From contig JBFOMH010000017.1 in the NCBI GenBank assembly GCA_040830765.1, positions 64,001 through 128,000 of the forward strand: a stretch of DNA of 64,000 bases. The letters run 5' to 3'. The translations under genes were made by a program, and so were the position numbers. The DNA comes from Puniceicoccaceae bacterium (GTDB lineage Bacteria; Verrucomicrobiota; Verrucomicrobiia; Opitutales; Oceanipulchritudinaceae). Below, piece after piece: positions 1-64,000 of the stretch. Positions within the stretch are counted from its first letter, which is position 1. Each line of letters opens with the position of its first letter. Below the pieces are notes generated by a model. The model saw nothing but the letters and a program-made list of their open reading frames with translations, ran no database searches and was not told where the DNA came from.

Positions 1-2
1 GC

Positions 3-119
3 TTCAATATCGGGCTCTTCAACGATCCATCAGCACTTAACCGCTGGGCCCAGTCCCTTGAGGGAGAAACGGTCATCCTGGATGTATTAAAACGCAACCG
101 TCACGAATTCCAGGCATGA
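3..119 (+). CDS. C-terminal fragment of probable phage tape measure protein (partial)
   Basis: Open frame FNIGLFNDPSALNRWAQSLEGETVILDVLKRNRHEFQA*. It overlaps the next gene by ATGA and sits immediately before the Dit/hub gene. Confidence 0.6.
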   Translation, partial: FNIGLFNDPSALNRWAQSLEGETVILDVLKRNRHEFQA

Positions 120-2170
120 TTTCCTCCACTGACACAATCCTGAATGAATCCTGCTGGATTCTTCCCTTTGAACCGGACTGGCAAAAAGGGGTCGAAACCC
201 GCTTCACAATTCCCACCGGTTCGGAGAGGGGACTTACCGGGCGTGAGAGTCGCCAGGCCTATGCCTCGAAGCTTCGCTGTGAGATGGAATTCAGCAGTCT
301 CCTCACACCAGCGGAAGTCGCAGACCTTCGCAACGTGATGCAGTGTAATGACTTTGCCACTACACCAGTCTGGTTTCCCTTCTGGCCGGGACAGTGGCGA
401 TTTGAACCGGGCTATGGGAACCGCTTTTCTTCCGCACAGGCGGTAGTAAGGATCAGCAATACAGATGCTTCCCTGCAAACGGATCCTGAAAACCTGGTCG
501 GGCCATATCCGGCTTACACATGGATTGTCCCGGCTTTAAGGGGATTCTTTGTGGAGCCCCCCTCCATCAATGCCATTGGCAGCAACCTGTACCAGGTAAA
601 ATTCCGGCTTCGCGAGGATGGTCCACCCGAACTGGCCCTGCAGGTCAATGCATCCGCCTTTACGGCTGGTCCTCAAATATCCGGCAGGGATTACAACATC
701 TTCCCCTTTAACCCGAATTGGACTGGCAGGATTCAAACCGGTTCTGCTGTTATCGAAACAGATGGCAAGGAGATCGGCTTCAACCGGGAACAGGCTTTAG
801 CTGTCTATCCCCAGTTACCGGAACGCCCCCTTCGGTTTGACCTGTCACTGCACTCCAACCAGGAGGGCGCGGACTTGATTGGTTTTTACTCCAACATGGA
901 GGGCAATTCCGGACCATTCTGGTGCCCAACCTGGGTTTCCGAAGCCCCGTTGGTCAGCGATGCCCCAAGTGGAGCCTCCTCGCTAGTAGTATCCAATGGT
1001 CTCGGGATTGGGGACAACGGATACATCGCTGTGGTGGACCAGTTGGGGGAGACTGAGGTGAAGGCGGTTTCCTCGAAGACGGATGAAGCAATAATGCTGG
1101 ATGGATCTTTGGATGGAGTCCATTCACGGGATACCAGCTATCTCACAACGGCAGCACTGGCACGGTTCAACCGGTCCGGCCTTACCCTGAACTGGAATTC
1201 CCCGGAAGAAATAAAAGCTTCTGTCCAGGTTAGGGAAGTCGCCTATGACTACTATTCCCCGACTGGAGAAGTACATGGGGAATCGATTGGGGCACTGGAT
1301 AAGATCTGTTTCCTGTACCGGTTCTCGATTTGCTATCCATCCACTACCAAGGCATGGCATTTTACCTCTTTCGAGGAAGAGCTGTCCTTTGATGACGAGA
1401 CCTGGAGCCCCAAGCCGGTTGAACACGGGGATATCCGTGAGACCCTGAATCTGGAGCGCAATGAGGTACGCCTGCAAACACGGGCATTCACCGACAATCC
1501 CCTGCTTAAATTCATTCCCTTCCGGCTGGAATTCCCACTGAAGCTGGAAATCTTTGAAGCGCAGCTTTTGCCAAACAGCGTTACGCCAACTGGGCAAAGG
1601 CGGATCTTCTCAGGAGAAGTCACCCGTGTATCCTTCGATGGCCCTTTTATCACCGCAAGGGCGGTCACAGTGGGTAACATGTTTGAACGCAAGATTCCGC
1701 GGGTACTTCTGCAGCCAACCTGCAATTATGCGCTCTTCGATGGTGCCTGCGGGCTGAACAAGAACAGCTGGAAGTACAGTGGATTAGTTACTGCCGTTCT
1801 CGAAAACCCAACCCGCCTCCAATTGAGAACCCTGACACGGGTAAGCGGAACCTGGGTGCAACCGGATTCGCACTGGTTCGCCGGAGGCTGGGTTGAACTG
1901 GGATCAGGAGAAGAGTTCGAGAGCCGCTTCATTGCGGACGCGGATTCATACAACCCCACAGGTGAGGGATACATTGAAATAACCCTGTCCACGCCGCTTA
2001 ACCGCACACCTGCAATTGATGAGGAAATATTCCTCTTTCCCGGTTGTGATGGGAAGAAGGGAACCTGCTTAAGCAAGTTCAGTAACTACAACACATTCGG
2101 AGGCTTTCCCCATATGCCGGTGGGCAATCCATCCATGGTCAAGATGCCGGCCAATCGGAATATGAAATGA
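116..2170 (+). CDS. Phage distal-tail plus baseplate hub protein (DUF2163/BR0599 family C-terminal half)
   Basis: C-terminal motifs CNYALFDGACGL, WFAGG and PGCDGKKGTCLSKFSNYNTFGGFPHMP are typical of BR0599/GTA hub proteins. The N-terminal half is Dit-like. Confidence 0.85.
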   Translation: MISSTDTILNESCWILPFEPDWQKGVETRFTIPTGSERGLTGRESRQAYASKLRCEMEFSSLLTPAEVADLRNVMQCNDFATTPVWFPFWPGQWRFEPGYGNRFSSAQAVVRISNTDASLQTDPENLVGPYPAYTWIVPALRGFFVEPPSINAIGSNLYQVKFRLREDGPPELALQVNASAFTAGPQISGRDYNIFPFNPNWTGRIQTGSAVIETDGKEIGFNREQALAVYPQLPERPLRFDLSLHSNQEGADLIGFYSNMEGNSGPFWCPTWVSEAPLVSDAPSGASSLVVSNGLGIGDNGYIAVVDQLGETEVKAVSSKTDEAIMLDGSLDGVHSRDTSYLTTAALARFNRSGLTLNWNSPEEIKASVQVREVAYDYYSPTGEVHGESIGALDKICFLYRFSICYPSTTKAWHFTSFEEELSFDDETWSPKPVEHGDIRETLNLERNEVRLQTRAFTDNPLLKFIPFRLEFPLKLEIFEAQLLPNSVTPTGQRRIFSGEVTRVSFDGPFITARAVTVGNMFERKIPRVLLQPTCNYALFDGACGLNKNSWKYSGLVTAVLENPTRLQLRTLTRVSGTWVQPDSHWFAGGWVELGSGEEFESRFIADADSYNPTGEGYIEITLSTPLNRTPAIDEEIFLFPGCDGKKGTCLSKFSNYNTFGGFPHMPVGNPSMVKMPANRNMK

Positions 2171-2613
2171 AAACCTGGTTTCACAGTGAGGAGCGTATTG
2201 ATGCTTTGGAGAAGGAGGCTAATTCATGGTTGGGTACTCCCTTCCGGGCAAATGCCGCATTCAAGGGCTCTGGAGTTTGCTGCCACCTGTTTGTGGCGGA
2301 AGTGTTCATGAAGATCGGGGCGATAAAGCGTCAGGATTTTCCGCAAGCTGATCCCAACCATTCCATCAGCCAGTCGGAAAGCCTGATAGAACCCTTCATG
2401 GCAGCAATGCCGGGCTTTGTAGAAGTCGAGGGACCACCGATGCCGGGAGATGTACTGGGCTTCAAAATAGGAGGGTGTACTCATCATATTTCTATCGTCC
2501 TTCCACACGAGGAAATGATCCATGCGGTACGCCGTCACGGGGTAATGATCAACCGCTGGGATGATCCAATGTGGGAGCGCCGGTTGACGCGTATCTGGAG
2601 GTTACAGGCATGA
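2167..2613 (+). CDS. Phage tail NlpC/P60-family peptidase
   Basis: WLGTPF...KGSGVCC, PGDVLGF, HISI and IHA motifs, in the standard position after the hub gene. Confidence 0.85.
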   Translation: MKTWFHSEERIDALEKEANSWLGTPFRANAAFKGSGVCCHLFVAEVFMKIGAIKRQDFPQADPNHSISQSESLIEPFMAAMPGFVEVEGPPMPGDVLGFKIGGCTHHISIVLPHEEMIHAVRRHGVMINRWDDPMWERRLTRIWRLQA

Positions 2614-2801
2614 GCTTTGGAAACCGAAATAGCATCCCGGATCCCGAACCCGAAATCGGAGGCATCGAGGAGGAAACCCTTTCCAACTCCCAGGAATCGG
2701 TCCCGCTTCCCCTGCATACCGGTACACGCAAGCTCGCCATTCGCTGGATCACCCCCATCTACAACCAAAAAGCAATCCAGAAGGAGGAGAAAGCCAAATG
2801 A
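2610..2801 (+). CDS. Small tail protein resembling the N-terminus of a central tail (J-like) protein
   Basis: 63 aa from ATG 2610, with ATGA overlaps on both sides; SNSQESVPLPLHTGTRKL motif. Confidence 0.65.
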   Translation: MSFGNRNSIPDPEPEIGGIEEETLSNSQESVPLPLHTGTRKLAIRWITPIYNQKAIQKEEKAK

Positions 2802-5284
2802 GTGCGGGTGGTGGCAGTATCAAGTACTGGGAGTATCAGGGATCCCTTGCAGGAGTCATCTGTAATGGACCAGTCGATACGCTGGAGGAAATTATTGTCG
2901 ACGGGGAGACCGCGTGGAAGGGTCCATTGCACAGGGGCAGCTCCACCAACTATTCCACAATCACTTTGGATTCGAGGAGGGTTGTCCGGTTCTATTGGGG
3001 GACTGAGATCCAATCCGTGGATCCGCTGTTGATTTCAGGCGGAAATAACTATTCCCAAAGCCATCCCGCTTACAAGGGAGTGTGCTACATTGTGTTGGTG
3101 GATTTCTTCTTTGGCAGGGAACGCACCAGTGCGCCGAATGTGGAAGTAATTGTCAGTCGAAAGCCTGCGCAGGATGTTTTATCGGGAACTGTGGCAGCAC
3201 TTTCAGATGGTCAGGCTTCTCCCTTGTGTTCGCTTGCTGATTTCTTTACGCATCCGCGCTATGCACTTGGACTATCCCCGTCCTGCTTCGATTCAGTTTC
3301 GTGGGGGAGTGCAGCGGATCAACTTTACCAGGGCGCAATGCAGGCCAATACCTATGTATCCGCACTTCTAAACCAGCAGGTGCCGGCTCGGAAAGCCGCA
3401 GCAGAAATGTTCCTCAATGCGGACCTGTGGCTGAGGTTCAATCCAGAGATTGATAAAATCGAGGCAGGACTCTTTCCACATGATCCATCGATGGATGTCA
3501 GTGGCTTACCACTTCTGACAGCGGATGATCTCACGGAGCGCCCCCGGTTCGACGGTGGAGGATGGGGTGAGAGTGAAACGGGTTGGGCGATCACCTTCAC
3601 GGACCGGGATCGTGGATTCAAGGAGACTACTGAGAAGCATGACGACTTAAGGGCATTACGCATTGTAGGTGATCATCGCCGGGCAACTCTCAAGCGTCCC
3701 TGGATAATGAGGCGCAAGCAGGCTTTCTTTCATGTTACCGAATACGGAAAAGCAAAGGGGCAGCCCGTTATTACGGGAGAGTTGAGCGTTCGTAGGGCAA
3801 GAGGGATGGATATCCGTCCCGGAGATTTGATTCGTGTGGATATGGATCCGGAACCCGGAGGCATGCAATTGCAGCAGGTATGCCGGGTAAAGGAGCGGAC
3901 CATTCCACAGACAGGTCCCATCAAACTCAGCCTTGAAGTGGAAACAGGAATTTCACCGGTTGTCTATATCCCCGAAGCTGATTTGCCCGATGCTCCACAA
4001 TCATCGGAACCACCGGAAGTCACCAATCACCGCATCTTTGAAATGCCAGCCCCTCTGGCTTCCTCAAGTAATGAAGTGGGTGTGCTGGCCAGGCGTCCCC
4101 ATGGAATGGTCACCGGAATCAATGTCTACTATGACAGTGCGCAAACCGGCTCTTTCCAGCTCCTCGGTGTCCAGGAGGAATTTGCACTCTGGGGACAACC
4201 CTCGGAAGGGTGGTCAGCGGACGATGATGGACCGTTTGAAGTGGAGATTTACTCATCCGTTGATCGTGACCTGTTAATTGATGATGATCCCGGCCCCACC
4301 GCTGCAAGGGATAACCAGTTGCTGATGGTATGCCTGCAAATCGACGAGAACGGCAACATTGCCCAGGACGCAAACGGCCTCGCCATAATGGAAATCCTCT
4401 CAATCGAGTCCTTTGTTCAAACAGGCCATGAGACCTATGCTGTCACAGCCTACCGGGAGCGCTACGGAACAAAGAAGAACTCCTTCTGGCATGGCGCCAG
4501 TGAATGCTGGATCATTCCGTCCTTTGGACTGAAGGGATTTGTGCACCGGGATTTCGCATCGCTCCAAGCACAAGAGCGGGGAGGATATTTCCGCCTCCAG
4601 CCATTCAACATGTTCTCCCAGCGTGAGCTCTCTTCATGCGCGGACATTCCCTTCTCATTTCCGGTAGCGGCTGCCTATGCTCCGCAGGTCAGCTTTACGA
4701 CACCGGCAAGCTCAAGCCTGCAGTACGCGACTCCTCCCGGATTCGTTGAATTTGCGGGAGATGTGGTCGATGCTGACGGTAACCTGACCACGTTCTCCAT
4801 GATCTTAAGGGCATCGGATGGAAGTGAGCTAACACTCGCAACAGTTCCATTGAACCAGACTGGATATTTCCATTTCGAGCAGACTGTGGATTTGAGCCTG
4901 CCAGGTGTATTCACAGTTATCGCTCGTGCCCAGGATAGCTCTGGGGCCGTATCAGAGGCCCAGATCACAATCGAGAACGGTCAGCCGGCAGGTAAGGTGG
5001 CGACTCCGCTGATTAGCCCGAATGGTGGCGACATCCTGAGGCCTCAAACTGTATCTATCTCCTGTTCCACTCCTGACTCTCAAATTGAGTACAAGATTGG
5101 CCCAATAGGCATGCCATCCACAACGGGTTCCTATACCCCATATACTGATCCTTTCCTGATTGATCCAATGATGCGGGTATGGGCAAGGGCTACGGCCAGC
5201 GGGTTGACAGATTCGGATTATGCAAGGGCGGATTTCTACCTCGATGATATCTACAATGACGGAAAGCAGTACATAATCCCATGA
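2798..5284 (+). CDS. Phage central tail/host-specificity protein with C-terminal Ig-like and Fn3-associated (CHB_HEX_C-like) domains
   Basis: ICNGPVD, FYWGTEIQSVDP, HPAYKGVCY, PNVEV and IRPGDLI motifs; C-terminal VATPLISPNGG...YTDPF...VWARA; strong AAGGAGG SD. Confidence 0.8.
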   Translation: MSAGGGSIKYWEYQGSLAGVICNGPVDTLEEIIVDGETAWKGPLHRGSSTNYSTITLDSRRVVRFYWGTEIQSVDPLLISGGNNYSQSHPAYKGVCYIVLVDFFFGRERTSAPNVEVIVSRKPAQDVLSGTVAALSDGQASPLCSLADFFTHPRYALGLSPSCFDSVSWGSAADQLYQGAMQANTYVSALLNQQVPARKAAAEMFLNADLWLRFNPEIDKIEAGLFPHDPSMDVSGLPLLTADDLTERPRFDGGGWGESETGWAITFTDRDRGFKETTEKHDDLRALRIVGDHRRATLKRPWIMRRKQAFFHVTEYGKAKGQPVITGELSVRRARGMDIRPGDLIRVDMDPEPGGMQLQQVCRVKERTIPQTGPIKLSLEVETGISPVVYIPEADLPDAPQSSEPPEVTNHRIFEMPAPLASSSNEVGVLARRPHGMVTGINVYYDSAQTGSFQLLGVQEEFALWGQPSEGWSADDDGPFEVEIYSSVDRDLLIDDDPGPTAARDNQLLMVCLQIDENGNIAQDANGLAIMEILSIESFVQTGHETYAVTAYRERYGTKKNSFWHGASECWIIPSFGLKGFVHRDFASLQAQERGGYFRLQPFNMFSQRELSSCADIPFSFPVAAAYAPQVSFTTPASSSLQYATPPGFVEFAGDVVDADGNLTTFSMILRASDGSELTLATVPLNQTGYFHFEQTVDLSLPGVFTVIARAQDSSGAVSEAQITIENGQPAGKVATPLISPNGGDILRPQTVSISCSTPDSQIEYKIGPIGMPSTTGSYTPYTDPFLIDPMMRVWARATASGLTDSDYARADFYLDDIYNDGKQYIIP

Positions 5285-5709
5285 TCCCCACTGAAATCAT
5301 AACCTTTACCGCGGCCACTGCCATTGGTGCCTGGATAAAGCTCAAGTCCAAGCAGATGGAGGTGCAAAAGCACAATGCGGACCTTTGGGCTCAGAAAGCC
5401 GGGGTAATCATGGATGACCGCACCCGTGCCCGGGAGTTTGTACCGCCGGGTGGTCCATGGGTGAGGCGGCTGATTGTGATCTCCGTTCTCTTCGCAGTGT
5501 TCATCGCGCCGTTCATCCTGGCCGCCTTCTTCCCCCAGACTCCGGTGTTCTTCGCCTATGCTGAGAAGAGCAGGGGATTTTTGTTCCTGCTAGAGTCTTT
5601 GGACCAGATGCAGTTCCAAGAGATGAGCGGTTATGTGATCCTCCCTGTCCACACGCAGATGGCGGCGGCGATTAGTGGATTTTATTTTGGGGGTGGTTTG
5701 GCGAAGTAG
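5281..5709 (+). CDS. Putative holin-like phage membrane protein
   Basis: 142 aa with 2-3 hydrophobic segments, WVRRLI and C-terminal GFYFG; last gene of the tail operon. Confidence 0.55.
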   Translation: MIPTEIITFTAATAIGAWIKLKSKQMEVQKHNADLWAQKAGVIMDDRTRAREFVPPGGPWVRRLIVISVLFAVFIAPFILAAFFPQTPVFFAYAEKSRGFLFLLESLDQMQFQEMSGYVILPVHTQMAAAISGFYFGGGLAK

Positions 5710-5793
5710 ATTGGTTGTTCCACCTACTTGCTGCATTTTCCACTAAGAGGAGATTGTCATGGATGGGTTGAGAATACTAAAATCCATGGGCAC

Positions 5794-7014
5794 ATGGATA
5801 AGTCCGAATCCATCATCTTCCACAGGATCCTTAACTTGGGTCAACTGACCGCTATGCGCGAGTGGATTAAGGCCGGTAAACAGCTTCATGAGAATAAGGG
5901 GAGAAACCACAGGCGTGCGAAGAGTGCACTGGAAATAGCAGTACGATCAGGTTTCCATGGCATGGTGGAAATGCTCCTGGAGGAGGCTAAGTGGAGCGAT
6001 GAGGATTTGAATACCTCACTGTATATAGCTGGGACAGAGGAGAGGGCGGACCTGATGAACCTGCTGCTCGACCATGGGGCACCAGCAGAGTGTGCATCAC
6101 CAAGTGATGTTTTGTGCACAATGGATTTTGAGCTGATTAATCGCTTCATGAAACTGGGGATGGATCTGACTGAGGAGGATGCGTTCTATGATGCATTGGA
6201 TACCAAGCGGGCACGACCACTTCTAAGATTGTATAAGGCAAACCGCGAGAAGTACCCGGAGCTGGAAGTGCAGATTGCCAAGGCCCTTGTCAGCGCAGTA
6301 GAGAAAAAGAAGGTTAAGTGGGCAATCCTGCTTCTTTGGGCCGGTGCAGATCCCACTCTGGAAGTATCACTGCATCATTATGGGCCGCTTGAAAAAGACG
6401 GATGGGGAACCACGGCAATGGAGGAAGCCTACCAGCATGCAGACCTGGAGTATATCCGTGCACTGAAGCTGGATAGATATCCTGTTAACCTTGATAAAAT
6501 TCTGTGGTACCAGTCCATCGATCCGAAATTGGATGTCATTGAGGATCTCTTGAAGGAAGCGAAGCCTCAAGATTTGAATACCAAGGCGAACAATTCAAGT
6601 GCGGCTCTGGAGTCATTTGTATCGTATGAACAGTATTCCTGGAGCCACGACTGGTATCCGAAGGAAAAAGCAAAAAGGAGGATCAAGGCGATTGATATGA
6701 TCTTGAAGGCTGGTGGAAGATGGGATCCGGACAAGGATGATTTTCGGCATGACAGGTCCGGTCTGGCATCGAACGGGAAGGAGCATGTTGTCCAGGTTGT
6801 CCGGTTGCTGATGTACACACCGGGTGCTGCACCATTTGAAAAGATATGGGAGCTATGTCGTACCCCGAAACTAACTGATATGATCCGCACAGCCGACATG
6901 AAGTTGTGGTGGGAGTTGAAGGACAAGGTGAAAGCCATAGATCCCAAGGCAGCTACCAGCGGGAAGTCCTTATTGCCCCGATCGCCTCGAGAATTTCGTT
7001 CACATCATGAGTGA
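5794..7014 (+). CDS. Ankyrin-repeat-containing protein
   Basis: SALEIAVRSGFHGMVEMLL, LMNLLLDHGA and LLLWAGADP motifs; ATG 5794 preferred over TTG 5728. Confidence 0.7.
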   Translation: MDKSESIIFHRILNLGQLTAMREWIKAGKQLHENKGRNHRRAKSALEIAVRSGFHGMVEMLLEEAKWSDEDLNTSLYIAGTEERADLMNLLLDHGAPAECASPSDVLCTMDFELINRFMKLGMDLTEEDAFYDALDTKRARPLLRLYKANREKYPELEVQIAKALVSAVEKKKVKWAILLLWAGADPTLEVSLHHYGPLEKDGWGTTAMEEAYQHADLEYIRALKLDRYPVNLDKILWYQSIDPKLDVIEDLLKEAKPQDLNTKANNSSAALESFVSYEQYSWSHDWYPKEKAKRRIKAIDMILKAGGRWDPDKDDFRHDRSGLASNGKEHVVQVVRLLMYTPGAAPFEKIWELCRTPKLTDMIRTADMKLWWELKDKVKAIDPKAATSGKSLLPRSPREFRSHHE

Positions 7015-8197
7015 CACCCAGCCTTGGTTCACATTCAGGGTAGGGGCCTCCCATCTCGATTGCGTCAGGATCAAATCCACCGTCAATTTCTGGATCGGGA
7101 TAGCAGCATAAAAGCGGATCCATCTTGCAGGCGACATTTCTTGCCCAGAATAGCCACTGATACCTTTCTTCTGTGATGTCAGGACTCCACCGGTCCTCTA
7201 CCTCCTGCGCAAAGCGCATGATCCGTTCGCTCTCTTCCCAGAGCCTTGCTGCGCGAACAAGAGTGCGTTCCCGGGCAATCAATGCCTCCTTGATCATGCC
7301 CATATGTTCGCGGATGCGCTGTTGTTCCCTGTATCGCTTTTCCGCTTCCTCACGTTCCTTCTCCCTGCGGATTTCTGCTAGGCGCCGTTCCTCCATGTCA
7401 GTTAGTACCTCGTCAATGCGCTGGACGACCTCAGGAACAAATTCAATCAGGGTTTTCCTCTTACCTTCCTTCCAGCTCTTCCGGCCCCAGAACCTGTGAG
7501 AGCTTTCCAGATGAACCCGCATCTTACCTGTAGGCACCCAGATCCGCAGATCCCACTCCCAGCTGGGAGTGCGCTTCTCTTCCTCGGTGGGTTCACGTTC
7601 TTGACGTTCGATCAATTCCTCAATGAAGAGACCAACATCGAAGCCATCGCGCTTCATGAGCAGTTCACCGGTGTCAAGATCACGACCAAGCTTTATGCCC
7701 AGGTCCTGCACCGCGTAAAACACCTGGCTCAAGAATTCTGCCAACCTTTCTCCACATTCCAAACTAACTAGAATCCTGGGAAGATCCACCCGGCTCATTT
7801 CAGATAGACCATTTTTATCAACCTTTGCATTTGGAAGCATTTTCAAGAATCGGGCTGCCAGCGGATGGGTCTTCTCTTTCGCTTTTTCCACTGATGGAGC
7901 GATCTGGGCTAGACCCTCCCGCTTAACCTGAACTGCTTCCTCGGCTCTCTTGCGCCTATCTTTGTTGAGCCCAATGTCGATAGAGATGTCCACATTCTCA
8001 CCTTTGGGCAGCGGTTCTCTCTTCAACTTATGCCCTGCTGCAAGCTTGGCCCAATATCCCCTGGGAGGTCGGGGAATATCGTGCTTTCTGCAGATTTTAG
8101 CCAACCCAACATCCGATAGGCCGTATTCCTTGGACAATTTGGTGATAGGTGTAGACCAGATTCTCTTATAAAGGGATTTTCTGGAAATAGTCTTCAT
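6953..8197 (-). CDS. MGE-associated hypothetical protein with N-terminal HTH-like domain and coiled coil
   Basis: SRKSLYKRIWSTPITKLSKEYGLSDVGLAKICRKHDIPRPPRGYWAK N-terminus; AGGAGG SD before ATG 8197. Confidence 0.7.
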   Translation of the reverse strand: MKTISRKSLYKRIWSTPITKLSKEYGLSDVGLAKICRKHDIPRPPRGYWAKLAAGHKLKREPLPKGENVDISIDIGLNKDRRKRAEEAVQVKREGLAQIAPSVEKAKEKTHPLAARFLKMLPNAKVDKNGLSEMSRVDLPRILVSLECGERLAEFLSQVFYAVQDLGIKLGRDLDTGELLMKRDGFDVGLFIEELIERQEREPTEEEKRTPSWEWDLRIWVPTGKMRVHLESSHRFWGRKSWKEGKRKTLIEFVPEVVQRIDEVLTDMEERRLAEIRREKEREEAEKRYREQQRIREHMGMIKEALIARERTLVRAARLWEESERIMRFAQEVEDRWSPDITEERYQWLFWARNVACKMDPLLCCYPDPEIDGGFDPDAIEMGGPYPECEPRLGVTHDVNEILEAIGAIRTSRW

Positions 8198-8373
8198 AGT
8201 CCGCCTCCTTAGTTCGTGCGGACTTACCATATCACCGTGATCTATGTGTGTGAAGCAGGGAATTGAAACGTCAGCGCAGAAGTGTTTGTTCGATCTTTAC
8301 CGGTCCATACCCAAATGGCGACGTTGGTCAGTGGATTCATCGTAGGGGGTTGGCTGACTATGTAGGACCAAAT

Positions 8374-8469
8374 GTCCCTCAGCAGACCGGTCGGTTTGAG
8401 AGACATCCGGATTTTTTCATTTCCCACAAACGGTCTGAGAGGCATCTGGATTTTTTCATTTTCCACAAA
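8374..8469. repeat. 57-bp dispersed repeat (copy 1) whose last 39 bp are tandemly duplicated; probable IS end
   Basis: 8392-8430 and 8431-8469 match at 35/39; 8374-8430 closely matches 24766-24821. Confidence 0.85.
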
Positions 8470-8489
8470 GCATTTTTGATCCACCTATA

Positions 8490-8510
8490 AACCTGTAATA
8501 TAGCTTGACA
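8490..8510 (+). promoter_or_regulatory. Putative FadR/GntR operator overlapping a TTGACA -35
   Basis: AACCTGTAATATAGCTT, a variant of the palindrome at 12371, upstream of the SSS gene. Confidence 0.6.
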
Positions 8511-8549
8511 GGAAGGTCGATACTGTAGAAGAGTCTTCTAGCAATTGAA

Positions 8550-10247
8550 ATGGATACGTTATTACTAATTGGGCTGGTAGTGAGTGGTTACTTCGGGATT
8601 ACGATACTGATCGGGATTTTATTTTCGCGTCATATCAAATCAAGCGGTGATTATTATAAAGGCGGGAGTGTTATTCCGTGGTGGGCTGCAGGATTATCCC
8701 AGTACATGGCCGGATTCTCATCCTATTCATTTGTTGTTGTAGCGGGTGTAATTTATGCAAAAGGAGCATTTGGAGTATTATGGGCTTTAATTGGGCCCGT
8801 AAGCATACTAATTGGAGCTCGTTTGTTTAGCCACTTGTGGCACCGGTCTGGAATTACAACTCCAATAGAGTTTCTTGAAGAACGGTTCTCAGGGGGAATG
8901 AAACAGTTTTTTGCCTGGATGGGTATACTCAGCAGGCCCTTGAGCAATGGAGTTCGATTGGCAGCCTTTGGGATATTGATTTCCGCTTTATTAGGATTTG
9001 GAATGTCCGATATCCTTAATGGATCAATCCCAGTGCCTGTGATGGTTGTTGTTATTGGTGGACTAGTCGTATGCGCCTATACTCTTTTGGGGGGACTCTT
9101 TGGCGCTGTTGTAACGGATGTTCTTCAATTCATAATCCTTCAGACGGCACTAATTCCTTTATTTGTTTTATGCTATATTGAGGTAGGTGGCATAGGTGGA
9201 TTTATAGCACAGACACCTTCGGGATTTTTAGCGATGCCAGGGCTGGAGAGTACAGAGTGGCTTTGGTTGTTTGCCTGGTGTGTAATTTTCTTCTGCGATT
9301 ATAATGCTGGTCAATGGGGATTGATTACTCGTTACATTTGTACGAAGTCTGAAAGAGATGCTCGAAAAGTAGGGCTTCTTGCGGGAATCCTTTACCTGCC
9401 TATGACAATTCTTGTAATGTTCCCCATTCTTGTTGCAAGGATGCTTAATCCTGAGATCCATCCGGAATCTTCGTTTGGATGGATAATTCAAGAAGTATTT
9501 CCGCCTGGGATGGTTGCAATAATGCTTGCCGCGATGTTTGCAGCAACATTATCCACAATCAGTGCTGAATTGAATACCCTATCAGGGGTATTTACTGTGG
9601 ATGTTTACAAACGATTTTTCCACCCGATGGCTACTGAGGGAAATCTGGTGTTAGCTGGGCGAGTTATGACCATGCTTATCGGGATATCAACCATCGCCAT
9701 CAGTATCGTAATACTGTTGTGGGCGAATTCAATTTTGTCAGTTGCTCAAGAGATGGCAACTTACCTCGTCTTACCCAGTTCAACAGTCTTCCTGCTTGGC
9801 CTAATGACATGGAAAACTGGAACAAAGGGAGCGCTCTCCGCGCTGGTCTCCGGGATTATTTTCGGTTGGCTTGGAAAAATCATTGCCTTAAAAATGGGTT
9901 GGGAAGGCAATATCGTTATTTTTTTCCAAAATGGGCTAGCTGTTTTTGTGACGGCTGGATTATTTTTTGCTGTAGGAACACTTTTTCCTCAAAAAGGGGA
10001 TTTGGCAAAGAGGGCTCAGAACTTTCGAAAGCGTCTCGGCCAGAGATCTGTCGAACAATTAACGGAGGTGAATTCCAGTTTTCCTGCGCCGCTTAGAATT
10101 GTGGGAATTAGTGTGGTTTTAATAGCGGTTATGCTCCTTGCTACACTCCTGCACCCTTCGAATTTTGACGGTACAATTGTTATCGCATCGACTGGAGGAA
10201 TTCTCCTCTTTGGCGGACTTATACTATGCCGCGCAAACAAAGTTTAA
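8550..10247 (+). CDS. Sodium:solute symporter (SSS family)
   Basis: DYYKGGSVIPWWAAGLS, EFLEERF, GGLFGAVVTDVLQF, AAMFAATLSTISAELN; many TM helices. Confidence 0.92.
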   Translation: MDTLLLIGLVVSGYFGITILIGILFSRHIKSSGDYYKGGSVIPWWAAGLSQYMAGFSSYSFVVVAGVIYAKGAFGVLWALIGPVSILIGARLFSHLWHRSGITTPIEFLEERFSGGMKQFFAWMGILSRPLSNGVRLAAFGILISALLGFGMSDILNGSIPVPVMVVVIGGLVVCAYTLLGGLFGAVVTDVLQFIILQTALIPLFVLCYIEVGGIGGFIAQTPSGFLAMPGLESTEWLWLFAWCVIFFCDYNAGQWGLITRYICTKSERDARKVGLLAGILYLPMTILVMFPILVARMLNPEIHPESSFGWIIQEVFPPGMVAIMLAAMFAATLSTISAELNTLSGVFTVDVYKRFFHPMATEGNLVLAGRVMTMLIGISTIAISIVILLWANSILSVAQEMATYLVLPSSTVFLLGLMTWKTGTKGALSALVSGIIFGWLGKIIALKMGWEGNIVIFFQNGLAVFVTAGLFFAVGTLFPQKGDLAKRAQNFRKRLGQRSVEQLTEVNSSFPAPLRIVGISVVLIAVMLLATLLHPSNFDGTIVIASTGGILLFGGLILCRANKV

Positions 10248-10284
10248 AAGCCTTACTGCGTTTGTGGGTAAGCCATATAATGCT

Positions 10285-11517
10285 TTAACCTAGACTTGCC
10301 TCGAGTGCTTCTGAGAATACCTGCAAGGAAGTTGAAACAATATTTGGCCTGTGGGCTAACATCAAGCAAAGTGATAGCCCACGGACATCCTTGCGGATAA
10401 GCACACCTCTCTTTGCACATTCTATCAGAAACCTGTCGTTTAGCGCTGCTTCTACTTTCTCTTCTCGTTTGAATCGGAATGTTATTCCCGGCAGTGGATC
10501 ATCGGTTTCGGCAAGAATTCCTTTATCCTTTGCAATTTCCTGTATTCCCTCTGTAAGAAGCTTACTAATATGATGCAGCTGCTGAGGCACCCTTTCCTCC
10601 TTTAAAATGGATATTGTTTCAATAGACGCTACAATTGACAGTGATTCGCTAGCGTACGTCGAGCTAATCCAATTGTCTGCAATTGCTTCCATGAAGCTGT
10701 CTTTTCCAACTAATGCCGCAATTGGCATGCCATTAGCCATGCTCTTTGCAAAAGTAGCCAAGTCTGGTATGACTCCATACTTTTCCTGAGCACCTCCCAG
10801 GGCGTAGCGAAATCCCGTAATAATTTCATCGAAAATCAATACGGCCCCCTTTTCATCAGCCAGTGAGCGCAAGCCCTCCAGAAAACCAAGGGGTGGATTA
10901 TGGCCGTATAATGCAGGAGTCACTATGATGGCGGCTACTTTGTTGCCTATCTTATCCATTAATGCGCGTGCCGATGCCAGATCACCAAAGCCAAATTCAT
11001 GTGTCAGGTCATGGACTGCATGCGGAATGCCATCTTTGGATTTTAGCAAGGCCCACCAGTCGTGCCAACCTGAATATCCGCAGGATAGGATGTGTTCTTT
11101 TCCTGTTGAAAGTCTCGCCGCTCGCACTGCTGCTGATGTTGCTTCAGCACCAGTCTTCAGCAATCTCACTTTTTCGGCACATGGGATTGTGTTTACAAGT
11201 AATTCTGCCAGTTCGATTTCTTCAGGGCACGGCAGCGAAAGCAGTGCACCCTTGTCTAGTTGTTTATGTATTCTACTGTCGATTCGCTCAATCCCATATC
11301 CAAGTACAATTGGGGCTAACGCAGCCACATAGTCTATATAGCGATTACCATCAAGATCCCAAACATAGGACCCTTTACCTCGGATCAGATAGGCAGGATA
11401 ATGGTCTATTCCACAAAAATTTGTCACCCTTTTGCTGATGGTGTGCGTTCCTCCGGGAATCACCTTTAAGGCTCTCTCCCAATGTAGTTTGGATACTGTG
11501 TGGTTATTTGTTTTCAT
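10285..11517 (-). CDS. Class III PLP-dependent aminotransferase (GSA-AT-like)
   Basis: RGKGSYVWDLDGNRYIDY, TGAEAT, LIFDEIITGFR, PDLATFAKSMANGMP (PLP lysine). Confidence 0.9.
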   Translation of the reverse strand: MKTNNHTVSKLHWERALKVIPGGTHTISKRVTNFCGIDHYPAYLIRGKGSYVWDLDGNRYIDYVAALAPIVLGYGIERIDSRIHKQLDKGALLSLPCPEEIELAELLVNTIPCAEKVRLLKTGAEATSAAVRAARLSTGKEHILSCGYSGWHDWWALLKSKDGIPHAVHDLTHEFGFGDLASARALMDKIGNKVAAIIVTPALYGHNPPLGFLEGLRSLADEKGAVLIFDEIITGFRYALGGAQEKYGVIPDLATFAKSMANGMPIAALVGKDSFMEAIADNWISSTYASESLSIVASIETISILKEERVPQQLHHISKLLTEGIQEIAKDKGILAETDDPLPGITFRFKREEKVEAALNDRFLIECAKRGVLIRKDVRGLSLCLMLAHRPNIVSTSLQVFSEALEASLG

Positions 11518-11551
11518 ATTTGTGAATTTAGAATTTTCTTATGCTCCTATA

Positions 11552-11568
11552 AGGCTGTAATACAAGTA
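11552..11568. promoter_or_regulatory. Putative FadR/GntR operator in the divergent aminotransferase/regulator promoter
   Basis: AGGCTGTAATACAAGTA shares the CTGTAATACA core with 12371-12387. Confidence 0.6.
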
Positions 11569-11629
11569 TAAAATTAGACAAACTTCTTGACCCTGTCGAA
11601 TCTCAGGCAAAAAATAATCAATAACCACT

Positions 11630-12343
11630 ATGAGAACTCTGAAAAAAGTGACGTTGGTAGACCAGGCAGTCCGGGAAATTTTCCTTTACATTCAAAACAA
11701 TGGTATGAAGCCGGATGATGTATTACCCTCCGAAGGGAAATTGTCAGAGTTTCTCGGAGTAAGCAGACCGGTGGTAAGGGAAGCGCTAAGAACCCTACAG
11801 GGGAGGGGTGTTCTTGATTTGGTAAATGGCAAAGGCGCTGTTGTGCGACCTGTTGATGGAAGTCTGCTTTCGACCTATTTTGACCGAATTGCGGAATCAG
11901 GCATTAGTAATCTGATTGAATTGGAAGAGGCGCGGCACGGATTGGACATGCATGCATCGAGGCTTGCTGCTGAGAAGCGCACGGAAGAAGGCATAGAAGC
12001 ACTTGATGAAGTTTTGACTGAAATGCGCGAGTGTGTCAGAGACACAAGAAAGTACAGCGATTTAAATGAGCGTTTTCATAAGTTGATCGCAGAAATCGGT
12101 GGTAACAGGATCATCATCAATCTCTCCGAAGCTCTCTCCGCAACCCTTGGAAATGCCCTTGAGCCGATTTACGATAGTGTCATTGATGAAGACCATTGGG
12201 TTGGTATTCATCCTTACCACGAAATGCTTTTCAAATACATAAAGGAGGGAAAGCCACAGGAGGCATCAGACATCACGCTCGAGCATTTGAGGTTTTCTCT
12301 GGAGCGAAAAAGGGACGAAGGAGCCCTCTCTTCAAACGAATAG
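11630..12343 (+). CDS. GntR/FadR-family transcriptional regulator
   Basis: LPSEGKLSEFLGVSRPVVREAL HTH plus FCD-type C-terminal domain. Confidence 0.92.
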   Translation: MRTLKKVTLVDQAVREIFLYIQNNGMKPDDVLPSEGKLSEFLGVSRPVVREALRTLQGRGVLDLVNGKGAVVRPVDGSLLSTYFDRIAESGISNLIELEEARHGLDMHASRLAAEKRTEEGIEALDEVLTEMRECVRDTRKYSDLNERFHKLIAEIGGNRIIINLSEALSATLGNALEPIYDSVIDEDHWVGIHPYHEMLFKYIKEGKPQEASDITLEHLRFSLERKRDEGALSSNE

Positions 12344-12370
12344 TTTTCGGGAGGAGTATTTTTTTGGTCT

Positions 12371-12391
12371 AACCTGTAATACAGGTTGACA
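12371..12391 (+). promoter_or_regulatory. Perfect palindromic FadR/GntR-type operator overlapping TTGACA
   Basis: AACCTGTA-A-TACAGGTT, with TTGACA at 12386-12391, at the head of the amidohydrolase-TBDR operon. Confidence 0.75.
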
Positions 12392-12433
12392 ATAAGGATG
12401 TAATACCACTTAATGCCCACATCTGATCATAAT

Positions 12434-13219
12434 ATGAATATATGGGATATAGATTTTCATGTGGGCCTCACCTTTGAGAATGGAAGGGCATGGGTAGCTG
12501 AGGACAAAGTAGTCGATTTGTTGGACCGCTATGGGATTGAGCGTGCAGTTATAAGTGCAAGTGGCTTGGGACCGGATGGCTGGGTAGATGCAAACCTAAG
12601 GATTTCGAAATTAGTAGCCTCAGCTAATGACCGATTGATTGGTGGGTATACCTCACCAACAAACGCTTTCCGTGAAAGTGAAACTTTGAAGGAGTATGCT
12701 GAGGAATTAGTTGCTAATGGAATATCCTGTATCCGGTTGATGCCAGAGACAGGACCTCAGGCAGCACCGATGGTATTGGGTAAAGACTGCGCCATTTTAG
12801 AAGCAATAGAAGTCTATGCTATGCACAGAGTACCATTAATATTGCCTGTTGGCCACTTTTTCACGGGTAAAAAAAGATTCGAGTATGGACCGGATGCAAT
12901 TGAACGAATTGCAAAACAGTTTCCGGAAATGCCGATAATCCTCGTCCAGGGAAATTACCGATTAATGCAAGTACTGGAAGGAATGCTTAAAAGGTGCTCC
13001 AACCTGTATCTAACCATTTCTGGATTAGGATTGTTCTATCAACTAGAAAGCCTTGTCAGGAGAATCGGGGCTGAGCGGTTCGTTTTCGGATCTGGTGCTC
13101 CAGAAATGGAACCGTCCATGGGTATTGGAATGCTTCTTTGGTCAAGGCTTTCAGTTGAGGAGAAGCAAAAAATCGCGAGCAGCAATGTAGCCGGAATATT
13201 AGGAAAATCAAAATGCTAG
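12434..13219 (+). CDS. Amidohydrolase_2-fold protein with degenerate metal site
   Basis: DIDFHVG in place of DxHxH and FGSGAP in place of FGSDxP; alternative start 12413. Confidence 0.75.
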   Translation: MNIWDIDFHVGLTFENGRAWVAEDKVVDLLDRYGIERAVISASGLGPDGWVDANLRISKLVASANDRLIGGYTSPTNAFRESETLKEYAEELVANGISCIRLMPETGPQAAPMVLGKDCAILEAIEVYAMHRVPLILPVGHFFTGKKRFEYGPDAIERIAKQFPEMPIILVQGNYRLMQVLEGMLKRCSNLYLTISGLGLFYQLESLVRRIGAERFVFGSGAPEMEPSMGIGMLLWSRLSVEEKQKIASSNVAGILGKSKC

Positions 13220-14103
13220 ATGAAGCTATCAGAGCAAGGACCTTAAGAGGACAACCAATTGATTCATGCCCTGTTTTTGACGTGCATGGCCACATTGGCG
13301 CCAGTCGCGATTCCCTTGTTGGCGAAATTATGGATTCCAACTGTGATGAAAAATTCAACTCAGTTTATGTTAACCTAGAACAACAAAGGGGCATTTCCTG
13401 GCCAAGAGCGCTTCCGCTATTAATGGAAGCGATGAATTTAACAGGAATCAATAGAATGGTGTTCAGTCATTTGGACGCAATCACAGCCAGGACAACGGAC
13501 ATCTATTTCAAGGCTCACAGGGAGGCGGAAGAAGCCATATGGTTCACTGAGAAACGGCTTCTTGGTTATGTAGTTTATGCGCCTCATTTTGTTGAATCAT
13601 CTTTAACTCAACTTAAGCGATTGAAGGAAAGTTCGAGTGGTTTTGTTGGTGTCAAACTGCACTGCGAAGTTCACGATGTTCGAATTAGCGACGAGCGTTT
13701 TAATGGTTTATTCGAGCATTTAAAAGATTATCCATGTCCAGTGCTGATTCATGCACATCCTTTGGATACGCCATTGGAAATTGCAAGGCGGGCTAAAAGT
13801 GTTCCAGATACTACTTTCATTATGGCACACTTCTGGCCAGGGGAGCACATGGCAAAGTTCCTTACCCAAGAATGTCCTAATGTATGCATTGATATATGTG
13901 CTTCAAAAACTCCCCTTGGCCAGCTTGAACGAATGGTCGAGTTAGTTGGTTCAAGTCGGCTTTTGTATGGATCCGACGCAACCTATCTTAGCCTTGGAGC
14001 ACAATTGGCAAAGGTAACCCTCGCTGATCTAACGCAGGCTGAGAAGGAAGCAATTCTGTTCCAAAATGCATCACACATTTTCTCAGAGTATTTAACCAGA
14101 TAG
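13213..14103 (+). CDS. Amidohydrolase_2 family metallohydrolase
   Basis: FDVHGH, GVKLH, LIHAH, MAHF and LYGSD motifs intact. Confidence 0.88.
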   Translation: MLDEAIRARTLRGQPIDSCPVFDVHGHIGASRDSLVGEIMDSNCDEKFNSVYVNLEQQRGISWPRALPLLMEAMNLTGINRMVFSHLDAITARTTDIYFKAHREAEEAIWFTEKRLLGYVVYAPHFVESSLTQLKRLKESSSGFVGVKLHCEVHDVRISDERFNGLFEHLKDYPCPVLIHAHPLDTPLEIARRAKSVPDTTFIMAHFWPGEHMAKFLTQECPNVCIDICASKTPLGQLERMVELVGSSRLLYGSDATYLSLGAQLAKVTLADLTQAEKEAILFQNASHIFSEYLTR

Positions 14104-14116
14104 AAAGTATGCTATA

Positions 14117-16975
14117 ATGAAAATTCAAAATATCTCAACTCCAGGAATCCGTTCAATTCTGTTATCCATATTCCTAATGGTTAATCTGAATTCTTTCGCT
14201 CAAGGTACAGGTAATCTTGTCGGATACGTCTATGATGAGTTAACAGAGTCTTATCTCGTAGGTGCATCTGTAACAGTTGCTTCTTCGGGACAAAAAGTCT
14301 TTAGTGAAGAAGGTGGTCGCTTCCGGTTAAGGAATGTACCACTGGGACCACAAACATTAATCACAAATTACCAGGCTTATATGCCTGTTCGTGACAATGT
14401 TGAAGTTCGTGGAGACACTGTTGTTTCAATATTAATTCGCATGAATCCGAAGCAGGGTGAACAGGTTTATAATTTGGATGAGTTTGAAGTGATAGCGGGT
14501 GGTCTAACTGGTAATGCGAGAGCAAACCAACTACAAAAATCCTCTGATGCCCTTGTGAGCATATATTCCTCGGACGTATTCGGAGATTTCCCAGATCGAG
14601 CTGCAGCCGAATCACTTAACAGGTTGCCTGGTGTCAGTATCCGTCGCTTGGATGGTCAAGGCGACATGGTCTCAGTTCGTGGTTTGAACCCGGACTTGAA
14701 CAATTTCTCAGTAAATGGGCAACGTCTATCAGCTGGTGATACCGGTGGACGAATGGTCTCGATGGCAGTATTCTCTTCTAGTAATTTCGAGAGGTTCGAA
14801 GTAAATAAAGTCTTTCTACCTGAATTGCCTGGTGACTTTCTTGGCGCATCGGTGAATCTGGTAACCAAATCTGCATTCGACAGGGGAGGTCAGTTTGTAA
14901 ACGCCAGCATCCAGCATGGTAATGTGGAAATTACTGATGGTGAGTTATTTGAAGGGGAGGTCACCTATGGAAATGTGGTTGGGAAGGATAAGAATTTTGG
15001 GATTTTGATTACCGGTGGACTGTCTAACATTGAGAGGGGAACAGAAGGTATTCTTTCCCAATTCCTTAATTTTGGTTCTGGAGATAGTCCGGTATATGCA
15101 CCAGCAGGGCATCAGCTTGACAAATCGTTGACAGACAACACTCGCGAAAGCTTAGCCGTTGACTTCGAGTACAGGCCAACCGATTTTTCATCTTTCTTCC
15201 TTCGTGGAACCTTCAATCATCTGGAGCGGGATCAGTTAGCCCAGCGCAGGACTTACAGACTGCTCTTCACTCCCAGCCTTCGGCCACAAGTTGGAGATGG
15301 CGAGGCAATGTTTGCCGGTGCAAATTATCAGAGGACAAGCAGCGAAAATTTGCAGGAATCTGATTTTGTTAATGTCACTGGAGGTGGGTCAATAGATTTT
15401 GAGTCTTCAACATTGGATTTCCAGATTGGATGGACTCAGACAAATAACATAGATAGTGATCTTCAGGTGTTTGTCTTTGAGACAGGGCCAGTTCCCGGTG
15501 CAATAGGCATTAACTGGAAAGAACCAAGATACATCGATGTTTCTCCTCCGGAGCATCTTCCGCTTGCGAATCCCGAATCGTATAGATTTTTTGCAGCTGA
15601 CAGGATGCCACCTGAAACTTTACGCGACGTTTATGACCGCGACTGGAGCGCCGCTTTAGATTGGACACGTAGCTTGGGACTGTTTGGATATCAAGGAGAA
15701 TTCAAAAGTGGGGTTGCTGTAAGGCTTAAGGACAGGGCCGTTAACTTTGAAGGACGTTTCTATCGCAATTACTCAGGTGGCAGTTTAACTTTGGCCGACT
15801 TTGCAATCGAGCAAGTCGATGACGAATTGCTAAGCGGACGTTATGATTTTGGCTTGGGTGTCGATGCGGTTGGCTTCTATGAATTTTTTAAGACAAACAA
15901 GGATGATTTCGTTCCTAGTGAAGAAACGGCAAAAGCTGCATCAAACGAGCAGGATAGTGAAATTGGTGAAGATGTTTACGCAGTTTACTTGCAACAGGCA
16001 CTCGATATAAAATCTACTCGTTTGTACTTTGGAGCCAGGCTTGAAACTACTAGAACGGATCTCCAAGCTCGAAAGGTCACCCGCAATGCTTCGGGACAAA
16101 TTCAAAGTATAGAACCCATTTCTGCAAACAATGACTATACTAACATTCTTCCAGCTATCGTAACACGGACCGAGCTTGGTGAGAACATTGTTCTTAGAGC
16201 CGGGCTCACGCGAACTATTTCAAGACCTCGACTTGATCAACAATCACCTATTGAAGCACTTTCTTTACCCGATCCAAGTTCTGTTGGTGGAAGGGTGATT
16301 ACTCGTGGTAATCCGGATTTGAATCCATTGAGTTCTAACAACATTGATCTTTCAATAGAGTACTATACTGAAAACCTTGGGATGTTCTCTGCGGGAGTAT
16401 TTTACAAGGATATTAAAGATGTTACTGGACGGACAACCGAGATTATTGACGATCCCTTGTCTCCAGGAGAAATGGCCCAGCTCACTACCTATCAAAACTT
16501 TGGTTCAGCCGAGGTCAAAGGGCTTGAATTGAGTTTTACCAGGAAGATGGATTTTCTTCCTGAACCTTTGGACTCGTTTACTCTAACCGGAACATACACC
16601 TACACGGATTCAACGGTTGATGTGGTTGGCCGTAGTGGTTCCGATATGCCTCTTCCTGAGCAGGCTGATCATATAATCTCGGGTTCTATTGGTTTTAATC
16701 GTTGGGGATTTTCCGCGAATTTGGCATACGTTTATGACTCTGAAATGCTGAGATCCCTGAACTCAGATCCAAATCTGGATCTGTATATGGATGGAAGAGG
16801 GCAGTTTGACTTGAGCATGTCCTATCGGGTTAACAGCAGGGTCAAAGTATTCGCCGAGGTCCGTAATCTTACAGATGAGGAAACTTACATGTATATGGGT
16901 GATCCCAGCAGGGCTCAATCTACGGAGGTGTTTGGTCGAGTGGTCTCCTTTGGTTTAAACATAGACTGGGATTAA
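14117..16975 (+). CDS. TonB-dependent receptor with N-terminal carboxypeptidase-regulatory-like domain
   Basis: Signal peptide, plug AESLNRLPGVS..VSVRG, GNPDLNP, NLTDE and C-terminal beta strand. Confidence 0.92.
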   Translation: MKIQNISTPGIRSILLSIFLMVNLNSFAQGTGNLVGYVYDELTESYLVGASVTVASSGQKVFSEEGGRFRLRNVPLGPQTLITNYQAYMPVRDNVEVRGDTVVSILIRMNPKQGEQVYNLDEFEVIAGGLTGNARANQLQKSSDALVSIYSSDVFGDFPDRAAAESLNRLPGVSIRRLDGQGDMVSVRGLNPDLNNFSVNGQRLSAGDTGGRMVSMAVFSSSNFERFEVNKVFLPELPGDFLGASVNLVTKSAFDRGGQFVNASIQHGNVEITDGELFEGEVTYGNVVGKDKNFGILITGGLSNIERGTEGILSQFLNFGSGDSPVYAPAGHQLDKSLTDNTRESLAVDFEYRPTDFSSFFLRGTFNHLERDQLAQRRTYRLLFTPSLRPQVGDGEAMFAGANYQRTSSENLQESDFVNVTGGGSIDFESSTLDFQIGWTQTNNIDSDLQVFVFETGPVPGAIGINWKEPRYIDVSPPEHLPLANPESYRFFAADRMPPETLRDVYDRDWSAALDWTRSLGLFGYQGEFKSGVAVRLKDRAVNFEGRFYRNYSGGSLTLADFAIEQVDDELLSGRYDFGLGVDAVGFYEFFKTNKDDFVPSEETAKAASNEQDSEIGEDVYAVYLQQALDIKSTRLYFGARLETTRTDLQARKVTRNASGQIQSIEPISANNDYTNILPAIVTRTELGENIVLRAGLTRTISRPRLDQQSPIEALSLPDPSSVGGRVITRGNPDLNPLSSNNIDLSIEYYTENLGMFSAGVFYKDIKDVTGRTTEIIDDPLSPGEMAQLTTYQNFGSAEVKGLELSFTRKMDFLPEPLDSFTLTGTYTYTDSTVDVVGRSGSDMPLPEQADHIISGSIGFNRWGFSANLAYVYDSEMLRSLNSDPNLDLYMDGRGQFDLSMSYRVNSRVKVFAEVRNLTDEETYMYMGDPSRAQSTEVFGRVVSFGLNIDWD

Positions 16976-17015
16976 GCCAGGTTTTGAAATATTCTAAACT
17001 CGTATTACATTCGAA

Positions 17016-18383
17016 ATGAAAAAACTGATTTCACTCTATGCTTTAATTGCATGTGCTCAAATCCTGCATCCAGAGGTCTGCTTGAATCCCGCGTTTGATC
17101 CTCAAAATTGGCCGGGGCCCGTTCCCGAAGCGATTCAGAGATCCGTTAAGCCGCTACAATTAGAACTGGAATCGGCGATGCTTCAAGAGGATGCAGATGG
17201 CATTGATGCTATTATATCAGAAATGGAAGCTGCTTTGGGAGACTGGGTTGGTGTGCCAGAGGTCAAACCTCAGTATGGTTTACCAATAGATAGCTCCTTA
17301 CCCGATCTCAACCATGTTGAAAAGCTCTGGCTTGAAAGCTATGAAAAATTGATTGTAAAGATGAATTCGCTCTGGTCTGACCCCAAAAGGCAGGAGAGAG
17401 AGGGGGATGCCCCAAGATTACGAATCAGCCTTCGGTTAGCCCGAGCATTCCTCCAGTCCTATGAAGCACAGCTTGAAAACAGTCATTCTTATGGAGAGGC
17501 TGGCAAGAAAGGAATGGATTTCCTAGTGACGCAGCAGACAAGTAATGGTGCATTTGGATATCCCGTTTATGAAGGAGGACAGCAGCGGCTGCAGCTTATT
17601 GTAGCTGAGGTTTTGAAGAAAGGCCGTTCTCTTGAATTGGATATGACCGAAAAGGGATATCTAATAAATGACCTCGGGGATGGGGGATTGAATTTTGATC
17701 ATGGCGTTGTTGGCTGTGGCCTTGTCTACGCATATTGGATTTCTGGAGACGAACGCTACTTGAATTCAGCTATTAGAGCGGGAGAATGGGTGTTTTCCCG
17801 GAACGATGTAAGAACACAGAATTTCAACTACAATTGCTTTTCAGGACAACTCATGGCCCGATTGTACAGGGCAACTGGAGAGGTTCGATACCTTGACGAA
17901 GCCCGGAATCTATTTGAATTTGGTGTTCTGCCAGGATTAATGGAAAATGGTCGCTGGATCGATCCCCACAACGCGCGAATTCAATACCATTCGGTTATGT
18001 TGCGGAGCATGTTTGAATACTATTTAGCCCTTCAGGATGCTGGCGACTGTAGAAATGCAAATAAAGTTAAGAACGCTTTGGTTCTCGGGCTTGATAATCT
18101 AGCATTGCAGATAACAACTTTCGGAGCAAGCAATGTTCACGAATTGTTGTCAATTGATCCTCTAGTCTATGGTTTGATGCTTTTGGATCCGAAGGATTCC
18201 TGGGAAGCTGCAGTTAACATTAATATTAACTATCTCGTCGACTATTTCATGCCAAAACTCGAGAAGAATGGGTTTCCCATGACAGAGTCAGTCGGCACCT
18301 ATCTTTTGTACCGAATGAGCAAGATGGAGGATGAGTTACCATTAGAGCTGCGTCTTGGCATGTTTAAGCCGGACAACCAATAA
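17016..18383 (+). CDS. Secreted alpha/alpha-barrel (six-hairpin glycosidase/cyclase-like) protein
   Basis: Signal peptide; repeated LxxxYxxxGDxRYLxxA hairpin motifs and QTSNGAF. Confidence 0.6.
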   Translation: MKKLISLYALIACAQILHPEVCLNPAFDPQNWPGPVPEAIQRSVKPLQLELESAMLQEDADGIDAIISEMEAALGDWVGVPEVKPQYGLPIDSSLPDLNHVEKLWLESYEKLIVKMNSLWSDPKRQEREGDAPRLRISLRLARAFLQSYEAQLENSHSYGEAGKKGMDFLVTQQTSNGAFGYPVYEGGQQRLQLIVAEVLKKGRSLELDMTEKGYLINDLGDGGLNFDHGVVGCGLVYAYWISGDERYLNSAIRAGEWVFSRNDVRTQNFNYNCFSGQLMARLYRATGEVRYLDEARNLFEFGVLPGLMENGRWIDPHNARIQYHSVMLRSMFEYYLALQDAGDCRNANKVKNALVLGLDNLALQITTFGASNVHELLSIDPLVYGLMLLDPKDSWEAAVNININYLVDYFMPKLEKNGFPMTESVGTYLLYRMSKMEDELPLELRLGMFKPDNQ

Positions 18384-18452
18384 TTTAGGGACGTTCTGAT
18401 CCTGCGAAAATCCTGATTAGTTCGATAGAATTGATTGCAAGGAGTTTTAAAA

Positions 18453-20129
18453 GTGACTGAAACATTAGTCATAAAATTGGTTGTTGCTGCATATCTTCTG
18501 GTAATGCTCGGAGTGGGCATCGCTTCAGGAAGATTTGTTAAGTCTTCAGGGGATTTCCTAATTGGTGGGAGAAGAATACCTTGGTGGGTTGCTGGTACAT
18601 CCGTATATATGAGTGCCTTTAGTGTCTTCACTTTCGTTGCGGATGCTGGAAATGCTTATACACATGGTATGGTGGGCGCATTGATAAATGTGGGTCCTGT
18701 TCTTGGGTGGTTTGCTGCAGGTTTGTTGACTGCTTCATTATGGAACCGCTCCAGAATTGTCACTCCGGTTGAATACCTTGAAGAGCGCTTTGGGCCGGAA
18801 GTTCGAAAGTGGTTCGCATTATTGAGTATACTTTTCTCATTGAACAGCATTGCAACAAGGCTTTTTGCATTCAGTGTATTAGCGGGGACACTTCTCGATA
18901 TGCCGGTGAGTCATGTAATAGTGATATCCGGAATCGTTGTTGCTGTATACAGTTTGATGGGAGGTCTTTGGGCAGTAGTCCTCACAGATGTTATCCAATT
19001 CATTATTCTTCTTATCGGAATTATTCCTCTAGTTGCGCTCAGCTTAATTGAGATTTGGGGATTCACAGGATTTTCTGAATGGGTTAGCTCTGATGCATTT
19101 TCATGGAGCAAAACTGATAGGAATTATATCTGGCTAATGGGTTGGTGGGGTGTTGAAATAATAAATGCGCTTTTTCGATTTGAAGGCATTCAGAGGTTCT
19201 CTGCCGTACCATCAGAATCTGATGCTAGAAATTCGGCCTTTCTTGCGTCGGCCCTTCTTGCTCCAACTTTAGTTGCGGCATTGATTCCGATTTTTGCAGC
19301 AGCTTATCTTTTACCTGGCATTTCCGGTGAACAGGCCTTCGCGAGTATGGTAGCTTTGGTACTGCCAACAGGTTTAGTCGGACTTATCATGGGGGCTATG
19401 TTTGCAGCAACTATAAGTGCTTTGGACTCAGAACTTAATGTGTCTGCAGGCATAATAGCTAGAGACATATATCAGCGATTTATAAATAATCACTGTTCGG
19501 ACAATGACTTGCTTTATGCCAGTCGCTCAGCGACTTTGATTTTGGCTTGCTGCGCTGTGTTATGCGCACTCTTGATCGCTTCTACTGAAATGGGTGTTTT
19601 CGAATGGGCAGAGTTTGTTGTAAGCCGTTTCCTTGTTATTCCATTATTATGTTTTGTGCTGGGCCTTTTTTTTCGGAGAGCTTCTACCAAGGGTTTCATA
19701 TTCTCCCTGGTTCTAGGAACTACAATTTCAATGTTTCTATGGGGAATAGGATGGTCTCCATCTAGTGTCCGGTTTCCAGTTATTGTTACTTGTGTTTTGT
19801 CGATGCTTGTAGCTAACACTTTCTTTCCTGCTTCTGGTCGGGAAAAGGTCAGAGTGGATAACTTTACAAGGAAGATTACAACACCGTGTAGTAAAGAACC
19901 CACTACAATTGCTAAAGCCATGCATTCGGATATCCTGAAATTAATAGGATCCTCGCTGATTGCTGTTAGTTTAATCCCGCTCTCCATTGCTGTGATTTAT
20001 TTAAATGAAACGAGTTCTAGTTACTTGGAGTTATGGACTGGACTTTCGACATTGTTAACTGGTTTGAGCCTTTTGAAATTTAGTCAAAAGCAATCCGGAG
20101 AGCATGCTGATTCAAGTATCGTATCTTAA
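18453..20129 (+). CDS. Sodium:solute symporter (SSS family)
   Basis: DFLIGGRRIPWW, EYLEERF, GGLWAVVLTDVIQF; GTG start after AAGGAG. Confidence 0.92.
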   Translation: MTETLVIKLVVAAYLLVMLGVGIASGRFVKSSGDFLIGGRRIPWWVAGTSVYMSAFSVFTFVADAGNAYTHGMVGALINVGPVLGWFAAGLLTASLWNRSRIVTPVEYLEERFGPEVRKWFALLSILFSLNSIATRLFAFSVLAGTLLDMPVSHVIVISGIVVAVYSLMGGLWAVVLTDVIQFIILLIGIIPLVALSLIEIWGFTGFSEWVSSDAFSWSKTDRNYIWLMGWWGVEIINALFRFEGIQRFSAVPSESDARNSAFLASALLAPTLVAALIPIFAAAYLLPGISGEQAFASMVALVLPTGLVGLIMGAMFAATISALDSELNVSAGIIARDIYQRFINNHCSDNDLLYASRSATLILACCAVLCALLIASTEMGVFEWAEFVVSRFLVIPLLCFVLGLFFRRASTKGFIFSLVLGTTISMFLWGIGWSPSSVRFPVIVTCVLSMLVANTFFPASGREKVRVDNFTRKITTPCSKEPTTIAKAMHSDILKLIGSSLIAVSLIPLSIAVIYLNETSSSYLELWTGLSTLLTGLSLLKFSQKQSGEHADSSIVS

Positions 20130-20143
20130 TATTTTTCCTAATT

Positions 20144-21484
20144 ATGCACCCTTATGTAGAACGTACCATCAGGAGGATATACGCGCTCAATAGCAATGAG
20201 AAGTTATTCCTCCAGGCCATTAATGAAGTCCTCGACTCCCTTTCTTTTGTGCTGGAAGAGTTTCCGGAGATAGAAGACTGGAATTTACTGGAACGCATTT
20301 GTGAACCGGAGAGACAAAAAATATTCCGAATCAATTGGATGGATGATAAAGGAAAAGTTAATGTTAATCGAGGATTTAGGGTTGGATTTAGCAGTGCCTT
20401 GGGACCTTACAAGGGAGGTCTTCGATTTCATCCGTCTGTTGATCTCTCCGTCATTAAGTTTTTGGCTTTTGAGCAAGTTTTCAAGAACTCATTGACCGGA
20501 CTCAGCCTTGGAGCAGGGAAAGGTGGGTCTGATTTCGATCCAAAGGCCAAATCTGAAAGAGAGGTGATGAGGTTCTGTCAGGCGTACATGACCCAACTTT
20601 ACAGGGACATCGGCCACAAAACAGATGTTCCAGCTGGAGACATTGGTGTGGGATCGAGAGAAATTGGTTTTCTATTTGGACAGTACAAAAGGCTAACTGA
20701 TCGTCATGAAATGGGTGTTTTGACTGGAAAAGAAGCATTCCATGGAGGTTCATTTGTGCGTAAAGAGGCAACTGGGTATGGGACTGTGTATTTCGCCGAG
20801 GCGATGCTTGCCTCCCTTGGTGATGAATTATCGGGAAAACAGTGCATCGTATCTGGATCTGGCAATGTCGCAATATACGCAATTGAGAAGCTTCAGGGAA
20901 AGGGAGCAAACGTAATTGCCTGCTCTGACAGCGATGGAGTAGTCTACGCGCCCAACGGCATTCAGTTACCCTTGTTGAAGGAGATAAAAGAAGTCAAACG
21001 CGGACGTCTTCTTGAGTACGCAGAGAGATGCGAAGATGCCAAGTATGTTAAAGCTGGGAACATATATCAAATTCCTTGTTATGCTGCCTTTCCATGTGCT
21101 ACCCAGAACGAATTAGATGCACCGGATGCTCAGAAGCTCATAGGATCTGGGATTAGGTGTGTTGCTGAAGGAGCGAATATGCCTTGCACAAGTGCTGCGG
21201 TAAGGTTGTTTCGAAAATCTGGTGTACTCTACGGCCCCGGTAAAGCTGCCAATGCAGGAGGAGTTACGGTTTCCGGATTGGAAATGCAGCAAAACGCCTC
21301 AATAAGAAATTGGTCATTCGAAGATGTTGATGCCCAACTCAAGGGTGTGATGATTTCGATCCATGAAAAATGCAGTTACTACGGTCAGCAATATGGAACT
21401 GGACCTTCAGATTATGTTGCTGGAGCGAACATTGCGGGATTTTTGAGGGTCGTTAAAGCGCTAATGGGATATGGCGTTGGCTAA
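20144..21484 (+). CDS. gdhA: NADP-specific glutamate dehydrogenase
   Basis: GPYKGGLRFHPSV, GKGGSDFDPK, DVPAGDIGVG, EGANMP, KAANAGGV. Confidence 0.95.
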   Translation: MHPYVERTIRRIYALNSNEKLFLQAINEVLDSLSFVLEEFPEIEDWNLLERICEPERQKIFRINWMDDKGKVNVNRGFRVGFSSALGPYKGGLRFHPSVDLSVIKFLAFEQVFKNSLTGLSLGAGKGGSDFDPKAKSEREVMRFCQAYMTQLYRDIGHKTDVPAGDIGVGSREIGFLFGQYKRLTDRHEMGVLTGKEAFHGGSFVRKEATGYGTVYFAEAMLASLGDELSGKQCIVSGSGNVAIYAIEKLQGKGANVIACSDSDGVVYAPNGIQLPLLKEIKEVKRGRLLEYAERCEDAKYVKAGNIYQIPCYAAFPCATQNELDAPDAQKLIGSGIRCVAEGANMPCTSAAVRLFRKSGVLYGPGKAANAGGVTVSGLEMQQNASIRNWSFEDVDAQLKGVMISIHEKCSYYGQQYGTGPSDYVAGANIAGFLRVVKALMGYGVG

Positions 21485-21769
21485 CTAAATTTTCGTAATA
21501 ACTAAATACGCCACCATAGCCAAGAGTATGCCAAGGTTGTCGGACATTAAACAATGAATCCAGCTTACGCATCATTGAGTCGTGAAAGCCCAAAAGGATG
21601 GGACATGACGAGAAAGTATAATTGTTCATTGAAATTCCGTATTGATACTGACCAGGTGGGAAACCCGGCTGAGAGGGTTTGGCAAACACTCGGGACCGAT
21701 TCTTGCGTAGCCGACCCGATTAGCCCGTTATAAATAACATTCGAGTCAGTACCCGTTAACTTCGTATAT

Positions 21770-22765
21770 ATGAATCCATTAAAAGTTGTCAGTATAGGCG
21801 GGTTCGGACATTCTGGACTTGTTTTCAATGACATGCTGGGTATGTCAGAGGCCAAGCTGGTTGGTCTTGCTCCTGCATTTGAAGGAGAGGACATCAGTTT
21901 CTTTGCAGGACATGAGCTTTGTCAGGAAGTACCGGTGTATGATGATTACCTGAACATGATCGATGAGGTTGATCCGGATGTAGCAGTGATCAGCACCCGG
22001 TTGGACATCATTCCGCTAATCATCATCGCTGCAGCCAATCGTGGTTGTCATATTATTGCTGAAAAGCCTTTGGCACTGGATTTTAAGATACTTGCAAAAG
22101 TGCGAGAAGCGGTTGAGGCCAATGGTACTAAACTGACAGCGATGCTTTCGATGAGAAGTGAGCCGCAGTTTATTGCTGCAAAAGAACTCTATGATTGTGG
22201 CCTGATAGGCGAAGCTGTTCTTGTGAATGGTCGAAAGTCCTACAAATGGGGATCGCGTTCGGAGTGGATGGGTGAAAAGGATAACTATGGAGGAACGATC
22301 GGCTGGGTTGGTATTCACGCGGTTGATTTTATCAACTTTGTTACGGGACTTGGTTTCAGCAAAGTCTCTGCCATGAAGGGTAATTTCTCACATCCCGAGC
22401 GTCCAGCATGTGATGACAATTGCGCGATGCTGCTAGAGCTCTCCAATGGTGCGCATGCAACAGTTAGTGTTGATCTTTATCGTCCGGGTTCTGCTACCAC
22501 CTGGGGCGATGACTGGATCCGGGTTGTGGGGACCAAGGGAGTCATAGAGGCTCGTGGATCGGATATGACCTGCACAGTTCTGGTGGATAGAGAGGAACCG
22601 GTTTTTGTCGAGCTGCCGCAGAAGTCGAAAATGTTCAGGGAATTCCTACTGGCAGTTGCAGGAGATGAATCACTTGAAATTCACCAGGAAGAGTCATTTA
22701 TGCTGACTCATGTCTGTTTGTGCGGTCGGGAATCAGCGGAACAAGAAACATTTGTAGAGATATGA
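21770..22765 (+). CDS. Gfo/Idh/MocA family oxidoreductase
   Basis: Rossmann N-terminus, AEKPLA, GGTIGWVGIHAVD. Confidence 0.88.
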   Translation: MNPLKVVSIGGFGHSGLVFNDMLGMSEAKLVGLAPAFEGEDISFFAGHELCQEVPVYDDYLNMIDEVDPDVAVISTRLDIIPLIIIAAANRGCHIIAEKPLALDFKILAKVREAVEANGTKLTAMLSMRSEPQFIAAKELYDCGLIGEAVLVNGRKSYKWGSRSEWMGEKDNYGGTIGWVGIHAVDFINFVTGLGFSKVSAMKGNFSHPERPACDDNCAMLLELSNGAHATVSVDLYRPGSATTWGDDWIRVVGTKGVIEARGSDMTCTVLVDREEPVFVELPQKSKMFREFLLAVAGDESLEIHQEESFMLTHVCLCGRESAEQETFVEI

Positions 22766-22781
22766 TCATTACGAATAGTTC

Positions 22782-23282
22782 ATGAAAATTTTGAAATATA
22801 CTAGATTTATAGCTTTATCCACAATCGCAATGGGATACATGGCTGCGGAACGACCGAATATTGTCTTATTAATCGCGGATGATGTATCGCCTGACTTCAG
22901 CTGTTACGATTTCCCAGTTCAGCCTCTGAATATTGACAGGTTGGCTGCCGGGGTAGTTCGGTTTAACAATGCATATGTCGCAGCCAGCTCAAGTAGCCCT
23001 AGCCGATGCAGCATCATAATCGGACGGTATGCACATAATATTGGCGCTCTTGACTTGCAAATGGCTTTGCCGAAAGGACAGTTCCTGTTTCCAAAGGCGC
23101 TCAAGGATTCAGGATACTATTGTGCCAAGTTTGGGAAGTTCCATATGGGTGATTATTCCAAGGAAGGATTCGATGTAGTTCAGGAGAATCCAACCTACGC
23201 GCCAAGGGCGTGCCAGTTGACGCCGGGCTTTTTGAGAATGAACGCAATGTACAGGCCTCGCGGGGACGCTTTTTTACCCTAA
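22782..23282 (+). pseudogene. Truncated sulfatase
   Basis: RPNIVLLIADD and GKFHMG are present, but the motif reads SSPSR rather than CxPxR. Similarity stops near 23195 and the ORF is only 166 aa. Confidence 0.8.
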
Positions 23283-23313
23283 TCACTCCTTAACACGACG
23301 TTATGCCGCGAAA

Positions 23314-23532
23314 ATGATCGAACACAATCGAAAATCTACCTCTGTGCTCCTTGAACGGTCCCTGATATACCAGAGGTATAAAGCCGAAAAGGAAGAGATT
23401 GACCGGCATAAGTGGATCGAGAGCGAAAAAGCTGGTTATGACATTGGTTTTGATCGGGCTATGTTTGAGTGGGTTCGTCATCATAGAAACGACTTTCTGA
23501 ACCATTACCGGGATTCACAATTTATGCCTTAG
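23314..23532 (+). CDS. Small DUF4032-like protein
   Basis: EEIDRHKWIESEKAGYDIGFDRAMFEWVRHH motif. Confidence 0.75.
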   Translation: MIEHNRKSTSVLLERSLIYQRYKAEKEEIDRHKWIESEKAGYDIGFDRAMFEWVRHHRNDFLNHYRDSQFMP

Positions 23533-23645
23533 ACCAAAATACCGGAGGCAAATCAAAGACTTCGCGGCGGCGTTTCCATACCCTCAAAAAAACTACTCAA
23601 TCTGCTAATTGTACTCGTATTCAACTGTTTGTCATTTAGAGAAGA

Positions 23646-24041
23646 ATGTCAGCTACTATCACCTTTAACTCATACTTCACTTTGAAGTATTCCCATATAG
23701 TCGAAATTCATGAAACCACATCGGTTCTTGATCAACTTGTAGGTTGTTCGACTTTCGACAATTGCATCTTTGGCATTATTGATTTCAGGGAAGTCCATCA
23801 GTTGGCCTATGAAAAGATGGATTTTCAAATGCATGGGGCGTTCATCAATACTTTGTGGAAGATGAAACGAAGAGATGACACCTTTAAACTCGCTTATGTT
23901 GTGAATGACGAGGAGGCTGTAGCTTGGGCTGAACGGATCCAATCATCTTGTCAGCTAGATAACTGTTTCAAAAGGCAAGCGATCTTCATGGATTTCGGTC
24001 AGGCAATTAACTGGGGGCAGGATGCTAAAGCCCAATGTTAA
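23646..24041 (+). CDS. Hypothetical protein (possibly SpoIIAA/STAS-like)
   Basis: 131-aa ORF with IIDFREV, KLAYVV and F..FGQAINW pattern. Confidence 0.5.
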   Translation: MSATITFNSYFTLKYSHIVEIHETTSVLDQLVGCSTFDNCIFGIIDFREVHQLAYEKMDFQMHGAFINTLWKMKRRDDTFKLAYVVNDEEAVAWAERIQSSCQLDNCFKRQAIFMDFGQAINWGQDAKAQC

Positions 24042-24160
24042 GTGTCCCCCAATACCACTCAATGCTATTCAACACGACTCCAGTGTATTGATTATGCCTA
24101 AACTAAAAATCTACGCTTTTTGCTAAGTGTTTGATTATAAGTACTTAAGCGATTTATGTA

Positions 24161-24181
24161 CAAGTCCCCCCCTCTCCGCCA
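24161..24181 (+). other. tRNA-Ser 3' fragment, putative attR
   Basis: CAAGT-CCCCC-CCTCTCC-G-CCA corresponds to part of the T-loop, T-stem, acceptor strand, G discriminator and CCA. No 5' tRNA half lies upstream, and it is preceded by an AT-rich TAAGT...ACTTA inverted repeat. Confidence 0.75.
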
Positions 24182-24260
24182 CTCGACAAGCTCGTGGCAG
24201 GCCAAGCCAGAGCTTGGACTGGCTCGAGTGCAGGCGAGTGCCCTGAGCTTGTCGAAGGGC
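24178..24260. repeat. Inverted pair of REP-like mini-hairpins with TCGACAAGCTC loop
   Basis: GCCAC-TCGACAAGCTC-GTGGC (24178-24198) and the reverse complement of GCCCT-TCGACAAGCTC-AGGGC (24240-24260). Confidence 0.8.
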
Positions 24261-24337
24261 TAGACTAGCCGTCAACAGACGAAATTGACTAATTTTCGAC
24301 CTCTTAAAGTAGTTTGGGTCCCCCACATCCTTCCCGG

Positions 24338-24646
24338 ATGCCATCGTTAACCCACCACGTCTACCTGCTCCGCTGCGCCAATGGCACGATCTATGTTGGC
24401 CAGACGCATGACATCGAGAGCCGAATGGAGCGTCACCGAAGTGGGACTGGTGCCCGCCATACGGCACAAAACAAACAATTTGAGGTCATTTACACGGAAG
24501 GACCAATGTCGTTTAAGGAGGCCGTTGCCCGTGAGCGGCAGCTCAAGAAATGGAGTCGAGCCAAGAAGCAGGCGCTGGCTAATGGAGACTTGGACCAACT
24601 GCGGAAATTGAGTCGAGGTACCGGCCGGCGATCCGCAAGCTGTTGA
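24338..24646 (+). CDS. Stand-alone GIY-YIG nuclease (UPF0213-like)
   Basis: HVYLLRC..TIYVGQT..RMERH..G.GARHT..AVARERQLKKWSRAKK. Confidence 0.9.
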   Translation: MPSLTHHVYLLRCANGTIYVGQTHDIESRMERHRSGTGARHTAQNKQFEVIYTEGPMSFKEAVARERQLKKWSRAKKQALANGDLDQLRKLSRGTGRRSASC

Positions 24647-24650
24647 AAAT

Positions 24651-24719
24651 CATGCGGAAATCGTCAGAACTGGACGGCTGGGGGACATGCTTAACTTCTA
24701 TCGAAGGAAGGCCGCCTGA
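24651..24719 (+). pseudogene. C-terminal remnant of an integrase-core-domain transposase
   Basis: Frame HAEIVRTGRLGDMLNFYRRKAA* resembles the RLGGxLxxYxRxAA* terminus of rve-type transposases. Confidence 0.6.
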
Positions 24720-24765
24720 TGAGTTGGGGCATAAGAAGTCTATAAGAGAAGAATATCAACGTGTG

Positions 24766-24821
24766 GTCCCTTAGCAGACCGGTCGGTTGAGAGACATCTG
24801 GAGTTTTCCATTTCCCACAAA
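24766..24821. repeat. Dispersed repeat copy 2 (probable IS right end)
   Basis: Same orientation as 8374-8430, with 4 substitutions and 1 deletion; lies just downstream of the transposase remnant. Confidence 0.85.
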
Positions 24822-24824
24822 GGA

Positions 24825-26378
24825 TTACCCTTCTAGCGGATCATTACCAAGAGAAGCGGAATCTCCCTTCAATGGGGCAACGGTAATGAGCACTCGGCGG
24901 TAGTCTACCAAAGGTATATCTGGATGCTGATCCCAAACTTCCAGGATGATGTGCAGTTCCTTCCCGGCAGCGTCCTCAGGTACAACGAATTTGAGTGTCT
25001 CTTTGTCAGCGTACTGCAAGTCGAGTGATTTGCCGTAGGGCACACGTCCTGCCTCGGGATAGTTCCACCATCGATAGCTCAGGGTGTCCCCGTCCGGGTC
25101 GCTTGAGCCCGCCGCGGATAGCGTTAACGTTTGACCGGGAGTTGCAGTAAGGAAGAGAATCCGGTCGGAGTGGTCATTTTCGAGGACGGCTTTTGGATGA
25201 TGGTTTGCCTTCTCAAAGGGCTCAACGCACCAATCCATACGGGCTTTGAGATCGTTCCACATGGCCCGCCTCCAACGCCAGACCGGCGCGTATTGACCGC
25301 TGAAATCCTTGCCGGACTCTGGATCGATCCAATGGTCCGTGATGTGGGGCCCATCGGTGTAGGCCGCGAAGGGAGGCATTTTGAGTTCGTCATCCCGAAC
25401 GAGGGAAAAGTGAGAGTAAACCTCAGGATGTTTTTCGGCAGAGTATCTCCCACTCCAGCCTCCCCAAGATGGTTCGGATCGATTGGTCAATCCTGGAATG
25501 TAAAAGTCGGCCAGGGGGATGGTTCCGCCACCTTCGATGAAGTGGAGGCGGTTGGCGGCTGCTCGATTGGGATAGAGTTCACCAAGCGGACCGTGCCCCG
25601 ATTGCACGTGCACCTTGGCCCATTCATGTTGTCCGTCAACGCTGTATTCAAATGGTTCCCACACGCTGGGACCAATCATCGTGTTGGAGGGGCCACCATA
25701 GGCCCGGGATTGTTCGACGCTGCGCACATAGTGGAGGTCGGGAAACTGGTTGCAAATCCAAGCCCCTGCGTCGTCTTGACCTCCGTTGTCGTATACCCGC
25801 AATTTGGATACAAAGGCGGCTAGTTCTTCATTCGTGCTCCGGGCGCGGTAGTCGATCAAGGCTTGGGCCAAGGTATTGGATCCAGCGTTGATCACTATGT
25901 TGAGTGGCCGCTCGTCTGCCTTGGTGGCGGCGGCAATAATCAGATCGGATCCTGGTGTGGACTTTCCAGGGCCGGTATCGGCGATGCCATCTGAGACTTG
26001 CCCGGTTGAAACGATACTTCGCAAGTAATCTGGCTCGTGCCATCCGTCGGCGTGGCACTTGAGATTTGGGTATACTTTTTCGTAGGCGTCGATGAGGGCG
26101 TGAAATAATTGCGGCCGCAAGTCTTTGGAGCCCGGAGGAGGATTTGGGCGGAAGAAGCGGCCGGTGACGGTGATCAAGCCTTCCAGCTCAAATTGGTTGG
26201 AACACATGAGCATGTGGGTGATTTGCTGTTCCTCGTCGGGATCGTGTCCCATGTCCGCCAATACAATTACACGATCCTTGGTGGACGGAGTCTCTTGATT
26301 TGTGGGCATTTGGGCTTGGGAAGTAGAGGTTGCTATGAGAATGCAGTAGAAGAGGAAGGTGAGTTTTAAAGCGCGCAT
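24825..26378 (-). CDS. Secreted DUF1593 / nucleoside-hydrolase-like protein with C-terminal PKD/REJ-like domain
   Basis: RVIVLADMGHDPDEEQ, GQDDAGAWI, WGGWSGRY, ARMDWC, ANHHP, SSDPDGDTLSYRWW. Confidence 0.85.
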   Translation of the reverse strand: MRALKLTFLFYCILIATSTSQAQMPTNQETPSTKDRVIVLADMGHDPDEEQQITHMLMCSNQFELEGLITVTGRFFRPNPPPGSKDLRPQLFHALIDAYEKVYPNLKCHADGWHEPDYLRSIVSTGQVSDGIADTGPGKSTPGSDLIIAAATKADERPLNIVINAGSNTLAQALIDYRARSTNEELAAFVSKLRVYDNGGQDDAGAWICNQFPDLHYVRSVEQSRAYGGPSNTMIGPSVWEPFEYSVDGQHEWAKVHVQSGHGPLGELYPNRAAANRLHFIEGGGTIPLADFYIPGLTNRSEPSWGGWSGRYSAEKHPEVYSHFSLVRDDELKMPPFAAYTDGPHITDHWIDPESGKDFSGQYAPVWRWRRAMWNDLKARMDWCVEPFEKANHHPKAVLENDHSDRILFLTATPGQTLTLSAAGSSDPDGDTLSYRWWNYPEAGRVPYGKSLDLQYADKETLKFVVPEDAAGKELHIILEVWDQHPDIPLVDYRRVLITVAPLKGDSASLGNDPLEG

Positions 26379-26415
26379 TTAACTGAAGGTTGGTATCGAG
26401 GGAAAAAGAGGTGTT

Positions 26416-28584
26416 CTAGGGCGGCGTGATTGTGGATTTTGGCACGGGAGGAGCGCTGCGGGAGACTTGGCGGACGTAGTCGATTTCCTTGTCAACGTAT
26501 TCAGTGGTCGCTTGCCAGTCGAGTACCTGACCCCGGGCCAGCACTTGCGGGCGGTACTGACTGCTGGCGAGGCGAGCATAGACCCGCCAATCCCGGGCTG
26601 CGTTTTCCAGGTCGCCTATTGCGGCTGCCTGACGTTGGGGATTGCCGGTTTTGCGGAACCAGGCGAGGTGTGTGGCACCACGGATCTTGTCCGCATAGTA
26701 GCGACCCATCCAAGACATTGCTTCGATATCGGTAAGTACGCTCGACAGTTCAGAAGAGATATCCATGGATTGCCGTCTCAAGCGTTCGACACCGTCGAGG
26801 GCTTGATCAGCGAATGCATCCAGGTTTTGGGCTACTTCAAGGGGGTTGCGCGAGTTTTCTGCTCCGGGATGATCGGCTTGGGCGAGGAATTCTGGGATGC
26901 TGATTTCCGGGGCTCCACTCATCGGTTCCCCATTTATGAAGTCTTCAACGGTGAGGAAGGGTTCCTTGGCAAAGTGACAGCCTTCGGGCGAGAACATCCA
27001 ATCACCGCGCTTGAAGAAGAAGCGATTGATTTGCGGCATTATTTTCGAGCTATGAGTCCAGGTATCGTAGAGCAAGGAGGGGTCTGCTTCGGGAAAGCGG
27101 TCGTGGAGTGCAGCTTCGAAAAAGCGACGATCAAGGGAGGGGTCATATCCAAGCCTTCCCCAAATCATGAAATTGTACCAGTGGCGGTCGATTTCCATTT
27201 GTCCGCGTTGGGCTTCGTCCAGGAGGGCGAAGTTGCGAGCCCATACGTAGCCATCCGATCCCATGTGAAATCCAATGGTTTGCTCCGGTGGCATGTTCTT
27301 TATCATCGAGCGGGCGTAGGAAGGATCACCCCAGCGAAGGCAATAAAGGTCGTCGTTGCGCAGATTCCACCAAGCTTTAATGCGGTTCTGTCGCATGTCC
27401 TCAATCAGAGGATCAGCAAAGATCGGGTTGGGCATGGAGTGGATACGCGCTTTGGCATATTTGAAGCTTGTGTCAAAGGGACCCGGGTAGTCCGTAAAAG
27501 CGTCGAGAACAGGCTTGAGCCCGGTTTGCCAATCTCGATGGATGAATCGGACCTGCCGGTCCGGTTGCAGTTTGACAACATCCTGGACGGGCACCCCGTA
27601 GGCATCCCAAAGCCATGCTTCCTTGGCTTCGTTGTTGGGAAACTGTTTCATCTTCTCGCCGGCTGTGACGCCGATGCCAGCCAAGTCTGGATAGGCAAGC
27701 AAGGTTTCGCGAACACTGGAGCGGAGGTAATCGATGGTTATCGCGTTGTCGGGCGATGCGTCGATGCCGTATTTGCCATAAGCTCCATCCAGATGAACGT
27801 TCCAGGTGATAATGAAAAACTGGATACCGCGATCCTTGGCGTAGGCCATGACTTTACGCCAAAAGGCGATTTTTTCCTCAATGGTGATTTCCTTGAGGAT
27901 GACGAGATTATCCAGCACCTCTTGAGCGACATAGCGAGGGTGATAGTCCAAGGGGTAACGGTAGGTTGTGCCGCAGACATCGTTGAGGGCGACCTTTGGA
28001 TAGTCCTCCAGTTTAACCAATGAGGGAAAGGGATGCGGGTTCCACAAGGTAATGGCGTTGTACCGGAAGCGAGCCATCGCGTCCAATTGTGCTGTCCAGA
28101 AATCGAAGTCCCACATGGTTTCGATATTCCACTTGGCGGAATCGCCGGTATCATCGTAGCTTGGCGTACGGGCATCTAGCGGGAAATTAATTTTAAGAGC
28201 CCGGAATTCGAGATAGGGTGACGCAGATTGGGATCGAATCCGGTCAATGTTCTGTTTGAATTGAATCGATTCGGCAAGGGCCAAGCCACCATACATCAAG
28301 CCTGCCGGGTCGCCTCCATAGAGGGTGAAGTGTCCAGCTCCGTTCGCCTCGATACGATAGGCTTCGGCTTGGAGTCCACTATCCTCGACAAAGCGCACAT
28401 TGAGCGATGTGTAATCGGATTCGACGGAGGTGGCGGCTTGCTTCAACTCGCCCAGGGCAAAGTTCACTTGCGGAGAGAGACAATCGCCGGAAGCATTAAT
28501 TTCAGTGGCCTTGGCTGGAGTTATGGTGAGAGACGCGACGAGCGCAGCGAAGCTCACGGAAAATTTCCCGATCGTAGTAGGCAT
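26416..28584 (-). CDS. Secreted putative glycoside hydrolase (GH20/GH67/GH115-type N-terminal domain)
   Basis: Signal peptide, EAYRI..GGDPAGLMYGGL, LDAMARFRYN, GVTAGE, RWGDP. Confidence 0.65.
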   Translation of the reverse strand: MPTTIGKFSVSFAALVASLTITPAKATEINASGDCLSPQVNFALGELKQAATSVESDYTSLNVRFVEDSGLQAEAYRIEANGAGHFTLYGGDPAGLMYGGLALAESIQFKQNIDRIRSQSASPYLEFRALKINFPLDARTPSYDDTGDSAKWNIETMWDFDFWTAQLDAMARFRYNAITLWNPHPFPSLVKLEDYPKVALNDVCGTTYRYPLDYHPRYVAQEVLDNLVILKEITIEEKIAFWRKVMAYAKDRGIQFFIITWNVHLDGAYGKYGIDASPDNAITIDYLRSSVRETLLAYPDLAGIGVTAGEKMKQFPNNEAKEAWLWDAYGVPVQDVVKLQPDRQVRFIHRDWQTGLKPVLDAFTDYPGPFDTSFKYAKARIHSMPNPIFADPLIEDMRQNRIKAWWNLRNDDLYCLRWGDPSYARSMIKNMPPEQTIGFHMGSDGYVWARNFALLDEAQRGQMEIDRHWYNFMIWGRLGYDPSLDRRFFEAALHDRFPEADPSLLYDTWTHSSKIMPQINRFFFKRGDWMFSPEGCHFAKEPFLTVEDFINGEPMSGAPEISIPEFLAQADHPGAENSRNPLEVAQNLDAFADQALDGVERLRRQSMDISSELSSVLTDIEAMSWMGRYYADKIRGATHLAWFRKTGNPQRQAAAIGDLENAARDWRVYARLASSQYRPQVLARGQVLDWQATTEYVDKEIDYVRQVSRSAPPVPKSTITPP

Positions 28585-28813
28585 AGTAGTTAATGAGGTA
28601 GTTTCCGGTTCGTTCTGTATAAAAGTTATTCTTGGCTGGTCTTCTCGTAAGGATCCAAGGGATCCATGGAGTCGTGGCCATCAGATAAGGTCTTATTTGG
28701 CAAACGTGGAGAGCGCTTGCAAGTTTAGAGGATATTGCCCATCAATATTTTGGAGGTGGGACCCGCAGGCCAAACTGAACTGGGACTTGCCAATTAACGC
28801 CTTACGAAATCCA

Positions 28814-28837
28814 GTTCGAATCCCTCCTTCTCCACTA
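28814..28837 (+). other. Degenerate tRNA-Ser-like 3' fragment (older att site)
   Basis: GTTCGAATCCCTCCTTCTCCACTA aligns without gaps to 24158-24181 and retains a canonical GTTCGAAT T-loop. Confidence 0.55.
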
Positions 28838-28947
28838 TTAGACTAGCGCGTGGCACCCCAAGGCGCCCGTTTCTCCTAATAACTCGACACTAGGGCGTGG
28901 GTTGGCCATGATTCAGTTCGCAAGCAGCTGAAACCATTCGTTATACA

Positions 28948-30273
28948 ATGACTTTCCGATTCATCGAACGGTACCTGAAAAAGAATTTTCCGTCGTTCGT
29001 TATTGGATTCACCTGTGCGGCAATGGCGACGGGGGCATCCCCTTCCACCAATCCCACTCCCGAAGACTGGGGAATGGGAATGGTATATCGCGTAGCATCG
29101 ATTCCCTACATTGGATCTGAGGACTATATTGGGAGCTTCGTTCCGGTCCTGTTTTTTGAGGATGATCTGTTTTTTCTCCGCGGCACATCCGGTGGAATCA
29201 CACCCCTGCGCTGGGAGAGTTGGGAACTCAGCCTGTTGGGCCGCTTCCGCTTCATGGACCTGCCCGATGACCTGGTTGAGAAGAAATTCGCCGATGACCT
29301 GTTCATGGGTGCTCAACTGCGTTATAAACTGGGTGACTGGCAGCGCATCGACCTTGAGGCCCTCGCAGATTCCCATGGTCGCATGGTAACCAATCTCCGC
29401 TGGTCCGGACGGATCACCTCCACGGAGTGGCAACTGCAGCCCTACCTGCAAGCCCAATTCAAGAGCAAGAAGATGAACAGTTTCTACTATGGGCTGGACC
29501 AGCAGGCGCTGGAGCAGGGATATGAGTTCTCTGCAGGTCTACAGGCCCGCTACCATTTATTCAGAAATCTATACATGCTCGGGTCGGCGGGGGTTACCTA
29601 CCTCGACGAGGAAACAACCCGAAGTGTCTTTGTCGAGGACTCGTGGGCTACCGAGGTTTCCATTGGCTTTTCCATCGGCCATGACCCTGGCTATGTCAGC
29701 CTTCCCCGTGAAGAGGATGGACCGCGACCCTACATCCGTGTTGCACACGGTCTCGGCAACCTGTCCAACTTCCTCGAGATTCTCAGTGCTGACATCAAGA
29801 GGGATCCATACAATAATCAGCTCACTTCAGTATTCTACGGATTTCCCCTTGCCGATTCCCTGTTCGGCCTGCCAGTTGATACCTACCTCACCGCTGGAGC
29901 CGCATGGCACTGGGAAAGCGAAGTTCAGGATTCCGGCCAGGAGCTGATCCTTGCCTTCAAGTTTTACTACACCGTGCCCCTGCCGTGGCGGGTCCGCATC
30001 GGATTCGCCGAGGGGATTTCCTACATCACCGAGCCGACCTATATCGAATATGTGAACATCGAGGAGGATCAGTTAGAGCCCGTCAACTGGCAGAATTATC
30101 TGGATTTCTCAGTGGATGTAAATCTGGGTGACGTCTTTACCGACTCACTTGACCGGTTCTGGCTGGGCTTCGGGGTGCATCACCGGTCAGCCATCTTTGG
30201 CAACTCCCAGCAATTCGGTCGCTCCAACGCCGGCAGCAACTACAATACGCTCTACCTTCAGATCGATCTATAG
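28948..30273 (+). CDS. MipA/OmpV-family outer membrane protein with second C-terminal barrel
   Basis: N-terminal MipA-like half (NSFYYG, SVFVED); C-terminal half with GFAEGISY, NYLDFS, HHRSAIFG and GSNYN. Confidence 0.8.
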   Translation: MTFRFIERYLKKNFPSFVIGFTCAAMATGASPSTNPTPEDWGMGMVYRVASIPYIGSEDYIGSFVPVLFFEDDLFFLRGTSGGITPLRWESWELSLLGRFRFMDLPDDLVEKKFADDLFMGAQLRYKLGDWQRIDLEALADSHGRMVTNLRWSGRITSTEWQLQPYLQAQFKSKKMNSFYYGLDQQALEQGYEFSAGLQARYHLFRNLYMLGSAGVTYLDEETTRSVFVEDSWATEVSIGFSIGHDPGYVSLPREEDGPRPYIRVAHGLGNLSNFLEILSADIKRDPYNNQLTSVFYGFPLADSLFGLPVDTYLTAGAAWHWESEVQDSGQELILAFKFYYTVPLPWRVRIGFAEGISYITEPTYIEYVNIEEDQLEPVNWQNYLDFSVDVNLGDVFTDSLDRFWLGFGVHHRSAIFGNSQQFGRSNAGSNYNTLYLQIDL

Positions 30274-30459
30274 GAGCCACCTCAACCATTCGGATTGCTT
30301 CGAATGATCGCTGTTAAGTGATGCCACTGAAGGGTGATAACGGACTACACCAAATTACCAACTAGAGCTGAGCTCAGATTTTAACTGTGACAGTGATGCT
30401 CCTGTTGCAGGCAAAATATACAGTTGCCTAGGACACTGACATAACTAAGTTCCAAGTAC

Positions 30460-30747
30460 ATGGTCGGAAGAAGACAGTTTGTGCGAGCTGGATTTTTGGC
30501 GGGTTTGTCGACCCTCTTGCCGACGGTTGCTTTTGCCAGCCGGTTGGACCGATGGGTGGCTCGTTATGGTGTCGGCCAATTGGAACAGGATGGCACGCTC
30601 ATTCTGCAACTGGAGTTGGACGCAAAACACATGGGCATCGCCTTGGATGAGCTCTCCCGGATGGCGGGTCGACTCTATTGTGATGGTTCCCAAGCCAGAT
30701 GCCAGTTGGAAGGAAAACAGGTTCTCTTGAACCTGAGAATCAGTTGA
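30460..30747 (+). CDS. Small hypothetical protein with Tat-like signal
   Basis: GRRQFV followed by a hydrophobic stretch and AFA. Confidence 0.5.
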   Translation: MVGRRQFVRAGFLAGLSTLLPTVAFASRLDRWVARYGVGQLEQDGTLILQLELDAKHMGIALDELSRMAGRLYCDGSQARCQLEGKQVLLNLRIS

Positions 30748-31039
30748 CGGTGACCTGCATGCAATGCTGCAGATAAGGGGAGGCGGTCAAGACTGCTTGA
30801 AAGCCATCCTCAGTTTCGAGGCGATAGAGACCTTGAACACGGGGACCATCACCCACGTCAAAACAAAGCCAATAGCAGTCGCTTTCCGCCAACTCCTCAA
30901 TCGGTGGCTTGGGCAGCTCCTCGCAATGGGTGAGTCTCCAGTGCATCTGGGATTCCTCATCCACTTCGGTTGCAGTGAACGCAATTCCGATGCGCTCCTT
31001 GAACTCAGAGAATCGTGGTCGATGATCGGGAGCTTCCAT
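30740..31039 (-). CDS. DUF6916-like protein
   Basis: 99 aa with F...IG..F, L.F and QGLYRL pattern; neighbours the tail-collar and GNAT genes. Confidence 0.6.
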   Translation of the reverse strand: MEAPDHRPRFSEFKERIGIAFTATEVDEESQMHWRLTHCEELPKPPIEELAESDCYWLCFDVGDGPRVQGLYRLETEDGFQAVLTASPYLQHCMQVTVN

Positions 31040-31062
31040 GGGCCTGTGGAGGCAATATCAGA

Positions 31063-32304
31063 TCAATCCGCCACCGTGCCGACAATCTGGAAGAAGTAAC
31101 GATCGCTTTCCTCCGAATCCGGTATCGGCAATTCGAAGGGAAACCGATAACTGGCATAATAATCATCAATGGGTTGAATTTCTTCAGGGGTTGTGGAGAT
31201 CACCTGCCACTGCATCAAGTCCGTCGAGACGACCAGGCTATACAGTGCGTGTTGAACCAATCCCTCAAAAAGCAATTCGCCGCCACCCGGCATTCCCGGT
31301 TCGCCTGACATAACTGAAAACATATCCCGAGAGGGGATGGAGCCGTTGTACAAAAACTGGGACAAATAGGTATTTCCTTCCGGTCCAGCTGATTGATCCG
31401 GATCGATGTCCAGGACACTGGAGGCAAATTGCAGCTCCCATTCATCAAGCAGGAAATCCCCATCCAGATCGCCAATCGTGTAGTGCTCGAATCCCCGGCC
31501 ATTACCGGCGATTCCTGAAAAGACAGGGAAGTGGGTCCCGCTGATGAAATTGAGCTGATTGATGCTTCCTGACCCGGAAACCGTACAATACAAAATTCCC
31601 TTGCGGTCGAAATCCAATCCGCGAGGTCCCTGTAGACCGGAAACCATTGTGATCAAGGATGTCCCTTTGAGGAGACTGACTTCACCGAGATCATGACTGG
31701 ATACGTATAAATCCGCGTTGGTAGGGCTTTTGGCGATTCCCCATACCCCTACGTAGGGAATGCTTTCAATAAGCGAGCCGGATCCATCATAGACCCAGAT
31801 GACATCGGCCCCTGAATCCGTGATGTAAATCATGTTGCCATCAACAAGAACGTCATTGGGCCGGATTACTCCGTCGGCCTTGCCGGAAACATGGACCATC
31901 GGTGAACCTCCCCCGGTGGAGATGGATTCCAGTGTATCGGTGGCCGAATCAAGGAAGTAAAGCCGGTCATTCTCAGCATCCAGGTATAGTCCCTTGAATA
32001 TCGCCCCGTCGCGGAAGACAAGGATTTCGGCTGAAGGGGTGTTTTCCCGTGGATCAAAATAGCCGATGTACCCGGCGGTCGGAACAGAATAAAAAACCCG
32101 GTGTCCATCAGGATGCTGCACGATATCCCAGCAATTGATGTTGCCAAAGATCGACTCCACGGGCTCACCGGAGGTAGCTGAACGAATTTCAAACGAGGCC
32201 GGGGAGGCGGCAAAGACGGCACTATCGGGATACGCTGCATTCGATGTGAGGCAGAGGAGCAGAATTCCCAAACACTGGCGTACGCGACTGTTCACACTTG
32301 TCAT
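31063..32304 (-). CDS. Secreted beta-propeller (NHL-like) protein with verrucomicrobial-type C-terminal domain
   Basis: Signal peptide; repeats GLYLD..LYF.D, PNDV..IYITD, GPRGLDFD; then DLDGD..DEWE and YSLVVSTDLMQW...RYFFQI. Confidence 0.7.
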   Translation of the reverse strand: MTSVNSRVRQCLGILLLCLTSNAAYPDSAVFAASPASFEIRSATSGEPVESIFGNINCWDIVQHPDGHRVFYSVPTAGYIGYFDPRENTPSAEILVFRDGAIFKGLYLDAENDRLYFLDSATDTLESISTGGGSPMVHVSGKADGVIRPNDVLVDGNMIYITDSGADVIWVYDGSGSLIESIPYVGVWGIAKSPTNADLYVSSHDLGEVSLLKGTSLITMVSGLQGPRGLDFDRKGILYCTVSGSGSINQLNFISGTHFPVFSGIAGNGRGFEHYTIGDLDGDFLLDEWELQFASSVLDIDPDQSAGPEGNTYLSQFLYNGSIPSRDMFSVMSGEPGMPGGGELLFEGLVQHALYSLVVSTDLMQWQVISTTPEEIQPIDDYYASYRFPFELPIPDSEESDRYFFQIVGTVAD

Positions 32305-32362
32305 CTGCTACGAATCGGCCAAACTGTCAATTTATATCAATCATTAACAAGGGTAATACCTC

Positions 32363-32884
32363 ATGTCAGAGCCGTTCATCGGAGAGATTAAGTTATATGG
32401 ATTCACCTTTGCACCCAGGGGTTGGGCCTTGTGCGATGGCCAGTTGTTGGCAATTGCTCAAAACCAAGCCTTGTTCAGCCTTCTGGGCACCATTTACGGA
32501 GGAGATGGCCGCACAAGCTTTGGATTACCCGACCTGCGCGGAAGGGTGCCCATTCATTTTGGTCAGGGGCCCGGTTTATCAAATCGTCAGCTCGGTCAAA
32601 AAAGTGGGGAAGAGTGGATTACTCTTACCGCCAACCAAATGCCATCCCACAATCACCCCATAGTGACTATTGACGGAGTCGGCGATAAAAAGACGCCGTC
32701 CGGTAATTTTCTTTCCATAGCCAATGACGGGGAGGCCAATTATTCTTCATCCACTGTGGATCCGAAAAGCCAGCTGAGTGGCAGCAGCTCCACGGGAGGA
32801 AACCAAGCCCATTACAACATGCCTCCCTTCCTGACGGTTAATTTCAGCATTGCCCTGACAGGGATTTACCCAAGCAGATCCTAA
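32363..32884 (+). CDS. Phage tail-collar domain protein (microcystin-dependent protein-like)
   Basis: EPFIGEI..F.FAPRGWALCDGQLLAIAQNQALFSLLGTIYGGDGRTSFGLPDLRGR ... HYNMPPFL..NFSIALTGIYP. Confidence 0.92.
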   Translation: MSEPFIGEIKLYGFTFAPRGWALCDGQLLAIAQNQALFSLLGTIYGGDGRTSFGLPDLRGRVPIHFGQGPGLSNRQLGQKSGEEWITLTANQMPSHNHPIVTIDGVGDKKTPSGNFLSIANDGEANYSSSTVDPKSQLSGSSSTGGNQAHYNMPPFLTVNFSIALTGIYPSRS

Positions 32885-32894
32885 TCATAACCCG

Positions 32895-33377
32895 GTGACC
32901 CAGTGGGCAAATGTTACTCTCCGGCCGGAAACGGAGGAGGACAAGTCGTTCCTTCTGGAACTGTTTATTTCCACGAGGGAACAGGCCTTTGGGTTTGGTG
33001 ACTTAAGCCCGACTGACCGGACGCCACTGCTGCGGGAGCAATTTGAACTCCAGCACGGGCAATACAAGCTCTACCCGCATGCCTGGTTTACCATCATCAT
33101 CGTCGCGAACCAACCCGCGGGGCGATTGTACGTTTCGCAGTCGCCCAAGGAGATGCGTGTCATTGATCTTTCACTACTACCTGCTTACCAGAACAAGGGA
33201 ATCGGTTCGCAGTTGCTGAAAAATTTGCAGGCCGAGGCAACCCGCACGCAGCTGCCCCTGCGGCTGTACGTCGATAATCTGAATCCAGCCTACAATTTTT
33301 ATACGCGCCTTGGATTCCGGAGGATCGGCGAAACAGCTTCCCACATCCACATGCAGTGGAACCATGACCAGTGCTAG
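32895..33377 (+). CDS. GNAT acetyltransferase
   Basis: LRP..ED..FL, IDLSLLPAYQNKGIGS, NPAYNFYTRLGF. Confidence 0.88.
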   Translation: MTQWANVTLRPETEEDKSFLLELFISTREQAFGFGDLSPTDRTPLLREQFELQHGQYKLYPHAWFTIIIVANQPAGRLYVSQSPKEMRVIDLSLLPAYQNKGIGSQLLKNLQAEATRTQLPLRLYVDNLNPAYNFYTRLGFRRIGETASHIHMQWNHDQC

Positions 33378-33402
33378 TGCTTCAACCTCGGACCGTGAAT
33401 GG

Positions 33403-34044
33403 CTACTCCCCGGGATTCAATGGCAGGACATAGGCATGCGTATTGCCAGCATCGGTCCTTGTGAATCCGGTTTTCTCCAGATAACTATTGTGAGCCGCAT
33501 TCCCCGCCGAGGCCCGGATGGTTTGGATGTTTTTTGAGCGGAAGAAATCCAGTTTCTCGTTGAAGAGGAACTTGCCTATCTTGAAGTCCCGGTAATTGGG
33601 GATGACATAATCCAAGTCGATGGCGAGAACGCCCTCTTCATCAACGTTGCCCTGTATCAATCCGGCCGGAACCATGTCGCGAAGCACGAACAGTGAGAAG
33701 TTGTGCTGATTGTCGAATCCGTAGGAAGGCTGGTAGGTGGTGATGTGCTTCCTGTAGAATTCGAGGAATTTACGGGTATAGCTGCTCTCTGGATCTACCT
33801 CCAGAAGTTGGAAGTACTCCTTGTCGCGAAAGACCTGAATGAGGAAGTAGATGTTGATAAGGACAATAAATCCATTCATGGCCGCCACGGGGATGGACTC
33901 TATCAGGAGGCCATAGATGGAGAAGGTGAAGGCGCCGATCATGTTCACGATACGGAGTTTCACGATTGCCCGCATCATCAGGGAGATGACGACAAGGAGG
34001 GAGGCTGTGTATCCGATGAGTTCGTAGAGAAGGTGTGTATCCAT
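33403..34044 (-). CDS. YgjV-like membrane domain fused to a GNAT-like domain
   Basis: IGYTASLLVVISLMM..IVKLRIVN TM region; LDYVIPNYRDFKIG and YLEKTGF. Confidence 0.7.
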   Translation of the reverse strand: MDTHLLYELIGYTASLLVVISLMMRAIVKLRIVNMIGAFTFSIYGLLIESIPVAAMNGFIVLINIYFLIQVFRDKEYFQLLEVDPESSYTRKFLEFYRKHITTYQPSYGFDNQHNFSLFVLRDMVPAGLIQGNVDEEGVLAIDLDYVIPNYRDFKIGKFLFNEKLDFFRSKNIQTIRASAGNAAHNSYLEKTGFTRTDAGNTHAYVLPLNPGE

Positions 34045-34229
34045 AAGTGTCTGGACGGAAATTAGCCCCAGACCAGGTCGAGGGCAAACAGATTGGTGCA
34101 TCCGGCACCCATCGGTCACGCGGCGGGAATGGGGCGGGTGATGGCGTGCCAGATGCCGATTTACCATATACTCTCCTTTGCATTTGTGGAGAAGGTCCTC
34201 TTGTTATAAACACAAGACTAGGATTTTCC

Positions 34230-35114
34230 ATGGGCAACGTCGAAGCAGATTACAACGAGGTGGTTACGGCTGATGTGAACGGCCGTTTTCTTCCGCAAAC
34301 GAACATTGAGATTATAAACGAAATGGCTGGTGGCCATCTGCCGGAACATGTTCTCTTTGACTTTGATGGCACACTGAGCCTGGTCCGGGAAGGATGGCCG
34401 GAGGTCATGATCCCGATGATGGTCGAGATCCTGCAGGAGACGGGAACTGGCGAAGACCCCGACCAACTCCACAGTACAGTCGAGACGTTCGTCATGGAAC
34501 TGAACGGGAAACAGACCATCTACCAGATGATCCGCCTGGCTGAGGAAATTCGGCTTCGCGGTGGAACGGGCAAGGATCCGCTTTTCTACAAGAAGCTGTA
34601 CCATGACCGTCTGATGGCCCGTATTCAGGAACGGCGTGAAGGCCTGCGTTCGGGGGCCACAGATCCCGAACAGATGCTGGTTCCGCATTCCCTCGACATA
34701 TTGCGCAATCTTCGCGACCGGGACGTCCAAATGTATATCGCCAGTGGCACGGATGAAACCTACGTCAGGGAAGAGGCGGAACTCCTCGGTTTGACGGAAT
34801 TCTTCGGCGATAACATCCATGGTGCGGTGGATGATTTCAAAAGCTTCAGCAAGGCACAGGTTATTGAAAGGATCCTGGAAACGAACAGGGTCTCGGGCAA
34901 TAAGCTGCTGGGATTCGGCGACGGATATGTTGAAATCCAGAATATCAAGGAACGCCAAGGCATCGCCGTAGCGGTGGCCAGTGACGAATCCGGACGCAGC
35001 GGCAAGCCCGACATGTGGAAACGGAAACGGCTTATCGGCGTAGGTGCGGATATCGTCATTCCCGATTACCGCATGCATGCATCTCTGCTGGAGCTGATCT
35101 GGAATACCAACTGA
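34230..35114 (+). CDS. HAD-superfamily hydrolase
   Basis: LFDFDGTLS, IASGT, SK and FGDG motifs; ATG 34230. Confidence 0.88.
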   Translation: MGNVEADYNEVVTADVNGRFLPQTNIEIINEMAGGHLPEHVLFDFDGTLSLVREGWPEVMIPMMVEILQETGTGEDPDQLHSTVETFVMELNGKQTIYQMIRLAEEIRLRGGTGKDPLFYKKLYHDRLMARIQERREGLRSGATDPEQMLVPHSLDILRNLRDRDVQMYIASGTDETYVREEAELLGLTEFFGDNIHGAVDDFKSFSKAQVIERILETNRVSGNKLLGFGDGYVEIQNIKERQGIAVAVASDESGRSGKPDMWKRKRLIGVGADIVIPDYRMHASLLELIWNTN

Positions 35115-35121
35115 AGCTATC

Positions 35122-36231
35122 ATGCCATTCCCTTACCTGAATCGATCTGATCTGCGAATGAAGCCGCTCTCCGAGCGGATCCACAAGTACTCAATTGAGG
35201 CGCAGGTACTGGGCCTGAACGAGAGGCGCACCCCGCTGAATGACAAGGTCAAGGAGGACCTGGATCAACTGGTCGGGAGCATTCAGGCGGCGCATGCCGC
35301 CAGCCGGCCGGTCATATGTGCCATTGGGGCCCACACTATCAGGAATGGTCTTGGCCCGGTACTCGCCCGCTTAATGGAAAGAGGCTGGATAAACCATTTG
35401 GCGACAAATGGAGCGGGGATCATCCACGACTGGGAGTTCAGTTTCCTTGGAAGCACCTGCGAGGATGTAGAATACTACACAAGCCGGGGTGAATTCGGTA
35501 ACTGGGAGGAAACGGGTCGCTACCTTAATCTGGCTTTGCTTGTTGGTGCCTACGAAGGATTGGGTTATGGTGAATCCATTGGCAGGATGATCGAGGAAGA
35601 GGGCCTGACCATCCCCTCCGGTGATGCCCTGATCGCCGAGGTGGAGGAAACGATTCAATCCGATTCGGAGAAGGCCGCTGCCGCGGCTGACTTGCTCTGG
35701 GCAGTTCGTAAATTTGAATTGGAACCGGGCCGCATATCCATCCCCCATCCATGGAAACAGTACAGCGCACAGGCAGCTGCATACCGTAGCGGGACTCCCT
35801 TCACCGGCCATCCCATGATTGGCCATGACATCATCTATAATCATCCAATGAATCATTGCGCCGCTCTGGGCCGTTGTGCCGAGCGCGATTTCCTCGCGTT
35901 TGCCAATAACGTGAGCAGGATCGACGGAGGGGTCTATTTGTCTGTTGGTTCAGCCGTGATGAGCCCTATGGTTTTCGAAAAGTCTCTCTCCATGGCCCGC
36001 AACCTCGTCCGCCAGCGCGGGGAGGACATCTCTAACCATTCGATCTTTGTGGCCGATCTGGCGGAGTCGTCGTGGGACTGGTCGAAGGGAGAGCCACCGT
36101 CCGACAATCCCGCCTACTTCCTGCGTTACAACAAGACATTCAGTCGCATGGGAGGAGCCATGCGCTACCTGCAGATTGATAACCGTGACCTGCTCCTGAA
36201 TCTTGCCCAGTCGCTTTTAGACGAATCATGA
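35122..36231 (+). CDS. Deoxyhypusine-synthase-like fold protein
   Basis: GAHTIRNGL, HLATNGAGIIHD, IGHDII, SVGSAVMSPMVFEK. Confidence 0.6.
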   Translation: MPFPYLNRSDLRMKPLSERIHKYSIEAQVLGLNERRTPLNDKVKEDLDQLVGSIQAAHAASRPVICAIGAHTIRNGLGPVLARLMERGWINHLATNGAGIIHDWEFSFLGSTCEDVEYYTSRGEFGNWEETGRYLNLALLVGAYEGLGYGESIGRMIEEEGLTIPSGDALIAEVEETIQSDSEKAAAAADLLWAVRKFELEPGRISIPHPWKQYSAQAAAYRSGTPFTGHPMIGHDIIYNHPMNHCAALGRCAERDFLAFANNVSRIDGGVYLSVGSAVMSPMVFEKSLSMARNLVRQRGEDISNHSIFVADLAESSWDWSKGEPPSDNPAYFLRYNKTFSRMGGAMRYLQIDNRDLLLNLAQSLLDES

Positions 36232-37274
36232 AGACTGCTTCCATGACATCGGGCCGCCTTGCCAAGCTGGTCGCCGGTTTCTCCGAGGCGAAGGTTGCCG
36301 TCATCGGGGATTTCGTCCTCGACAAATACTATGACCTGGACCCCGCCCGGCAGAAGGTAAGCGTGGAAAGCGGCAAGGCCGCCCACCAGGTGGTCGGGAT
36401 CCGTCATGCAGCCGGGTGCGCCGGGACAATCGTCAATAATCTCGCCTCCCTCGGCTGTGCCAGGATTATGGCCATTGGCTTTTGTGGCGATGATGGTGAT
36501 GGATATGAGCTCAGCCGCGACCTGCAATCGGTTGGATGTGACATCACGCATTTACACAAGACGGCCCGCCGAGTCACCCCTCTCTACTTGAAGCCACGGG
36601 ACGTGAATGACGACACCCTTTCCGGCGAGCTTGAACGCTTCGATATCAGCAACGGCTCCCCAACGCCACCTGAGGTCGAGGACGCCCTCATTGCATCCCT
36701 CGATGCGGTCCTCGGGGAGGTCGATGTTATCTCTATCATGGACCAGATCGACTCACCGAATCATGGTGTTGTCACGGACCGGGTTCGGAGTGCGATTGCG
36801 GAGCGGGCCGCCGCCTGTCCCGGGACTATTTTCTGGGCTGACAGCCGACGCTTTATCCGCCACTTCCGGAATGTCATCATCAAGCCAAATCCATTTGAGT
36901 TGTTGGGAATCGACAATCCTCCTCCCGGAACACAGTTCGATGATCAGGAATTACTCAATATGGCCCGTAAGCACCGCCAGGACTACCAGACCCCGCTGGT
37001 CCTGACCCGCGGCGCCGCCGGCATGTGGGTCAGCGATCCTGAATGGACGGAGGTCCCGGGCGTCCGTATTAAAGGCCCAGTTGATTCCACCGGGGCCGGC
37101 GACAGCGCCACAGCAGGCGCCATCTCTGCCCTCAGCGCTGGTGCCAGCCTCGTGGAGGCAGCCGTTGTCGCTAATCTCGTCGCCTCCATTACCGTCCAGC
37201 AGATCGGCAAAACAGGTACAGCCCGCGTTGATCAACTGAAGGCGGCCCGGCAGGCCTGGATTGGAAAAAGATGA
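36228..37274 (+). CDS. PfkB-family kinase (HldE/RfaE domain I-like)
   Basis: VAVIGDFVLDKY, IKPN..E, TRG..G, DSTGAGD. Confidence 0.85.
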   Translation: MKTASMTSGRLAKLVAGFSEAKVAVIGDFVLDKYYDLDPARQKVSVESGKAAHQVVGIRHAAGCAGTIVNNLASLGCARIMAIGFCGDDGDGYELSRDLQSVGCDITHLHKTARRVTPLYLKPRDVNDDTLSGELERFDISNGSPTPPEVEDALIASLDAVLGEVDVISIMDQIDSPNHGVVTDRVRSAIAERAAACPGTIFWADSRRFIRHFRNVIIKPNPFELLGIDNPPPGTQFDDQELLNMARKHRQDYQTPLVLTRGAAGMWVSDPEWTEVPGVRIKGPVDSTGAGDSATAGAISALSAGASLVEAAVVANLVASITVQQIGKTGTARVDQLKAARQAWIGKR

Positions 37275-37492
37275 GGGTTGGGTACGCTGATTTCAATACC
37301 TCGCCCCAGTCAGAGCCAGCGTGAACTGGTCCCGCTTCGATGATCTTCGAGTTGCGGCAGTCCTCGTAGCATGGATTGCCATTTGGCGCACCCGGAAAGG
37401 GTGGCAGTAGGAAAAATCTGCCTCCCATGTTGTTTATTCACCAAAGAGCGGTATGATAATTATTAAATCCGGTAAATTCCTCTCTCCCCCCT

Positions 37493-39922
37493 ATGGCTAT
37501 ACGCAATTTCCTGACTCTATCTTGTCCGTTGATGAGTATCCTTGCCTTGGCTGCAACAGGGTATTCCCAAACTCCGGCGGGGCAGGAAGATCCGGTGGCA
37601 GTGGCTGGAAGGGCCGGGCCCACTGCAGGTGAGGAACTACTCGTCAGCGAGCGTGAGAAAGTCCGGCTGGTGGAGGATTCGAGCATTGCGGAGGCGATGG
37701 ACAGGCGTCCGGACCTGAATTTCAATAATGTGACCATCGACGGGGAGGTGACTTCAATTTCCCTCGAAGACATTCCGGCGGACCAGGTTGAGTCAGCCAA
37801 TGTCTCCAAGGCCGTGACCCCCGATCTCGATGCCGATCTCCGGGGAGGCGGGCTGAACCTGCGGTCCAAGCCAACGTACTCCCTGGAGCAGCGGGTGATC
37901 AAGGGATCCGTCATTACGGAATACAACCCGATTGTCGAAGGCTGGGATACCGATGCCAGCGCCACCTACGGGAAGTCCATGGGCCGGTGGGGTTTTATTG
38001 CAACTGCGTCCAGGCGGCAGGGAACACGGGGCGATGAGGAATATGAACAGGACTGGTTCCTGGCAGGGGAGTCAGGTGCGGTCATTCCTGCCCTGAAGGA
38101 ACAGCAACTGCAGTATCAGGAATTCCAGCAACAGCGGAACAGCCTCAATGCAACAGTCGACTTCCAGGTCAACGAAGCCATCCGGTTGTATGTGAAAGGC
38201 GACTACAGGAAATCCGAGCGAGATCGATTCCAGCCCCGATTGACGGTGCGTCATGATGCCGGGGAGTACCGGAATATAACCGATACCGGGGCGGAAATTG
38301 ACGGTGCGCGACTGGAGCGCAATCTCTTCGGGTACGAGTCGGAGTCATCAGGGTATACCCTGACCACAGGAGGCTATCTTGATTTCGAGAAGATTTCGGT
38401 GGATTACCAGTTGTCCTACAATTACTGGAACTACCTGGAGCCGGACTGGTTTTCCGTCCGCTTCCTGCAGGAGGATGTGGACCTGGTCTATGACCTTACA
38501 CGCCTCAAAGGGCCTGAATTCATGGTCCAGTCCGGATCGAATGCGGACATCAACGATCCTCAGGCCTACATCAATGACTGGGTCCGCACGGAGCGCTGGG
38601 AAGAAGACAATACCGACTGGGTCAGCACCCTTAACATTCGGGTGCCCTTCAAGCTCTCCCGGCTCGAAGGGCATTTCAAGACCGGTGTTAAACTCCGCGG
38701 GCTGGACTTTTTCCAGGATTCGGATGCGACCATCTATGACTCCTATGACGGGATCTTTACCCTTGCCGATGTTGTCGGACCTTACAGCAACCCGGATGTC
38801 CTCGATGGCCTCTATGAGCATGGGCCGTTTCCATCCCTGGCAAGGTCGAGAGCGTTTCTGGAGGACAACCGGGACCAGTTTTCGGTTAATCAAACCCGTT
38901 CCCGGGAGATTTCGGATCCTTCCAGTTATGGCGTCAAGCGTGACATCCAAGCCGCCTACGGGATGTTTTTCTTCAAGCTCAACCAGTTGAAGGTTATCGC
39001 CGGTATCCGCTATGAGGAAACCCAGCGCTCCTACCGGGCGAACGAGCTCATCCTGGATGAGGACGGGGAGTATGTCAGCACCCAGCCGTTGACGGATTCG
39101 AACAGCTATGGCAACTGGTTCCCCGGCATTCATGGAAGTTACGACCTTGGCCGTTTCAGTTTTATTGGTTCCTGGTCCAACACCATCGAACGGCCCGAGT
39201 TTGGCGTTATTGTCCCGTTCCGGAACATTGTCCGGGAAGAACAATTTATCGAGGCCGGCAATCCCAACCTCAAGCCAACCCTGTACTCCAATTATGACTT
39301 CTCCATCGATTACCGGCTCGGTGGCGGAAACCTGCTCTCACTGGAGCTATTCTACCAGACGGTTGAAGACATCGTCTACTACGAGGTGGGTCTGGTTCCC
39401 GGCGGGACCTATGCCGGTTATGAGCTTGGAACCTATCGCAACGGACCCAGCGCTGATCTCTACGGCTTGCGGCTGATCTGGTCCCAGGGGTTGGGACAAT
39501 GGATGGAATTTGCTGAAGGCCTCTCCCTCAATGCAAAGTACATTTACCAGGAATCGGAGACTGTTTATCCTGGCCGCCCGGGGGTCACCCTGCCACTCCC
39601 GGAACGTCCGGGCAGCGAACTTGAGCTCAGCCTGGCTTATGAGCGCTTCCGGGTATTCCTGCAACTGGAAGTGAATTACCGGGAGGCGAACCTCGATGGC
39701 ATCAATGACGGAGCACCCTGGAAGGACGTCTATGAAGCAGGGCACACCTATTTCAACTTCACCAGCAGCTATGAGGTTGTCGATGGGATCCGGCTGCTCT
39801 TTGAAGTGGAGAACCTGACCAGTGAGGAAGATGGCCTGGAGTATTACGGGGATGGTGTACTCCTGACGGAATACGAACTTGCGCCAAGAATCTTCAAATT
39901 CGGCGTTCGCTTTGACATCTGA
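37493..39922 (+). CDS. TonB-dependent receptor with shortened plug
   Basis: Signal peptide, KAVTPDLDAD..GG.LNL, GNPNLKP, ENLT and C-terminal FGVRFDI. Confidence 0.88.
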   Translation: MAIRNFLTLSCPLMSILALAATGYSQTPAGQEDPVAVAGRAGPTAGEELLVSEREKVRLVEDSSIAEAMDRRPDLNFNNVTIDGEVTSISLEDIPADQVESANVSKAVTPDLDADLRGGGLNLRSKPTYSLEQRVIKGSVITEYNPIVEGWDTDASATYGKSMGRWGFIATASRRQGTRGDEEYEQDWFLAGESGAVIPALKEQQLQYQEFQQQRNSLNATVDFQVNEAIRLYVKGDYRKSERDRFQPRLTVRHDAGEYRNITDTGAEIDGARLERNLFGYESESSGYTLTTGGYLDFEKISVDYQLSYNYWNYLEPDWFSVRFLQEDVDLVYDLTRLKGPEFMVQSGSNADINDPQAYINDWVRTERWEEDNTDWVSTLNIRVPFKLSRLEGHFKTGVKLRGLDFFQDSDATIYDSYDGIFTLADVVGPYSNPDVLDGLYEHGPFPSLARSRAFLEDNRDQFSVNQTRSREISDPSSYGVKRDIQAAYGMFFFKLNQLKVIAGIRYEETQRSYRANELILDEDGEYVSTQPLTDSNSYGNWFPGIHGSYDLGRFSFIGSWSNTIERPEFGVIVPFRNIVREEQFIEAGNPNLKPTLYSNYDFSIDYRLGGGNLLSLELFYQTVEDIVYYEVGLVPGGTYAGYELGTYRNGPSADLYGLRLIWSQGLGQWMEFAEGLSLNAKYIYQESETVYPGRPGVTLPLPERPGSELELSLAYERFRVFLQLEVNYREANLDGINDGAPWKDVYEAGHTYFNFTSSYEVVDGIRLLFEVENLTSEEDGLEYYGDGVLLTEYELAPRIFKFGVRFDI

Positions 39923-39930
39923 GGAGGATC

Positions 39931-41862
39931 TTACAACGCCTGCTCGGCAGCTTCCCTGCTGTCGACGTGCTCAATGATGAACCGGTAGGTCTTGAGGTTG
40001 TTGAGGAAGGGTCCCCGGATGGATTTTTCATCCAGCACCGCATCGAGGATTTCCTTCCGCAGGGCTTCATCCCTCAATTTCGTCACGGCATTGAAGGCAA
40101 AGGCAGCCTTGTCGCGTCCCCGCCCCTCAACGCTGTCCGACGTGATCAATCGCTTCAGCGCAGCCATGGCGGTGCGGATCTCGCGGCTGGATGCGTTGCG
40201 GTCCATCGCCACCCCGAGCCAGTAGGAGCCGATATTCATACTTGTCCAGCGGCGGGAGCTGCCGTTTGCAGCCCTCACCAGCACGGTATTCGCATTCTCC
40301 TCAAGAATCCCCGTGACGTACTTCATGGCCTCCCGGCTCCTGGAGAGGCAATCCAGGATCTCGATGATGCGGGCCCGCGAATCGTCGTTCGGGGCATTGA
40401 TTAGGGAGGGCAGGTAGAGGTGTTCCCAGAGGTAGTCTTCAATGGCGAGGCGAAGACTGAGGCGCTTCAGGCAGAGCTGCAGTTTACGAGTCGGCAGGTC
40501 GGGACTGTCCCGCAGAATGGCATGGATGAGGATCCGGCAACTTTCGAGGTCACCAATAGCCTCAATTACAGAAAGGATGTCTCCCGTGGCCGGGGTAGCC
40601 AGTTCCTCCTTCAAGAGGATGTTTACTACGTCGACGGCTCCTTCATTGTTGCGGATGGCCATCAGCGACAGATATTCGCCGCGGGCGGGATTACCGATGT
40701 CCTGGACCATCTGGAGGATTTTTTCATCAAGACTTGGATCGACGACAGTCGAAAGCGCATGGGCAGCCAGGCCCTGTAGTTCGTCGTCATCGGACAGTAG
40801 CAACTCGCTCAGGTAAGGGACGCTGGCGCTGCTGGCAAGGACTGATAGAGCCCGCACGGCAACGGCTTGAATGGCTGGATCCCCGCTCTGCGCAATGTCG
40901 AGGACAACGGACTCCAGTTCCATCCATTCCTGGCCAGCGATGGCCCCGATCAGAACGGCTTGTTCCCGCGCATCAAGGAGTTGCCGGTTGTCCACGATGA
41001 AGTCCCGGAGTTGTTTGCTCCCCGTGGAAAGGGCGAGCGAGAGCATGGCACTGTCATCGGAGGGTTGTTCGTTTCCAAGACGCTCTTCCAGGATTTCCAG
41101 GGCGGTTGCTTCCGAATGCTGCAGGATCTGGTAAAAGGCGGCTAGCTTTGTCGTTAAATATTCACTACCCGATAACAAGGACTGCAACTGCCCGATATCG
41201 CAGGACTCCGAGTCGATCAGGGCCAGTTCGAGGTCGGCCCGGGTATCGTCGCTGGCGTTGGCCCATTGGCTATAGAGGAATCCGGCGACGGTGGGCCCGC
41301 CCAGCCGACCCAATGCCGCGACCGATTCCGGACCAAGGCTTGCTTGACCGTTTTCAAGCAGGGAAATGAGCTCCGGGGCAATGGCCGGCGAACCCTGACG
41401 GGCGATGGCCTGCCACCATGTGGTTGATTCCGTGGCATCGGCCGTGGCAAGGCCCTTCAGGATGAGACGGGTCACCTCCTCGCCCGGGAGGGACGACAGG
41501 GTCTGGATGAGATGGTCCCGCAGCACCGGATCCCCGGAAGCCGCCATGGTGGCGTCATAGACCCTGCCGGCTATCCGTGCGGAGGCTGACTCGGCCAGGA
41601 GGCGGGATACGTAGAGCTTTTCCTCGCGACCAATGGAAGTCGAGGCGACAGCTGCGACCAGTTCCGACTCGAGGTCCATCAGTGCGGCAGTGTCCCCGCT
41701 ACCAGCTACCCCGAGGGCGCGGGAATGGAGTTCATTCCGCGCCGACTGGCGCTTTTCGTAATCGGGACTACCGAGGTCCTTGAGAAGGGTATTGATGGTG
41801 GAGTCCTGGGCCCAGAGGCAGGGGACCATAAGGAGAAAGAGGGATATGTGCAAAAGCTTCAT
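39931..41862 (-). CDS. Secreted HEAT-repeat protein
   Basis: Signal peptide; ALGRLGG, AVRALSVL, AAHALS repeats; follows the Gfo/Idh/MocA gene. Confidence 0.75.
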   Translation of the reverse strand: MKLLHISLFLLMVPCLWAQDSTINTLLKDLGSPDYEKRQSARNELHSRALGVAGSGDTAALMDLESELVAAVASTSIGREEKLYVSRLLAESASARIAGRVYDATMAASGDPVLRDHLIQTLSSLPGEEVTRLILKGLATADATESTTWWQAIARQGSPAIAPELISLLENGQASLGPESVAALGRLGGPTVAGFLYSQWANASDDTRADLELALIDSESCDIGQLQSLLSGSEYLTTKLAAFYQILQHSEATALEILEERLGNEQPSDDSAMLSLALSTGSKQLRDFIVDNRQLLDAREQAVLIGAIAGQEWMELESVVLDIAQSGDPAIQAVAVRALSVLASSASVPYLSELLLSDDDELQGLAAHALSTVVDPSLDEKILQMVQDIGNPARGEYLSLMAIRNNEGAVDVVNILLKEELATPATGDILSVIEAIGDLESCRILIHAILRDSPDLPTRKLQLCLKRLSLRLAIEDYLWEHLYLPSLINAPNDDSRARIIEILDCLSRSREAMKYVTGILEENANTVLVRAANGSSRRWTSMNIGSYWLGVAMDRNASSREIRTAMAALKRLITSDSVEGRGRDKAAFAFNAVTKLRDEALRKEILDAVLDEKSIRGPFLNNLKTYRFIIEHVDSREAAEQAL

Positions 41863-41900
41863 AGGGAATGGGAGGTCCAGGTGGTGGTCTCTACAGGGGC

Positions 41901-43169
41901 TCAGGCCGGGAGTTCGTATCCGGCGCGTCGCGGGCGGTCGAGCAGACGGGATGCGGCCGGATCGTCTGGAATAATCTGCTTCACGGGGTCCCAGCTAATC
42001 GGCCGGTTAATCCGCTCGGCGATCCCGGAGAGGAGGCAAATCGTCCCGGAGCGGTGGCCAACCCCGACATCGCAAATGGGCTTTTCCCGGGAGTGGATGC
42101 AATCCAGCCAATTGCCCCGGTGGTCATTGGAGTGATAAAGGCGTTTGTCGGAAGGACTGAGGGGACGTCTTGCAAGGTCCGGAGGATCCGATGCCAGATC
42201 ATCACGACTGACCAGGATTTCCCCCTTCTTCCCGATAAAGCGAATCATGAATCCGTTCATCTCCTTGTGGTCCCGGTATACCCGGAGTCCATTGGCATAC
42301 TCATGGTACTGGTAGGGGCTGCCTTCGTAGCCCTTCGGGACAAACAGGGTTGCGCCACTGTGGTCCATTCCCAGTGCCCATTGAATGATGTCAAAGTGAT
42401 GGGCACCCCAGTCACCCTGCTTGCGGGAGCCATATTCCCAGAAGCGGCGCCAGCCGCCACCGTAATCTCCCCGGGTGCGGTCCTCAAAATATTCTTCATA
42501 GGGAGTCGGGCCGAGCCACTTGTCGTAATTGAATCCCTCCGGGACCGGCTCCGGTTCTCGCAAATACGGTGCAGGGAAGGAACCGAGGAGGGCGTAGATT
42601 TCCTTCAGTTCGCCAATCCAGCCATTGCGCACCATTTCAGCCGCCTTGCGAAAGCGCCAATCGGACCGTTGTTGCGAACCCACCTGCAGGACCCGGGCAT
42701 AGCGCTTCTGGGCTTCCACCATGGCGAGGCTTTCCCCGACCGTCAGGGTCATTGGCTTCTCCACGTAGACGTCCTTTCCGGCGCGCATGGCAGCTATGGA
42801 AATCGCTGCATGCCAGTGGTCGGGCGTTCCGATGACGACCGCATCGATATCCGGGCGCTGCAACAGTTCCTCATAGTGTTCATAGCTGTCACAGGGGCTG
42901 CCGGTGGCCTCCTCGATGTTCTCCTTGTATTCCTCGCGGAACACTTGATTAACGTCGCAAACGGCCACGACCTGCGACCTGTCACGGGAACGGAAATAGC
43001 CACGGTGGCCATCCATAATCTTTCCGCATCCGATAAGGCCGATGTTGATCCGGCTGTTGGGGCTTGTCGCACCTGCGAGGCCAAGCGTCTCGGCCTTGAG
43101 GATCATCGGGGCAAAAATGCTGGAGCTGCACAGGAGGCCGCTCTTCTTCAGAAATGTTCTTCGTTTCAT
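41901..43169 (-). CDS. Tat-exported Gfo/Idh/MocA oxidoreductase
   Basis: KRRTFLK, IGCG, TPDHWH, YVEKP, QVGSQQRS, DWGAHHFD. Confidence 0.92.
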   Translation of the reverse strand: MKRRTFLKKSGLLCSSSIFAPMILKAETLGLAGATSPNSRINIGLIGCGKIMDGHRGYFRSRDRSQVVAVCDVNQVFREEYKENIEEATGSPCDSYEHYEELLQRPDIDAVVIGTPDHWHAAISIAAMRAGKDVYVEKPMTLTVGESLAMVEAQKRYARVLQVGSQQRSDWRFRKAAEMVRNGWIGELKEIYALLGSFPAPYLREPEPVPEGFNYDKWLGPTPYEEYFEDRTRGDYGGGWRRFWEYGSRKQGDWGAHHFDIIQWALGMDHSGATLFVPKGYEGSPYQYHEYANGLRVYRDHKEMNGFMIRFIGKKGEILVSRDDLASDPPDLARRPLSPSDKRLYHSNDHRGNWLDCIHSREKPICDVGVGHRSGTICLLSGIAERINRPISWDPVKQIIPDDPAASRLLDRPRRAGYELPA

Positions 43170-43276
43170 GGGGTTTCTAAGCGAAGCTAGAAATGGGTGG
43201 ATTCACCAGCTTCTTTTCACTCATAGCGAAGAAACCTGAACGGAAAGAACATACTTCTATCCTTATTGTAGGTAAG

Positions 43277-45919
43277 TCACTTGTACTGAGCCAAGGCTGA
43301 CATCAATTCGGCGTATCTTTGTGATTCCTCCTGATTCAATGCGCTTTCGAGCAGGTTCACCTGCTCATTGGCATCTGCCTGCAGGTCGTAGAGCTCTTCC
43401 TCGCCCGACTCGAAGAGGATATATTTAAAGCGGTCGTCCCGGATGGCCCGGCCGTTCCCGGCTGTGCTGCCGAACTGCTCCATCAGGACATGCGTCTTCC
43501 CGTTCCCGTCCCCGGAGAGGATTCCAACGAGCGAGCCCGAGTCCAGCTGGACAGTTTCGGGAATGACGGAATCGGTGCTGATGCCAGCCAGGTCGAGGCA
43601 GGTCTTGAAGAGGTCGACACAATGGACAAGGGCATCTGTTGCCGGGGCGTCAGTTTTCACTGCCGGGCCGGTTATGAACATCGGGACATGGGTTCCTCCT
43701 TCATAGAGGCTGCCCTTGGAGTGTGGCCGGTCGAATGGCACTTGGACGACTGCACCAGGCGTCCCGTTGTCTCCGATGACGATGATGTTGGTATTGGTGA
43801 GGTCGACCGACTCCAGCAAGCGGGCGATCTCTGTATCAAGCGCCTCGAGTGCCGCCTCGTAGGCGGGGCGCCGGGTACCGCCTGTGGGCTCGTCCGGCAG
43901 GTCGTTGTAGCTGTGCAAGCCGTCCGGCGGCCGGTGAAAAGGCGTGTGGGAAGCGTTGAACCCTATCCAGCAAAACCAGGGATTGTCACCTTGTTGCTGG
44001 ATCCAGGCTGCGGCGTCATCGACCGTCTCGGACGTGGCGTAATTGGTGATCCCTGTCTCCGTGGAACCATTGGTGACCTTGTCCCAGAGGAAGTAGTTTT
44101 CCAGGCCACCGCCGAGGCTGCCCTGGAAGTAGGGCCAACCGCCAATGGTGTTAGGCCGGAGGGCATTGGTAGCAGCGCCACCACCCATGGTTAAGTGCCA
44201 CTTGCCGAATGAGGCCAGCGCATAGGGAGAGTTCGCAGACTGAAAGACTTCCGGGAGGGTGAGTTCCTCCTCTGTCAATTGCATGCTTTGGGTCGCTGGT
44301 GCCCCGATGCCATGACGAAAGGAGTAGCGTCCGGTGAGGATATTGGCGCGAGTAGGGGAGCAGGTAGGCTGGGCGAAGGCATTGTTGAAGATGAGGCCCT
44401 GCCGGGCGAGGTTATCGATTGTCGGCATGGGGGGCAGGGAGGCTTGTAGATTGCTATTGTAGAGACCGGTTGAATCGATTCCCCAATCATCCACGATGAG
44501 GAGGAGAATGTTCGGATGCTCCCGCTTGGCCTCGAGATCCTCCTTGGTGAAGGCGGTCCTCACCGGGCGAACGTAGTTGAAGATGCGGACCTGGTCCAGT
44601 TGTGGCCCGTGACCGCCGGCGTATTCAGCCGGGTCCCCGGTCTTCGGGTCGCTCCGCATGGCACCGGCCCCGTGGGCATTGACCGTCGGTTCGCCGGTAC
44701 TTGAGTCAATTGCACTGGCCTGGCCGAAACAGATGTAGATGGCCCAGCGGAAAAGGTCGTCCCCGAGAGAGGAACTCGTCCAGTACCAGGATTCCATTTC
44801 CGTCAGTTCGAAGATGGGGTCAATAGCGGCAGAGCGATTTTCCGGATCCTCGGCATCGGGTGCCCGGGTGTAATCCACCAGTGTGTGCAGTTCCTTGGGG
44901 TTGGGTAGACGCCAGTCGTCGTAGCCGGCATGCTCGAGGTTTTCCGCCCAATTGAGGGCCTCAATCCAGTCGAGCGCCTCTCCGCTGTCCCCCTTCATCC
45001 ACATGAGGCCGGTGGATAGGTCGGTTATGGTCCCGTCCCCATTGTCGATGTAGTTGTTTTCTCCATACGCATTACCTCCCCGGACACAACGGACAAAGCA
45101 GGTGCCGGTGGGGCCGGAAAGTCCGTTGGGATAGCTCTTGATGCGCCCATCGATAAAGTTGAATCCAAACGTTGAGCTATTGTTGTTCATGGTCCGGCCG
45201 ACATAGGCGTTGGAGGACCAGAATTGACCATCGATATTCCGTTTTGGTCGGTTGGGATTTTCCGCGCTGGCCGGGACAAAGGTGGTCACGGTCAGGGGAT
45301 CGTGCATCGTGAAGTAGGCCGTATCGATGTAGGGCCTGTTGATCGACTGGCGGCTGCTTCCGGTGAAGTCGGCAAGCGAGATAGATTCCTTCATGGTCGG
45401 CAGGCGCCAGTCATCATGACCGCCCAGGACCAGGGATTCAGCATAAGCTTGAGCCGCCTCCCATGTATAAAACGCTTCCGGGGGTACCTGTTGCCACATC
45501 AGTCCGGTGTTGTTGTCAGTTACTGTTCCATTCCCGTTATCTGTATAGCTCGCCAGGGTACCCGCATAAATGGCGTCCTGGCCGTAATAGGCCTCGCCGG
45601 GGGATGGGTTGATGGTGTCGCCGTTGGTGTCATAGGATTGAGCCTGGTTGGTATCCACAACCGCGTAGTTAAGGACATCGTAGACGACCTGGAACCAGCG
45701 GTCCTGGAGCGTACCTACCAGGTGGGGTGACTCGGTGGCTTCCTCCACGAAACTTCCGCCCCCGGGCGCGTCTGAGGCGAAGAGGGTACCCTTGCCCTGC
45801 CAGCTTACCGACATGCCGGAAGGTGACAGAACCACCTCCGGAGCCATCACTACTTCTGCCGATACAGGTTGTGTCGACATGACGATGGAAAGGCCAATGA
45901 TCTTAATAACTCTGTTCAT
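43277..45919 (-). CDS. Secreted DUF1566 (Lcl) x2 - sulfatase fusion protein
   Basis: Two DNG.GT.TD..TGLMW...DDWRLP repeats, then PNILLLIVDD, CSPTR, GKWHL, GDNG, KGSLYEGG. Confidence 0.88.
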   Translation of the reverse strand: MNRVIKIIGLSIVMSTQPVSAEVVMAPEVVLSPSGMSVSWQGKGTLFASDAPGGGSFVEEATESPHLVGTLQDRWFQVVYDVLNYAVVDTNQAQSYDTNGDTINPSPGEAYYGQDAIYAGTLASYTDNGNGTVTDNNTGLMWQQVPPEAFYTWEAAQAYAESLVLGGHDDWRLPTMKESISLADFTGSSRQSINRPYIDTAYFTMHDPLTVTTFVPASAENPNRPKRNIDGQFWSSNAYVGRTMNNNSSTFGFNFIDGRIKSYPNGLSGPTGTCFVRCVRGGNAYGENNYIDNGDGTITDLSTGLMWMKGDSGEALDWIEALNWAENLEHAGYDDWRLPNPKELHTLVDYTRAPDAEDPENRSAAIDPIFELTEMESWYWTSSSLGDDLFRWAIYICFGQASAIDSSTGEPTVNAHGAGAMRSDPKTGDPAEYAGGHGPQLDQVRIFNYVRPVRTAFTKEDLEAKREHPNILLLIVDDWGIDSTGLYNSNLQASLPPMPTIDNLARQGLIFNNAFAQPTCSPTRANILTGRYSFRHGIGAPATQSMQLTEEELTLPEVFQSANSPYALASFGKWHLTMGGGAATNALRPNTIGGWPYFQGSLGGGLENYFLWDKVTNGSTETGITNYATSETVDDAAAWIQQQGDNPWFCWIGFNASHTPFHRPPDGLHSYNDLPDEPTGGTRRPAYEAALEALDTEIARLLESVDLTNTNIIVIGDNGTPGAVVQVPFDRPHSKGSLYEGGTHVPMFITGPAVKTDAPATDALVHCVDLFKTCLDLAGISTDSVIPETVQLDSGSLVGILSGDGNGKTHVLMEQFGSTAGNGRAIRDDRFKYILFESGEEELYDLQADANEQVNLLESALNQEESQRYAELMSALAQYK

Positions 45920-45920
45920 T

Positions 45921-47435
45921 TCAATTATCGTTTGCGGGCAATTGGATCAGGAAGGAAATGTCGTCTTCCCGGTTTCGTGCCAACGACAGCTGTCCCTTGT
46001 GCGCCTTGACGAATTCCCTGGCCAGGGAAAGGCCAAGGCCACGACCTTCTTTCCCGGTCTCACGGGCGGTATCGCTCCGGAAGAAGCGGTCGAACAACTG
46101 CTCAGCGGAGGCCTCGGGAATCGCCGGGCCGGCATTGATGACTTCAATCTCGACAAGGTCTGTCCCGCTCCGTACCTGCACCTTCACGAATCCATCCATC
46201 CGGTTGTATTTTATGGCGTTGGAAATGACATTGAGGATAGCCTGGCGGATGAGATCCCGGTCACAGCTAATGACAATGTCTGCCTCGATTGTCTGCTGGA
46301 ATTGCAGGTCCGGGTCTATGAGGACGGTGTCCTCCATGATCTCCTCGACCATCGCACTGAGATTGACCTCCTTTGCCTCGACCGGCAGCCTTCCGCTGTC
46401 AGCGAGGGACAAGAGGAGCAGTTTGCGCACGACTTCCTTGAGGTTGTGAACTTCCTCGAAGATAGTTGCCAGCTGCTGCTGGGATTCCGTGTCGATACTG
46501 CCTGATTGGACCAGCAGATCGAGGTGCCCCTGGAGGATGGTCAGGGGCGTATTCAATTCATGGGCGGCATCCGCGCTGAAGCGGCGGGACTGCTCAAAGC
46601 TTCGTTCCAACCGGTCCAGCATCTCGTTGTAGACCTGGATCAATTCCGCAAATTCAGGATCCGCCCCCTTGGCGTCGAGCCGCTTGTCCAGTCCTTCAGC
46701 TGTGATATCCGAGGCTGCCGCGGTCAATCGCCTGACAGGCCCCACTGCTTTTCCGGCAAAGTACCAGGCCACCAACGCGATAACAAGCAAGGCAACGGGC
46801 AGGGCCAGGTATATGGCTTTGCGGTAACTGGCCATCGACTCTTCAAAGGACAGCATGTCCCTGGCCAGTAGAAGGACACCAGTCCCGTCGGAAAAGCCAA
46901 GGATTCGCCAACGGGTTTCCCCGCCTTCGACAGTGGTAAAGACTGCATTCCCCATACTGGGGAGTTGCGGTCGGGGTGGGGGTCTCATCCGTCGCTCCGG
47001 TGGGGGCGGGCGGTCCCCGGGAATCCGCTCCGGCAGATTAAATAGCCGCGACTGGACCAGTTCCTTTCCTTCCCCAAGGTAAAGGTCAGGAATCGTTGAA
47101 CCAATGGTTCTGGCGTCCAGACCTTCCGGCCAGTTCTGCCCCAAGTGGACTTTCCCGTCGGGCAGATGGACAAAACTGAAGGCATGGCTGGCTGGTTCCT
47201 CCTCCGTTCCGGCTTCTTCCGGACGCGGGGGTCGAATCCGCTCCGGACTGATAGAGATCATGAAACGCCATCCTTCCTTGAGGGAAGTGGTCACCAGTTC
47301 AGCATCCAGTTTCTGGATCGCCGCAATCCGGACCAGCTGCCAGGAAATACCGATGAAGCTCCCAAGGGCCAGTCCGCTGACAAGCGTCATGATTAGCACC
47401 AGGCGCCAGCGCCACGAGAGGGATTGACGACTCAT
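45921..47435 (-). CDS. HAMP-domain sensor histidine kinase
   Basis: Two TM segments, DAAHELNTPL, NAIKY, FDRFFR, GRGLGLSL. Confidence 0.93.
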   Translation of the reverse strand: MSRQSLSWRWRLVLIMTLVSGLALGSFIGISWQLVRIAAIQKLDAELVTTSLKEGWRFMISISPERIRPPRPEEAGTEEEPASHAFSFVHLPDGKVHLGQNWPEGLDARTIGSTIPDLYLGEGKELVQSRLFNLPERIPGDRPPPPERRMRPPPRPQLPSMGNAVFTTVEGGETRWRILGFSDGTGVLLLARDMLSFEESMASYRKAIYLALPVALLVIALVAWYFAGKAVGPVRRLTAAASDITAEGLDKRLDAKGADPEFAELIQVYNEMLDRLERSFEQSRRFSADAAHELNTPLTILQGHLDLLVQSGSIDTESQQQLATIFEEVHNLKEVVRKLLLLSLADSGRLPVEAKEVNLSAMVEEIMEDTVLIDPDLQFQQTIEADIVISCDRDLIRQAILNVISNAIKYNRMDGFVKVQVRSGTDLVEIEVINAGPAIPEASAEQLFDRFFRSDTARETGKEGRGLGLSLAREFVKAHKGQLSLARNREDDISFLIQLPANDN

Positions 47436-48106
47436 GTCTCCTCCTTTCGGATCCGGTATCCCACTCCACGAACGGTTTCGATCAGGGGATTATTCCTGTC
47501 ATCAATCTTCAAACGTAGTCGTTTTATATATACATCGACAATATTGGTGTTGGGGTCGAAGTCATAGTTCCAGACAGCGTCAAGGATTTGGGTCCGGTTG
47601 TAGACGCGGCCGGGACTACGCATCAGAAGCTCCAGCAAATTGAACTCGCGGGGTGTCAATTCGATGCTCTCATCGCCGCGTTTCACTTCACGGGTGGCCA
47701 GGTTGATGGACAAGTCCTCCACGGCGACCAGGTTCATGCCGCTGCCCGTTGTCCGGCGCACGATGGCATTCAAGCGCGCGATCAGTTCATCGATATGGAA
47801 GGGCTTGGGCAGATAATCATCCGCGCCAAGGTTCAGTCCTTCCAGCTTATCATCGAGGGCGCCGCGGGCCGTGACGAGGATTACCGGGACATTGATTTTG
47901 CGTCCCCGCAGTTCCTTGAGAACGCCAAGGCCGTCCTTGCCGTGGATCATGATATCAAGGATGATGGCATCGTAGGGTGTATGCATGGCCAGCTCCAGGG
48001 CGGTATCCCCGTTGCTGGTCGAATCGAAGCTGATCCCGGTCGCCTTGAGACCTTTCTCCATAAAGCTGCGGATCTTCGCTTCATCCTCTACAAGAAGCAC
48101 TTTCAT
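47432..48106 (-). CDS. OmpR-family response regulator (CusR/CzcR-like)
   Basis: LLVED, ILD, GADDYLPKPF, LTPREF, TVRGVGY. Confidence 0.93.
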   Translation of the reverse strand: MKVLLVEDEAKIRSFMEKGLKATGISFDSTSNGDTALELAMHTPYDAIILDIMIHGKDGLGVLKELRGRKINVPVILVTARGALDDKLEGLNLGADDYLPKPFHIDELIARLNAIVRRTTGSGMNLVAVEDLSINLATREVKRGDESIELTPREFNLLELLMRSPGRVYNRTQILDAVWNYDFDPNTNIVDVYIKRLRLKIDDRNNPLIETVRGVGYRIRKEET

Positions 48107-48149
48107 CTTCCCAAAGATGCAATATCAAGCGAATCCGGGCAAGGATTCT

Positions 48150-48207
48150 AAAATTAATTTTTTGTCATCAAAGGGTTCATGGAACGTTCATCTTTCCTGT
48201 GTAGACT
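48150..48207 (+). promoter_or_regulatory. Putative OmpR-family binding repeats and -10
   Basis: (G/T)TCAT at 48164, 48176 and 48187 (11-12 bp period), then TAGACT, in the divergent promoter. Confidence 0.45.
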
Positions 48208-48250
48208 GCCTTCCAGAAATCAGAAATTTCACATCAAAAAGGAAAGATAC

Positions 48251-48646
48251 ATGAAGAAACTAATCGCAATAATGACGATAGGAATCGTCCTCACCGCCAA
48301 TGCCTTTGCGGAGACGGAAGGCGAGCGTCCAAAGCGGCCTAATCCCGAAGCGTTGGCAGCCAAGCTGATTGCCGACTTTGATACTGATGGCAGTGCCACC
48401 CTCAATGAAGAGGAACTGGCGGAAGCCCTTGTGTTCATGCGGGAAAACCGCCCCCGGCCGCAAAACCGCCCGGAGATGAAGCAGCGCCGGGAGCCGCCCC
48501 CTCCGGAAAAAGTGGCCGAGCGCATGCTTGAGAACCACGATGCTGATGGGGATGCCCTTCTTTCAGAGGAAGAGCTGGTAGAAGCCTTGTCCAGCATGCC
48601 GCGGCCGGGTCGTCGACCAGGCGGCCCCCGTTCTCAGCAGGGTTAA
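48251..48646 (+). CDS. Secreted two-EF-hand protein
   Basis: Signal peptide; DTDGSATLNEEE and DADGDALLSEEE; Pro/Arg-rich linkers. Confidence 0.85.
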   Translation: MKKLIAIMTIGIVLTANAFAETEGERPKRPNPEALAAKLIADFDTDGSATLNEEELAEALVFMRENRPRPQNRPEMKQRREPPPPEKVAERMLENHDADGDALLSEEELVEALSSMPRPGRRPGGPRSQQG

Positions 48647-48675
48647 TTTCCTGGTTGTTTGGGAGTACATGCAGG

Positions 48676-48708
48676 AGCTGGCCCATGCCTTTGTGGCGTG
48701 GGCCAGCT
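48676..48708 (+). terminator. Stem-loop after EF-hand gene
   Basis: AGCTGGCCCATGCC-TTTGT-GGCGTGGGCCAGCT; weak U-tract. Confidence 0.55.
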
Positions 48709-48758
48709 TGACCAATTTCTACCTAAGCCTATCATGTTGTATCTCTTAATTGACCCCG

Positions 48759-49577
48759 ATGAAGTCCTTTAAGTTCATTCTCCTGGCCTTTGTTTCCGGC
48801 GCGCTCGTCGGAGGCATTACTTCCATGTATATCACGGCGGGTTATGAAGGCGATTCAGAACCTGAGGTCCCTCTTTCGCAGGAGCAGAGCGTTGCCAGTG
48901 ATCCAGGTGATGACAGAACCACGCTGCTGAAGCGCATTCGCGAACAGGAGGCCGAGATAGCAGTTCTCAAGTCCGGTAACCAAACTATTGATCCGCCTGC
49001 CGCGGAAGGTGAGGAAGTGAATCCCGAAGAGGCGGAACAGGACGCACGCAGGGATTTCTTCCGGTCCCGGATGGAGGAACGGATGAATCAGCGGGTGGAG
49101 GAAATGGCAGTCAACCTTGGCCTGAACGATGGACAACGTCAATTGCTTCAGGAAGTCTACCGCCAGCAATTCGAAAATCTGCGGGCCCGGCGAAGCGGGG
49201 AGGAAGTAGCACCTTTCAATTTTGACGGGGCTGTGGAAAGTATCCTTTCCCCGGAGCAGTTTGAGAAGTATCTCGAGACTTCCCAGCAGGAAATCTACAA
49301 CCGCGCTGAACTGATGGCGACCACACAGATGGTCCGGCTCTCGCAATCAGTGGAATTAACCTCCGAGCAGGAAGGCCTTGTCTATGATGCGATCCACTTT
49401 ACTGCCCAGGAGGCCATGATTTCCCGTCAGACCGGGTCCGACTACAATATGCGCGAAGTCGTCAATGAAAGGCTTTCGACTATTCTTACGGAGGAGCAGT
49501 TCAAGGCTTACCAGGAAAGCGGAGGTGGATTTGGTGGCGGTCCCGGACGTGGCCGGGGTGGATTCCCGCCTCCTTAA
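48759..49577 (+). CDS. Membrane-anchored helical protein (Spy/CpxP-like repeats)
   Basis: N-terminal TM; LGLNDGQ...ILSPEQFEKY and LTSEQ...ILTEEQFKAY. Confidence 0.65.
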   Translation: MKSFKFILLAFVSGALVGGITSMYITAGYEGDSEPEVPLSQEQSVASDPGDDRTTLLKRIREQEAEIAVLKSGNQTIDPPAAEGEEVNPEEAEQDARRDFFRSRMEERMNQRVEEMAVNLGLNDGQRQLLQEVYRQQFENLRARRSGEEVAPFNFDGAVESILSPEQFEKYLETSQQEIYNRAELMATTQMVRLSQSVELTSEQEGLVYDAIHFTAQEAMISRQTGSDYNMREVVNERLSTILTEEQFKAYQESGGGFGGGPGRGRGGFPPP

Positions 49578-51100
49578 GCGCTTTCCAAGGCGTTCCGGCT
49601 AAAATTCTGGTAGCAGACTGGGCGCTGGAAGCGCCTGATGGATTGAATCCCAACTGCTGTAAAGCGGCTGTCGGTCGTGGCAGGGTAGGGCCCGCCATGG
49701 ACCATGACCGGACAGACTTCCACGCCCGTTGGCCATCCATTGCAGACAATCCGGCCGGCCTTGGTCTCCAGTTTTTCGACTAATTCCGCGAAGTCCTCCA
49801 AGTCTGCATCCGTCGCATGGAAGCTGGCCGTCAGTTGTCCTCCAATTGCATCAAGGACGGTGAGGTAATCAGTCTTGTCCTTGCAAATAACGATGAGTGA
49901 AGCGGGACCGAAGACTTCCTCCGCCAATTCCGGCTGTAAGGCGAAAATACCGGAGTCAACCTTGAACAGGGCGGGACCTGCGCGGAATCCAGCAGCGTTC
50001 TCGCTTTGCCCCGGTTCCAGCAGGCAGGTTACGCCAGTGGTTCCAGAAAGCCTTTTTATTACGGAAAGATAATTTTCCTGAATGCCTCCGTTGAGCATCA
50101 CCTCCGGCGGTTTGGTGCGGAGGAGGCTTAGAACTTCATCGATGAAGCATTGTGCATCCGGGGAATCCGGCAAAAGCACCAGTCCCGGGTTGGTGCAGAA
50201 TTGGCCAACCCCGAGGGTTAAGGATTCGACAAAGCCTGAGGCCAGGATTTTTGGATTCCGGCTTAGCTGATCCGGAAGTATGGATACCGGATTAATACTG
50301 CTCATCTCGGCAAAAACAGGGATCGGTTCGGGCCTGCGCGCAGCGAGGTCAAAAAGTGCGCGACCGCCACGTTCGCTTCCCGTAAAGCCAACGGCCTTGA
50401 TCAGCGGGTGTTTGACCAATGCCGAACCGACGGCAGTTTTCTCATCGAACAAAAGGCTGAAGACCCCCGCCGGCATTCCTGTGGAACCCACCGCATCGCA
50501 GATAGCCTGGCCAACCAGCTCGGATGTTCCCGGATGGCCCGCGTGGGCCTTGACAATTACGGGGCATCCGGCGGCCAACGCCGCCGCCGTATCCCCGCCG
50601 GCGACATCATAGGCCAAGGGGAAATTTGCCGGCCCGAAAACGGCCACGGGACCAATGGGGATAAAGCGTTGGGCAAGTGCCGGCTTCGGCAGGGGCTGCC
50701 GTTCCGGTCGAGCCTCCTCCGTTTGTGGACGGTCCCATTCCTGCGATTCGAGAAGGTCTGCGAATTGGTTCAATTGCAGGCAGGTTCTGCCACGCTCCCC
50801 AATGGCCCGAGCTTCAGGAAGGCCACTTTCTTTCATGTAGCGGTGGATCAGTATATCCCCCATGGCCTCGATATTGCCCGCTATGGCCCGGAGAAATGCC
50901 CCCCGTTGGCCGGCAGCGTTCTTCCGGTACAAAGGGAAGGCTTCCGCTGCCCGCTGGCAGGCGGAATTGGTATCGCCCGGACTGGCAGGGTAGTAGGGGG
51001 GATCCAGTTGTTTGCCGTTAGCCGGGTTGACGGCATGAAAAGGTGAACCCGTCGCTTGGGCATGGGTGGAAGCAATAAGGGAGAGGCCTTGAAGTGACAT
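49574..51100 (-). CDS. Aldehyde dehydrogenase (NADP+), alpha-ketoglutaric semialdehyde dehydrogenase-like
   Basis: NFPLA, GFTGS..GG, AEMSSINP, GQFCTNPG, EEVFGP, HGGPYPAT. Confidence 0.9.
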   Translation of the reverse strand: MSLQGLSLIASTHAQATGSPFHAVNPANGKQLDPPYYPASPGDTNSACQRAAEAFPLYRKNAAGQRGAFLRAIAGNIEAMGDILIHRYMKESGLPEARAIGERGRTCLQLNQFADLLESQEWDRPQTEEARPERQPLPKPALAQRFIPIGPVAVFGPANFPLAYDVAGGDTAAALAAGCPVIVKAHAGHPGTSELVGQAICDAVGSTGMPAGVFSLLFDEKTAVGSALVKHPLIKAVGFTGSERGGRALFDLAARRPEPIPVFAEMSSINPVSILPDQLSRNPKILASGFVESLTLGVGQFCTNPGLVLLPDSPDAQCFIDEVLSLLRTKPPEVMLNGGIQENYLSVIKRLSGTTGVTCLLEPGQSENAAGFRAGPALFKVDSGIFALQPELAEEVFGPASLIVICKDKTDYLTVLDAIGGQLTASFHATDADLEDFAELVEKLETKAGRIVCNGWPTGVEVCPVMVHGGPYPATTDSRFTAVGIQSIRRFQRPVCYQNFSRNALESA

Positions 51101-51208
51101 AACGGGTAAGCTTTAACGAAAACCCTAAAGGACCGGCCCCGATTTGCCAAACATCGTTTTCCACATTTCTGCATTGCGAGGTTATTTTCTCCCGGATTGA
51201 ATGCGGGC

Positions 51209-52918
51209 ATGAAGGACTTGTTGCAGAGGCTGGTACCCATACCGCGTGAGATCCTTCTTGTTGGCAGTGGCGGGTTGTGGCGCGAGGCTTCCTTGCAGCA
51301 GTCCCTGGTTGGCGATCTCGGTTCCGAGGGTTATCGCATTTCAGCAAGTGGAACCAGCATACTCATCGAGGCCTCAGGGGATAAGGGATTTTTCTATGCC
51401 CGTCAGACAATCACCCAGCTTCGCAGGATCACGGGAGGTAGTTATCCGGGTTTTCGGATTTCCGACGCACCGGCCTTTCCCATACGGGGTTACATGCTCG
51501 ACATCAGCCGGTGCAAGGTCCCGCGCATGGAACAGCTGTTTCATCTGGTCGACCTGTTGGCCTTGTTCAAGTTCAACCAGCTCCAGCTCTACACGGAACA
51601 TACATTCGCTTATGAAGGGCATGAAACGGTCTGGAACGATGCCTCACCAATGACGCCCGGGGAGGTCCGTGAGTTGGAGAAGTATTGTTCCAGTCGCTAC
51701 ATTGAACTGGTGCCAAACCAGAATGCATTCGGTCACATGGAGCGATGGTTGCGCCATCCCCAATATCGCCACCTTGCGGAAAGTCCTGATGGCTTCGAGC
51801 ACCCGGTCGCCGGTTGGAAGCCGCATGGATCGGTCCTCCGCCCGGGACCGGATTCGATCGCCTTTGTTAGTGGTTTGCTGGAGCAGTTGCTCCCTTGTTT
51901 CAACAGCGAGTTCATTCATCTGGGCTGTGATGAGCCATGGGAACTCGGCCAGGGCCTTAGTTCAGAAAGGGTGGAACGGGATGGCCGGCACGCCGTCTAC
52001 AAGGAGCACTTGCTCGCTCTTCACGACTTGGTCAGTCAGCACAATCGACGCATGCTTTTCTGGTCGGATGAGTTGCGGGGGGAGCCTTCCCGCATCCGGG
52101 AATTTCCCTCGGACATGATTCCAGTCGTCTGGGGCTATGAGGGCGACCACGATTTTGATACTGAATGCGCTGCTTATGCTGCCGCCGATCATCCCTTCCT
52201 TATCGCACCGGGCGACTCTTCCTGGAACAGTTTTTCCGGGCGTCTTGTCACCGCCTTGCGGAATATTGAGAAGGCCGTGGAGGCGGCCCAAAGGCATAAG
52301 GCGGAAGGGCTCCTGCTAACCAGTTGGGGGGACCAGGGGCACCAGCAAACATGGCCGGCTCAACTACCCGGTCTCGTTTGTTTCGCGGCAGGCGCGTGGA
52401 ATCCTTCGGGATTACCACAGCTCGCGATCGATAAAGCCCTTGATCAGATTGTCTTTCAGGATACTTCTGGCCAGCTTGGCAAGTTTTGGGTCAAGCTGGC
52501 CCGGCTGGATTCCCATCTGCCTGGCGAATTACATGTTCCCAATAGCAGCTTTCCTTACGATGCTGTTTACGCATCAAAGTCCCACCTGCGACACCTGGTC
52601 CGGCATCTGGATCACGATGTCTTCTTCCCGGCCCTGAGCCAGTTGGAGGATTGCGCCAAGCAACTTGACCGGGCAAGTCCCGCTTGTGCCGATGGGGACA
52701 CGCTCCTTGAGGAGTCGAACCTGGCCCTCGAGATGACCCGCGCTGCCCTGAAGCGGGCAGAGACCATGCTCAAGGAGGGAAATGGCACTTTCCCAAGCGA
52801 CGAGTGGATGCTGCTTGCTCATCGGTTCCGCAAGGTTTGGTTGATGCGCAACCGGGAGGGCGGTCTGGAGGAGAGTCTTTCCCGGCTCCGCCTAGAAAGT
52901 CCCCACAACCACGCTTAG
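51209..52918 (+). CDS. GH20-family beta-N-acetylhexosaminidase-like protein
   Basis: RGYMLDISR, QLYTEH, FGHMERWL, HLGCDE, WGDQGH. Confidence 0.88.
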   Translation: MKDLLQRLVPIPREILLVGSGGLWREASLQQSLVGDLGSEGYRISASGTSILIEASGDKGFFYARQTITQLRRITGGSYPGFRISDAPAFPIRGYMLDISRCKVPRMEQLFHLVDLLALFKFNQLQLYTEHTFAYEGHETVWNDASPMTPGEVRELEKYCSSRYIELVPNQNAFGHMERWLRHPQYRHLAESPDGFEHPVAGWKPHGSVLRPGPDSIAFVSGLLEQLLPCFNSEFIHLGCDEPWELGQGLSSERVERDGRHAVYKEHLLALHDLVSQHNRRMLFWSDELRGEPSRIREFPSDMIPVVWGYEGDHDFDTECAAYAAADHPFLIAPGDSSWNSFSGRLVTALRNIEKAVEAAQRHKAEGLLLTSWGDQGHQQTWPAQLPGLVCFAAGAWNPSGLPQLAIDKALDQIVFQDTSGQLGKFWVKLARLDSHLPGELHVPNSSFPYDAVYASKSHLRHLVRHLDHDVFFPALSQLEDCAKQLDRASPACADGDTLLEESNLALEMTRAALKRAETMLKEGNGTFPSDEWMLLAHRFRKVWLMRNREGGLEESLSRLRLESPHNHA

Positions 52919-53827
52919 GGAAATCAGCGAGAAGAGGGTGCTCAGGATGATGGCCCCGGATGCCATGGCGCCATCCCCGTGCAACCGTTTGGCGATGACA
53001 TAACTGGCCACTGCGGTGGGGGTGGCCGTGAATACCATCAGGATCAGCATGTCAGTGGGGGCGAGGTCAAAGGGCAAGGCAATCATCCATGCCAGCAGGG
53101 GCATCAGGAATACCTTCAGGCCGGCCGCCAGCACGGCGCTGCGGTACCGCCCTTCCATCGAGGTCAGGGCCATTCCACCACCAACGCAGACCAAGGCCAT
53201 TGGAGCAGCTGTCCTGCCCATGAAATCCAGTGTGTCACCCAGAAACGAGGGTAAGTTGAATGGAAGCACATAGATACACAGGCCAGCGACAGTGGCAATC
53301 GTCAGCGGGTTTTTCAGAACTTGAACAAACGTCTTTCCGATTGAGGCTTTCTGTGAGCTGTTACCCCCGGTGAGAACCAGTACCGAGGTGATGTTATAAA
53401 AAATCATGATCGGTGCGAAGATAAACACCGCCCGGGCGATAAGCCGGGTTGACTCTTCCTCCGGAAGATCCCTCAGGGCGTAAACCAGGATCGGTATCGC
53501 AATGAAGGCAATATTCCCCCGGAACGAACCCTGCATGAGGGTTCCATGCTGCCACCTCTCCAGGCCGAGTCCCTTGGCGACAAGTTTCGCCGCTCCGATA
53601 ACCAGAATGGTGGCACTGAAGAAGGTTGCCAGGATCGGTAATGATCCGCCCGTGATGTCCTCCGCCCGGTCGAGGTTAATGATGATCAGTGATGGAAGGC
53701 AGATCCAATAAACAAGCTTGTTCAGCTCGTCCAGGAACGGCTTGGTGATGAATCCCTTCCGGGCCAGGAGATAACCGAGGCCGACTATGGCAAAGACGGG
53801 AAACAGGGTCTGGAAGGTGTGTAGCAT
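52892..53827 (-). CDS. AEC-family transporter
   Basis: LNKLVYWICLP, RGN...IPI, KNP, PTAVASY; about 10 TM helices. Confidence 0.88.
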   Translation of the reverse strand: MLHTFQTLFPVFAIVGLGYLLARKGFITKPFLDELNKLVYWICLPSLIIINLDRAEDITGGSLPILATFFSATILVIGAAKLVAKGLGLERWQHGTLMQGSFRGNIAFIAIPILVYALRDLPEEESTRLIARAVFIFAPIMIFYNITSVLVLTGGNSSQKASIGKTFVQVLKNPLTIATVAGLCIYVLPFNLPSFLGDTLDFMGRTAAPMALVCVGGGMALTSMEGRYRSAVLAAGLKVFLMPLLAWMIALPFDLAPTDMLILMVFTATPTAVASYVIAKRLHGDGAMASGAIILSTLFSLISLSVVVGTF

Positions 53828-54048
53828 GCTCGCCCGTCACGGTGGAGACGAGCCGGTTGTATGGCAATCGCTTTATGAATTACGCAATTATTGAGACTAA
53901 TCTTAAGGATAATCCGGGTTTCTAAGTAGTGTTTCTAATGGCGAATTCTTGAACCTTTTGGATCGGCCAATTATGCATGTTCAGCAAATGGCCAGCCGGT
54001 CATGGAAAAGTAACTACCAGTTTATAAAATCATAAAGTATATCCAGCT

Positions 54049-55677
54049 ATGAAAAAGAACCCCAAGATGATTGCCCTCCTCATCGGAGGTCTCTGTATAA
54101 GCGGGCCACTTATGGCCCAGCACGCGTCGTTAACCGAGTACAACGGTTACGCATCCTGTAAGAGCTGTCACGACCAGGCATTTGGTGGCGGCGGCCTGCA
54201 CGCCGACCAGGTGATGGCCAGTATCCACTGGACATGGGAAAAGACGGACTCCTACACAGGCAAGGAAGTCGGCAAGTACAATGTGATCAATAATTACTGC
54301 GTGGCGGTTAAGTCCAACGAACCCCGCTGTACCAGCTGTCACGTTGGAATTGGCTGGAGCGACACTTCCTGGGATCCAGCAGCAAACCGGGACTCCATTG
54401 ACTGTCTTGTTTGCCACGACACCACGGGAACGTACAAGAAGATTCCGACCGGGGCCGGCGCACCGGTGGCTGGTCTGGACTATGCAGCCATTACTTCCTC
54501 CATTGGCAGCCCGGACCGGGACAACTGTGGTGCCTGTCACTTCTTCGGTGGTGGCGGTGATGCCGTCAAGCATGGTACGCTTGACTCCACCATGGCCAAC
54601 CCGACCCGCGACGCGGATGTCCACATGGGTGGTTCCATGGACATGACCTGTATTGATTGTCACATTGCTGAAGGCGCTTCCAACAAGCATGAATACCTGG
54701 GTACCCGCTACTCGCAGGACCAGAACGATGCCGCCCTCTGCCAGGACTGTCATACAGCAACGCCGCACGGTGGTTTCATGGACATGCACGCCCAGCGGGT
54801 AGCTTGCCAGACCTGTCACATTCCTGCGTTTGCCCGCGGTGGCAAGGCGACCAAGATGTTCTGGGACTGGACCACCGCCAAGGGCGAAAAGGTCGATGAC
54901 GGTAACGGCAACATGGTCGACCTGGTCATCAAGGACGATGACGGTAATGTCATTTACCACGCCAAGAAGGGTACCTTCGAATGGCAGGAAAACGTCATTC
55001 CGGAATATACCTGGGCCAACGGCAAGGTTCGTCATGTTACCCTGGACGATCCGGTCATGGAGGGTGAAGTCGTGAAAATCAACGAACTTATGGGTGACGT
55101 GGATGATCCCAATGCGCTCATCTTCCCGGTCAAACGCTTCACTGGTATCCAGCCCTATGACACCGGCCTGAATGGTGATGGCGTCGGTAATCTTGCCATT
55201 CCGCACCTCTTCCCCTTCGCGGGTGAAAAGGAATGGCCGGCCGACCAGAAGTCCGCCTTCTGGATGCTCTTCGACTGGGAAAAGGCCTTGACTGCCGGTA
55301 TGGAAACGGACGGTCGGACTTTCGATGGCCCGGTGGGTTACATTGAGACGGAATTCACCTGGATTTCCAATCACATGGTTGCCCCCAAGGAGCAGTCCCT
55401 CGACTGTGTGGATTGTCATACATTTGGCAGTCGCATGAACTTCGCCAAGCTCGGTTATCCTGAAGCAAAGGCCGAGGAACTCCAGCTCAAGGCGCAATCT
55501 GTCTACTGGGCAGACTACCCGGTCTCCGGCGCCATGGGAGTCGATACTGGCCCATGGCTGGGCTGGCTCAATGTGGAATTTGCCCCATGGGTCTACAGCT
55601 ACACCCTCGGCAAGTACCTTTACCTCCCTGAATCCGGTGTCTCTGAATCAGGTTCATGGACATACATTATGAAATAG
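54049..55677 (+). CDS. otr: Octaheme tetrathionate reductase-family c-type cytochrome with extra C-terminal module
   Basis: Eight CxxCH motifs; HWTW, INNYC, GGGGDAVKHG, HMVAPKE. Confidence 0.88.
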   Translation: MKKNPKMIALLIGGLCISGPLMAQHASLTEYNGYASCKSCHDQAFGGGGLHADQVMASIHWTWEKTDSYTGKEVGKYNVINNYCVAVKSNEPRCTSCHVGIGWSDTSWDPAANRDSIDCLVCHDTTGTYKKIPTGAGAPVAGLDYAAITSSIGSPDRDNCGACHFFGGGGDAVKHGTLDSTMANPTRDADVHMGGSMDMTCIDCHIAEGASNKHEYLGTRYSQDQNDAALCQDCHTATPHGGFMDMHAQRVACQTCHIPAFARGGKATKMFWDWTTAKGEKVDDGNGNMVDLVIKDDDGNVIYHAKKGTFEWQENVIPEYTWANGKVRHVTLDDPVMEGEVVKINELMGDVDDPNALIFPVKRFTGIQPYDTGLNGDGVGNLAIPHLFPFAGEKEWPADQKSAFWMLFDWEKALTAGMETDGRTFDGPVGYIETEFTWISNHMVAPKEQSLDCVDCHTFGSRMNFAKLGYPEAKAEELQLKAQSVYWADYPVSGAMGVDTGPWLGWLNVEFAPWVYSYTLGKYLYLPESGVSESGSWTYIMK

Positions 55678-55727
55678 ACTGAACAGAGGTTGTTCAGGCA
55701 GCCTCTGATTGTTCTTCGTTGTCATTG

Positions 55728-55760
55728 AATACCCGCCCCTTTTCCGGGGGCGGGTATTTT
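55728..55760. terminator. Rho-independent terminator between convergent genes
   Basis: AATACCCGCCCC-loop-GGGGCGGGTATTTT; a second hairpin lies at 55684-55707. Confidence 0.8.
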
Positions 55761-55781
55761 GTATCCAAAAATAATGACAGT

Positions 55782-56660
55782 TTACTGGTAGAGCCTGAAG
55801 AGACCCTGCGTTCCAAGTTCGCCGCCTCCGTCTGCTGCCAGCTTTGAGTACATCTCATGGGCCAGATCGAGTCCGGGAGTCTGGATACCTGCCGCATGGG
55901 CCGACTCCCGGGCAATGCCCATATCCTTGAGAAAGTGCTTCACATAGAATCCCGGGGCGAAGTCACCCTTGATCATGCGGGGCCCAAGGTTGGAGAGGGA
56001 CCAGCTCCCGGCCGCGCCTCCGCTAATGCTCTGCAGGACGGTTTCCGGATCGAGGCCACTCCGGGCAGTGTAGGCGAGGGCCTCACAGACGCCCAGCATA
56101 CCGGCGGCAATGGCAATCTGGTTGGCCATCTTGGTGTGCTGCCCGCTTCCGGCCGGACCTTGCCAGACAATGTTGGAACCCATCTGCCGGAAGAGAGGAA
56201 GCGCCTTGTCAAAGTCTTCTTTTGTCCCTCCCACCATGATGGAAAGCCTCGCTTCACGGGCCCCGATGTCGCCCCCGCTGACCGGAGCGTCCAAGGTCCC
56301 GATTCCCTTTTCCCCGGCTTGATCATGAATCGTCCGGGCGAGGGCAGGACTGGACGTCGTCATGTCGATAAGAAGGGTTCCCGGCCGGGCATGGGGAACA
56401 ATGCCGCCCTGCCCGAGATAAATTTCCTCCACGTCGCTGGGAAATCCAACGATGGTGATGATCACATCGGCGGCCGCGGCCAGGGTTGCGGGTGAGTCAT
56501 GCCAGAGGGCTCCCTGATCAATAAGTTCCTCCGCCTTGGAGCGGGTACGGGTATGGACCAGCAGTGGGTAACCAGCCTGGATAATGTGGCCAGCCATGCT
56601 GCGGCCCATAACCCCGGTCCCGATGAATCCAACGACGGGCTTGCGATTGTTTCTTTCCAT
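55782..56660 (-). CDS. 3-hydroxyisobutyrate/2-hydroxy-3-oxopropionate reductase-family oxidoreductase
   Basis: GFIGTGVMG, DAPVSGG, GSGQHTKMANQ, KDM. Confidence 0.9.
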   Translation of the reverse strand: MERNNRKPVVGFIGTGVMGRSMAGHIIQAGYPLLVHTRTRSKAEELIDQGALWHDSPATLAAAADVIITIVGFPSDVEEIYLGQGGIVPHARPGTLLIDMTTSSPALARTIHDQAGEKGIGTLDAPVSGGDIGAREARLSIMVGGTKEDFDKALPLFRQMGSNIVWQGPAGSGQHTKMANQIAIAAGMLGVCEALAYTARSGLDPETVLQSISGGAAGSWSLSNLGPRMIKGDFAPGFYVKHFLKDMGIARESAHAAGIQTPGLDLAHEMYSKLAADGGGELGTQGLFRLYQ

Positions 56661-56761
56661 GAGCCCATGATCCGGGGAAATCAGGACTACGGCAAATATT
56701 GATTTGGAAAATTGACCCGGTAAGACTTGTGAGCCATCCTTTGCCTAACCCAAATTTTGAT

Positions 56762-57877
56762 ATGCGAGTAGGTGTAGTTAAGGAAATAAAGGCTGATGAA
56801 AACCGTGTCGCCATGACACCCGCCGGTGCTGAGGCATTCACGGACCGGGGACATGAGGTACTGGTGGAAGCCGGTGCCGGTGAAGGAAGCGGATTTGTTG
56901 ATGCCGAGTATACTGAGGTTGGAGCCCGGATCGTTTCGGCTGCCGAGGTCTGGCAGGAGGCGGAGATGGTCTTGAAGGTCAAGGAGCCCCAACCGGAGGA
57001 AGTCAGCCGCATCCGCAAGGACCAGATTGTTTTCACCTACTTTCATTTCGCGGCCTCAGAGGAGCTGACCCGTGGAATTGTTGAATCCGGATGCATCGCC
57101 ATCGCTTACGAGACCATCACCGACGGAAAGGGTAACCTGCCTCTCCTCACGCCAATGAGTGAAGTCGCCGGCCGGATGGCCATCCAGCAGGGGGCCAAAT
57201 ACCTCGAAAAGGCACACGGTGGCCGCGGTATACTCCTTGGCGGTGTTCCCGGCGTGCCGCCTGCGACCGTGGTCGTTCTGGGGGCCGGGGTGGTTGGGAT
57301 GAATGCCACCAAGATGGCGGCCGGGCTCGGCAGCCTCGTCTATGTCCTTGATGTGAACCTTGAGCGCCTCCGCTACTACAGCGATGTCATGCCCTCCAAT
57401 GTCATCACCATGATGTCCAACAAGGCCAACCTGCGCAAGGCCCTCTCCGACGCCGACCTTGTTGTTTCCAGCGTCCTCATACCCGGTAGAAAGGCTCCAA
57501 AACTCATTACCCGGGAAACCTTGGCCATCATGAAGCCCGGTGCGGTCATTGTTGACGTGGCCATCGACCAGGGTGGTTCCACCGAAACCTCCAAGCCGAC
57601 CACCCACCGCGATCCAATCTACACTGTTGACGGGATCATCCACTACTGTGTCGCCAACATGCCCGGGGCGATGCCGATGACCTCAACCCTGGCCCTGACC
57701 AATGCCACCATACCGTATGCCCTGCAGTTGGCCGGCAAGGGCTATTCCGATGCCATCCGTCAGCACCGGAGCATTGCTGCGGGAGCTAACATTGTCCGGG
57801 GAACGATTACCCACAAAGGGGTGGCGGAAGCCTTTGGTCTTCCATACGAGCCCGTCTACGAAGTCCTCAAGGATTAG
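56762..57877 (+). CDS. ald: Alanine dehydrogenase
   Basis: KEIK..ENRV, KVKEP, PMSEVAGR, DVAIDQGG, HYCVANMPG. Confidence 0.95.
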   Translation: MRVGVVKEIKADENRVAMTPAGAEAFTDRGHEVLVEAGAGEGSGFVDAEYTEVGARIVSAAEVWQEAEMVLKVKEPQPEEVSRIRKDQIVFTYFHFAASEELTRGIVESGCIAIAYETITDGKGNLPLLTPMSEVAGRMAIQQGAKYLEKAHGGRGILLGGVPGVPPATVVVLGAGVVGMNATKMAAGLGSLVYVLDVNLERLRYYSDVMPSNVITMMSNKANLRKALSDADLVVSSVLIPGRKAPKLITRETLAIMKPGAVIVDVAIDQGGSTETSKPTTHRDPIYTVDGIIHYCVANMPGAMPMTSTLALTNATIPYALQLAGKGYSDAIRQHRSIAAGANIVRGTITHKGVAEAFGLPYEPVYEVLKD

Positions 57878-58794
57878 GACTGCTCCGGGAATCGTGCATG
57901 AATGAGGAGCGGCCTTCCGTCTTTGGGATCGGCGGCCCTCGGTCCGAGGTTGTTATCGAAAATGAGATAGACATCCTGTCCCTCGACAACCAGCCCTTCC
58001 GCCTGTCCGTAGACCTGGGAGCGATAGGCCCAGCGTGGATCCGTCTCAATATGGCGGTAACTCCATGCCTCCGCCTCGACAAATCCATTTTCTACCCGTT
58101 CAAGGCGGACAATTAGATGGGCATTCCGGAAGAGGGCATAGATGTTTTCCCCATCGGAATCGAGTCCTGAAAAATCGGGCAAACGGAGCAATGGCAGGGC
58201 ATTACTGAAGGGCGAATGCTCCTGCTGGGTAGCGGTTACCTCCACTTGGCCATCGACAAGACTTATGTCCGCCAATCCCCTCGGCTCCCGCTCAACCGCT
58301 CCCAGCCAGTGATCCGGGCCCAGCCAGGTGATGCCCTCAAAGCCGGCGTTCTTCTTGGCATAAAGACCTGCTTTGGTTAGGTGGTCACGGAGGGGAGGGG
58401 TTGCCCAGTTGGCTTGGCCATCAAGGGTCACTTCAAGGATGCGTGCCCTTGTTTCTGAAACGAGGTAGAGCGTTCCTTGGTCATCGGCGGCAATGCCTTC
58501 CCAATCCATTGAGGTATAGCCAGGCGGTTGAAAGCGAATGGCGGGTACCAGGCGGGCCGAATCACCCACTAACTCAACCTTGTAGATTGTCCGGTTGTCC
58601 TTGTCGGCCACGGTGTAGAGTATTCCATTGAGACGAACCAGGCCGGATGGTTCGAGGGGCAGGTCCATATCGATGGCATAGGCGGCGACCAGTTCCAATT
58701 CGGTGAATCCCTTTCCTTGATTTCCCTGCGGACGCCAGCATCCACTCAAGGCAAGGACCGCTAACAGGAGACCTATGGAAACCAGATGCCTCAT
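57874..58794 (-). CDS. Lipoprotein, SdiA-regulated/phytase-like beta-propeller
   Basis: Lipobox LSGC; EPSGL, DWEGI, GFEGI, DFSGL, QAEGL repeats. Confidence 0.8.
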   Translation of the reverse strand: MRHLVSIGLLLAVLALSGCWRPQGNQGKGFTELELVAAYAIDMDLPLEPSGLVRLNGILYTVADKDNRTIYKVELVGDSARLVPAIRFQPPGYTSMDWEGIAADDQGTLYLVSETRARILEVTLDGQANWATPPLRDHLTKAGLYAKKNAGFEGITWLGPDHWLGAVEREPRGLADISLVDGQVEVTATQQEHSPFSNALPLLRLPDFSGLDSDGENIYALFRNAHLIVRLERVENGFVEAEAWSYRHIETDPRWAYRSQVYGQAEGLVVEGQDVYLIFDNNLGPRAADPKDGRPLLIHARFPEQS

Positions 58795-59744
58795 GAAGCT
58801 GCGTAAAAAGACCGCACATTCTCAACGGTGATACCCATGAGGCGCTCCCGGGCTTCGACGCTGGCCCAGGCCAGATGGGGTGTGATCAGGCAATTGGGAG
58901 CGCCCATCAGGGGGCAGTCCTGTGCCATCGGTTCTTCCGTCAACACATCCAAGGTGGCCGCAGCGAGCTGGCCGCTTTCCAGTGCCTCCCGCAGGTCCAA
59001 CTCGTTGATGAGCGGTCCACGGGCCGTATTGATAAGGATGGCTCCAGGCTGGCAGCTGGCGAGGAGCTCCGCATTAACAAATCCCTGGTTATCCGCGGTC
59101 AAGGGGCAGTGGAGGGAGATGACATCCGATTCGGCAAAGATCTCCTCAATTGACTTGAAAGCGAACCCTTCCCAGTCGGGTGCATCCCGGGGTGTCCGGG
59201 CATAGGCAAGAACGCGCATGCCCAGACCATTAAGGGCGGCTGCTGTGGCCCGTCCTATCTGGCCAAACCCGATAATGCCCACCGTCCGTCCGGCGAGTTC
59301 GGGAATCGGATGGTGCCAGTAGCAGAACTGGCGGCTGTTTTTCCACTCTCCGGAATGGACTGAAGCGCTGTAATGGGCCGCCCGGTTGGTGATTTCCAAT
59401 AACAGGGCAACGACATGCTGGGCCACCGACTGGGTACTGTAGGCAGGGACATTGCGGACCGTTATCCCCAGCCGCTCTGCGGCTGTAAGGTCCACGTTGT
59501 TGGTTCCTGTGGCGAGGATACAGATCAACTTGAGCTCTGGTAATTTCTGAAGCACAGGCTCCATCAGTGGAACCTTGTTGGATAAAACAACCTCCGCGCC
59601 GGCGCAGCGCTCGAGGATGACCGCTTCATCCCGAGGCGTGAAGGCATGCATTTCAAGTTCTCCGAATGCTTCCAGCGGAGACCATGAGGAATCCGGAAGT
59701 TCCAGTGTCTCACTGTCCAAGGCGACGAGTTTTGGCATGCCCAT
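58791..59744 (-). CDS. D-2-hydroxyacid dehydrogenase (glycerate dehydrogenase-like)
   Basis: GIIGFGQIG, SLHCPL, INTARG, DVL.EEP, TPHLAW. Confidence 0.9.
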   Translation of the reverse strand: MGMPKLVALDSETLELPDSSWSPLEAFGELEMHAFTPRDEAVILERCAGAEVVLSNKVPLMEPVLQKLPELKLICILATGTNNVDLTAAERLGITVRNVPAYSTQSVAQHVVALLLEITNRAAHYSASVHSGEWKNSRQFCYWHHPIPELAGRTVGIIGFGQIGRATAAALNGLGMRVLAYARTPRDAPDWEGFAFKSIEEIFAESDVISLHCPLTADNQGFVNAELLASCQPGAILINTARGPLINELDLREALESGQLAAATLDVLTEEPMAQDCPLMGAPNCLITPHLAWASVEARERLMGITVENVRSFYAAS

Positions 59745-59770
59745 CTAAAAAGGCAGATGAACGGTATGAG

Positions 59771-60457
59771 TCAAGGCGCGGGCGGAAAGGCCACCGGTGC
59801 GAGGATAATCAGGGCCAGGCCGGCAAGGACAACGGTGGCCAGGAGGCGCAGCTTGTTTATCGAGCGCAGCGAGATGTCCTCCGGAACCCGGCGTCCGAAA
59901 AGGCCGGCGATGAGGACAAAGTGGGCGAACCAGCCCAACTGTCCAACCAGTGCACCAAATCCGAACAGAGGGGCCAGCTCCCATCCAGGACCGGTCAAGT
60001 GGACGCTGACGGAAACGATGAGTCCAGCCCACAACGGAAGTCGCCAGGGCATGACCAGGCTGCGCCAGAAGCTTGATTTCACCAGCGCCCAGGTACCGCT
60101 CTCGGTCTCAACCCGCAGTGCCCGGACGGCGGGGGCCCGAGCACTCCGGAGAGCCATCCAGAGGAGAAAACCGGCGGCCAGCGCCCGCAGGCCGAGGTCA
60201 ACGGTCTGCCAAAGGCCTGAAAATTCAAACAGGATCAGGGCCGCGGCCACGCACCAGGGCAGTTGGCCCAGCGCCAGGCCCAGCGAGCAGGCCAGCCCGC
60301 ACAGCCAGCCACGGCTGACCGTCAGCTGAATGGCCCAGACTGATGCCGGCATGACAGTGGCCGAGTAGAGCAAGCTCATCCAGATTCCGCCCACTATTGC
60401 CAACTCGCTCATCTCCATACTGACCATCAATGAGACCCATTCCGGCCAATTCGTCAA
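59771..60457 (-). CDS. LysE-like membrane protein
   Basis: About 6 hydrophobic segments with LysE-like spacing; start uncertain. Confidence 0.55.
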   Translation of the reverse strand: MTNWPEWVSLMVSMEMSELAIVGGIWMSLLYSATVMPASVWAIQLTVSRGWLCGLACSLGLALGQLPWCVAAALILFEFSGLWQTVDLGLRALAAGFLLWMALRSARAPAVRALRVETESGTWALVKSSFWRSLVMPWRLPLWAGLIVSVSVHLTGPGWELAPLFGFGALVGQLGWFAHFVLIAGLFGRRVPEDISLRSINKLRLLATVVLAGLALIILAPVAFPPAP

Positions 60458-60532
60458 AGCCTTGTCGCCCTCTCGAAAGGAATCCCCTTTGTGACTTGAA
60501 ATGAACGGGACTTTGAATCACTTCTCCTATGC

Positions 60533-61679
60533 ATGACCATCGATTCAGAAATTCGAAATCAGCTGGAGGAAATCACGCGTCGCGCCGGTTACCTGTGGAG
60601 GTATCTTTGACGTCCCCAAGCGACAGGAGGACATAGCCGGTCTGGAGCAGCAGATGGCTGCAGAGGGCTTCTGGGACAACCAGGAGGCCGCCAACAAGAT
60701 CGTTACCGAGGCGAGCCACCTCAAGAGCAGCATCCAGCCCATCATCAAGTTCAACAGCCGGATCGAGGACGTCCAGACACTCATTGAACTGGTTGAAGAT
60801 TCCGAAGGTGACGAAGCCGACGAGTTTCTTAATGAAATCAGGGAATCTGTGGAAACGCTCACCGGTGAAATCGAGGAACTGGAGATACAGAGTTTCCTCA
60901 GTGGAAAGATGGACCGCAACAATGCGATCCTCTCCATCAATGCCGGGGCCGGGGGGACCGAATCCTGCGACTGGGCGGAGATGCTCTACCGGATGTATGT
61001 CCGCTGGGCCGAGCGAAATGGTTACCAGGTGGAAACAGACGACCTTGCCCCGGGTGAAGAGGCCGGGATCAGCCACGCCACCATCCGGATCATGGGACCC
61101 AACGCCTACGGCTATGCCAAGGCGGAGCGCGGTGTCCACCGCCTGGTCCGTATCAGTCCCTTCGACAGCAATGCCCGCCGCCATACCTCCTTTTGCGCGG
61201 TTGATGTCATCGCCGAGCTGGATGACGATATTGACATCGAGATCAAGGATGAGGATATCCGGGTCGACACCTACCGCGCTTCCGGAAAGGGCGGCCAGCA
61301 CGTCAACAAGACAGACTCCGCCGTGCGGATGACCCACCTACCGACCAATATTGTCGTCCAGTGCCAGAACGAGCGTTCCCAGCTCAAGAACCGCAACACG
61401 GCGATGAAAATGCTCAAGTCCCGCCTCTACGAAAAGTATGAGGACGACAAACGGGCCGAGATGGAGAAGTTTTATGGGGAGAAGGGCGAAATCGGCTGGG
61501 GCAACCAGATCCGATCCTACGTCTTCCAGCCGTACCAAATGGTCAAGGACCTGCGAACCGGGGTCGACACCTCGAATATCCAGCAGGTCATGGATGGTGA
61601 CTTGAATCGCTTCATTCATGCCTGGTTACGAGCTGGTGGACCAACCACCCGTAACAAGGACATCAAGATTGAGGACTAA
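60533..61679 (+). CDS. prfB: Peptide chain release factor 2 (programmed +1 frameshift)
   Basis: ORF1 MTIDSE...WRYL ends at CTT-TGA-C (60605-60611) after an internal GGAGG; the +1 frame carries SPF and GGQ motifs. Confidence 0.96.
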
Positions 61680-61713
61680 GGACGAAAGACGAAGGACGAA
61701 GGACGATGGACAG
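61672..61713. repeat. Six degenerate 7-nt tandem repeats (AGGACGA)
   Basis: aggacta aggacga aagacga aggacga aggacga tggacag. Confidence 0.75.
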
Positions 61714-61722
61714 GGTCGATCG

Positions 61723-63135
61723 ATGAAGAGTGAGGAGAGCAGTGAGTTGACATTTGAAGGCTTGAAGGAGGCCTTTGCCGGGCAAGCCTTGTTTGAAGAC
61801 AAGACCTGGCGGATCTCACCTGAGGCCTGGCCCCTGACGGCGAGGCAGATCCGGGAAGTCGAGATGGTCGGCCAGGCCTGCCTTGAATTCTACCGCGCGT
61901 CCGAGCTCCTCTACACCCGTTCCCACGAGGGGAAGACCATTCTTCGCAACGCGGACCTGAAGGTGCCGTGGGTGGCCGATTACCTTGACCGGGGGAAGCC
62001 GGCTCATCTGGTCGCTCATGCCCGCTCCAAGAGACTGCGCCGCAGCCACCCCATGGTCATCCGGCCGGACCTGTTGGCAACCGACGACGGATTGGCCCTG
62101 ACGGAAATCGATTCCGTTCCCGGAGGTATCGGGCTGACCGCTTTTCTCAACCAGCTTTACGGCTCCGAGCCGGGAATTGTCGGGGATGGAGGCAGGATGA
62201 TTGATGCCTTCTACACCTCAATGGCCTCATTACGCCCGGACAAGGAATTGCCGCTCATCACGATTGTCGTGTCAGACGAGGCATCGACGTATCGTCCTGA
62301 AATGGACTGGCTGGCGGAGCGCCTGCAGGAGCGGGGCAAGCGGGTTTACTGCCTGCATCCCGGGGATCTCTTCCCGGTGGGTGATACCCTCTGTGCGGAC
62401 ATCGACGGGGATCCCGAGGAAATCGATGTCATTTACCGGTTCTGGGAACTCTTCGATTTGGATAACATTCCCGTTGCCGAGCATATCTTCCAGATGCTGG
62501 AAAACGGAGCCCCCCTGGCAGTGACGCCCCCCATGCGCCATATCCAGGAGGAGAAGCTCAATCTCGCGCTTTTTCATCATCCGCGTCTGGCCGATTTTTG
62601 GCGGGAAAACCTGAGCAAGCCGAGCTGGAAGCTGCTCAGGCGGATCATTCCCGAGGGATGGATCATGGATCCGGTGGATCTGCCTCCCAATGCGGTCCTC
62701 GATGCCCCGCTTATTGGTGGCCGGCCCATTTACCGCTGGGAACAGCTGGGGGATGCCTCACAGAAAGAGCGCAACCTGATCATGAAGCTGAGCGGTTTCC
62801 ATGAGAATGCCTGGGGCGCCCGCAGCGTCCTCTACGGAAGCGATGCTTCCCGTGAGGAGTGGGTGGACGGAATCAACGAGGCCCTTGAGGGAGCGGCTGA
62901 TAATTTGTATTTACTCCAGGAATACAGAAAACCCGGTCTTTTGAAACATCCGGTTTTCAACCTTGAAGGAAAGCTCTACCCTATGAACGGCCGGTTGCGG
63001 CTCTGTCCCTACTATTTCGTCGAGGGAGACGGCGTCAGCCTTGGGGGCATCCTCGCCACCTTCTGCCCGGCGGACAAGAAGATCATCCACGGCATGCGCG
63101 ATGCCGCCCTGTTGCCGGTGAAGGCCGTGGAGTAG
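61723..63135 (+). CDS. Circularly permuted ATP-grasp / glutathionylspermidine-synthase-like protein
   Basis: RPDL...TEIDSVPGGIG, IYRF.E, EK, MK.SG....WG.R.V, LQEY; ATG 61723. Confidence 0.65.
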   Translation: MKSEESSELTFEGLKEAFAGQALFEDKTWRISPEAWPLTARQIREVEMVGQACLEFYRASELLYTRSHEGKTILRNADLKVPWVADYLDRGKPAHLVAHARSKRLRRSHPMVIRPDLLATDDGLALTEIDSVPGGIGLTAFLNQLYGSEPGIVGDGGRMIDAFYTSMASLRPDKELPLITIVVSDEASTYRPEMDWLAERLQERGKRVYCLHPGDLFPVGDTLCADIDGDPEEIDVIYRFWELFDLDNIPVAEHIFQMLENGAPLAVTPPMRHIQEEKLNLALFHHPRLADFWRENLSKPSWKLLRRIIPEGWIMDPVDLPPNAVLDAPLIGGRPIYRWEQLGDASQKERNLIMKLSGFHENAWGARSVLYGSDASREEWVDGINEALEGAADNLYLLQEYRKPGLLKHPVFNLEGKLYPMNGRLRLCPYYFVEGDGVSLGGILATFCPADKKIIHGMRDAALLPVKAVE

Positions 63136-63144
63136 GGGACCCAT

Positions 63145-63240
63145 GGAGTACAGGCGTCCCGCCTGTACGTGCCTGCCTACAGGCGGGACGCCTGTAGTCC
63201 TTTTGGCGGTTCCAACTACAGGCGGGACGCCTGTAGTCCT
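63145..63240. repeat. Three REP-like palindromes
   Basis: CTACAGGCGGGACGCCTGTAGTCC at 63177 and 63216, plus an inverted variant at 63145, between convergent genes. Confidence 0.85.
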
Positions 63241-63711
63241 TTATTGCCCCGCTTCCTTAAGGACGATCTCCGCATGCTTCTTCTCCACCGGTTGGATGGA
63301 CAGGCGCATGCCTCGCTGGGCCACCTTCATGTCCTTGAGGACCTTGTGTTCCTTGATCGCCTTGAGGGTGACTGGGGTCTTTAACTTGCGACGGTACTTC
63401 ACATCGACAAGCAACCAGCGGGGATTTTCCGGATCCGACTTGGGATCGTGGTACTTGCTCTTCTTGTCAAACTGGGTCGGATCGGGATAGGCGGCTTTTG
63501 AGGCAATCTCGGCCAGCCCGACGATTCCCGGTTCCGCGCACCTTGAGTGGTAGAAAAAGACGATGTCTCCCTTCTTCATGTCGTCCCGCATGAAGTTCCG
63601 CGCCTGGTAGTTGCGGATACCATCCCATGGTTCGGTCTTGCGGGGAGCATTCTTCAGATCGTCGATGGAGAAGACGTCGGGTTCGGATTTCATCAACCAG
63701 TAGTTGGGCAT
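63241..63711 (-). CDS. EVE domain protein
   Basis: YWLMKSEP, WDGIRNYQARN, FFYHS, RLSIQPV. Confidence 0.93.
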   Translation of the reverse strand: MPNYWLMKSEPDVFSIDDLKNAPRKTEPWDGIRNYQARNFMRDDMKKGDIVFFYHSRCAEPGIVGLAEIASKAAYPDPTQFDKKSKYHDPKSDPENPRWLLVDVKYRRKLKTPVTLKAIKEHKVLKDMKVAQRGMRLSIQPVEKKHAEIVLKEAGQ

Positions 63712-63727
63712 GGGATCAACCTATTGT

Positions 63728-64000
63728 TCAGGGGTTGGTGACTTTCGGCTTGGGACGGTAAAGGGATGCCGTGTGGCCGACTTCGCCACAGATAGTGGAG
63801 CGGGTCAGTTCGGCGGCCTCGGCCAGCCATGCTTTACGGGTGACCTTGTCCTTGACCTCGAGACGGACCTTAATCAATCCATCCCGCGCCAGGGCCGTGT
63901 TTAGCGCATCGACAACGGTCTTGCTGACGCCGGCCTTCCCGATAAGGACGGCGGGCTTAAGGTTCATGGCCTGGCCGCGCAGTTTCTTGCGTTCGGCTGA
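63728..64000 (-). CDS. yhbY: YhbY/CRM RNA-binding protein (5' end outside window)
   Basis: SAERKKLRGQAMNLKPAVLIGKAG...LIKVR...VGH...LYR. Confidence 0.85.
   Translation of the reverse strand, partial: SAERKKLRGQAMNLKPAVLIGKAGVSKTVVDALNTALARDGLIKVRLEVKDKVTRKAWLAEAAELTRSTICGEVGHTASLYRPKPKVTNP

Follow-up and report, generated by a model that had tools for sequence, protein, structure and literature searches.

A hairpin leader and a small GIY-YIG nuclease gene lodged together at tRNA and tmRNA gene ends

We describe a cassette of about 470 bp in which two short hairpins, the first of them built onto the CCA end of a tRNA sequence, precede a gene for a single-domain GIY-YIG nuclease. The cassette is real and is undescribed in the literature that we searched, mainly open-access papers, in which no description of a tRNA-end hairpin/GIY-YIG cassette was found; it is a variant of the design that joins hairpins to a small nuclease. 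Given that the unit is found at tRNA gene ends in several phyla, it is likely to be a very small selfish DNA without an integrase, and we incline, with some reserve, to the view that the two-hairpin leader starting from CCA and the GIY-YIG gene together constitute a minimal selfish element able to move from one tRNA or tmRNA end to another. The DNA analysed, referred to as the window, is a 64-kb stretch corresponding to positions 64001–128000 of contig C17 of the source genome (G000), and coordinates without a contig or locus name are those of the window.

The cassette begins at a displaced 3' fragment of a tRNA-Ser(GGA) gene, 20 nt long and ending in CCA (24162–24181, plus strand), which provides the left arm of the first hairpin, as the initial annotation had recognized. 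Unit 1 (24178–24198, minus strand) reads GCCAC, 11 nt, GTGGC, and its conserved stem, CCAY/RTGG, pairs positions 24179–24182 with 24194–24197. The right arm of unit 1 has an alternative pairing partner in a mini-hairpin, TGGC-AG-GCCA (24195–24204). A spacer whose length and sequence vary among relatives (24205–24234) leads to a half-copy, CGAGTG (24235–24240, plus strand), that is complementary to 24180–24185 in a long-range pairing. Unit 2 (24240–24260, plus strand) is inverted relative to unit 1 and has its own 5-bp stem; two inverted 21-nt units with the same 11-nt inner sequence and different 5-bp stems are present as originally described. The nuclease gene (24338–24646, plus strand) encodes 102 amino acids, its ATG lies 77 nt past unit 2, and the open reading frames listed for the locus include no integrase or transposase adjoining the hairpins and the gene, all of which agrees with the first description.

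The arrangement was compared with chance by counting cases of the same 11-mer inverted within 200 nt, each copy being closed by its own 5-bp stem. This configuration was absent from 30 Markov controls and was found three times in the window, once as the tRNA-end cassette and twice in an unrelated repeat at 63148–63236, a cluster of inverted palindromic repeats that has no relation to the cassette. ARAGORN called no intact tRNA in the window, and PADLOC gave no match. When a 3-kb stretch was divided into 30 bins, contigs of one RNA run covered 26 of them and matched the sequence letter for letter across the cassette, which supports the assembly of the cassette but cannot show transcription.

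The encoded protein is UPF0213/YhbQ-like, and PF01541 was its only Pfam match (E = 5e-18). Motif residues Y9, Y19, G21, R29, H33, and E66 are present in an alignment of 28 of 64 homologues. The sole solved relatives, PDB 1ZG2 (E = 3e-13) and 1YWL (E = 8e-10), are UPF0213 proteins of the same size, and the structure model from the Atlas matched only GIY-YIG proteins. Comparison with four close relatives yielded pN values of 0.13–0.20 versus pS values of 0.75–0.87, a pattern of substitution from which the nuclease is judged to be under purifying selection. The last codons of the gene (24621–24646) are apparently derived from adjoining island DNA; contigs of other organisms start to match at 24621–24630, and three homologues share the same terminal residues. 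Many relatives have unit 2 embedded in frame in the 5' portion of the nuclease ORF, and no ATG separates the hairpin from the GIY motif (L004, L005, L006, L007, L009, L010, L039, L145, L146, L147, and L155).

The origin of the tRNA fragment, which the initial annotation had missed, was apparent from the contig as a whole. An intact tRNA-Ser(GGA) gene is present at C17:12566–12656, and directly behind it lies a prophage or island of approximately 75 kb and lower GC content (C17:12657–88181), which contains two integrases, a terminase, a portal protein, and a major head protein and which ends at the fragment. The right end of this prophage (24047–24161, plus strand) is flanking context outside the cassette and, counted together with the fragment and the leader, is 82% identical to the corresponding region of a related genome (G005, locus L003), which shares the prophage end, the tRNA fragment, the leader, and the nuclease with the window. 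The fragment differs from the intact gene at one position in 17 nt and matches exactly the tRNA gene end in seven of seven genus relatives with the same upstream gene. On these sequence grounds the fragment is the attR of a prophage integrated in tRNA-Ser(GGA), in line with the principle, set out in the part of PMC4383910 consulted, that integration at tRNA genes leaves displaced fragments. The hairpins and the nuclease gene therefore most likely stood behind the intact tRNA gene before the prophage arrived, and the prophage would later have pushed the cassette, together with the tRNA fragment, 75 kb away. The prophage integrases are about 70 kb from the cassette, which has none of its own. 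The same arrangement in G005 and the saturated synonymous sites make the window copy look old.

The DNA following the nuclease gene is marked as foreign by a 57-nt island-borne repeat (24766–24821), which is not a cassette end; two more copies are located within the prophage (C17:37551 and 72374) and one past an integrase fragment in another locus (L022, 1632–1724). Further downstream, another tRNA-Ser 3' remnant and the unit 1 behind it (28815–28862, plus strand), both decayed, probably mark where an older 4-kb island ends, and this second pair suggests stacked insertions, each with a leader behind it. The putative island carries two glycoside-related genes.

The relation between the nuclease and tRNA ends was examined in homologous loci consisting of the best 80 of at least 424 genome loci, 79 from the best 80 of at least 430 metagenome stretches, and 30 from relatives, with 153 loci remaining after removal of identical genes and of loci with less than 350 nt upstream. 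A locus was counted as linked if a tRNA or tmRNA gene (ARAGORN, relaxed threshold) or unit 1 was present within 700 nt upstream on the same strand. Among these 153 loci from the best-matching sets, linkage was found in all 25 with at least 50% identity, the window included, in 22 of 31 at 45–50%, in 19 of 64 at 40–45%, and in 4 of 33 below 40%; enrichment of the hairpins near GIY-YIG genes and tRNA ends, as the initial annotation had envisaged, is thus borne out. The hosts of the best-matching loci include members of Verrucomicrobiota, Kiritimatiellota, Planctomycetota, Acidobacteriota, and candidate phyla. Relatives are Opitutales, the top named one among the matches listed being an Oceanipulchritudo genome.

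In a tree built on 89 columns only, and from related genomes that are not independent samples, the window protein falls in a clade of 24 rows (SH-aLRT 94), every one of which is linked to a tRNA end, the sites being Ser(GCT/GGA/CGA/TGA) and Asp genes or their remnants. Eight leaderless paralogues from the same bacterial family form a separate clade with a support of 100, and the leaderless paralogue of the source genome (C13:116527–116784) clusters with those of relatives. With little support in its deeper forks, the tree is compatible with one origin of tRNA lodging as well as with several. In distant homologues from Alphaproteobacteria and Bacteroidota, inspection by eye revealed similar G·A hairpins flanking the gene on both sides and no tRNA; the G·A hairpin pattern used with the tree misses the Bradyrhizobium form. 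The idea that coincidence alone brought together an unremarkable attR, a palindrome arisen by chance, and a YhbQ-type nuclease with a housekeeping role in repair is scarcely credible: the attR part is indeed ordinary and the solved relatives of the protein are UPF0213 proteins, but the linkage counts and the covariation described below refute coincidence, and the genome possesses the separate leaderless paralogue.

Close homologues are distributed patchily: of 151 genomes from the order, 21 have one at an E threshold of 1e-12. The unit 1 pattern occurs in 17 of the 21 genomes with the protein and in 31 of the 130 without it (reversed control, 10 of 151; cross-read by eye), and the link between leader and nuclease is not one-to-one per genome. 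Nine of the first 30 pattern matches were at a called tRNA end, seven had a GIY-YIG gene within 700 nt, and several others looked like chance matches. At two loci (L059 and L099) the leader follows a tRNA-like sequence that ends in CCA, was not called by ARAGORN, and seems to be an unusual tRNA whose anticodon is GTT. Leaderless GIY-YIG genes are also found approximately 20–70 nt behind tRNA-Asn(GTT) or tRNA-Met (L020, L029, L264, L266, L275, and L278).

For analysis of covariation, we collected 41 distinct leaders anchored at called tRNA or tmRNA ends, with the stem positions left free, and unit 2 was parsed in 29 of them. In counts that are inflated by kinship, the first pair of unit 1 after CCA was T-A in 32 leaders, C-G in 8, and A-A in 1, so that pairing was retained in 40 of 41, with the C-G variants still seen in Planctomycetota, Acidobacteriota, Peribacteria, and Opitutales. 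The innermost stem pair of unit 2 was T-A in 24, C-G in 4, and T-G in 1 of the 29 parsed leaders and varied independently of unit 1. The compensatory change that the initial annotation read from the two stems of the window was in this way confirmed. The base after CCA also covaries with the half-copy before unit 2 (23 T-A, 5 C-G, and 1 T-G), 28 of 29 pairs being Watson-Crick, and in 37 of 40 parsed leaders (34 C-G and 3 T-A) the nucleotide that follows TGG is complementary to the one preceding the downstream CC.

The conserved stem of unit 1 comprises 4 bp (CCAY/RTGG), and a fifth pair requires that the tRNA have a G before CCA. Only 3 of 16 leaders with another base at that position keep the fifth pair, and beyond CCA the stems show no dependence on the host tRNA; the proposal that the stems follow the host tRNA end did not hold. 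Nor did the 11-nt loop prove to be a conserved signal. As a marker the exact 11-mer was rejected, 9 of its 15 copies in the genome being scattered outside these elements. The inserts of the two units are identical in none of the 29 parsed relatives, with inner parts that measure between 3 and about 36 nt, so that the sharing of one 11-nt sequence by both units is a local feature. Behind a tRNA-Arg(CCG) gene (C38:1331–1422), unit 1 occurs four times with a period of 22 nt, the copies ending in CC or CCA, in what looks like slippage.

The 11-nt sequence probably reads best not as a loop but as a continuation of the stem with G·A mismatches, in the order stem, G·A, A·G, and G-C on one strand. Tandem G·A pairs are stable in DNA. 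The putative tandem G·A/A·G pairs with the following G-C lie on the minus strand in unit 1 (24178–24198) and the corresponding fold on the plus strand in unit 2. Across the leaders, C-GNA-G loops occur on the antisense strand in 27 cases versus the sense strand in 4 for unit 1, and on the sense strand in 8 cases versus the antisense strand in none for unit 2. Loops of the type d(GNA) closed by C:G are described as very stable in DNA in the part of PMC3201870 consulted. DNA-type GNA loops on opposite strands in the two units fit single-stranded DNA rather than a transcript, and units 1 and 2 thus appear to fold on opposite strands, probably as single-stranded DNA. Energy models favor one long stem joining both 11-mers over two mini-hairpins (z = –3.19 with DNA and –2.46 with RNA parameters), and each 21-mer alone is no more stable than its shuffled versions (z = –1.6 and –1.0); we assume that the standard models undervalue G·A mismatches.

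These strand preferences bear on the possibility that the leader is an RNA element, a trailer hairpin that masks the CCA of the pre-tRNA and adjusts either its 3' processing or the extent to which transcription reads on into the nuclease gene, an alternative that the initial annotation had also raised. The leader begins exactly at CCA, co-transcription is expected with an intact tRNA gene, the RNA fold has the z score given above, and the long-range pair covaries. The transcribed strand of unit 1, however, has pyrimidine mismatches, and the stable loops are on the antisense strand. Orthologous tRNA genes carry leader A, leader B, or none, and the leader of the window persists behind a fragment that makes no tRNA. 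Rfam returned nothing at E values up to 5 across positions 22000–27000, and a terminator scan found none; the single promoter-like site was on the minus strand and no more than chance would give. We consider a role in tRNA 3' processing very unlikely.

Leaders without a gene are also present in the source genome, where type A, the type of the window, lies behind 7 of 47 tRNA or tmRNA calls and a second form, type B, behind 14 of 47. All strict genome-wide matches, 4 of 4 for type A and 14 of 14 for type B, were at tRNA ends or at the 24162–24181 remnant, and a generic signature was found at 20 of 45 tRNA ends versus 186 of 17,277 random CCA sites. A loose any-stem hairpin pattern, with 20 genome matches versus 8 per 2 Mb in controls, was replaced by CCA-anchored patterns. 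A second and a third GIY-YIG gene, both of a type designated P0065, lie approximately 270 nt behind tRNA-Leu(TAA) and tRNA-Pro(TGG) with type B leaders (C33:25435–25734, L252, and C27:88436–88696, L269). Among 56 loci close to the window nuclease, leader A was found at 40 and leader B at none, whereas among 28 loci of P0065, leader B was found at 7 and leader A at none. Leader types and nuclease types are cognate pairs.

Comparison of filled and empty sites, as the initial annotation had suggested, revealed turnover. Leader A was present at 1 of 9 Val(TAC), 1 of 13 Leu(TAG), and 3 of 9 Ser(TGA) genus loci fetched, the remaining orthologous genes having leader B or nothing. A whole cassette is found at Ser(GCT) in G012 and in L143, the source genome has at that gene a leader cut before unit 2, and the orthologous Ser(GGA) gene of G009 carries leader B. 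Two cassettes of one genome, at Ser(GGA) and Ser(CGA) (L039 and L040), are 93% identical from the tRNA end onward, with the identity stopping approximately 25 nt after the matched gene, and the genes of L146 and L147, at Ser(GGA) and Ser(GCT), are 95% identical. Near-identical cassettes at different serine tRNAs indicate movement in these relatives.

The left end of the cassette is sharp and the right end mostly ragged, with the window copy having no defined right end. Of 56 loci, 7 had a copy of the tRNA end downstream, compared with 1 of 48 in the control; four loci had less than 300 nt of downstream sequence, and some of these seven copies may belong to a third short element. In the window no such copy is present within 500 nt downstream, the decayed remnant lying 4.2 kb downstream. 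A universal right end was rejected: the motif seen after some genes is present in 5 of 56 loci and not in the window. A third class of gene-less inserts at tRNA ends, approximately 80–150 nt in length and each closed by a T-loop-to-CCA duplicate, is often stacked before or behind a nuclease cassette (L007, L010, L036, L040, L104, L128, L129, L138, L141, and L147). In G012, both nuclease genes abut 5'-truncated pieces of the prophage integrase family (L002:813–1427 and L022:787–1364) that are 79–88% identical to C17:17262–18446 and have different junctions, at residues 124 and 189; the nuclease gene of L022 is without its first 19 codons.

Those junctions are pertinent to two further explanations. 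The cassette might be a passenger, placed at tRNA ends by integrases acting in trans or by prophages that bear it next to their attachment site, with its hairpins being ordinary REP-like partners. Integrase fragments abut the two G012 cassettes, the duplications, where present, run from the T-loop to CCA as in integrase-made islands (the principle being that of PMC4383910, as far as consulted), and distant homologues with the same G·A hairpin fold lie away from tRNAs. Against this origin, gene-less leaders occur at many tRNA types with unrelated acceptor stems, where CCA is required as a hairpin arm, and viral contigs provided no sign of carriage: the Ser-anchored leader had no match in them, and the six matches to the general leader were all away from tRNA ends and GIY-YIG genes. 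A passenger status is, in our estimation, distinctly unlikely. Alternatively, the nuclease might be a domesticated guard that cuts incoming single-stranded DNA bearing the hairpins, or the intermediates of islands, and thereby limits recombination at tRNA hotspots. The nuclease SsnA, according to the part of PMC11893778 consulted, lowers integration of DNA bearing NTS repeats and limits Neisseria transformation, the window nuclease shows the signature of purifying selection at an old site, and both G012 cassettes run into truncated integrases. A prophage nonetheless did integrate in front of the window cassette, several other cassettes, such as those of L003 and L038, also lie behind displaced tRNA fragments, and the close homologues are patchy. 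We regard a guard function as unlikely.

For the favored reading, a selfish element at tRNA ends, we propose a route that is modeled by analogy on SsnA. The nuclease would recognize its own hairpins in single-stranded DNA and nick nearby, as SsnA does at NTS repeats. Recombination or repair by the host would next place a copy of the whole cassette, or of just the leader, at the end of a different tRNA gene, anchored by the tRNA 3' end. Such anchored copying would give a sharp left end, a mostly ragged right end, and many leaders without a gene. To our knowledge, a GIY-YIG nuclease cannot join DNA, and we infer that the insertion step would be borrowed from the host. Cuts made 5' of both hairpins in the manner of SsnA would fall in the spacer and alone would not explain the targeting of tRNA. 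A more specific version, possible but doubtful, is that the nuclease reads both its own G·A hairpin and the single-stranded 3' end of the tRNA gene and brings about insertion directly behind CCA, with rival families competing for ends, recolonizing them after prophages, and able to overwrite the left end and the integrase of a prophage. If true, this would be the smallest known tRNA-targeting mobile element, and its relatives would be a large source of sequence-specific single-strand DNA cutters. Since each nuclease comes with a predicted substrate, one oligonucleotide cleavage assay would test the central claim, and the pairs of nuclease and substrate could yield new single-strand-specific cutters. 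For a large set of UPF0213-like proteins, the work also offers a role that can be tested.

Several known systems resemble the cassette in part; judged by sequence, it belongs with neither REPtrons nor integrative islands nor homing endonucleases. Integrative islands and prophages (Islander, in the part of PMC4383910 consulted) likewise use tRNA and tmRNA 3' ends and leave displaced fragments, and such integration explains the 24162–24181 fragment and the duplications in 7 of 56 cassettes. The window cassette differs in its size, its lack of an integrase, and the mostly absent duplicated right end. Free-standing GIY-YIG homing endonucleases share the catalytic domain and live as selfish elements, whereas the window protein has no separate DNA-binding domain and no intron and comes with a cognate hairpin leader; its score against TIGR01453 (NCBIfam) was 22 bits versus a cut-off of 56, and matches to PHROG were weak (E = 1e-4). 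Stand-alone GIY-YIG proteins of the UPF0213/YhbQ/YazA group (PMC7017083, in part) include the closest solved relatives, which are of the same size, but the genus has a separate leaderless clade and the window protein belongs to the clade linked to tRNA ends.

The initial annotation had likened the locus to REP/RAYT systems, or REPtrons. The REP-like pair, the linkage to tRNA and tmRNA ends, and the movement stand, and the two systems share short palindromes in inverted pairs with unequal partners that are also present without a gene; the closer analogy is Ssn/SRM. The partner here is a GIY-YIG protein, not an HUH/Y1 tyrosine transposase, no GTAG is present beside either unit, and there are 4 strict copies instead of tens to thousands of dispersed ones. 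Di Nocera et al. (2013; PMC3733652), in the part consulted, describe CGTC-tagged REP families without a dedicated transposase and make no mention of GIY; the window nuclease suggests a candidate type of partner enzyme for REP-like repeats that have no transposase.

Chenal et al. (2025; PMC11893778) report, in the part consulted, that SsnA binds one strand of NTS hairpins, only when the DNA is single-stranded, with cleavage a few bases upstream, and they liken NTS-ssnA-NTS to insertion sequences and to REP/transposase pairs. Ssn systems (SsnA, CDD cd10448; NTS/SRM repeats), as described there, consist of a single-domain GIY-YIG protein of about 100 amino acids beside short oriented hairpins, which are found as well in places where the gene is absent, and the window protein, at 102 amino acids, is within their definition of a single domain of less than 150 amino acids. 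The window hairpins differ in their putative G·A-mismatch fold, both of them lie upstream of the gene, and copies of the window family are confined to tRNA and tmRNA ends, whereas the main text of PMC11893778, as far as consulted, never mentions tRNA. The SRM/NTS motif (published pattern, gaps slightly loosened) was found at none of the positions within 500 nt of the window gene and at 1 of 56 close loci. Three NTS-flanked GIY-YIG proteins, obtained from 80 of 133 NTS-bearing viral loci and serving as a proxy because SsnA itself is absent from the tree, are 37–40% identical and form their own branch (SH-aLRT 99), which excludes the window protein. From its sequence relationships, the window cassette is thus probably not a member of Ssn, and by analogy it is likely to work as Ssn/SRM does. 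It extends the Ssn/SRM style of design to a different branch of GIY-YIG proteins and a different hairpin fold, and couples it with strict residence at tRNA and tmRNA ends, where phages and islands mainly enter.
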